From positions 620,001 through 684,000 of the forward strand of contig CDRNST010000226.1 of assembly GCA_977016875.1 (NCBI GenBank): DNA of 64,000 nt. Direction: 5' to 3'. This DNA is from Pavona decussata. Lineage: Eukaryota. Both the position numbers and the translations under genes were made by a program. This document shows, in pieces, positions 1-64,000 of the stretch. Positions within the stretch are counted from its first letter, which is position 1, and every line of letters begins with the position of its first letter. The notes beneath the pieces were generated by a model that saw only the letters and a program-made list of their open reading frames with translations, was not told the DNA's origin and ran no database searches.

Positions 1-1435
1 ATCTAGCCCCTTACTTTTCACTTCTACGAGCAATGATGTTTGAATCACTGTTATTTCACTTTGCAAAAATGTATATTGAAAAAAGCAGTACCATATCCTC
101 CAACCGGTCTCATTTGAACTGTCATACTTAAGGATCCGATTCTAAGAAACAGCAACACAACCAAATACTAAACTATAGCTATAGAACGTTCATGGTTCGT
201 CGCACTTGAGGATTTCATCCACATACCCGAGCATTAGAATTACCTTTCCTGTCTCAAGTTTTGATCAGTTATGGGATTGATTTACCTTACACTGTAGCAA
301 AGAAAAGAAAAAAAAATATAATCTTTATTACCATTTTGATAACAACGCTGATTCCGAATGTCTAATCTGATTCTGAAGGTTATTCGTAAACCCCTTGCTT
401 ATAGTAATATATGAAGCCTTGGCAAAGTGACCCTCGTTTAACAGTAAAACAGTATTGTGACCGCAAATTTCCACTGGGGTGAAGGGGTTGGGGGGGGGGG
501 GCTCCCCTGTACATATGGGTTTGTGGGGCTGAGTGAAAGAAAATTATTTCCGAGCCACTTTGGACTGAAAGTGAGCATAGAATTTTTCTCGTCGTGAGCT
601 TAAATAGGTTACTTAAGTCAGATCTACTGGGCTGAAAAAAGATATAAAGCTTGAGATAAAAAATTTTCTCTCACTCTCCCGGGTGAATTTGTACGTTTCT
701 GAAGAGGGGAACGCGTAGGTTCTTACCACAGGGAGTCATTAAAACAACATCATGATATAACTTCACTGTATTAAAAGAAAGATGTATCAATTAGCTTTTG
801 TCAAAGGCCTTGACCGGCTTCTACTTTTACAGTCTACAGAACGCAAGATGTTTTGACAAACCGTAACAGTTTGTGTGTATTGTGCATGGTTTGTTTGATC
901 GAGCAGAGAAGGAATACATGCAAACGATACCCCTATTATTGCTCTGCCGACATCCTTACGCCGCAATATCAGTTTCATCATATGATCCTGATATAGCGCA
1001 ATCACACAGTTATAAACGACAGCGAAGAATGTGACCTCGTATTAATTCATATTATCATAATTCAACTGTAAATCCTGGAGTTGATTTGCTCCATTTGTTT
1101 AGTAATAGAAATCAAAGTGGGCTGCTTTGGCAGTGAAAATTGAAGACTGACTCAACTTATATATCACAAGTAAAACGTATAAGTTGAAGCTACTATTTAT
1201 TGTGTTGTTAAAATATTAGCCATGTGTTTGTCGAACACGACTGTCATATAGCCGAGGCATTGCTTCAAGTAACATATGACCAGCTGCTGTAAAGTTTAAT
1301 CTAGCTGAATAGAGTTGTAAAGAAATTTAATGTTTACCAAGGTGTTTTGGAAAATCCGTAGTACTGTTTAATGTTCTATTATCACAAAAGCGCAGATGTT
1401 GTTAAACATTGTCTGGCAAAGGTAACAAAGTGCTC

Positions 1436-1471
1436 CATAAAGGGAACCGCCATCCACCTTCACTCTTACTC
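1436..1471 (+). promoter_or_regulatory. Putative core promoter of the astacin gene (TATA-like CATAAAG, Inr-like TCACTC/TTACTC 26-32 nt downstream)
   Basis: Motif spacing only; lies ~55-85 nt upstream of ATG 1522. Confidence 0.3.
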
Positions 1472-1521
1472 TACAAAACGTAGTCCTCTGTACCTTATCC
1501 AAGCGTTCAGTCTCCGCCAAG

Positions 1522-4500
1522 ATGAAGATAGTGTTCATCTTCCTTGTCACAATTTGTGGTGCCTTCGGTAAGTCTATTTGTCCATCAAAATCATAATATA
1601 CTAAATTTACGACAGAGGCAAATTATATCACCCTGTGGTACCCATTTTCATGACTCCCACCAATATCCAGATCGAGTAGGAGTTGTGATATTTTGATTTT
1701 GAAGTCTTTGAGGACGAAGGACAACCGGTGAACCCAGAGAAAAAAACCGTCAAAGCGAGCACGAGAACTAGTAACAAACTCAACCCTTGTACTCATATAT
1801 GATGCCGATTTTAGAATTCGAACCCAACGACACTGATGACGGGAGGAGGTCATTCTTGCTCCTTTTGTTGGGTCAACCTCTTCAGTGCGTCAATTGAAGT
1901 GGAATTATTTCAAGGAGAACCATTTTCCCGTGGTTTTTCCTTTCCACTTTATTTTCAATCAAGAAATGGAACCACACCAAAAAGAAAGCCAGTTGGCATT
2001 AATTACTTATTTAATTACCATGATTGTAACATGTTAACTCAACCTCGTTTATTTCTCCAGCTAGTGAACTGAACCATTAACGTTCTTTGCAAAAACCTCA
2101 GAAGTTGCTCATTTGTGTTTTTCTTGTAAACTTATTGAACTTCGAGCATGTCACATTAAAGAATCTTGGACCTTCTCGGTTATACTTAACAACGCCCCTA
2201 AGTCCTACACGAACCCTTCTTTCTTAGATTGGTTGCTTGATTTAATGTAAATTATCCTCGTGTTCATCACGTTGAAACAATTGTTTCTCCGTTGCCATCT
2301 CATCGCCGTCTGTTTAATTGTTAGGTGAGCTGAAGTCTCCAAGGCCACCAGGCTTTGGCACCTTTACGAAAAACTTCAAATCACGTTCATCCCTGCAGGA
2401 AGGAGGTAAGTAATAACCTACATACCATTAACTTTAGTTTCACCTGGAAAATCAAAACTGTTTGTTGAGAAAGTACCTCTTGAGTTGTAAAAATTAAACA
2501 TGGTTAGACCTTGGTGATCATTGACGACAGGCTCTCCTAAAATGTGTTTATCTATGTCTATAACACGAATGACAAATGAAGGTAAATATCGTACTCGTAT
2601 CGTATCGAATTGAAAAACAGGTATCGATTTATCGATTCCTTGCTAATTCTGTACTTGGATCTTTAAACTCGTTCTACGCACTCGAGGCAAAGCTAAACAT
2701 AGTTTTTTTTTCGTCCAATGCGCGTTTTCCATGCTTGATACCCGATGTTTCAATGTGCCGCTACCCAGGGTTGGTGAATTCATGGTATCGATTGCGTTTA
2801 CGGACCTGATTGATCGGATGTGATTACGTATATGTTATGTCTAATTATGATGCGTTTTATTCTTAGATGTGGTAGAAGGTGACATCGTGTTGGACAAAAG
2901 GAATGCTGCTCTTTACAGAGGCGAGAGGAATGCTATGAAGAACGTTAATCTGTGGCCAAACGGAGTTGTGCCTTACATTCTTGACTCAAGTGTTGGTGAG
3001 AAAGCTTCTGTTATTGGTTTTTTAATTTAACTTGGCAATGCCAAAACTCTTAAAAGAAAAAACAGAAAAAACATTATTATGATTAAGTAGTTGACCAGTC
3101 TGAAATGTTGCATTCTCGAATTCATTCACTTCAAAATTCCGGAACTTTTATTTGGAATGTATGTGTAAGAAACACGAAAAGACTTCTTAGGGATTTGGTT
3201 AATGCCCAAATGGAAGATTCTAAGGATAAGAGGAATTTCATGAAAGCTACATTGTAGCCCAAAATTTCCGTACGGAAAACGTGCGTTTCATTTGCTTCTT
3301 TAATAACATCCCTGCAATTTAGGAACGTATCCTTAATTATACCAAGATTGGTCCGACACTTTCGACGTTAATTCCAGTGTAAATGCAACACGATATATCA
3401 CGGTCAAAAAGAAGGCAGATAATTCGTGACATGTATTTGGAATACTGCATTCATCGCGGTAGAAGTGTGACGACCCATTGAGGCCTTATTTTGTTGTTGT
3501 TGTTGTTGTTCTTTTATCGTGTAGATGATCACCTGCGGTCCCAGATTGACGAAGGAATCAAGGAGTACCACAAGTACACTTGTCTGCGGTTTGTGAAGAG
3601 GACAACCCAACGTGACTACATCAGGGTTAAGAAGCCAGCGTCAGGGTAAGACTACGAAGGAACCTTTACTCTCTTCATTAACACATTGAAAAGAAAGGCA
3701 ACAGCAACAACGTAATGCTCAGAAACTTTTATTTGGATATTTGCAACAAAATACCTATAGCCTACGTAGCAAGCTTTTCCATCGAGTTTGGTGCGTTTTT
3801 CGCTTTTTGACGGAGAGAAAATTGGGACGAGAGCATAAAAGCGGAGAAGGGGGAGGGGAGAGGAGAGAGATGTCATTACCTTCTCTTCTCTTCTCTTCCC
3901 TCCCCCTCCTCCATTTTTGTGCTCTCGTCCCAATTTACACGCGGTCAAAAAGCGAAAAATGCGCGAAACGCCTCGTGTTGTATTAAACCTTAGACTAGCA
4001 TGGCTTTCAGAGGGGGGTGGGGAGGGGAGCTACAATAGCGGTTATGTAGTCTTGAGAGCCGCGTTGAGTCATCAGAGGTGCGTGGCCCCTGTGACACGAA
4101 TTCATGCCAATTTACAATATCTCAGATTATAATTAAGGACTCTGTAACTATACGTTGAACTACAAGACTGGAAGAGGCTTAACTTATATTTTTCTTACTA
4201 GATGTAACTCTATGGTCGGCGCCGTTGGTGGGGAACAAATCCTGAACATGGGGGATGGCTGTCAGTATGTGGGACTTGTTCTTCACGAGTTCGGTCACGC
4301 AATCGGCTACTATCATGAGCACAACAGACCAGACCGTGACGACACAGTTGAAGTCAAGTGGGACAACATTGTGTACGGTAAGAAAACCAAATGAACTGAT
4401 AGCTGTTTCTGCGATTTGATATCTTAGTAATCAAAGTACATGGTTAATATGCCAGTTAGCTTTTCCACTTGCAACTAAACCTTGACAGTCTTAAAACTGA

Positions 4501-5510
4501 TGTTCTTAGATATCTGAAAAAGTTCGGGTGATTTATGGTAAATTGCAAAAGTCCTCGGCTAATCGTTGGCAATCTCCAGAAATGCTTTGGAGATCTTGGA
4601 TAGCATTCCAAAATTTCCCATTATCTTCGGTTAACTTCATCTTCCCTTCGGATCCACCAAGAGGTCAGGGGCACCCAACGACAGTTTTCTCTCAGATCCT
4701 TTGAAACGCTATTTTAGGCCATCTGGAGTGCCTTTAAAGCTCTGTAGGTTCATTTTAGGCTGCGCTATAATATTTTTATCTGTTCGGTCATTCTAGGGGA
4801 ACTTCAGTCCTGGTCTTATTTCGTTTCCGAAAATCTTAGCTGACCTTTTCTCGGTACCCGAAATGACATTTTTATCAATCCGAAAACACTAGACCTTAAA
4901 TATTCCATATCACGAAAGTTCTAGGTGAAAATTTCCCTCAGAAAATTGTAGGCGATTAAGGGCCTTCCGAACAAATAATTTATCGAAACGGGGAGTCCGT
5001 TGGTGCCCCCTGAGAGGTAGCTTCTTCTTCGCTGAATTTTTCACTTGTGTTACACTCCCCACGTTGTACTTGTTTGTACGCAAAATGTATATAAAGATGT
5101 ATGAATTTAACTCATTGATCTACCTCATCTTCTTTGTTCATCAGGTTTTAAGGATGCCTTCTATAAGTACACTTGGGATGAGGCTGATGTCCAAGGCTTT
5201 AAATATGATCTAACCTCCATCATGCACTATGAAAACACTGCTTTTACCAACGGCTACTGTCGCCCAACCATGCTGGTTAAGAATGACTACTCGTACGAGG
5301 TTACGCCTGTTTATCTGAGAAAATTCAGTCCTCAGGATATACAGAAGATCAACAAGCTTTATGGCTGTCAGACAAACCAGCTACCACCAACCGGTAAGAA
5401 TGGAACCACGACACGCAGTAACTATTAAAAAAGTTAGTAATTGACAAGAAGTAGGTAATTTTCCATTTTAATAATTAATTGACTAACTGACTTATCGGTC
5501 GATTAATTAG

Positions 5511-5541
<31 letters not shown>

Positions 5542-5576
5542 GTGGGTCAGGTTGGTTAATTGGTTGATTGATTGTC

Positions 5577-5621
<45 letters not shown>

Positions 5622-5625
5622 AATG

Positions 5626-5669
<44 letters not shown>

Positions 5670-8600
5670 AGTTGGTTTGATATTTGGTTANNNNNNNNNN
5701 NNNNNNNNNNNNNNNNNNNNNNNNNNNNNNNNNNNNNNNNNNNNNNNNNNNNNNNNNNNNNNNNNNNNNNNNNNNNNNNNNNNNNNNNNNNNNNNNNNNN
5801 NNNNNNNNNNNNNNNNNNNNNGAATGATTATCAGTTTTCACCAGTGCCGTGGAAGGCAAAGTGGCGTAACAGTCCTCATGCTTGAATGATCATTGCTTTA
5901 TCTTATGAGGTCTTCGAACAATAAACCTTAATTTAACTTACTTCCTCTTTTTGCCTTTTTTTCTAGTTTTACCAGGAGACGGAAATCCGGATCCATCTCG
6001 TAAGTTAACAAATCAAATAAACATCCTTATTTCCTTGAATTCTGTAAAGTACAATTTAATATTCTAAGTCACAAGCTAACGGTTGTGACTAGTTGTTGCC
6101 GAATGTTTTCCTTAGAATGGCCCAGTATTTTTCTGCCGTGATGATAACTTATCAAAGAACTAGGCGACCAGATAGTAATCTATAGCCGCGCAAGCTGTGA
6201 GGCTTTTACTGACAAGTACTGGTTTTTCCTGAACTGCTTATGCTCGCGTATGCAGACCCGGGATGCAGACTCACAGGCTCAGTAATCCAAAGAAAGACTG
6301 CGGTTCCCATCAGCGTTTCATTAGTTCTACTGACACAATGCAAGGCATGCAACCTAACCTGTGAAACCTCAGCAAAAAAAGTTGCAAACCTGCGAAATAG
6401 TTTGCTTAAATTAACTTTAACTGCACTGTGCGATTAAACACAGTGATTAGTGATTCTGTAACGACTGGTGAACGAATGACCGCGTCGTCGTGAATGTCAC
6501 TTACTGTCCTCTCAGCATCCATATGTAGATTGCGATAGACACCGTGCTTCAAATAATTGAAGCTGTCCTAAGTCCTACATGCAATTTCTAATCGCCTCAT
6601 TTCTCCCTTCTAGAATGCAAATGTGAGGATAAGTACGACAGTTGTGGGAGTTGGGCGAGTTCAGGCGAGTGCGGCCTCAATCTGAACTGGATGTCTACCA
6701 ACTGCCCCAAGAGCTGCAGGACCTGTGGTGGTATGACTATTTCATTCATACTATGTCCAACTTCAGTATTAATTTACCTGTCTTAAAGGATGGACAGAAG
6801 AGCAGGGACCCTTAATACCAAAGATTGTCAAGTTACTAAATTTGACGTTTCCTCAGTCACCACGCCCATTACAAACTGAACTGAAACCCTGGTAGTTCTT
6901 TTTTTGAGACAAGCCCGCTGTAACTTCGCATTCCCTCTCTCTCCGGCTCTACCTGACACATTCAATTGCTTGGACTACATATTGGAGTTTACGGTAGCTA
7001 TAACTAATGTTACAGGCACTACTGATTTAGTGGATAAAATAGTAACAAGTGTCTATATGGACCGAATCGCAATGCGAAGGCTTTTTGACTTCACACTTGA
7101 TCGGGACAAAGCTTCGACTTTACAATGCGACGCGCCTTACCGTGGCCACCCAACAAACTTTTTTTAACAAGTAAGCCAATCAGGATACGCGGATTTGATT
7201 AACGGTCACGCCTCCGTGAAAAGTCCAACAGGCAAGTGACGCATCAACGAATTATTGAAAACATGTCGTTTTGTATTTTATGAACAAGGAGGAAGATATC
7301 CTGATTGGTTAATTTGTTAAAAAAGTTTGTTGGGTGGCCACGGTAAGGCGCGTCGCACTGTAGATCATACGATGGTAAAAAGTGTAAAGTGTACCTGTAT
7401 TTGTTTACCCACGCAGAACCGGTGAGCTATTAGGAACTCGTTTCAAACGTGTCTGTGGTATTATTGTCATGAACTAATTCACTTTTTAAATATTTTTTCT
7501 GTTTCAGAGCCTCCTTCAGGTGAGTGACCCTCATTATCGATGATTCGATGGAGTAGCTCATTGTTTTTAAGGTTCACTAATGAAAGGATCGAGAGACGTT
7601 CAGCTCTGAGATCCATGAAAGTTTAGCAGTTCTCTTAATGTGAACTGGTACAATTAAGTGTATGTCGCACTTTAGTCTCAGAAACGCTTATAAAAGACAA
7701 ATCAGGAGGCAAATAAGAAGTGATACACTTAACTTTGTGAGATGAAACATGAAACTATAACAGAGTGCAAAATTCGATTCTTAACTGAAACTTGACTTCA
7801 CCACTCGACATGGTGAAAATGCAATGTAAGGATTACTAGTGCTAGGCCGCCATACCAAAAATAAAAATGACCAACACCATTACCACCATTATACAATTAC
7901 GGCTGCTTAACTATCAACTACAACCGAGAAGATCCACGCTTGTTGAAAAAATAAATAAATAAATAAATTTTATACGAGCAACAATTAGCCTAAAAGTGAG
8001 ATTATAATGTCCTTTACCAAAATAATGTTGACTGAAAACCTTTTCGTCAGATTTTTATCAAAATATTGCTTCTGGTTATCTGTCCATTTTAGACTGCCAA
8101 GATTTATACCCCGTGGCGTGCGAGGGCTGGGGCCAAGGCGGTGAATGCCAAAAGAACCCAATCTGGATGAAAGAGCATTGTAAATGGACATGTTACCAGT
8201 GCCCAGGTGAATAACGCGTTTCTTAACGGGATATTAAATGCCAATAATAATATATTAATCCAAACGAAACCAGTCTGGATGAAAACGTATTGTAGTAATA
8301 AGCTTTTATTTAAAAGAGAAATGTTCAAAAGGCGACAGATAAAAGAATGCACTTTCAGTAAGCTTTTAGAACCATCCTTACAGACCAAGGAGCAGATATT
8401 GGGGACGAAGAAAAGTTCGAAACGGCGGAAAATTTGTTGAAGAAAACTAGTCCTTTTCTTCGTCGATTTTTTCCAGCCCTTTTCGCCTTTTTCCTCGTCC
8501 CCATCATGATCTGCTCCTGAATCTCCGAGGATATTTTAGAACCAAATGTCCGTCTCAAGGAGTACAAAATGAAACCGATCTTGCTGAGGAAATAGAAGTA

Positions 8601-11600
8601 TAGATAAATATCAGGATAAACGTTCGGTGGGTATTTGTATTCAGGCATAATGAAAATTCTACAAATTCTACATACCTTGCTTGTATGGCCATCATATTTC
8701 TCCAACGCACCGAGATTATGCTTTTAGGTCTACTTTCCATTGATCTTTTTTTGTTATTTTCAAGGTCAAACAACTCCAAAACCCTTTACAGGAACTACTC
8801 CAGCACCCAAATGCGAAGATAAACACGCCTCATGTCCAAATTGGGCGAGCACAGGAGAATGCGGCTTGAACCTTGACTGGATGTCTGTAAACTGTGCCAA
8901 GAGCTGCAGAACTTGTGGCGGTAGGACGACTTAGTTACATTGCATTGTTTAAAAGGGGTTCGTTTAACTTAACGTGAATACGCTACACGTGAGAAGGAAC
9001 AGACTCAAAGATAGCCGGGTCGGGGCGAAGATGTTACGTGCGAAATCGGGACTTTTCTAGTCCCGATTTCGCCCGTAAAATCTGTACCCCGGCGCGAATA
9101 TCTGCCCATGGTTCTTCGAGGATGCAACTAGAGGGGCGAACTATCGACTATCTCCTCATCAAAGACATTTAAAGTAAACACCAGCTCTTGAACGAAAAAT
9201 TGTTAAAAAAAAAGAAGGAAAGAAAAACGCGCTACGTTCGTGCCTTAGCCATTTGCCTTACAAGGAATTGAGACCAACATGCGACTCTCTAACCTTCATT
9301 AACGTATTGCTTTCGTAAAAACGTTGCCACTGTTTGAACGCGCGGAAATTGGAACGAGAGAGAAGAAAACGAAGGAAGGGGGAGGGGAGAGGAGAGGATT
9401 GCTTGTGGTGTTCTGTTTAATACTCATTTCTCCTTTTCCTCTTTATTTCCTTGCAGAGCCACCATCAGGTAAGCTAGAGTGTATAATAAATTTTTATCTG
9501 GAGCAATATTAGAAAATTACAACTGAAATATAACAAATTCATATAGTCACCGACGGAAATCATCTCTTAGTTTGTATCGCGTAGAAACAGTCGGATCAGC
9601 TGCAGAAGGCAATGAATGAAGACAATTAAACCTTTTCTCTAAATAACACACGTTGTATTTGAAACATTTCAAATATCATCTGCCTGGAGTCTCCAAAAAC
9701 GTCTTCACAATGTTTTTACAGTTATTATCGCTTCTCGTCTCAGACGTATTTTACAAAGACATTTGATGCACCCTACCAACTTGTTTCCAGTGACAGAAAT
9801 GTCTAAATTATTTGTTGGGCCGATCAGATCAACCATTGATTCAACGTATGCCGGTGGGATTATCGTCCGCGGTAGGCTCGATTTCCGCCGCTCACTTGGG
9901 TCCGGGCTTTCCTCGTCCACGGTTGTTTGTTTAGACATTACTCCAAATTATTGTTTCTATTTCCTGGTTTTAGACTGTAAAGATTTATACCCGGTTGCGT
10001 GCGAGACCTGGGGCCAAGCAGGCGAGTGCAGCAAAAACCCGGCCTGGATGAACGTCAATTGCGAGAAGACGTGCAAGCAGTGTACAGGTGAACATACGAT
10101 ATCATGAGTACTTGAGTAACACTGCTCTATATTGATAAGACCATGCTGCTTTCAGACTCTTTGTGAAACGAAATATCCCGGCGACGCCCTCGGCCCAACG
10201 TGCCTCGGTTTGGTGACATTTTCTCTGCATATGAGCAAGGGTAGACCAGCAGAGTGTACGCTAATGAGATATCATGAATTGTATGATTGACATCACAAGG
10301 TGTCCCCTCACCTTAATTTCTCATTAAAACACACATAATTCTGTCAAACATGAAGTCATATGAAAACGACAAAAAGCCTGTTTTATATGAAGGGTTAAGT
10401 GCATTTCTGGACATAAGTGGAGTGTAGCTAACGGTCGTGGGTAGTGGGTAGAGGTCGTGGGACCAGCAAGTTCTATGTATAAGATGCACTAGAGTATATT
10501 AGTTTTAGTGCCCTACAGCTATGCCACAATTAAACCCTTGTTAAACACTATAACTATCAACTACTTTATCCTTTTCAAGGTGGAGCAACTCAACCTCCTA
10601 CACAAGCTCCCCAGACTCAGCCTCCTCAGCCTCCGCAGCCCACCACAAAGCCTACTGGAAATTGTAAAGATGTTTATCCACAGTATTGCCCTGACTATAA
10701 GAAACAGGGAATGTGTTCAACTCATGTGAACTACATGTCACAAGTCTGTCCCAAGACCTGCGGATTTTGTGGTACGTGGTGGACTGAAGTGCAGTCTCTA
10801 CTCAAGGACAAAATTGTCATAATATTTAAGGTTTATTTCCTAAAACCAATGTACATACAACTGAACAACAGTTAATTTTAACCTTTCCTCAAATATGGGT
10901 GTGTCCACTCTTTAGACTAAGAGACATGGTGAGGTTGGTAATTCACATTACAACAGGAACTGAAAGTACTACTCAGTACAATCGACAGCTTCACTGAAAA
11001 GTCAGGATTACTTTGTGCAGCTGATTACATTGAATTGTTTTACCACAGGAAAGCTATTGCTGCTCAGTAATGCACCGATCAATTTGAAATTTCAACACCC
11101 CCTCCCACCCCCGCCATGTATTTGAACTTTTGGAGACCGGCTTGTTCAAATTCCCACCTCCCACGGCCAAAACAGCCTTTCAAATACTCTACCCTTGAGT
11201 ACTTCAAGATCTCTCCTGGAAAACAAATTTTCAGCTTCAGTCAATCACTATTCGTGTTTTGCAAACAGTGATACATTAAGTGGTACCTCCAAAAACTCTT
11301 TTGAAACCACTTCGGAAATGAACCGTTGGCTTGCAAGGGCGAAACCCTGTCCTTGTAAAACTCCTCAACTTTCCGCGTGCGAATTCCACTAAACCAAAAG
11401 ATTTTAAAACGGTTCACATTCTCTACTTTCCGCGTACGGCACACGGTCGAATGCGCAGGGCATGCCCGGGGAGAATGTTGAGGGTTTGACCCAATCGGCG
11501 CATAACTAAATTTATTTGCATGAGGCAAATTCCATTTAATCTACAGACTCCACCAAAAGTTAGACTCGGGTATAATCTGCACCGATTATTAGGTGTTAGA

Positions 11601-12159
11601 CATCTCACTTGAATTCATTGCTATCTTAGGTGGAGGTGGTTCAGGAAATTGTAAGGATGTGTACCCACAGTACTGCCCAGGGTACAAGCAACAGGGCATG
11701 TGTACTGACCCCAACTACTTGGACTACGTCAAGGAGGTCTGCAAGTACACGTGCAATCTCTGTGGTAAGTTCACGGTGGGTTTTCTCCTGCTCCATGAGA
11801 ATCTGATAAACTTGCATGGCCTTTTCCCTGATAAATCCTAGTTTGTTTATGGAACGGAACCTAGCAATTAAGTTCACAAACGTCCGGTTAACCCTGTTAT
11901 ACCTGATATATGTGATAAGACTGGTTGAGACAACCAGAGATACCAAGAATCACCAGACAATAACTGTTGGCATCTTGTAAAAGCGTTACTGACCCAGAAC
12001 ATTACAGGCGCTTTGTCACTTAGGTTTCTGTTTTAAGTTAGGGTTTAAGTAATCGAGTTTTAGTTTGCTTTTACGATCCTTCTTTGACGAATTAACAATT
12101 TTTAGCAATCTTTTCTTCAAGTAAATAAGGAAACTATCTACTTTTTTGCCTTAGGTTGA
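1522..12159 (+). CDS. Secreted astacin-family (M12A) zinc metalloprotease with six ShKT domains, ~563 aa; join(1522..1567,2325..2405,2867..2995,3525..3645,4202..4377,5145..5393,5967..5999,6614..6730,7508..7519,8093..8206,8765..8920,9457..9468,9974..10087,10580..10771,11630..11764,12155..12159)
   Basis: All introns are GT-AG and phases chain into one open frame (1692 nt including TGA). Signal peptide MKIVFIFLVTICGAFG; prodomain EGDI motif; mature start R/NAMKNVNLWPNGVVPY; zinc motif HEFGHAIGYYHEHNRPDRD; Met-turn SIMHY; six 6-Cys ShKT domains ending CxxxCxxC. The N gap at 5691-5821 lies in an intron. Confidence 0.93.
1700..1850 (-). mobile_element. tRNA-derived SINE fragment
   Basis: Minus strand has B-box-like GGGTTCGAATTC followed by GGGTTGAGTTTGTT...TTCTCTGGGTTCACCGGTT, similar to the copy at 21600-21818. 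Confidence 0.55.
3757..3970. mobile_element. Foldback MITE-like element in an astacin intron
   Basis: Arms AAATTGGGACGAGAGCATAAAA..GGGGGAGGGGA and TCCCCTCCCC..TTTTTGTGCTCTCGTCCCAATTT; a partial related copy lies at ~9335-9396. Confidence 0.6.
4202..4377 (+). CDS. Astacin exon carrying the zinc-binding motif HEFGHAIGYYHEHNRPDRD
   Basis: Astacin signature HExxHxxGxxHEHxRxDR; acceptor cttactag at 4201, donor gtaag at 4378. Confidence 0.96.
4666..5012. mobile_element. Non-autonomous DNA transposon with ~15-bp TIRs and a 6-bp TSD
   Basis: TIRs CAGGGGCACCCAACG / CGTTGGTGCCCCCTG; AGAGGT duplicated at 4660-4665 and 5013-5018. Confidence 0.75.
5145..5393 (+). CDS. Astacin exon carrying the Met-turn (YDLTSIMHY) and the end of the catalytic domain (DIQKINKLYGC)
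   Basis: Canonical astacin YDxxSIMHY and DixkinxLYxC motifs; phase 1-1 exon of 249 nt. Confidence 0.95.
5510..5669. repeat. (GATT)n microsatellite next to an assembly gap
   Basis: Directly visible tandem GATT with a few variants. Confidence 0.95.
5691..5821. other. Assembly gap (N run)
   Basis: Run of n. Confidence 1.
7123..7360. mobile_element. Tc1/mariner-type MITE (TA TSD, ~65-bp TIRs)
   Basis: TA-CAATGCGACGCGCCTTACCGTGGCCACCCAACAAACTTTTTT ... AAAAAAGTTTGTTGGGTGGCCACGGTAAGGCGCGTCGCACTG-TA. Confidence 0.85.
9014..9093. repeat. Short GC-rich hairpin, probable MITE remnant
   Basis: Perfect core CGAAATCGGGACT-tttct-AGTCCCGATTTCG with imperfect outer arms. Confidence 0.5.
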
Positions 12160-12273
12160 ACTGTTTAAAGAAGAAACAAGCTGATGAAAAACGACTGAGC
12201 TTAAATGCAGTCAACTTCCTGGGGAACACTTGATTACTGAAAAATGAAATGCTTGTAGATGGAATTCCAAGCT

Positions 12274-12279
12274 AATAAA
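12274..12279 (+). terminator. Polyadenylation signal AATAAA of the astacin-ShKT gene
   Basis: AATAAA ~115 nt after the TGA at 12157-12159, followed by a T-rich tract. Confidence 0.6.
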
Positions 12280-12459
12280 AAAGTACACAGTTGTGAACAT
12301 TTTTTTTTTTCTCATTTTCTTTATCTGCTTTCTGGTCTCGCATTCCTGAAAAGAAAATATTTCTTTTGGAAACTGTTGCGAGGAAACAAAAACTGTTTCG
12401 AAATTCTTAAGAGGAAAAAAAAACTGTTTCGAAATTCTTAAGAAACATTTAATATCCAA

Positions 12460-12525
12460 TTGTCTTGTCTTGTCTTGTCTTGTCTTGTCTTGTCTTGTCT
12501 TGTCATCTATTGTATTGTATTGAAT
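12460..12525. repeat. (TTGTC)n / (TTGTA)n pentanucleotide microsatellite
   Basis: Directly visible. Confidence 0.9.
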
Positions 12526-13389
12526 TTTATTGTATTTCCCTGGTGTTGTGTATTGTTTTTCTAAGTTTGTTGTGTTGTGTTGAGTAGATTTGTATTGTCA
12601 TTTTATTGCGCTTGTGTTGGGTCCTATTGTGCTGCCCTTGTCTAGTGTTGTTTTGTGTCAGTTTGTTGAAGGGTGATTGGATGGAAAGATAATTGAAATG
12701 CGCATTGAATTGAAGTGTATTAGGGAAATCAACGGGTTCTATGATTAACAAAAGAGGAGGGTTCATTCTGTATACTGTGCGTTAGGTTTACTTATTCCGC
12801 CCAAACCATCCGGGTGGTGTCGCACTTATATAGGCTAATAACAATAGCTTGATGACAAACCAATCAGAAGCGAGTGGCGTCATCACGTACTAACCAACAA
12901 GAAAAGAAGCAATAGAATTATGAATGCAAAAAACTTGACATAATTAAAATGGATTAACATAAGTGACAAAACACAAAGAAAAAGAATGTAGACAGACCAG
13001 TAACGATGTCGGAAATATTCGCGTTTGGTAAACTCTGCCTCTAAATAAGAATAGAAAGAGATTCGCGTAAGATATTTCTGATGTATATTGAGCTTTGGGA
13101 AGACAAGTATTCAATCCTGGATTCTCCGGAAAATCGACCTGAAACAGTCTTCGTAAATTGGTTTCTTGGCGAATTCGGTTCGCTGGTGCGTTGACGTAAT
13201 TGCAAATCAGCTGTAATTGTTTGCTGTAAAGTCATTTTGTTGAGTAAACCTCAACTGCCTTCCAGTTGATCCCTTCAAAAGTACAAAATTTTCCGTTCGA
13301 TTCCCGTAGGGAGCTTAAAGAATCGTATGGTGATGATTTCTGTAAAGGTAAACACCTTTACTGCTACTAGCTTGCGAGCGATAATTTAA

Positions 13390-13910
13390 TTTCTGGACTC
13401 AAATTCGTGGCAATGGGCCAAAACCGAGCAATAAGTGCACTCTTTTAGCTTTCCTGGTCTCAAAGTCAAGAAAATAGCAAAAAATGGAGCAATAAGTTCA
13501 TTCCTTTCTGGTCTTAAATTTGCGAAAATAGCCAAAAATCGAGCAATAAGTTCCTTTCTCTTTAAAGTGGCCAAAAATCGAGCAATAAGTTCACTCCTTC
13601 CTTGTCTGAAATTTCCTGAAAATAGTTAAAAATCGGGAAATAAGTTCATTTTTTTCTGATGTAAATTGCGTGAAAATTGCCAAAAATCAAGAAACAAGTT
13701 GATACGTTTCTGTTCTCAAATTGGTAAGAATGGTTAAAAATCGAGCAATAAGATCATACCTTTGCGGTCTAAAAGTGCAAAAATTTAGAATCAGGTTGAT
13801 TCCTTTCAGTTCAAATCTTTCTGTCTCAAATTTGGGAAAATAGACAAAACTGAAAGACATAGTTCTATTCTTTCTGGTCTCAAAATCGTGAAAATAGCCT
13901 AAAATGGAGA
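13390..13910 (+). repeat. Degenerate ~54-bp minisatellite (AAAATAGCCAAAAATCGAGCAATAAGTTCATTCC...GTCTCAAATT)
   Basis: AATAAG recurs at 13491 and 13545 (period 54); shares its core with the array at 63606-64000. Confidence 0.75.
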
Positions 13911-14640
13911 GATATAGGGTACAGGAATGCATTCCTACCAGGCAACCAGTTACTGTTGAAAAACGACTTTAAAACAAATAGACGGCATTGTTTTTAACCA
14001 TCTCAAGCGCAATCTTATTGGTTCAGCACAACTGGCCTGGCGATGTGTACATTACAACGAAACTAACATATACTGTTCACGTTAAATAGGTGGACAAGTT
14101 AGGATACAATTCGACTTTATGGCATGATTTGCCTCCGTGGAACTGTAGGATTATGGTAATTGTACAAGTCTATTATGGATGCCGTAACTGATTTGGTCCC
14201 AGAAAATAGTGAGTATATTAACTGTAGATCTTAAATTTGAAAGGTTCAACTGACGAAGTGTAGAAAGGTTTACTTAGTCAGTAGTGTTCCAGGATAGCTG
14301 TATGCATTATATTGACTTAAAGTTGTGATGCCTGAAAATTAACCTGGTCTATCTCGGTAGAGACGAATTCATTGACACGTGAAGAAAAAGTACAACTAAT
14401 TTTCCAGGGGAAAAAATCAGAGAGGAATAGGCTGTTGCACTTGGTTTCTATTTTCTTCTGGCCCCAATGTAAACTTCGTTCCCCAATGTCTGTACAAGCG
14501 CCAGGAACACCTCCGAAAAGTTAACTCAGTCGATTGTACCTAAAATCGATGGATCGGAGAATTAACTCTAGCTGCAGTGTATGTTAAAGTACGTACTGCT
14601 AAAGTGAAGCCACGAATTAACTACTGAGAGTTACCCCTAG

Positions 14641-14735
14641 TAAGGAAATGGGAGATCGCACGAGGCGAAGAAGAAAAATCTCCGACCTCGGCGGCGAATC
14701 GAACCCACGACCTCCGGATTTGATCGTCCGATGTT
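14641..14735 (-). mobile_element. tRNA-derived SINE head fragment
   Basis: Minus strand GGAGGTCGTGGGTTCGATTCGCC (tRNA T-arm/B-box-like); no complete cloverleaf. Confidence 0.55.
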
Positions 14736-16959
14736 TACCTGTATTTTTTTTTTATCGAATATGGGTTTTAAACAAAATGCAACTTAACCTTAGCACAATT
14801 TCAGTTGCACACCTGTTTGCCGATTATAACAACTAATTACTGTAAAATGCAGAGCCATGATTTTTGAAAGCCTTCCATTTCAGTTGCGTAGCATAAATTA
14901 ATGCAAACGTCCGGGATATTCTCCTGATACTAATATGCATACCGGCGTATGCAATAAGCTTTCATAGAGGACTTGACGAAGGGACGGTGACAAATGGCTC
15001 ACAACAATTTGGGAAATCAAATCCAAAATTGGGAGAGGGGTTACCTAGAGCTTCTCTAGAGGTTCCCCTTGGAAACTGAACTGCGTGTAAAAATTCGGAC
15101 CATTTCTTCCGTTTCCAGTCCGTAAATGGAAGGTGTCATCTCTTTCGCTGTCATAATGTTTCGGGGAAAAAACCAACAACAAACAAAACAAATCCTTTTC
15201 ATTTTTCAGCGGCGACCCAACAGATTTTCTAAATTTCTCGACCCTCACTGCGCTGACGAATTTGGAATTGCGTTTTTTACGCAAGTATTGCATTTACGCT
15301 AATTTGAGTAAGAAAAATGACATAGAAAAAAAAGAAAAAAGAGACACTGAACTGAGAGAGTTTTATGTGATCTCAGATGATTGGAAAATGAAGTCCTTTT
15401 ATTTTTTTCCTCTGGCTTTATCCAATCTGATCAACTAATCCATCTCTTATAGCAGCTGGTATTTTGTATGCGTATCTTGCAAGTCTGACTAATCAGAATT
15501 GTGGGATAGGAGAAAATGGTTTCTGCATTCATCGCACTGAAACGCTCAGTGCAGAAAATGTATTAATTAATTTCTTCAGTCATTGCTGTTCGCTACCCCC
15601 TTTATACGTATAAAATTAGAGTGTGCCTGTTTGCGTGTGTAAGCGGCCCTCTATTCAAGTAAAAGTTCCTTTTGTGCATGGGAACATGCATACGTACATG
15701 AAATGCGCAAAACAGGTTATATTATGATGATTATGATTATCAAGTTTTAGTAAAGAGAACGCCGGACCAATTAGGCAGAAGGAAAAAAGCCGTTAGTCTG
15801 CCAACTACGTCACGGTTTAGTTCATTTTCCCTTAAAAACTGTTAAAATTTTAAGGTTCATAAAAAAAGTACTCAAAAGATAAGTGCCCTGTCTCTGCCCA
15901 TTTCCTCCCACTGTCTGCGATAAAAATAAAAAAAAAAACTGTGAATGTGCGTAGGGCGCTTGATTAGCCCCGGAGCTGTTATTAAAAAAACGAACAATTT
16001 AATATTTGAGCCTCGCTACTATAATCCGGCTGTATTTGCTTCTGACAAGCCAGTCTGTTTTGAAACCCAGAAACGATTAGTTCTAGCCGTCACAGAAAAA
16101 TTTTATGTCATCATTTTAGATCTTGACTCTCTTCTTTGAAAGGGAATATATAATTTTTTTATACTTTTTTATCGCGGCACTCTTTACAGACGGCATTAGC
16201 AATCAATTCCAGTCTTTGCATTTCAATTACTTCTCAACAGGAGCTTCTGAATCGAAACAGTATTGTCTAATTGTTTACCTTAAGGCAAAGTCGTTCTGCT
16301 CAATTGCAAAATCATTTCTGCAAATTTTCATCGTGAAATACACGAGGGAAAACAGGGAACAAATTAAAACTACAGTGCAACGGCAAATATTTTGTTTAAA
16401 AATAATGCCTTTTCCAACTATTTTTCATGCATGTCCATTTAAAATTCAAAACATACAGCAGTTTCACAGGAAACATTTATATATTGGTTAAAGTGTACTT
16501 TAAGAGCATGAGAAAAAATTTAAGGCGTTCAGCTTACGTACACTCGATTCGAACTCGATATTTTGTGCTGCAGTACAACCGAGATTTAAGCACGGAATGT
16601 CCGCTAAAAACTTAGCCTGAAAACAGTTCCCCCTACTTCACAAAGATTTTGATATTGAACTCGAAAATTTTTTAAATCTAAACTACAATTTGTCTTTCTC
16701 GGTTTATGTGGTGGTTCAGTAATCATTAGATCTGAGGAACACTGAGGGCAGGTGTTCCGTCTCCTTTACAATAGGCATTGTTCTTTGACCAATCAGACAA
16801 CAGCAGCTGAGTTACTCGCCGACCAAATAGTGCCGCGCTCGTTCATTTTGCATCTCCTTCCAATTACGAGTTTGATAAAAGTGATGAGCTTTATGTAATC
16901 TCCACTCATTAAGCTTCATTTTTGCATTGTCTTTGCTGCTTTTATTGTTTGGACGGTCC

Positions 16960-17167
16960 TTGGCAGCTCCTGGTTTATCCATGCTCGGAGCGCTGGTTTG
17001 ATTCGTTGTATGGCGGACATTCGCGCAAATCCGTTGGCAATTGTGGTACTCCAGATATGCTTTACACTGCTTTGTGATGTTGGTTGAACAGCAATAACGA
17101 CCGTAAGATCAACGATTGCGACTAAAGATGTCAAATCCGTCGTTTGGAGGCCCAAAAGATCGTCCAA
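16960..17167 (+). other. Probable 5' UTR exon of the ANKRD55-like gene (start approximate)
   Basis: CpG-richer segment ending in a strong donor (CAA/gtaagt at 17168), with CCAAT at ~16789 upstream. The ATG exon has an acceptor at 18162 and an in-frame TGA upstream of ATG 18194. Confidence 0.35.
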
Positions 17168-18193
17168 GTAAGTCTTGAACGAATTGTTCTTTTGCAAATC
17201 CCCGTTCGATCAAATATTCTGAATATACGAATCTCTTTGTCTCACTGGGCTTTTAGCGGATGTTTAGTGGTGACTAGCAATTCAAGTTTATATAGTTTGA
17301 CATCACAATTCCGTATCTGCTCGAAGTATTTACTTTGGATTGCGTCTCATCGACGTATAAGCTTGTTGTGGACTGTGGAGCATATAGTGGATCGGTTGTT
17401 AAGCAAAACGACAAGCAATGTAGTAAGCTTAGCTTAATCGTATCACCGAAGTAAAATGAACAATTAAACTTACCTTCGACATAATAATCCAACGGGGACG
17501 ATTTGGTTTCGATAAGGTTGTGCTCTGATTAGTGAAGATTTTTTGTGGAGTGCACAGGCACAACACCTTACTTCACGAAAATTTAGCTATCGCGTGAAGG
17601 TCTTTGTTTGAAAATCAATATATTTTTCCTAATCCGAGGATTTGCCTTAAGTTTGCGGGGCAGGTGGGCGATTGGCTGACAGAGTTTTCTCGAGGGCATC
17701 AACGTAGCGTATAGCTGCGCTCAAATAAATTTTCTTCCTCGCCGGCAACGTTTTGTAATTTATTTACTACACGCTTGTGTTAACGTCTTTGAAGAAAATT
17801 ATCAAGTTCTTTTCCTCTTTGTTTTTCCAACCTTCAACGCCTCTATCATGTTAACCTTTTTAATAATTTTGCACGCATTTAATTGATACACTAGTGCCAC
17901 TGCTAATGTAGTTTACTTTAGACAGTTATATATTGGATTTGTGTTGCTTCATTTATAACCCAACTGCCCATCAATTGCCCTTAGCAACAAATGATTGTAA
18001 CTCTGGCAACTTCTTTGACTAACTTAAAACACGTATTCTCCTGATAAAACCTTTGAATTGCAAATTGATAGAATCGCATATGAACTTTGTAAAATATAAT
18101 CTTTCCAGTGGCAAAGCATAAATTATAAACAATCTCCTTCTTCACTCACTTGTGACTGATAGACTTGATTTCTCCTTCTCTTGAGAGTGAGCA

Positions 18194-20738
18194 ATGAGGA
18201 GATGGCTGAAATCAGGTGAATTCAGAGTTTCTCAACTTGAAATACCGTATTTATTCGATTAACCACCCTTCAGGGCACTTATTTTATTTTGGGCCCATGA
18301 GGGTGGGTGCTTACTCGAGGGTGGGCACTTATTATTTTCCCAACATTTGCAGCAAGCGGTGACATTTTTAGAGAATAGCAAAACAAGGCATAACAAGTTT
18401 ATTTTGCTTCAAAAGACAAAATAAAATGCAAATGCTATCATAAAAAGTCATAATCAGTGTAAAAGTTCATTTACTTCTGTATCTAAAACCAATTTTGGAA
18501 CACAACTGACGCTCCTCTTTCTGCACACTGCGGTAGTACATGAATGTTTTTTGTTTGGAGGGGTTGAGGTGGGTGCCTATTTGAGGGTGGGCGCTCATAA
18601 ACTTTTTGGGCTTTCAGGGTGGACGCTTATTCAAGGTGGGCGGTTTTAAAATTGAATAAATACGGTAGATGTAAAGACTGAGTTTCGAAAACATGGAAGC
18701 TGTTTCCCCTCTAGGTGGATCTGGAAGTATGCTTGCCGATGGAGTTTTGAAAAATTTAGTCCTGTTAGGCCCAGTTCAGACACCGTACTTCACATGAGCC
18801 AAATCAAATTCAATGAATTAAGTTCACATGTGAAGAACAGCATCTGAATCAATTCAGAACGGCTGGTCTCATACAGATAGACTCAGCCGATTTTTCCCAT
18901 CTGGCTCAAACGGGAATAATGGCTGTGGACTGACTTTGATTCCGACACTGTACTTCACATGAGCCGGCCGCATCAAATTCAATGAATTAAGTTGACACGT
19001 AAAGAACAGCATCTGGATCAATTCAGAACGGCTGGTCTCATACAGATAGACTCAGCCTTTTTCCCCGCCTGTCTCAAACAGGAATAATGGCTGTGGACCG
19101 GCTTTGATTCAGACATCGTACTTCACATGAGCTGAATCAAATGCATAAATTGACCCAAATTCGCAATTCTTACCGGCCATAGTATGCTTCTGTGAATTAA
19201 TTTAGGCTGAATTAAGTTCAGCGTCTGAGTCAATTCAGCTGGGATTAATAACTTGGGTCGGTTTAAATTCGAATTTGATTCAAGTCATGTGAAGTATGGC
19301 GTCTGAATCGGGCCTTAGATGCATTGTCCAAGGTTCTGAGCAGCTTGGATATTGGGATGATCACTACTTATGATGTAGTTTACTAGTAATTTTGTTAACT
19401 TAAAATGAAGTGTTTGAATCCAAAAAAAAAAAAATCATGCGTGAGAAAAACTTGTTTCAGTTTGAGAATGTGCAGCTGTAAGATTGAGGCTCTTATGCCT
19501 GGTACTAAGTCTCTCTCCAGGTGACCAACTGCTGACCAAAGAGCCTGAGGACTCTGTGCATGAGATTGCATCAAATTGTGTGAGACTGAGAGCTCTGTGA
19601 ATCCGGAATGCAAGAGATTTTTGATAATCAAAAGTGTGTTGCCACTTGACTGTTATTATTTTGATGCCAGAATGTAATAAATTTGTGAAGAGAAGGATGA
19701 CTTGCAAATCTTTCATTGAGATGGGGGTCTTGAGTTGCTTCTCTCGATACAGGAGTTGCATCTCAAGGGATGTAAATCTTGTGGCAGTTGCACACATACA
19801 TGACTTGCACATATAACGTGGAAACTGGTAATACTCAAACCCTGACAGGCTCAGTGACATCATGTGTTCGCCTTTCTTTGCTATGTACAGGTACTTGTAT
19901 ACTGTTGTCAATCATAGATGTACATAAACTACAGTATATGTATATATGACTACGCTGCTTATCAGAAAATCAGATGAAAATCAAAATCATAAATGAAAAA
20001 ATCCATCAAAATCTACCGGACACAGGAAGTGTGCCTTGAACACCTTAAACTGTACTTGGTAGACCTCTCTTAGCTGTTTCTTAGCATGGGAGGTACAAAT
20101 TGATTGCCTGGCTTCTTTTTTAAACATCCTAACTGACTTTTTTAATAGAAGACCACACAGCCAAGTTAACTATCAATCCTGTCCAAGTGTACTGACCTCT
20201 TACCCAACTGTTCAAAATCTTTTAATAATGGAACCAACCTCTGCCCAAATACTGTATGTTTTAAACATTACTTTGTTTTTGGTTAAATTGTAGGGGGCTC
20301 CATATGTGAGCCACTAATGCAGACGACAACAGCCGGAAGAGTGATGTTGATTCATCAGCTGGTGTCAAAGGGCAACTTACAGGAGCTTAAGAAGGAGCTT
20401 GCCAAGGATATGGGTTCGTTCTTTTTTACCGTTCTTTCAATGAAGTGCTTGACATGCCATAATATGATGGTGTACATGCTTGCATTTTTGAAAGTATACC
20501 ATTAGTTAAATCATCATCATCAGCATTGCTGTCTGTGCCAGAAGGCGCATAAGGCTACACACCATTAGGGAGAAAACCTTATTAATTCCCTCGGTGCTAT
20601 AGGCTGTGATTTTTGGAGGGGTGTTTTTTTGTTGGAGGGGTGTGTGGAATAAGGCCCTAAGTGACTTTTGATGTAAGGTCAAATTCTCCCTTTATTTCAC
20701 AAGCGAAAACAAGAAAATTTGGAAGGACATTCTAGCAG

Positions 20739-20778
<40 letters not shown>

Positions 20779-23700
20779 TCAGTTGAGGGCCTTGTTGCGT
20801 CATGGCTTATGGTACTGTATGTGTTCAGACTACGAATTATTTGTTGCAGATCTTTTAGAAAGCAAGAACAGTCAAGGTATGACTCCTCTGTTCCAGTCTG
20901 TTAGCTGTAATAACTTGGAGTGTGTTCAGTTCCTTGTCATGTCTGGTGCAAACATAGACACTCGCGACAATGTTGGAAGGACTCCAGTAGCACTGGCAGC
21001 TTATCAGGTACGATCCCTCATCCACCCCCCACACCCACACACACACACACACTGTTTTTTTTTTTTAAAGTAATGTACACAAACTCCTTTTGTACAGGTC
21101 TAGGAAATCCTGGAAAGTACTGTACTTGAATTTTAGTCTATATGTAATTTTTCAGGACTGACAAGTCCTTGAAAATGACAGGAGGTCCTGGAAAATACTT
21201 GAAATCTGTAAACTCAAGTAATAATGGAAAGTTCTCTTGAAAGACATCAAGGAGCAGCCAAATGGGAAGGTCCAACAACTTAAAAATACTTGATGTGCAT
21301 TACAATTATGTCCTGGAAAAAAACTTTCCAAAGCCTGGAAATGTGTTTCTGAAAAAGGGTACAAACCCTGTTTTTGGGAACCAAGTGTGCCCATCAAGTT
21401 GATGCTGATATAAGGTGGCTGCCATTTGGAAATCATGACGAAATTACCATGTACATGTAGCATGACATCATCGCTGCTCACGGCAGACCTCAAAGGAAAC
21501 ATGTTTGGACATTCTATTTATACTCCAAGTTTCTTTGTGATAGCTTTCAAAGTTGTGGAGTTATTAGGGAGGCGACGGGGAGGGGGGGGGGGATTGTCCT
21601 CGAACCCAGAAGACCTGGGTTTGATTCCCGGACTCTGAGTTATATCTGGGTTGACTTTGTAGTTGGTTCACATCCTCTGGTTTCTCTGGTTTTCCCCTCT
21701 CGTCAAAAACCAACATTTCCAAAATAATTCCAATTTGATCTGCAATCTGAGGGCCACAGGTTTGTCAGTCATAACAGACTGGTAAGTGTCACCCTCATTA
21801 ACCAACAAAGTTGATTTAAGATGAAAAAAAGCCTGGTCTAGATAGGATTAAAGTGGATCACTTTAGATGGTGGTGGACAGTCTTGATAAGCAATATTCAA
21901 CAGTCCACTTGTTCACATAAAATTTTTTAGTCTGGTTTTGTGGCGTACATCTTGTTCAAGTTTGCTGTGGACTGTCAGATTCAGCCATGGGTACATGTAG
22001 CTGGGTGCCCGTTGATCGCCTGTCTGCTGTATGCATATAGTTGACATTAAACCAGGCATTGCACTAGTACTAGTTGAGCTATTAAATAGCACCATTTACT
22101 TCAGTCTGTTACGAGCAAGAATGGGTCAGATGAACATTGAATTAATGACCTTCTGCATATTGATGAGACATACCATAACTACTAAGAATCAACAGGGAGA
22201 CTTGTACACCGTACATGCAGCACGCTACAACCAGTGACAATATGTTACACTTTACCCTTTATTGCATCTCCCTCCCTTTGAATTCCCTTCATTCAATGTT
22301 GTTTAGAAATTTAAACACGCTGCAAAAGATGTCGCAATTTCCTTGCACTATCCAACATTGCACATGGAGAAAGGGGCCAGGGGGTCGTACGAATTATGAC
22401 ACTCGTTGTAGGTCATTTTACCTGTTGTTGTTAGTTTGGATTTTTACCATTACATTAACCATACTTTGTTCTTCTTGACTCTGTAGGGCTGGCACGATGG
22501 ACTCTATTACCTACTTGCAAAAGGTGCCAACTGCTTGATTGCTGATAACTGTGGAAGGCTTCCTCTCCATGCAGCAACATACTTCAGCAATGAAAAGTGA
22601 TTATTACAAACAGTGTTTACTTGTTAGTAAAAGCGCTTTTGGTTTTGTGTATTATTGTTTTTTCAGGATTCAGTATGGGGATATTTTTCCGCTTGGCCCA
22701 GCCACTTAGCTGGATTAGCTTGCTATTTCTAAGTGGCTGTGCTCTCTTCTTGAGTAATTTTTCTTTCTTGCATTTATGTTAACACCATATAATTTCTGGG
22801 CACGAATAAAATATTGTTGTTGTTGTTGTTGATATTAGCTTCCATGATACACCAAACTCTGGTGTTAGTCCGGGATTATTATTGCTTGCTTTATAAGCAC
22901 AATTTTCATGGCGTTTCTTTTCACAGTTCCCTTGAAGTCCTGTTGCAACATATATCACTTCAAGATGTCGATGCTCGAGATCACGAGGTATGTTTTTGAC
23001 ATGTTCTACAACCAATCAGCCTCAGGAGAAGAGATTTTGACTTACAGTTTGTTCATCATGCATCTGATTATAATTGTAAGTTCTTCCTTCAACTCACACA
23101 GAACAATTCACTTCTTTTGTTAATGTTTTTTCTTATTTTTCATTTTTTTAATAATATTATTTTCTAAAGTTGGCAATGAGGTTAAAAGAAACCTGGAAAT
23201 TGGCCTATTGAGAAAGTTATATGACATCTCACTGTACAAGCTTGTCATCATTACAATCCAATATGTAGAGTCTGGTTTAATTGTTTTTGGGACATTACAA
23301 ATGTAGTTCCCTTAGATAATTTTATATTATGTATTAATGCATATTGCCTCATAAATATTAGTTAAGTTTCTACATGCTTAATCTATAGGGAATGACTGCT
23401 CTTCATTGGGCAGCTTTCCACGGCAGAACAGGTCATGTCAAGCTGTTAGTAGAAAAGAAAGCAGATCTGCTGTCACGTGACACGGATGGAAAACTACCTC
23501 TTCACTGGGCTGCACAGGTATTATGAATTATTCATAACAGTATTACACTGGCTGTGAATGTTTATTTTTCTGAACATCACATGTGGATAATCTAAAAACA
23601 GCTCAATATACTAAATATATTACATTGTGAAAGACAATAAATCATGAACCAAATAAAAACTCTAATTGCACTAAACTGATTCAGATGCCACAACTTTGCC

Positions 23701-26700
23701 AAATTGTATTCACCATTTAGGAGTTTACAATAACTGTCAAAATTACCGCACACAGATTGGCTTGTAGCTATTGTCTATTAGAGTAACAGACAATAAAAAT
23801 GAAGTCAGATGTAATGCGTGCGCTTTCTCAATTGAAAATAAAGCCAGTGAATTCTGCTCATACTTTCCCATTTTATCATAAAAACGAATCAATGGCAGTT
23901 TTCTATGGTCTATACTCTTATGGACCATAAAATGACACCTTAAAAATTAATGTTCAAAACTTGGCAGTGAAACCACTCACCTGCATGTACATGTGCATGT
24001 ATGCCTTGTGGTTCCTCTTGAGTTTTTGAACATTTTTATGATGTCATTTTATTGTCTATAAGTCAGAGTATAGATCATAGAAAACTGCCATTGATTTGTT
24101 AATTAGCACATGAATGGAGTGGTGTTTCGATCAGGCTTTAATTTTGACAGAAGTCTAGTGACAAAAATTAATGTTGACATGGTTGCATGAACTGTTCATT
24201 TCTGTTGTATAGAATGGCTTTGAGTCTACTTGCCAAGTGATGCTAGAGGTCTCCAACAGCCACAATCTAGTCAATGGAAAAGATTTCTCTGGACGGACAC
24301 CAATCCACTTAGCAGCTGCCGCTGGACAATACCACGTCCTGGTTGAATTAACAGCAGTACTGTTTGCAAACAATGAAGCAGTAGATAGTGAGGGCAGGTA
24401 AAGTTTACACATTTGAGATGTATGTATGTATTTCAGAGATTGCAACATTGAAGGCAGCCAAAATTTGATTTACTTAGTTAATAGCATCACAACTGATTAA
24501 TTTATTAATGAGGCGTACAGAAGGAATACAGCACAACAATTAAGGTGAAGATTGAAATGAGAAATTGCTTGGACTGGAATTGTCGTGTCTACAGACATAC
24601 TGGATCCGATGGTGGATGGACTAAAGTCATAATTATAGCAACACTGTGTCACAGGCATCCCACTTAGGTGGTACTGTGTCACAAGCACTTAACTTATGTC
24701 ACAGGCATCTCACAAGGTGTTACTCAACTCTGGAATACTGGCCTTGATATTTATACATGTATGGGTTCATTTATACAACCTGCATGCATGCATATGGAGG
24801 AGTTAAAGACAAATTGACTTTTCAAAAGAATTCAAACTATTGACGTTTTGGTGTAAGTTTGATAAAACGTATGTTATAAAACACAAGACTGCTTTTTTCC
24901 CACTACTGGTCAATAAATATATCATTTAAGCTGTGTGGTAATTTCAATTTAGATTGAAGTGTCTAAAAGTTAATTATTTGTGTTGCCCTTAGGACTCCTC
25001 TTCATTGGGCTGCAGCAACTGGACACGCCCATTGCGTTGCTCATTTGCTGAGACTTGGAAGTGAAAAGAATGCAGAAGACAGACATGGTGGAATGCCGCT
25101 GCAGTACGCTCAACAGGGACACCACTCTGTGTGCTGCCAATTGCTCATAGACCATGATCCAAACAATCCGTTAGAGACGTCTATACCAGAAGGGAATGGT
25201 AAGAGGCATGTTTGTTTCAATTGTCCTGGTTTATAAAAAGTGATGTTAGTCCTTCTAACTATGCCTGGTTCTATTGTTGTGTTATCGTCTTGTCAAACTC
25301 AGTTGAATATTTAAGCTTGACTGTGGTTCAGACACAGAACTTGTGCACTCATACAGTGTAGTAAACCAGAATTGCTATGTTATAACAATGCATACATTTT
25401 AACAATGAATACATTATCAATCACAAATGGATGTACACTGTATTAGGTTTGGCCAAGTTGAGCACAATGTGCGCGAATCAATGTCACACTAAGTCATTTA
25501 CAGTAGTACCATGTTAGTGTTTCGGAGCTTGTCATGCTTAATTGCTTAGTATAGTTCTTTACTAGGGTCCCAAGACCTGGAATTCCCTACCTTAAGGCCT
25601 TAACAGTTCACTAGTCAGAATATTTTTAGCACTTTCAAGTGATCTCTCATCAACAATGTCTCATTATTGTTCAACTAGCTGAATATTAAACTCACCCACT
25701 AAATCCATGCATTAACTTGAAAACATGTACTGACCGATGAGGAAGCCTAAATTGATAAGCTCACCAATTTAACTTTAAGATCTTCTATGTACTTCTTTTG
25801 TATTATTCCTCACTTTAACTTGTCCTTGATAATCAAATAAATTTCAAAAAAAATAAAATAAATACAGTCAACTCTTTCATAGCGACCACTTCTTGTAAGG
25901 GACCACCTCCCAAAAGCGACCACTTCGTAAACAACCGTTTTGTTTCTCAGTAAAATACTGTTTCAAGAACTCTCTTGTAAGCGACCACCACTGAAATCTC
26001 TTAAGGGACTGCGACCACTTTTTAGGCCAGAAATTACACATATTCTTTTGTTTTCTGTTTCACGGTAAGCGACCACCCAACATAATCACGTATGATCATT
26101 AGTAAATCATTAATTAGAAGTTACAAAAGTTCAATTTTTAATGACGCTACCCCGGACTGCTGACAGATAATAACAGTTTACAGACAGAGAAGATGGTTGA
26201 ATTAGATCTGTAGGTAAAGGGGAATTGTTACAGTGATCTGCTCCAAAATGTTATGCAAAGTTTCATCAGAAGAATGAATAGATGTGAAAAAAATTAAATA
26301 AATTAGTTTCTATTTGCCTAATTTTAGCTGCTAAGGTAATATTTTTTATGTAATTAATTAATCAATCTAGTATTAGGCTTATTTTGTTGATCTTTCCCGT
26401 AAGCGACCACCTCCCGTAAGTGGCCGCTTTGCCATGCACTAAGGGTGGTCGCTTGGGAGAGAGTTGAATGTATGTACACAGCACACACAGGGCCCTATAC
26501 AACTGTACATGTACAGCTTTACATTAATTTTAGTGTACAGTGTATTGCTAGAAATGACTGACTGTGGGTTGCACAAAACTTGTAGCGATGTACGTGACAA
26601 AACATGTAAGATACAAGTCTTTTTTACTGTTTAGAGTGAACTTTTATCAGTCAATGGCTTCACTTTATTGATGATTTTATTATTTTTTTATATTTTAATA

Positions 26701-39167: not shown

Positions 39168-39342
39168 AGAGGCCATTTCCGAGTTGCCTTGAACCTCATT
39201 GTGAAAGCGAGGCTACGTACAAAGCTTTTCTTCTGAAAATTATTCTTGTTTGCATATGAATGAAAACTAATTTTCATAATTAAAACAATGGACGAAACCC
39301 TGCTTTCATAATGAGGTTTAACGCAACGTTGAAATGGCCTAT
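39168..39342. mobile_element. Small MITE
   Basis: AGGCCATTTCCGAGTTGCCTTGAACCTCATTGTGAAAGC ... GCTTTCATAATGAGGTTTAACGCAACGTTGAAATGGCCT. Confidence 0.7.
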
Positions 39343-42057
39343 TGTTGGAGTCTCGTAAGGATCCATTTGCACACGGCAGCGGTGGTTGTAAAACCCGCAG
39401 TTACTTCCAATGGATGAATTCTTATCGAATGAATTTTTATCGAATATAAAGTTTACGAAATTATTCAGAGATTAGAAGTAAATTATTCAAAGAAAACAAA
39501 ACAGATTTTAAAGTAGCGTAATTTCTTTCAAGAATTTACATAATTTATGTACGAAAGAATTTGATAACAAGTAATTTATGTTTGCTTGACGACAAGAAAT
39601 TAAAGATATTGAACATTCCGTGATTCAACTGGCCAGTTGTTGCCTCACATTGTAATGAGCAGAGGAAAGTCGTTTGGATGAAAATTAACTGAACGTACTA
39701 CGTACTCCCCGTAACACTTTCAACTTACTCACCTACCCACTTTGCCACCTCCAATCTACATACGTTGTATGCTACTTAACTACGTAAGGTGTCAACGGCC
39801 AGGTGCCTTTGTGCCTTTTTGGAACCTTTGAATAATGTTGGAGAGAACTCCGTCGGATTTTCTTTTTCCGAGTGTGCCTGGGGCACTGACTGAAAAGAAA
39901 CCTCTATGACTGAGTATTATTTGTCGAACAGGGAAGAACAAACGAGTGCAGAGTAAAGAGCGAATTGTTTGGAGGGGAAGGGGGGGTGGGGGTGGGGCTA
40001 TGCGGGAATAGCCTTTGAAGGGGGTTATCCAGAAAAGGACTCTGATGACTCAGTTGTGATTGTTTATTGAAATAATCAGTCTTGAGAGTTCATCCTTCAA
40101 TACACGAAAAGAAAAGCAAGGGGAAACCATCCACTCGCTTTATATTCCCCTTCTCACTCTCCACTCCACTCGCTTTAGTCTCTCTTCCTCTAACTTCCAC
40201 TTCTATTGTTTTCTCGTAATCCCGCTGTCTCAGGAGGAAGAAATTAATCAATGAAGCACCCCTTTCTGACGAAACCTTTCCACGTTGGCCCACTATATGT
40301 CTTCTGGGGGCAACCAGCACCGTTTGCAACGTCTTACATGGTTGGTCGAGAGGACAAAAGAACGAACAACAGAACAATGCTCCCAACCCTAAAAAACAAT
40401 GCAGCTGCATGATGCAGGTTATTAGGGTCCAGTGAAAACAGCTTTTCGAAGGGGCAGGTCTTCTGACAATCTTTCGACAAACTTGTCTGAGCTTTCAGTC
40501 TCTTTGTTGTTCTGTTACATGTGTTTTACGAAAGGCCAAGGTGACATTTCGCTCAAGAAATGTAATTTTTCGTAACAGTTGTTAAATCCATCTTCGACTT
40601 TATAAGTCGTCTGTGGTATTTGTTTGTTTTTTTTTATTGCGCGACAGCTTGCATTCTGTGATTGAAATCTCTGGTTTTCATAAAGGGCACAACTGTTGCT
40701 GTTCTCTATTTCTGGGTCACAGGGACAGCAAAGAAATGCCAAGCATTTTCCTTGATCACGACAATTTTAAATTTTGAGGCAGGCCAGTGAACGAAACTCC
40801 ATTGACACTACTGTAAAGAGCACCTTCAAATTAGCAAAATGGCCGAGTCTTAAACTCTTGTCTTTTAAAATAGCAAAGATAAAGTGCCGTTAAGTTTTAG
40901 AATTTTACAGGGTTTTATCTATGAATTTTCGTGAAGTTATGGATCTACATCGGCGCTATTTTTAAGAGGCAACTCCTTCAAACTTGATCTACAACCATCG
41001 ACAATTTTTTTTGGGAAGGTTACTCAACAAGGCAACAGAAAGTGGGTCTCTATTATTGACATCGGCACATTTGTTACTTTCGTATGTTTAGGCGTTTGTA
41101 TGTCGTCTCCCCTTCCCCCCACAATCAATATACGCGAAAAGATTCACTTTTTAAGCTCAACATTGAAACAGGGGAGGGGAGGAAAGTCAAATCGAGGTAG
41201 AATTTTGGAATCTTCCCAAGATTATTTTCGACGATTGTAGTTGCTAATTTTAAGGTGCTGTTTTCCGCAGTGTGAATGTATTTTCGTGTACGGTAATTTT
41301 AAATTTTCACGTAGGCCAGGTAGTAAAGGTCAATTACGGCTGACTATTTGCAAGGTTCGGTCGTTATCAAAATCTCCTTCACCTTAGTACATTCTTCTCC
41401 GATCTTCCCACCCTCACGCAACGGAACGACATAGCTCATCCAGATGATTCTGGCTAGTGATATTGATCAAAAGCCTTTCCATAAAACAAACCATAAAAGG
41501 ACAGACTTTTTAAAATTGTTACCCTCAAAAGGAACTTCAATGGAATGAAAACAGTTGTAAGTGATTAAAACTTACTGTTGAGTTCTGTTGTAAATTAAAG
41601 TAAAATTACATCAAGCCAGAACAACAATGACGATAAATGTAAACAGAACAGGTTCGCGATAAGGCGCTAAGCTAGTTAATCTCATTATAGCAAATAAATA
41701 TATTCAATTTTAATTAAAATCTGCTTCCCAATTACTCATCAATGGGCGGCAAAACCCTCCCCCTGTCTATCCTCCTGACCTTGCATTCTCACATGAATTA
41801 AAGCATTCATCGGTATTATCCACACCGAGACCATTATCATCACCACTCTGGATACTTTTGTTGTGTAAGTGCTCTTTCTTTCCCCTTCGATATGCCAGAT
41901 TTAGCAAATTTTACTTGTAACACCCGAGAATGAGAAACAACCAGAACCACAGGGTACCTACGCGCTTTCTGCGTGGTACTTTTTCACTCTGACAGACTCA
42001 AATGTACAGCAAAATAAACAGCACCGCAGGAACGCATTGGCTAACAGCTTTATTTCA

Positions 42058-42466
42058 TTAAGGGGGCGCTGTCGCGAAGAGTCTGCCGTATTTTGGTAAA
42101 AACTCACTGCTCAAATATCTGACAAAGAACATTTTCTCTAACGTGAAATAGCTCTTAGATTACGTAACAGGAGTGAATACTTAGTGATTTTCCCAATGAA
42201 GAACAAACCCATGATAATACGTTTTAAGTGATTTCTTCAAAATGCACAGAAAGAACTTGAAAAAATTTGGCCAATTTTTTTCAAGTTGCAACCCATTTCC
42301 ATCCTAGCCATCTACAGCCAAGAAAATTAATATTGGATTCTGTGCACTACCATAGTAGGGCAATTGTTAACAAAACTGCACCATTATTTTAACATTTTCA
42401 TCGACACAAATCTGTTTTTTTGGCCATTCAAAGTGACGCTAAAAATAGGTCTCACTGCTCCTTGAA
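42058..42466 (+). mobile_element. TTAA-flanked non-autonomous DNA transposon (Kolobok-like), copy 1
   Basis: Starts TTAA-GGGGGCGCTGTC, ends CACTGCTCCTTGAA; colinear with 62846-63232 (shared GGCCAATTTTTT..CAAGTTGCAACCCATTTC..ATCCTAGCCATC). Confidence 0.65.
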
Positions 42467-44485
42467 TAGATACCAGAGTCGCTGGTAGGGTCCACCACCT
42501 GATAGGATAGACATTCAAGCGTAGAAATGTTCAATTTCAAGCCGACTCTTTCAAAGAATTTGTTTTTAATCTTTTTGCCGTGATATACTCGCCTTGTTTT
42601 GAATTTTTGACTTGCAGTTTGTTTGCTTTTAAGGGCTGACTTGAAAAACGATTAATTTTAAATAACCGGATTGAATTTTGTCAGGGTCACGGGTTATTCA
42701 AAATCACATCTTGTTTTAAAGTTACCCATTCTGCTTCGAAAATTGTGTTGTTGTTGATGCCCACCCTGACACACTCGTTTGCAGGGAAGAGGGTTGACTT
42801 CCGTGAAAACGACTGCTCGGAGGCTACTGGCCTTGTCACACTCGCTAACGGAAAAGACATGAGTCTGACATTACTTGTACAGGTGTGGCGGGTGATTAGT
42901 CAATTCCAAGAATGCCCGTCGCCCCATCCCCCCCCCCCCCCCCACCCCATTCCCCTTCTATCCCACGGTTTTCGGAAATAAACTGGCAAATGCCCCACGG
43001 CGGGGACAAACTAGTTAGTCAAATGCCCCTACGGTGTAGGTAAAAAAGACGTCAATTTCTTCGCTTCTGGGCTTACCATTATTCCAATGACAGCTTATTC
43101 ACGCCAAACTAAGTCTTGATAAGTCTACCATGTCATCTATGCCTTCCTCAGACGTACATAATTAAGAATTTATTGTCTTTGGTGGTGAACTTATCATTGA
43201 AACGAAGCGACGGTATCATGAGGTGAGAGTCACAAGGCCGTCAAATACCCGGGGGTAAACTAATGCCCGACCGACCGACCCCCGGGACGGACAGTGTTGA
43301 AAAACGCCCGGCTGGGGAGGGGAGAGGGAGGATGGCAACTGTTGGGATTGACTAGCATTACCGATGCTTTTTTTCCTTCTTCTTTCGTTAATAAGGATCG
43401 ATTTCGACAAACATTTTACAAGGAAAATTAACGACAAAAACGTAATACCACGTTTCGACGACATGACATGATGACATGATGTCGTCGAAACGTCGTTAAT
43501 TTTCTTTTTTAATTTGTTAACTCCTGGTTAACTCAAATTAATTCATCAGTTTAGTTCAAGGCTAGTGAGTAGTGATTAGCGGAATTTTGTTCACGACTGG
43601 ACGAAAGCGAGACATAATGAAACAATGTGATAAAAAAGGGAAAGTGTCTTCGAAAGTTAAGGCAATATTTCGACATAATTACCGATGCGTCTTCCCTCAA
43701 GTTCTTGACAAGCGATTTTTAACTGTCCATGTTCGGCCGAAGCCGCAACAAAGCCACTAATCTTCTTATGCTAAATCTACAACTTTTATTGAAATAATAA
43801 ACATGAAAAAGAATTGCTAACAAGTATCACAGTGGACTTAGAATTACAGCGGTTTTCGACTTCTCCCAAATAGGGGGGGGGGGGGGGGGGGGGGTAAGGT
43901 TTCCCGGGGTGCGTGAGCTCTAGGAAGCTGGAAAAGAGAGAGTCAGTCAGCCTGCGAGGATTGAGCTGGGGAAAAGGAAGTTTCACGATATTCTCTAATA
44001 TTGTTTAATAGTGCAACGAGGCACGGGGACCGTTTGTATAAGATGCAGAAAATGGGAATTGCAGAACCCCGACCTTCTCCTCCCCCCCCCCCCCCCTCCC
44101 CCTACGCAGATAAGAAGGCCAATTTTGCTGTTTTGGCCATTGTCAAACTCTATACCAATACTGTATTTGGTTTTCCTGACAAAATTAGAGCTAAGCCTGT
44201 CTTTTTTCTAAGTAATTAAAAGTAAAGATGCAAATTTTGAGCAATTTTCCGCTCCTATTATATCGGGTACGGGTGAAGGTTGAGGCCTATGTTGTCAGAT
44301 TTCCAAATCCAGATTTTACAACGAGAATGCAAAAATACAACAATTAGCGGTGTCCGCAGTTAGCAGAGATGCTAAATACAGACACTCCATCATCATGTCC
44401 AGTTAGCCTGTACCAGCGCAAAGAGAAGTGCAAATAGGTCGTTTCACGCTATGCACTATACGCAAATATTAGTAATGGTTAGGCG

Positions 44486-45037
44486 TAATAGGACTGAGTA
44501 AAGTACAATTCAGGGAGTAATTGGGCGAGTAATTACGCGCGAGGCCCATTTCAAATTACGAGCCTGATTACCCCTGACTTGTACGACACGAAGTCCTATT
44601 ACCAATTAATTGTGTCAATAACAAAATACGAGAATCTCAGTCTAGGAATATTTATTAACGTAAGAAATAGATTCCAAAGCAAAAAAATAAACAAGCTGTC
44701 AAAGTCTAAAGAAAAAATGTCTGAATAAAAGTCACTGGAGCAGTAAGTTTCCTCCATTTTTCTATTCCAATTGAAGCTGGACAAAGCTGGACAGCTTACC
44801 TGGTCACAATTTCTTCATTGATTTTGATTGGTTATCATGTGCCATGAAGTGAAATTTCATTGGCTAGTGGCATTTGCTACTTGATTTTCATTGGTTCTTT
44901 TAACTGTCCGATTACAAGCTTCTAGTAATCGGACAGGTCAAATCGGACAGTTTTGGAGTTACATAGCAAACTTAAGCTATAAATATGGGCTGTTAAGAAC
45001 CAATCATATTCAAGCTTTTTGTTATTGACACAATTAA
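44486..45037. mobile_element. Non-autonomous element with two adjacent inverted-repeat pairs
   Basis: TAATAGGACT..AGTCCTATTA (44486-44601) followed by TTAATTGTGTCAATAACAAAA (44606-44626) .. TTTTGTTATTGACACAATTAA (45017-45037). Confidence 0.65.
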
Positions 45038-45518
45038 CAAATTTAATTGGCTTTTTTTTTTCTTAAATTGCGATTGGGGGCCAGGTATTTGGGGTCCGGA
45101 ATTTAAGAAAATTTGAGAGTTTAGTTCTCATGAACAACAATTGTCAACATAAGAACGTAAATGTGCTTACTTCAAAGGCAATGACGGTTGTTGAATATGC
45201 TTATCGCAAGTTTAGTAAACATTCAGCGAAAGACATTTCCGTAGCTTACAAATTTTTGTAAGAAATAACTCCTTCTGATACTTTTGAGGCCATTAAATTT
45301 TTATCGCCAAATTCAACTGTACCACATTATAATTCATGCTGTATTCTCTCTAAGACGAATTCTGATAATTAAAATCAAGTTATTGCATAAAGATTTTCTT
45401 CAGGCTAAAAAAGGTCACATTTTTCTACTAAGGAATACGTAACAGGCCCTGTCCATTTAACCTACTCCTCCCCGACCAAAAACAATTTAAATCACTCGAA
45501 ATGTCCTTAAGGACATCC

Positions 45519-48500
45519 TTAGTCACCCCTGTTCTTCTTTCCTTTTCGCCCAGACCTATCTTTCTTCTTATTTTTTCCTTTCCTGTCTTTTTTTCCTTTT
45601 TTTCCATTCTTCCGTTTTCCTTTCTTGCACGCCGCTCTATATTTAACCTTCAGTGGCTTGTGCTTGTTCCTCCGAGCATGGCACGTAGCGACTCGGAAGC
45701 GGCAAATATTCGGGTATGTTTTCCCGTCCGATCCGCAGACAGGCCTGTCCACTACTTTGCAGTCCTCCCACCTGGGGCAAGGTTTCGGCGTGCTGGGTGC
45801 CCCACAAGGTCCATTATATTCCAAGCGGAGTGAGGCCCTGTCTTTCTTGGGTAATGTGCACTTTGCCGCAGCAAGATGGCAACCGTTTTTGTATGTTTTC
45901 TTGTCCGAGCCGCAGACAGGCCGATCTTTTGACGGACAATTCTTCGGACAGGGTTTGAAAGACGTTTGCCTACCACAAGGACCTGAAAGAATTAACAGCA
46001 GTTTAACCGTTTAAGCCCCGATATCAATATTCATTTCCCCTCCTCTTTTCCACACATTTTTTACGATACCAGTTAGGAGAATTGTTTTTTGTTTTTTTTT
46101 TTGAACATCAACACATTTTACCTTTGGCGATAATTCCTATTATTCTCCTGACTTGGCTGTTTGATTACTTAGTGACTGTTAATACCTTTTGAGGATCTCA
46201 TCCATGCAGATACTCAAACGTTGCAATCACCTTGTCGATGTTTTCAAGATAAACAGCATCACAGGAAAGTAATGCTCTGTAGCTTTTACTTAAAAGGTCA
46301 CACTTCAGGATTCAACCACAGACCAAAACGTTTGAAGCATCTTGTACAGCGCACTAAACTAAAAATATAGTAACTGTAGAATGCAGGCTCATACAATACA
46401 ATGCAATATTTATTTTGCCATATAAACAACATTTACAGATGGAAAAAAAATGAAGAAAATTGATGAAAGAAAATAAATGGCGAGAAAACCTGAGATGGCG
46501 AGAAAACTTTAAATGACCTTCATTCAAAAAGGGAACAAATTGCTATGCCTTTGGCTTTAAACTCATTAATCAGTTTTTGAGCTTGTGTGGATCACGTGAA
46601 TCCCATACGGCTATGCACGCCATTTGATTCTCTATGAATGATTGAGGAGACGTATCATACATTGTAAAAAAAAAAAGGCAGAACAAGCTGTGCCAAATAA
46701 TCGAAAATATGTCTGATAAAGTAAAAAACTAGTTATGGGTTAAGGTAGATCGAGACAACAATACAAGACCTTGTATCTGCATCAGTTAAACCAAGAATGA
46801 CCCTGATTTCCTTTACGTAATTTGCTTGGCCGGAAAAACGAAAAGAATCTCACGTATATGTTGTATTTTCTCCCGTGCTTGTTGGCTCTTTGACCTATTT
46901 CTGAACAGAATTAGGATTATAGGATAACCACGCCAAATTCAGAAAAGCAGATAAACTTTCTAAATAAAAACCAGATCAACGTGATCAGACCCTGCTCAGA
47001 AATCAAACAGACTGAACATGTGGTAAACATCAGGAACTGTTACAGTTTTGTCTAGATCGAATATTTTCACATAGCATTTCCATCTGATCTCTCCCCTTGA
47101 TCCGTGGGATAGATGTACAGTTCAAACGACCGTCCATGTCTCGTGTTAGATTTTCGTTTTAGTGCCGGCAGACATTTTATATAATCCACTTTAGGTCTTT
47201 AAGTGATTCGAATCTGGAAGCTCTAGTAAGAGGCTTAACGTCTTAGGAGTAATTACATGATATTCTATTAGAGCGGCACGAGTTTATCCCAGTTTAATAT
47301 TTCCTAAGTAAATTTTTTCAGCAGTTCAACTTAAAACAGAAACATGTTAAATAGACAACAAACACCGACTGGAATCGTTACCTCAATTGCTATATTTGCG
47401 TTCATTTGTAACCAAATAACTAGGACACTCACACTCCTTTCATTTTTCAGTGGGTCAAAACGGCAAAGTTCAAGCTACTACTATGGGCCAAACAATGTTC
47501 TTTTTTCGTTGCCTTTTTTAAGACCAACCGGCCTCAAACTACAGGAATGTGACTTCGTAGAAACAACAACCCCAGAAAAACTGGATGAAACTCAAGCGAT
47601 GAAGCTAATTTTTGAACAACAACAACAACAAAACCAAGACACAATTTTTTTTGTGCAGTGCATCTGGAATTTTACACGCAAGCTGTCGACAAGTTCTAAA
47701 TCGGCTTAGTATTAATCCGTCGGTCCATGGACGGTTTTCAACGAGGCATTGGTCATCAGATTAATGATCTAATTGTAACTTTGCGATACGTTCACACGAA
47801 AACGTTCGTCGAAGCTCATGCGATACTTTTTAGTCAACTGGGGTCTGGTACGATTCGTTTCAAGAGAATGGTTTCTAATTCATCTTTTGTCTGCATTAGA
47901 GTGCCGACTTTCGCCATTGAGGTCTAAAATAAATGCTTGTTTGTTCTGTCTTCTAAAACTGAAAGTCCGTGGAGTATTGGTTGGGGTGTGGTTCATTGAT
48001 CCTGAGCCAATTTCACACAATATGCGTCTTTTCCAAACTTATCTTCTGAACTGTCCTCTACGTATCCAAAGGAGAAAATAGGACATTGAAATGTAAAATG
48101 AATTTCTTTTGTCCTTTCTCTCTTCTCCGCTTGCAAACAAAGGAGAACACTATGTCATAAACAATGTCGCAGTACGAGACAGGGAAGCAAAAACTATCAT
48201 TACCGAAGTTCAGAACAAAAACTTGATGCACAAAACTATACCGAACTTGGAAACAAAACGGCAAACTCTTTGACCCAATTTCCGACTAAAACGGGTCAAA
48301 AAATCCATTAGTATATCTTTTATCGAGAAATAAAAGCCCCCACCCTCCCCCTCCACAGCAGGAATTTTGGACATTTTGGTGTGAAAGTAAGAGCGGCTAT
48401 TTTCTGAAGTAGAGTTGACTTTTTGAACATGTTTTATATTCTACAATAGCTTTAGCGTTCTGGGATACGTATGAAACATCGTATAGTTGTTCTGTGACCA

Positions 48501-51500
48501 TTTAATTTTTCAGTTAGTCTGATATTAGGTATACATGTACTGCGCTACTGGTCTGTTAAAGATGGTACAGGCTTTTGCCTTTTTAGTATTTAACACTTAA
48601 ATCTGCTTGAAAAACGTTTCGAGCTTCGTGAAATGATGTTAAAGAACGATAACGGCCACAGGAGAAAGTTCGTGTGGCGTCTAATCAGAAGCCATAAATT
48701 GATGATAAACAAGGAAACCGCAATTAAACCCAAACCCATCCCGGCGGTTATAAATTTAGCCTTCGACGCGAGCCCAGTCTCAAAATTAACCGCCGTTTGC
48801 ACGTCCTGTCAAGCACATCATCACGAGCCTCTGGTTCGGGAGATTGAAAAAGCACTCCCCGTGTTATTGACATTAAATAAATTACTTTGGCTTACTTTAC
48901 TTCACTTTACTTTGACGTTCTGACCTTTCTAAGTCTGGCAATTTTGATTAATTCTCACCCTGCGTTCCCATCTAGAAAACCAAGGCGTGCGCAACAGAGG
49001 ACGTTGTGTAACAACTTACTTACATCGACCATGCTGAGTTAAGGACACTACTAAGAAACGAGACAGGGGAAGAATAAAGTAGTTTGTTCAAGCTAATGAT
49101 CGATGACTTCCTAGCCAGCCACAACCTCTCAATGCCTATGACCACCGTGAGTAGGAAAGGAATATATTTTCCGAGCTTTAATTCCCTTTTCATTTGGTTT
49201 TTAAAACAGACAACGAGCATAACTTCAGATGTGCAGCCTCAATATTGTACATTTAACGCAAACATAAGCCGATACGTAAGTAAAACTCTACGACGCGCTC
49301 AGGTTTGAATCAGGATAACGCCTTTTTGATGAGCGCGGCGCAATCACACTACAGCAAACAGTATTCGCCATATTGGTGCTCATTTCCGGTAGTTCTGTTG
49401 TAATTAATGGCACTAGAGATTTAAACTCCCTGCTGTTTTGTCAGACTACGTGGGTAAAATCTGTAATAGAGGCGTCTTTCTCGAAAGATCGTTGCTACTA
49501 GAGGGACGAAAATTAAAATCACAGAACTTAAAAAGGGAATTCGAGTTTTGGGAATACAGGACATTAAAATAAAATAAACTTCTTGGAATGTAGTCATTAA
49601 TCTGTGCCTTAGAAATGAGGTCATATCTCTGGACTCTATAATGCAATCCCTTGTCCCTGAATAACGGTCAGTACTATACAGCTTCGATTATAGCCTTCTT
49701 ATACTGAGTTTCATGAGCGATTTTTTAAGGGCGTGTTCACAATCAATATTTAAAGTGATAATTTCATCTCAAGATGTGCAAACATGTAACTTGCGCCTGC
49801 TGTACATGTTGATGTTGATAAAAAGTGTATCTTTCGTTCATCTAAAAGTCAAAACAATCAGGATCTCTTGTCATCTATTATTAGAAGAGTGTAATAACGG
49901 GAATATTGAAAATATAAGGATATTTATCAAAGCTTCTAGGAAATCCAAGATTTATCAAGCGTTTCTCAGAAACAAACTTCCCCCTTCGGAGCTAACGCTG
50001 TGTTCGAGGGACTAAACGTGGTCTTGAATGCCGCTATTTATAGAAGCATTAATATTGGAGGTATCCATGAATATCAGTTTTTAGATTAATTTTTATCTTC
50101 AGGATATAGATAAGCAGAAAAAAATTCAAGCCTTTTTTTGTTTTTTCATCATTTTCAAGTAGAAAATCAACACGTTAATGACATTTACGTTTTCGCCAAG
50201 CAGAAGTTGCTCAAAAGGCGGGACACTTATTTTTCCAAGAGCTCAAGAAAAAACTACCAGCAATTAGCAAAGAATCCCATTTTGAAAGAAACGTTTATTT
50301 GTATTTTGGGTGACAAGGGCTTAATTTTAGCTCCAGTGGTTGCATTGAATTTCACAACTTTTGAGCATATTTTTTCAAAGCCAATATAAACAATCCTCCC
50401 GCACAGAGTAAACAGGTTTGGATGCTGATCGCATTTGATAGCAGAAACCGTGTCTGATTTCCTTGCAGACAATTCTTCATTCTCCAGTGGACATTTCATG
50501 CGATAAAACTGAGCCTGAGAGCACAGAAGCTTCAAGAACATTCTCGGTTAGAGGGCGAGGGTCACTGAAGATCGGGCTTTGTACGCATGCCACGAAGTTT
50601 CCAAAGTTTTCGAGCCTCACAGATGCAAATGTTTTTTTTAATTTCGGCAACTTTGAGTCTCTTTTAGTTTGTTTACACTGCATCTGAAGATCAAAAGGCT
50701 GACAAACCGCTAAAAATAATATAAATTGAGTAACAGTTTCGACTAAAAACATTTAACCTTTTAAAAATTTTGACCTCGGCATATCGCATATGGGCTACTG
50801 TTGGTTAGAGACCGTTGTATAATAAGTTACGTGCACCTTGGAATTGAGAAAGTTGAACAAACTATAACTAAATGTTCATGATTTGGGGCTTGAAAATTCA
50901 GACTACCTATTTTCGCTATATGTACAAATTCGCCTTTGTTTCGGGAATGGCATTGAACGAAAAATCTTCTTTTAAAATTGATAATTTAATCATAATAACT
51001 AAGGGATTTTTAAAGTAGACTCTTCTTATATTGAGTAGAGATTTCTTTCTTTAGTAATTCGTTCTCTTACCTTTCTTCTTTAGCGTCAACTTCTTGTTTT
51101 GTCTTCTAGCTTCGCATTTGGCAACGACGAAAAGACAAGTATTTTTGTATGTCTTTCCATTGCTGCCACAAATGGGCTGATTTTGGTTGTCACACTGGCT
51201 CTCAACTGGACATACTCCTGACTTGTCGACTTTAGGTTTTCCGCATTCTCCTTTGTAAAGCATTGTCAAATTTCTGCCATCTTGCTTCGCCTGACAGCGC
51301 GCCACGCGAAAATAGCAAAACGAGGGGTATGTCGCATTGTCGCTTCCGCACACAGCACTTTTGGTAGAGTTGTCGACTTGAAAACAGTTAGATAGACCAG
51401 CTGTGCACTTCCTTGGCTGTTTTTCCTTGCTGCCTTTCGCTGTGGAATCACTGCAAGCTCCCCGAGATTTTATTCTCAAAACAACGCCAGTTTTATTGGC

Positions 51501-53339
51501 CTTGCATCTTGCGATGTTGAAAACACATTCGTTGCTGTAGGTTTTGTCGTCGGTCGCACAAACAGGATCCCGCCTCTTGTTGCAAGCTCGGATGCACGTT
51601 CTTCCCAGACGTTTCGTTTTCCCTTTTTTTGCTTCGGCAACTAGCACTGCAAGAATCATGGAGAGATTATATGCTCAGTTTAATTCCGAGCACAAATTTT
51701 TTATGAACACCATTGCTGTTTTTAAAATATTTAAGCGATAACTGTAACAAAACACACGGCTAGGTTGCAATTATAACGGCCGTGTGTACGTACCCTCGAT
51801 TGTTTGTCAGCATAGCTCTGTTATAGTTTTCCTGCTTACGAACTTCAGTTTTTTCCGTCGTTATTGCGGGTTTATATATATACACAGGAATTCTGTAGAT
51901 GTTTTGATCACTTTCCTGCGAACATACATCAATATTATAAGGGGCAGAGATTGCAATCTGGCGTTTATACGATGAGTATACCGAAAAAGAATATAATAGA
52001 AATCGTTTTTGCCGATAAAAAACCCTACCCTGCCCCTTTTTCTTTAAGAGGAAAAGAATGTAAATGCCACAGATTAAAATATTAAAGTATATATTTGATA
52101 TTTTTCATCTCAAAAAACTACATAACTTTGTTTATATTCATGTGGCATCCATTTTTCATTTCTTTTAGAAAAGGAATAAATTCTGTTTTTACATAAACAA
52201 GTAAAAATCAACGAAAAAACCGAACGGCGTTTCCGAGTCGTTGTGACACCATGTCCAAGTTCAAAATGATTAGAATAAACTGTTTACTTTAGTCATTTTG
52301 AACTTGAAAATTGTGTCACGACGTCCCCGTTCGATTTTATCGTTGATTTTTACTTGTTTGTATTGCCAAACCTTTGCTTATAAGAATTCTGTTTTTGTTA
52401 TTACAAGTGAGATTACGCAGTAAAAGCTGTTGTTAATTTCACGCTAAGAAATAATTACTCTACAGGAGAGAAGGGCAATTTTTGCGCGCGAATAACCTGG
52501 TATCTTCGCTTATGTATTTGCCCAGCGAGAACAGTCACAAGACACCAGTTTACATATTACAGATACACATCTCAAATTTAAATACCCCTTCAGACTTTAA
52601 TTGTTGCGTCTGGTTTATTTAGCAGAGTTGACAAATAATTATAAACGCGGAGGAAAGATACATAACATCCAAATTCTAAAGGTGACCTTTACAGCCTTTA
52701 TCGTGGCTCACTTACGGGAGAAAATCCTCAATTTCCGAACAGATAGAAAACCGTTTAAACAGTTCACAACCCCGTAAAATGAACGTTTTCTCTGTCAGCG
52801 GCGCGTTTCATCAGCCACCACGGTGTTAATGTTGGCTTAGCTTTGGCTGCTAAAGTCGCCCGGAATCTCGAAAACATCGGCTTACACGCATATGTAATAC
52901 TCTAATCAAGCACGTGCCAAAAATTCTCTCTTGTAATGTAAAGCGACTTTGGCCTAAATGACTTTGAACGCTGTATCAAGGGACAGCGCATGGAAGCGCT
53001 GTTTACGTTTAGAAATCTGACGCGAGGCGCGTAGAGTGCAACTTGCTCTGCTAGGTCCTTCCTCGATCTTCCTCTTCAATTGGACAATTAAATGAAAACA
53101 TATCCGACTTTACAACATACGTTCGAAATTTAACGACAAGTCATCCGTTAACGGTTTAATACAGTGTCCTATTAATGAACGCCGAGTATTGTATCGGAGA
53201 AAATCTTGAGCACTGAACTCAGTTTCGGGAACTGCGGATTTAATATCGACCAACATATCAGTTTCCATCAATGGAATAGAACGAATCGCTTACCTGATAT
53301 CAACAGCAGAATTGCAATAAAGAGAAATACTCTCCTCAT
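45519..53339 (-). CDS. Secreted multi-Kazal-domain protein (5 Kazal/follistatin-like domains, highly basic, K/R/G-rich C-terminal tail), 361 aa; complement(join(45519..45982,51071..51646,53294..53339))
   Basis: Exon 1 MRRVFLFIAILLLIS plus exon 2 VLVAEA forms a signal peptide. Five repeats of C-C-(P)VC(G/A)(S/T)(D/N)xxTYx(N/S)xC-C-C. Both introns are phase 1 GT-AG; 1086 nt including TAA; tail KKGKRKNGKKGKKDRKGKNKKKDRSGRKGKKNRGD. Confidence 0.92.
52195..52359. repeat. ~165-bp foldback palindrome (MITE-like) in Kazal gene intron 1
   Basis: AAACAAGTAAAAATCAACGA..GTGACAC..CAAGTTCAAAATGA / TCATTTTGAACTTG..GTGTCAC..TCGTTGATTTTTACTTGTTT. Confidence 0.8.
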
Positions 53340-53426
53340 TGTGACGGAATTTGCTCTCGATCTCTTGCAACCAAGCTGTCGAGGTGCTTTTCAGTGGAGA
53401 TGCGTCTCGCTTCGATGTTTGATCCT

Positions 53427-53467
53427 GACTGAGCTGTCGTGGTTTCCACTGCCACTTTTATCCAATC
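53427..53467 (-). promoter_or_regulatory. Core promoter of the Kazal gene: ATTGG box, TATA-like GATAAAAG at about -32, and Initiator TCAGTC (TSS ~53430)
   Basis: The minus strand reads gattgGATAAAAGtggcagtggaaaccacgacagcTCAGTC, with canonical TATA-Inr spacing ~90 nt upstream of ATG 53339. Confidence 0.55.
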
Positions 53468-56056
53468 AATGACGCGCTTAGACCTTACATACCACCCCTG
53501 TTTACCGTGTCTGTCCCGGTTTCGGGGTAGCATTGATTTCATTCCATTCATTGCAATGTTATTAATTTAAACTAGGAGTGTTTTTCTTCAGCGATAAGAT
53601 CGGCAAGAATGATACATGCGATGTAATTAGTCAGGCGCTCTGATCTACGCGGTTCTCTTGAACACAATTACGGCCTGACATGGCCTCAAGTTTAGAGCAC
53701 TGGGAAGCTTCATTGTCGATTTTTATCGCCCTCTTGGGGACTGAAAGACCCCCTCAAGGAGCCAGCAATTTTGTAAATCATCCATTTATGACGCCATATG
53801 CAAATCGGAGGGTATCCGGAGCATCTTTGCAAAGGAAGGAACTTATCAGTCATCGAGTAATCGAATGGCGCGAGTCTCCTGGCGGGCACATGAGATAAAC
53901 CACATGTCTAGGCTAATGGTGTTAAAATCAAGTAGACAACAGGAATTTTGGAAATCACTGCACCTTCTGGGTGATCAGAAAAATAACGCTCGGTATCTCT
54001 AACCCGGGCGTTTATCTGATTACTCGACTGATTGCAGTCATCGCGTTTTCTAATCCCCCTGAGATCGATAAAGAAAAATCGATTGAGTGGTCAGTTTACG
54101 CAAATGAGGGTATTTTTTCCTGGTGATAAGATCGCAAGCATTACGTCCAAATAGTTTCCTCTAAAGACGCAATTTTTTTTAATCAATGGCAATCGATCTT
54201 GTCCTGTGACTTCTTCGTGCCTGTTTAACTGCGACCAAGGCAAAGAAGTCGCGGACCATTTGATTTCTTTGACTTTTTGCAAAGATTTTACTTTCTACTG
54301 CGGTTTCGGCACGGTGTTCTTTGTTTGTTTGTTCAATTGTTTGTTTGCTTGCTTCCTGGTTAGTTTGTTTGTAGTCCTGGCCCCAGTTGTTCAAACGCTG
54401 GATAACTTTATCTGGTGGATAAGTCACTATCCGACAGTTTCAATCTGTAAAAAGTTTTCAGTATGTTTTCGTGCACAAGCGAATATGCACACTCTAACCA
54501 GAGCTTAGTTGGGAACTGTACGAAAACCTTGGACAACATTTAACGTGAAGTATATTTTAGACGCTGAAGAGTGCAAGGAGCCGATTTAGCGGTGTCCATT
54601 TAAAATCTGTTTTCCTTTTGTTGTTTCTGCAAACTTCACGGATTATCGTGTATTTTCACCATGTACAATTCCAACTGATTGATTACCTCCTTGGAACTTA
54701 ATTACAAACTATGTGTAATGTTTTAATTGCTCAAGCTTTCAACAAACGGCTAAAAAGACCAATTTCTGCTCAGTTGCTCGGGCGTCAATAATGTGCCATT
54801 ATTCGGTCTGAGCAACTTTTCAGCGTTCGTATGTGTGTATGTCAGTCTTTCAATTGGAGTGATCTGTGGTTAACTAATAGGAGAATCAGTTCCTGTGGAA
54901 TTGTACAAGGTACATTGTTCTAATGTCGGCTTTAAGCTTTCAGACTTCCTCATATTACCCTTGCTTACATATATCGTAGCGTTTTGTGCATTGGATATCA
55001 CTTAACATGCATTGGCGACTAAAATAGCTCTATTTTTTCCAGCCTCTGGTATTATATAAAACAAAAAGATTTTGTTTCGAGTGTCACCAGCTTTCGTGGA
55101 TCACTTCATTCTCACATTAGCAAATGCGGGGGACAATGGTTTTAACCATTACTGAAATAATGGCGTCTGTATGGGTGTGGCCGGCTAAACCTGTTAACCA
55201 CATAACCGCACGTTTAAATCTTAATTACAGCTATCACTGACTCGCAAGGATGTCAAGTTTCGGGTTCAACCAGAACAATTTTATTTTGAGACAAATCACA
55301 AAAATAGCATCACCCATCACAGATAAGGCACAATGCTCACTAGTTGGTATTTGAAGATTTTACACGATAACTGATGCATGTCAGAACCCCGTTTGATCAG
55401 TGGACCATCTGCTGAACGCTCGTATCTGTGCTTTCTAATTCATCTTGAATAGCCTTTGAGAGACTGTATTAGAGACTGTACATAAGATGGAATTAGAATA
55501 GGCAAACTAGCCAAACATGTTTTAAAATTAAAGTCAGTTGTCCTTATATCTTCAGAAAGCCTGACCAGTGCAACGTGAAGGCAAGAGTACCAAACAGCGC
55601 AACACTGATCATGACACACCAGAAAATAACAGCTTGCTTTGTCATTGGACCGTATGATAAGTGAGTTGTCTGTGTCTGTAAAAGGCTGTTGGTTTTCCTT
55701 ATTTACCTGCTTAGCTTTCTTGCTCTCGATTGGACAATTAATTGGCAGCTTTTTATTTTGTAGCTCGCGGACGTACGTGCAAAAAGTGTGCGTGGGAGTT
55801 TATCATATCCTTACAAGGTTCAAACCACGCCCTCAATCAAAATTTCAACTCCGATTATTTCCTTAGTACAAATTAGTTTGTCAGGCATCATGAGTTACGT
55901 GTGCCGGTTTTGGTTTAGTTAGGCCTGATGCATTTTAACGTTTTTTAAAGGCAATAAATGTGAAACTGATTGGATGAAATCAGTCCAGTTTGAGGCAAGA
56001 CCCCGGCGGAATGTCTGAGCTCCTAAGGGTACTTCGGTTTCACCTGACTCTCACAG

Positions 56057-56446
56057 TAGGGACTGAGCATCCACGACGGCAAAGCCAACGAATAAACGTC
56101 ACTTAAAAATAGATGTTTGCGTTACTTGCACTTCTTCATGGTTATTCCATTTCGTTCAACTTGTACATTGTTTTGAACTCCATGTGGCTGACGGAACTAT
56201 CCTAGAGCAGAAATGGTAGGGACGGCGTTCAAGGTGAGACATGACAGAGAATGAAAAATTTACCGTTACGTCATTACATTCTCCAGAAAACTGTTGTTTC
56301 GCCGAGGACGGCGAAGAAATTAATACCCCACCAAAATTTATAACACCCGTGCAGGACCTCAGTTTTGCTCATTTTAAAAATCCTATTGTTCTATGACGTT
56401 CTCAATTCTCGTTGCCATCGTCGTCGTATGGCTGCTTAAACTTCCA
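56057..56446. mobile_element. Degenerate MITE
   Basis: Imperfect termini TAGGGACTGAGCA..ACGACGGCAA / TTGCCATCGTCGT..TGCTTAAACTTCC. Confidence 0.45.
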
Positions 56447-56840
56447 AATGGTGTTAACAGTGAAAAATGCAAATTTGGCGGGAAACGATACTTTCGATGG
56501 TATTTAAGAGAAGGGTTCAAAGCACAGAAGCTATCGGCTTTGAGTGTATGAAAAAGATGGCGGAGTCAATTGATGTGATCACAGATTCCCAATGGATCAC
56601 ACGTCGGCATTTTTATCTGCTACTCAATAAAATTAAGGTTTGTTATATGTAGACTGGTTTGCGCATTTTGTAAGCTTGAAAGGTAGATACCATGCTAGTC
56701 ATGCAAGGCAACGTTTGCATTCAGATGAAAAGGCGGGGTCCACATGAAGCAACAAAGAGCATTATATTCTACTGGGTTCCCCCTCCCCCCCCCCCCCCCC
56801 CCCCTTTTCCTTCCCCCAGGCCTGTTGACCTTGTCAGGCC

Positions 56841-57081
56841 TGGGGTTCGTTTCTCAAAACGTCTTAAGAGTTTTCGGGCCCGATAAGTATTTTGTCAAAT
56901 CCGTTTTATACTATAACTGGTGGTAGGTTTTCGTTAAAACTAGCCTGATATATTATTGTAAAGTTGATGGTTCAGTTTTCCACAATTATTAAAAATCGAG
57001 TTTCCTGTTAATGCACATTGTGCACGAAAATAGTTTTTTTTTTTTTTGCCCCAAATTTTTTTTCGGAATTTCGAGAAGCGC
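56841..57081. mobile_element. Degenerate MITE, possibly Harbinger-like
   Basis: GGGGTTCGTTTCTCAAAAC ... ATTTCGAGAAGCG imperfect inverted ends. Confidence 0.4.
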
Positions 57082-60000
57082 ATAACCTACCTCCCCCCAC
57101 CCCACCCCACACCTGTACATAGTAGTTTTTACTCCTCAAATGGAAAGATAGTGAAAGATTTAACAAGGTTTCTTGTCCAAGGAATAAATACGACAGCAGA
57201 ATGCAGTGGCAAAATTCAAGAAGTTCTTTTCGGAATTAGGAATCCTACGATTAGGTCAATTAAGCCACCATTGACGTCACAATTCTCTTGCTAGCTGAGG
57301 ACGGCAGCAGTACATTGTCCAAACAGACGTCTTTTTGAAAACATTTCAGCCAGTGACACCTTTTCATTCAGCTTTATCACATTTTATTTCTCATTATTCT
57401 GCAAGCTACAACCTAGTACACCGTTTCATTAGAAAGAACTGTTTGATAACAACGAGCCGGTGAGCTTTATATTCAAACATACTTATCACCCATCTCAACC
57501 ACATACTTAATTAAGACACATACCTTGCGTATTATGGAGGTCACATATTCGGTCCTTTTTAACTTTGAAGGCTGCCGAATAATTACAGAATAACACCACG
57601 GGATAAGGCAGATATGCAGCTTTTATTGTCCTTAATCAACTCTCAAAAATCCGTCTCTAACCTGAAGATGAAATTGGGACGATTTTTCAGACAGGAAGTA
57701 TTTAAGTAATCAGCGTGACGCCAGCTCGCAACTTTCGCGTTGGCTGATTTCTGTCATCTCACTTGCAGGGTGCTAGGGAACTGCAAAATAAACTTAACTT
57801 ACCTTTAAAAAGTAAGGTGAACATTTAAGGAAAAGTAATCCGTAAGCAAACGTACCTTTTTCTCGAACGATCAGTCACATGATCAGAAAATTTCATGGCG
57901 TGCAAATCACTCGCTGCTCTGTTTAGCATCATCAACATCATCATCATTATAATCATCACCATCATCTTTTGTACCGGATTGGAATGTCTTTCCTGATGGT
58001 TAAGCTGGAAAGGCAAACTAAAAGCTGCGAAGATCAATATGCAACGTTTCATCGGAAAAACTGATGTTTTCAAGGGGATTACATCAGATGATAACCATCA
58101 AAGCATCAGCAAAAATATTTTGCTAGGAAAAAATCGGTGAAAAGAAAGCAAATTGAACAGTGAAAAGAGAAAGCAAGCTCTTCCATACCATCAATTCTCT
58201 TCTTCCTGCGATCAGGCCGAATCAGTTCGTTTAAGTTTAGCCCCAGTGCTTTTCACTCAAGTCCTCGCGTCTTTCTAGGGTGTGCTTCACCAAGCGAAAA
58301 GACCGCGTATTATATAACTTTGTCTCCGAGGCCATCATTTTGGTTATACACAGTTTAATTTGGAATTTGTCATGATGGAGGCATCATCATCATTAATAAT
58401 TCTATTACATGTAGTGAGGGAAATGAGATAAGGCATTTTGTCCTAAATACGAGGGGGAGTTTTTACTGGAGTAAAATTGCATCAAGTTACGGATATCGCA
58501 TTCGAGATAAGAAGTTAAGGCAAAGTCGGCTAAGCTTATTAGAACAAAACAAATATTATTTTTAGGGATGAAGTCAATGCCTTATTTACCTGCTTTTGGT
58601 CGCTTATCAGATCTTACTCTCGACTTTGAAAATGAGCCCAGAATTTTGAATAAAAGAGAGTTATTTGCAACTGCTGTTGTATCGTTCTTTATTAGTGGCT
58701 CTCAGAACGAGAACCTTTAAAAATTCAAAAATGCTAAAATATTGTCTCCTCTGCCCAGATCGTTTTATTTAATTTGCAGAAAGTTTTAGGAAAGGGAATC
58801 TTATTCCTCCAATTTACAAGCTGTTGTTGGCTTTACGAAACTCTGGCTGACTTTTTTTTAACGACATATTTTCCCCTCCGAGAACGAGTGCATTGGAAAT
58901 TTCCAGTGTATTTTGTCCGCGAGCACTTTTGCGTCGACTTTGAACATGATTGAATTTACTTTGAGTTCTGTTTTGTTGTAGTTCTGGTGATTAATTGGCT
59001 CCAGCTATTGTGAGAGGTTATAATCCCCTATGTTGTTTACAAAACTTTGCCAGCTAAGTCAAAATATCGCACTTGATTTGGGGGAAAATAAATTGACTTT
59101 ATAGCGAATTAACAGGGTATGTTACGATGGCCCATAGATGCCGCTACCGAAGTATGCAGCTTTTGATAGATTTTCAGAAAATTTGGCCTACAGATTCCTG
59201 CCGAGTGAATCAGGGAATTTTGCAATTCAAAATATTTTTAGCATGGCGACCCCTCTAGAAGTTTCCTTTCTTCTTTCACCTCAAGCAGACTGAATTGAAC
59301 GGCGACGTCGCTGCTGTATTTTGATTGAGGAAAACGAAGAAAGAAAATCTTGCAGGGGACCAGGGTATGTCGCAGTTGTATCAAGGAGAGGTAGAAGAAT
59401 TTACTGAGAAAATTTTCACTTAAACTCTGGGAGATTGGGTGTTAACTGATGAAGGCAGTGTACACTTCGAATTCTTTCTTTAAATATTTGTTCAAAAGGT
59501 CGTAGGCGCCTAAGATACTTCGCTTTGATGTGGTGAAAAACGAATTTTTTTGTGCGTTATGTCACTCGAACTTACGGCAAGGGTATAAGATAAAAATGTC
59601 ATTTTGTACACTTCAAACCTTTTGGAACTAATATCAGCTCGCAAATTTGGCACTGAATAGGATAAACACAAGTATTGCAGAGTAGGACATGAGATTCCCT
59701 TTCGTCAAATTTTCGGCCATTTAGGTATTTGGCGTTTTGACAAAAACAAACAGACAAACAAATATTGAAGAATTCTAATTAAAAGCCGAAAACAGGGAGT
59801 ACAGTGGAGACATTGGCATTGTTAAAATAATAGCACTGCAAGGGTTTTGTTCAAATTGCAGCACGATTCAGTTCTTCCATGTTTAACTGTGTGTTTAAAC
59901 AGCGGATGAACCGAGCGGAAACTATCGCTATTAATAAGCAATTTAGGAGTGGTTTAAAAGTGGCTTAATAAATGGGCGCCTTGGGTTATGTCTGTTATGT

Positions 60001-60710
60001 AGAGAGACATTCTTGAGTGTTTTCTCAAGTGTAGCATGAAGTGTGGCTTTTAAAACCACTTGGGCAAAAATTTAAGGTTAAACAATTAGAATTCCATTGC
60101 CAGTAATCTTTCGCTTCGAGACTAAGCGAGGAAAAAAGCATCAATTACTAATGAACACAGAAAATGACAGCCAAGCAACGTAGACTGGTGACCGTCATAT
60201 TTTGGTAATGAGCCATGCTTGTACTCCAAGCCTGTTTCGTTTGCGGCAACTTAATTGTTTGGGAGTTAAGGTCATACTAATTTAGCAGTTATTCTAATAT
60301 TTAAAATTAAAGGGATTAAACCTGGTAGCAGTTCAGTGCCTATGGCCGGAAGAGAAAAAGCGGACAGGGACTAAATTAAACCAATTAAGGCACGTTTCTG
60401 TGCTTACCACAATAGTTCCACTTTTAAAGATCCTGACCGTCCAAAACTTAATCGAGAAGCGGATATTTAATATTGGTCGCCAATCACTAGGAAGCTACAG
60501 TTTAGTGTATACCACACAGCTTGCTTAAATTCTATTTAGGAACGTGAGCGTTTGTTGACATGCGGTGACTGATAAAATATTATTGCACGCAAAGCCGCTA
60601 ATCCTCAAAGAAAAACACGGTGTTTGTATTTATAGACTACACACGATTTTTTCGGCCTAACCACTAATGCGGTTAGATAATTAAGTTCTGTTCAGAAAGC
60701 CGCAAACCCA

Positions 60711-61125
60711 GAGGGACGGCTACTATTAGAGTTATCTTCATAGAGTTATAGCGTGGAGTTAGAGTTGCAAAATCCTGAATTCAAGATTTTGTACTGCCAA
60801 AATCCTGAATTCAAGATTTTGGACGTACAAAATCCTGAATTCAAGATTTTGTACTGCCAAAATCCTGAATTCAAGATTTTGGACGTACAAAATCCTGAAT
60901 TCAAGATTTTGTACTGCCAAAATCCTGAATTCAAGATTTTGTACTGCCAAAATCCTGAATTCAAGATTTTGTACTGCCAAAATCCTGAATTCAAGATTTT
61001 GTACTGCCAAAATCCTGAATTCAAGATTTTGGCCGTCCAAAATCTTGAATTCAGGATTTTGGCAGTCGTTAACTCTAACTCTAAGTCATAACTCTACTGA
61101 AATAACTCTATTGCTAGTCGACCTC
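60711..61125. mobile_element. Foldback element with ~55-bp imperfect TIRs enclosing a palindromic tandem array
   Basis: Left GAGGGACGGCTACTATTAGAGTTAT..TAGAGTTAT..GAGTTAGAGTT; right AACTCTAACTC..ATAACTCTA..ATAACTCTATTGCTAGTCGACCTC. Confidence 0.7.
60768..61061. repeat. Ten copies of the 24-bp quasi-palindrome CAAAATCCTGAATTCAAGATTTTG at a 30-bp period; last copy inverted
   Basis: Units start at 60768, 60798 ... 61038; 6-bp linkers TACTGC, GACGTA, GCCGTC. Confidence 0.97.
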
Positions 61126-62845
61126 CAAACGAAGGTTACAATGACTTTTCAACAGTTTTTGTTTTTTTCGCCAGAGTTTGTTTTGATGTGACGGCCGGGT
61201 ATTTTGCCTAATGGTGGGCCGCTCATCGCAGGAAATTTTGAAAAGAACCTCTAAAGGTGGGCTTGGTCTGGATTAATTTTCACTACACGAGGGTATAAAT
61301 TCGTTTGGTAAGAGCTATCTTACTTCCGGCTTAATAGCACTGGGACAGCACTAACGGTGGTCATTAGCATTCCAAAGCATGAATTTTAACCGCTGAAGGA
61401 CAACTCTAGCCTGCGTATACTAGCCGCCTATCGTCTCTCCTTGCGTGCGAATGCCCCTAGCGGATTGTACAGTCCCTGGAAGGAGCTTGGGCACCGATCG
61501 GCAGGAAGCCCTTCTAAGTCAAGATGTATCCTATGAATTTTCCGGATAACAATAGCTATTGCTGGACTAACAATACTGGCTATTATCAAGAAAAAGGACT
61601 TAGGATACATCCCTAATAAAGAATGGCTTTCCGAATTTGGCCAGCTGGTGTTGGTAGTGCGTTTATAACCATGCAACCCAGCTAATTTTTTAACACTTTT
61701 GAAGCAGATATTTGTAGTACGCAGGTACAAACTAGCCAATGAATATCTCTAAAAGAAAAAGAGGAAAGATTTCTGCACTGTCCCATACGATAATTATGTA
61801 TACATTTTGCGATTCAAACTCTATCATGATTTTACGCTTGTCATCTTTAAAAGAGGGTTAGTATGAATCTGTTGTATGTATAACACATATATGGGTCGTT
61901 GCGGAAATCTTTCCGAAAACAACAAGTATATCTCCTTACTTAAAAACGTAAGGAAATATACTTCGGAATAGTTTAGATGACAGTCGATGAAATGTCCGTG
62001 AGAAAACTCGCAACTCAGACTGTAACATTTCAGCACCAGTGAGTACGAAACCGGGCGTGACAGGATCTCATGACCTGGGCGTGATTAAGGGCGGACAAAT
62101 TGAATGCTCGCCTCTCGGTAAAAATTCCCCCTAAGGGCAAACACAAAAACTTTTATTAACGATGCATCTTGCTTGAAATTCATTCATGATATTACCTGAG
62201 AAAAGAACCTTGTCATTTATTTTGTTTTAATAAATTTTGAAAACTGTTGTTCCGAAAAACAAACAAACAAACAAAACAAAACAAACAGGATGCCTGCCGG
62301 CAAACGAATATTTCCTGTTTTTGGTGGAGGAATCTTCTACGGATCACAACATTTCTGCACGTCCCATACATGAACAAGCAAATATCATGCACATGCCACA
62401 GAACAATTACTCTACTTGTTCATATACGAATATGAGTAGACGTAAAAAAATTTCTAGTTATGGAAAACTTGCAGTACCCTCTGTTTAATTAAAACTGTGC
62501 AAGGAAGAAAAGAAGAAAATTTTTAAGCGTGCTACATCACTGACAATAAACTGAGGATCTTTTGTTGAATACAACTCCAAAACTGGTATTCGTAGTTTCT
62601 TTACCAGGCTAGAGTGCAAATGTAAGGGTAGTTTGGTAAATGTAGATTGTCCATTTCTCTTAACAAATCGGATTACGATGTTGCTTAGAAGTGTAATAGT
62701 TAAAAGATCGATATTACAGGACACGAAAACTCCAAACAATTTAGATTTTCAGTCAAACGGACAACGTTGGAATTTCTTAACAATTACCAAGTACCCTTGA
62801 ACGAATTTGAAAAAAACAGTGCTGTTCTTTGAATTCTACAAGAGT

Positions 62846-63232
62846 TTAAAAGGGCATTGTCACGGACATCTTGCTGTATGTTCATCAAAAGTACTCAATT
62901 AAATATTTGACTACGAACCTCTTTTCTAACATGAAATGGCTCAGTCTTAGAGCACCAAAGATATGAAACGATTTCTCCGAGCAAGAATTATCACTTTTTA
63001 GCCATTATTCCGAGATACATAGGAGGAACTTGAAAATAAATGGCCAATTTTTTCAAGTTGCAACCCATTTCTATCCTAGCCATCCGCAGATAAAGATGAA
63101 TGATACTAGTTTCTGTGATCTAGTAGGGTTATGTTAACAAAGCTGAACCATTATTTTGATGTTTCCATCCATACAAATATGTTTTTTGGCTATTGAAAGT
63201 GACACTAAAAGAAGGTGACACTGACCCTTTAA
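62846..63232 (+). mobile_element. TTAA-flanked non-autonomous DNA transposon (Kolobok-like), copy 2
   Basis: TTAA-AAGGGCATTGTCAC ... GTGACACTGACCCTT-TTAA; homologous to 42058-42466. Confidence 0.75.
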
Positions 63233-63605
63233 ATTCTGATGACGGATCTAGAAGAAAACACTGATTAATTAAAAGAAAACTTAATTAAGAACGATTCAAT
63301 AAGTTTTTTCCAGCTAATTCACGCTAATGGATTGACTGAACTTCTGGCAGAGACCTAATCCACTTTGTTGCCCACGCAGACCACCTTTTAAGATAACTGA
63401 ACAAATAAAGCTGATTTGTTATCGCCGCCATTTTGTACGTCTTTCTGTCTTGGACAACAGCCCACAAAATGAATTGCGGCTTTTAGACAAATTTTGTGAA
63501 TTGCCGCCGTAAAAACAAATTATAACAATCTCCCTAAGTTGCTTAAGGCTAAAGGGATAACAGATAACACACAATGTTAAGGACCTTATTTGCTGCGGTA
63601 GCATA

Positions 63606-64000
63606 TGTTATGTCTCAAATTCTTCCAAATAGCCAAAAATCGAGAAAAATCTTCACTACTATTACCTCTCAAAGTCGTCAAAACAGCCTCAAATTCGTCA
63701 AAAGAGCCAAAAATATTGAAAAATAGTCATTCCTGTTATATCTCAAATTCCTCAAAACAGCCAAAAATGGAAAAAATCTTCACTCCTGTTATGTCTCAAA
63801 TTCGTCAAAAGAGCCAAAAATCGAGAAAAATCTTCACTCCTGTTATGTCTCAAATTCTTCAAAATAGCCAAAAATCGAGAAAAACCTTCACTCCTTTTAT
63901 GTCTCAAATTCTTAAAAATAACCAATTATTGAAAAAAAACTATTATTGCTGTAATGTCTCAAGTTGTTAAAAACAGTAAAAAGTCGAGCAAAAAGCTAGC
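63606..64000 (+). repeat. ~54-bp minisatellite running off the window end
   Basis: TCTCAAATTC recurs at 63741, 63794, 63848 and 63902; unit TCTCAAATTCGTCAAAAGAGCCAAAAATCGAGAAAAATCTTCACTCCTGTTATG. Confidence 0.85.

Follow-up and report, generated by a model that had tools for sequence, protein, structure and literature searches.

The 414 bp at positions 60712-61125 of the window (the whole stretch of 64,000 nucleotides from Pavona decussata that was analysed) are one copy of a multi-copy family of transposable elements. Our preferred reading, to which we give a probability of about 85 %, is that this copy is a non-autonomous foldback (FB-like) transposon of the cut-and-paste type, presumably mobilised in trans, most likely by a Mutator-like (MULE) and less likely by a Merlin transposase, and that it represents an arm-deleted derivative. 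The element is a real, well-delimited and recently active non-autonomous foldback transposon of a known class, and the palindromic nature of its subrepeat is the one unusual trait.

The element starts with a left terminal domain of 56 bp (60712-60767, plus strand), whose sequence is AGGGACGGCTAC... in the window copy as against GGGGACGGCTAC... in the consensus of the family, and which contains subterminal motifs of the AGAGTTA type. The left arm (60768-61031, plus strand) consists of nine identical forward units of 24 bp and eight linkers of 6 bp. It is followed by the linker GCCGTC (61032-61037), which belongs to the right-arm set as the reverse complement of GACGGC and is the putative deletion joint between the arms, and by a single reversed unit on the minus strand (61038-61061) that corresponds to the terminus-proximal (last) unit of the right arm. 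The right terminal domain of 64 bp (61062-61125, plus strand) runs from the invariant GCAGTC linker through AACTCT motifs to the end ...GCTAGTCGACCTC, and the computed listing of inverted repeats pairs the two terminal domains with each other. The copies of the target-site duplication, CAAACCCAG at 60703-60711 and CAAACGAAG at 61126-61134, match at seven of nine positions. We placed the left one using the family boundaries and the empty site of a related species, which skips 60703-61125; the right one is the same 9-mer as in that empty site, where 60702 is joined to 61126.

An earlier note on this DNA had started the element at 60711 and described its ends as GAG..CTC. Both details have to be corrected, as the actual start is 60712, the G at 60711 is part of the target-site duplication, and the consensus ends of the family are GGGG...CCTC. 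The first base of the window copy is A where the family has G. This change and two more in the left duplication fall within five bases of the left junction (60708-60712), and outside these changes the element is near-consensus. The cluster may be a footprint of repair, or chance. The mutated first base and the mutated duplication suggest that the window copy may no longer be moving.

Regarding the array, a pattern search with the 24-mer CAAAATCCTGAATTCAAGATTTTG returned ten matches at 60768+30k, i.e. with an exact 30-bp spacing; nine match exactly on the plus strand, the tenth (61038-61061) does so on the minus strand, and 100 shuffles gave no match. TRF reported a period of 30 with 9.8 copies at 60768-61061. 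The sequence, TRF and the 24-mer search all agree with the previous description, in which a 24-bp quasi-palindrome is repeated ten times with a period of exactly 30 bp, the first nine units being forward and the last one reversed. The linker order given there also held on reading the sequence (TACTGC, GACGTA, TACTGC, GACGTA, TACTGC four times, GCCGTC, and GCAGTC after the last unit), and the GACGGC motif noticed in the left terminus lies at 60715-60720. The array is enclosed, as proposed, by terminal inverted repeats with AGAGTT motifs: the arms at 60714-60766 and 61071-61123 are 53 nt long, 75 % complementary and rich in AGAGTT/AACTCT. The suspected tendency to form hairpins is pronounced, as the 414 nt folded as single-stranded DNA reach -134 kcal/mol vs -35 +/- 4 for shuffles (z = -23.9). 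The count of 9+1 units is given as assembled, and the available short-read contigs do not bridge the array.

The search of the genome (602 Mb in 1180 contigs) yielded more than 40 loci, and the family comprises about 40 copies. Pattern searches recovered 38 left termini (up to 3 mismatches in 40) and 37 right termini (up to 3 mismatches in 41), and 24 of 40 scored right-terminus matches are 100 % identical over 66 bp. The two termini, GGGGACGGC... and ...GTCGACCTC, are constant across the copies, and the copy alignment sets the family ends at GGGGACGGCTAC... and ...GCTAGTCGACCTC. Perfect 9-bp target-site duplications flank 22 of the 27 complete copies; among the other five, one has 8 bp and four, including the window copy, have a 9-mer bearing one or two changes. 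The logo of the 22 perfect duplication sites displays no target-site consensus. The copies hold between 0 and 27 units and measure 93-932 bp, and one copy reaches 2658 bp with a foreign element nested in it. No ORFs of note were seen in the family copies that were read. In descriptive terms these are MITEs, being short and non-coding, with TIRs and duplications, and present in about 40 copies, many of them near-identical. They are also of foldback type (FB-like), having inverted arms of tandem subrepeats, variable unit numbers, duplications at different loci and an empty site. The 27 complete copies with constant termini support the earlier idea of a foldback-type transposon with TIRs around a palindrome array. 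The target-site duplication and the variation among copies had been left to be established: the duplication is 9 bp long, and the copies differ in unit number, arm ratio and linker order.

Several individual copies deserve a comment. A second complete copy (L053, C226:590800-591320) is located on the upstream side of the same contig, beyond the window and about 89 kb away from the window copy, in the opposite orientation; it is 521 bp long, with 6:6 units and a perfect duplication CTCTGATCA, and together the two form an inverted pair that could be a substrate for ectopic recombination. The smallest copy, of 93 bp (L051:554-646, C79:1828553-1828645), consists of the two terminal domains only, without any palindrome unit, and has an 8/9 duplication. 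It may be either a complete deletion of the array or an ancestral MITE-like form whose symmetry centre gave rise to the amplified palindromic unit. Copies L002, L017 and L022 are inserted within about 20 bp of one another in copies of one host repeat (...AAGATCTTGTCAGCTTTCATAGAGG...), and L017 and L022 share the identical target 9-mer CTTTCATAG in opposite orientation. Their flanking sequences suggest a local insertion hotspot.

Full copies follow a single plan, in which the left terminal domain (56 bp) is followed by forward units, one switch point (often a degenerate half-unit), reversed units, GCAGTC and the right terminal domain. No reversed unit was found ahead of a forward unit among 482 units of 27 copies. 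The distance between units is 30 bp in 409 of 452 intervals, and the left:right arm ratios range from 16:9 to 4:13, with 9:1 in addition. The left-arm linkers are mostly TACTGC (81) and GACGTA (53), which often alternate and so create a 60-bp higher-order repeat. Inward from the right terminus, next to which GCAGTC is invariant, the right-arm linkers are GACGGC (65), TACTGC (63), GACTGC (29), GAAGGGAGGC (23), GACGTC (23) and GAAGGC (18), and the right arm has two unit variants of its own. All linker types are connected by single substitutions. As the arms differ in their linkers and unit variants, they appear to evolve separately by tandem duplication. L012 and L022, which are located at different sites, have almost identical linker orders. 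Arrays therefore seem to travel with transposition and to change afterwards by a unit or two.

Since no reversed unit ever precedes a forward one, we consider the tenth unit of the window copy to be the outermost unit of a right arm whose remainder was deleted, and not a local inversion. Other heavily reduced copies exist, with 3:1 units in 234 bp and with no unit in 93 bp. When compared in the same direction, forward and reversed units are identical at 22 of 24 positions and differ at two, so that slippage between the arms or unequal exchange could delete the centre. The ending composed of GCCGTC, the exact reversed unit, GCAGTC and the right terminus is identical in the window copy and L008, and in 3 of the 27 copies GCCGTC is the linker at which the two arms meet. 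At the other end, the first four linkers (TACTGC, GACGTA, TACTGC, GACGTA) are common to the window copy, L002 and L007, and the later run of TACTGC in the window copy appears to be a local 30-bp expansion. The recent expansion suspected previously is borne out by the nine identical units, which point to a recent local event.

From these observations we propose the following mechanism. The element is built from two imperfectly inverted terminal domains of about 60 bp with AGAGTTA motifs, which flank two opposed arms of tandem 30-bp repeats (24-bp palindrome plus 6-bp linker), and has no coding capacity. A transposase supplied in trans would make a staggered target cut of 9 bp, and the arms would grow and shrink by unequal exchange or replication slippage. 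The palindromic units make the arms direct as well as inverted repeats of each other, and slippage or recombination between them could then delete the centre. The window copy would be such a derivative, with nine left-arm units fused to the last right-arm unit. Its insertion postdates the split from the sister species.

The empty site was found in organism B, a related (sister) species in which the flanks are about 93 % identical. In a 2337-nt contig of organism B, position 60702 is followed immediately by 61126, the shorter side covering 42 nt. The contig thus skips 423 nt, i.e. the 414 bp of the element and one 9-mer. This joint confirms the element boundaries independently of the family alignment. 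In organism A, flank contigs of three samples enter the element from both sides without a mismatch, and the window copy is present in three sampled individuals. The family itself occurs in organism B at other sites. From the empty site it follows that the window copy was inserted after the split of A and B.

The dominant subfamily in this genome, with its identical termini and perfect duplications, appears to be very young. Variant termini GGGGACAGC...GTCAACCTC accompanied by decayed duplications were found in copies on metagenome contigs and in a few copies here (C79, C98, C182), and they differ from the dominant termini by CpG to CpA changes. This pattern is expected of older, methylated copies, which the variant-terminus copies probably are. 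Parts of the window stretch were also recovered from runs labelled "coral metagenome", and the exact 24-bp unit is present in 79 coral-type metagenome contigs. The unit is likewise exact in the older variant-terminus copies and in sister arrays with other linkers, which hints that the palindrome may be under constraint. This would agree with a function in transposase binding, which has been demonstrated for tandem repeats in the TIRs of Galileo (cited in PMC4079207). The conserved palindromes and the AGAGTTA motifs are probably transposase-binding sites, and it is plausible that the units serve as binding sites of a dimeric protein. We also considered a further reading, in which the palindrome, exact across diverged subfamilies, would be the site of a dimeric transposase or host factor, the arms would be interchangeable and the mobilising enzyme might belong to an unrecognised lineage. 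The lineage comes into question because no MULE or Merlin gene was found to carry the family termini. We regard this combination as rather unlikely; if it were true, the palindromic arms would be interchangeable as direct and inverted repeats, and the family could resize or lose an arm and keep its function.

The superfamily was assigned from duplication length and architecture only, because no autonomous partner was found. A Mutator-like affiliation has about an even chance, Merlin is doubtful, and so is any other superfamily. The genome contains at least 71 matches to the MULE domain (PF10551), at least 36 to the Merlin domain DDE_Tnp_IS1595 (PF12762) and 3 to FLYWCH, none of the latter beside a MULE match. 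Genome-wide, none of these matches lies less than 15 kb from the left-terminus 20-mer (up to 3 mismatches), and the nearest PF12762 matches, on C450 and C82, are separated from left-terminus-like sites by 17 and 21 kb. The duplication length of the family agrees with that of Mutator-like, Foldback and Phantom elements (8-10 bp, typically 9). For FB-like elements in general 8-10 bp, typically 9, are described, and most foldback elements have been placed in Mutator (PMC4079207). Tm1 of root-knot nematodes combines FB-like TIRs of variable and unequal tandem repeats with 9-bp duplications and a Phantom/Mutator transposase (PMC3169594).

Mobilisation of the same non-autonomous foldback element by a Merlin (IS1595-like) instead of a Mutator-like transposase is thus a possibility we hold with clear reservation. 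Merlin elements generate 8- or 9-bp duplications and have TIRs of 24-462 bp with a terminal 5'-GG (PMC8101967); the left end of the family is GGGG, and Merlin domains are well represented among the matches listed above. Against this, the right end in reverse complement is GAGG and not GG, the literature ties FB-like elements whose TIRs consist of tandem repeats and whose duplications are 9 bp long to Mutator/Phantom (PMC3169594, PMC4079207), and no Merlin match is located near a family terminus.

The searches for an autonomous partner through variant termini, inter-arm DNA (in the genome and the metagenome contigs) and domain co-location yielded none. Solo or variant left termini on C359, C82, C272, C35 and C123 proved to be either isolated 63-bp fragments or portions of a larger segmental repeat, without ORFs. 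A truncated copy with the variant end CGGGACAGC is found in L054, L055 and L056 (C35:1233500-1243400, C35:1291100-1301000 and C123:16100-26000), surrounded by more than 9 kb of repeated or segmentally duplicated DNA that occurs at least three times at 92-99 % identity. Copy L031 on C486 was considered for the 1.7 kb between its arms and rejected, as the extra DNA is an unrelated nested TIR element. It measures 1685 bp, has its own TIRs (GTGTGGTTCCAGAAAATATCC...) and sits inside the right arm (about L031:1813-3500, C486:2321300-2323000). The metagenome copies L065 (1158-4457) and L066 have 3.3 kb between the arms and were discarded too. Their only ORF (275 aa) gives a weak match to RVT_1 (E = 1e-5) and is a reverse-transcriptase fragment, so the insert is a nested retroelement and not a transposase.

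L032-L034 were considered as possible long TIRs belonging to an autonomous copy and proved to be another composite repeat, with one truncated foldback arm. This repeat (L033:1618-5001, L034:1734-4881 and L032:1761-2898 on the minus strand) is at least 3.4 kb long and starts with CACTATTGG. It has about 400 bp of AAACCTGTGAA subterminal repeats (CACTA-like), followed by a right-terminus-like stretch and one arm of 24-bp units with other linkers (GATGGACGGC and similar), broken off mid-unit. No ORF of at least 100 aa is present in it, and it resembles a chimera into which one half of a sister foldback element was taken up. In L033 it is inserted in a 40-bp satellite (L033:1-1618, 40 copies, 91 % matches). 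The 20-mer AGGGACGGCTATTATT(C/T)GAG, with the AGGGACGGCTATTATTCGAG motif, occurs at about 25 places in the genome (e.g. C15:312216, C293:96741 and C126:31242); it is 3 bases off the left end of the family and may mark the end of a sister family or of an autonomous one. In L089, which is a metagenome contig, the open frame at 702-1691 leads out of a foldback copy and into an exon encoding C-5 cytosine DNA methylase (PF00145, E = 8.5e-20), so that the element there adjoins or lies within a DNA methyltransferase gene.

Two further explanations have to be weighed against the arm-deleted foldback transposon. The first, taken from the earlier note, is a transposon related to Sola whose half-linkers were reshuffled, and whose tenth unit was turned round, by template switching or inversion driven by hairpins. 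The extreme hairpin propensity of the array agrees with such a process, and the window copy happens to read GAG...CTC if 60711 is counted. The family ends are GGGG...CCTC, however, and the duplications, perfect in 22 of 27 copies, are 9 bp long. The duplication of Sola elements is reportedly 4 bp. The 9-bp length therefore excludes Sola, and the proposed affinity is dropped. Inversion or template switching inside the array does not fit either, as forward units are always followed by reversed units with a single switch, and 0 of 482 units are reversed inside a forward arm. The lack of mixed orientations speaks against inversion or template switching being frequent. The parsing of linkers into half-sites is arithmetically correct, but their recombination is not needed, because all four linker types of the window copy are standard, arm-specific and connected by single substitutions. 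TACTGC and GACGTA are the two left-arm types, GCCGTC read on the other strand is GACGGC, the linker seen most often in right arms, and GCAGTC is invariant next to the right terminus. Overall this explanation is extremely improbable.

The 9+1 arrangement might also result from assembly collapse of a longer, more symmetric copy, in which case the element would be real and the unit count or arm ratio wrong. The short-read contigs that fail to bridge the array leave room for it, and the arms are more balanced in most copies. We nevertheless find a collapse very unlikely, as the window copy obeys the family grammar at both ends, the strongly asymmetric and tiny copies mentioned above exist elsewhere, and copies of 27 units are resolved in the same assembly. 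The deletion of most of the right arm remains our preferred explanation.

The finding leaves current understanding standing and adds a cleanly delimited, recently active foldback family to a genome that is probably that of a reef coral. Our literature search retrieved no description of foldback elements for corals and only two passing mentions for cnidarians. As its site is empty in the sister species and the copies are nearly identical, the element is a possible insertion-polymorphism marker. The palindromic subrepeats offer a natural system in which expansion, contraction and deletion of foldback arms can be studied, and pairs of inverted copies on a single contig, like that on C226, could serve as substrates for inversions, as shown for Galileo and FB in flies.

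Among known systems, Merlin resembles the family in its 8-9 bp duplications, terminal GG and the possibility of long TIRs (PMC8101967). It differs in that no Merlin transposase is linked to the family termini and in that a foldback architecture is atypical of Merlin. Galileo elements have duplications of 7 bp. They belong to the P superfamily and have tandem repeats with extra THAP-binding sites in long TIRs (PMC3688188, also cited in PMC4079207). They set a precedent in two respects, in that tandem repeats inside TIRs act as additional transposase-binding sites and in that the arms are highly dynamic in structure. They differ in encoding a P-like transposase and in having repeats of over 100 bp. 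Tm1 is similar in several respects: its TIRs are composite, with a terminal motif and a short tandem motif of variable number, the arms are unequal, non-coding members like MITEs exist, the 9-bp duplications lack a target consensus, and the outermost bases are imperfectly inverted (PMC3169594). Unlike our family, for which none was found, Tm1 has an identified copy with a Phantom/MULE transposase, and its repeat is 14 bp long and non-palindromic. Drosophila Foldback (FB), sea-urchin TU and Tetris of D. virilis share with our family two long inverted arms of short tandem repeats that make up nearly the whole element, repeat numbers that vary and are often unequal between arms and copies, mostly non-coding copies and duplications of 8-10 bp, typically 9 (PMC4079207). 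In contrast to these three, the family elements are small (93-932 bp), the linker sets differ between the arms, the host is neither an insect nor an echinoderm, and the subrepeat is a 24-bp palindrome, which makes the arms direct as well as inverted repeats of each other.
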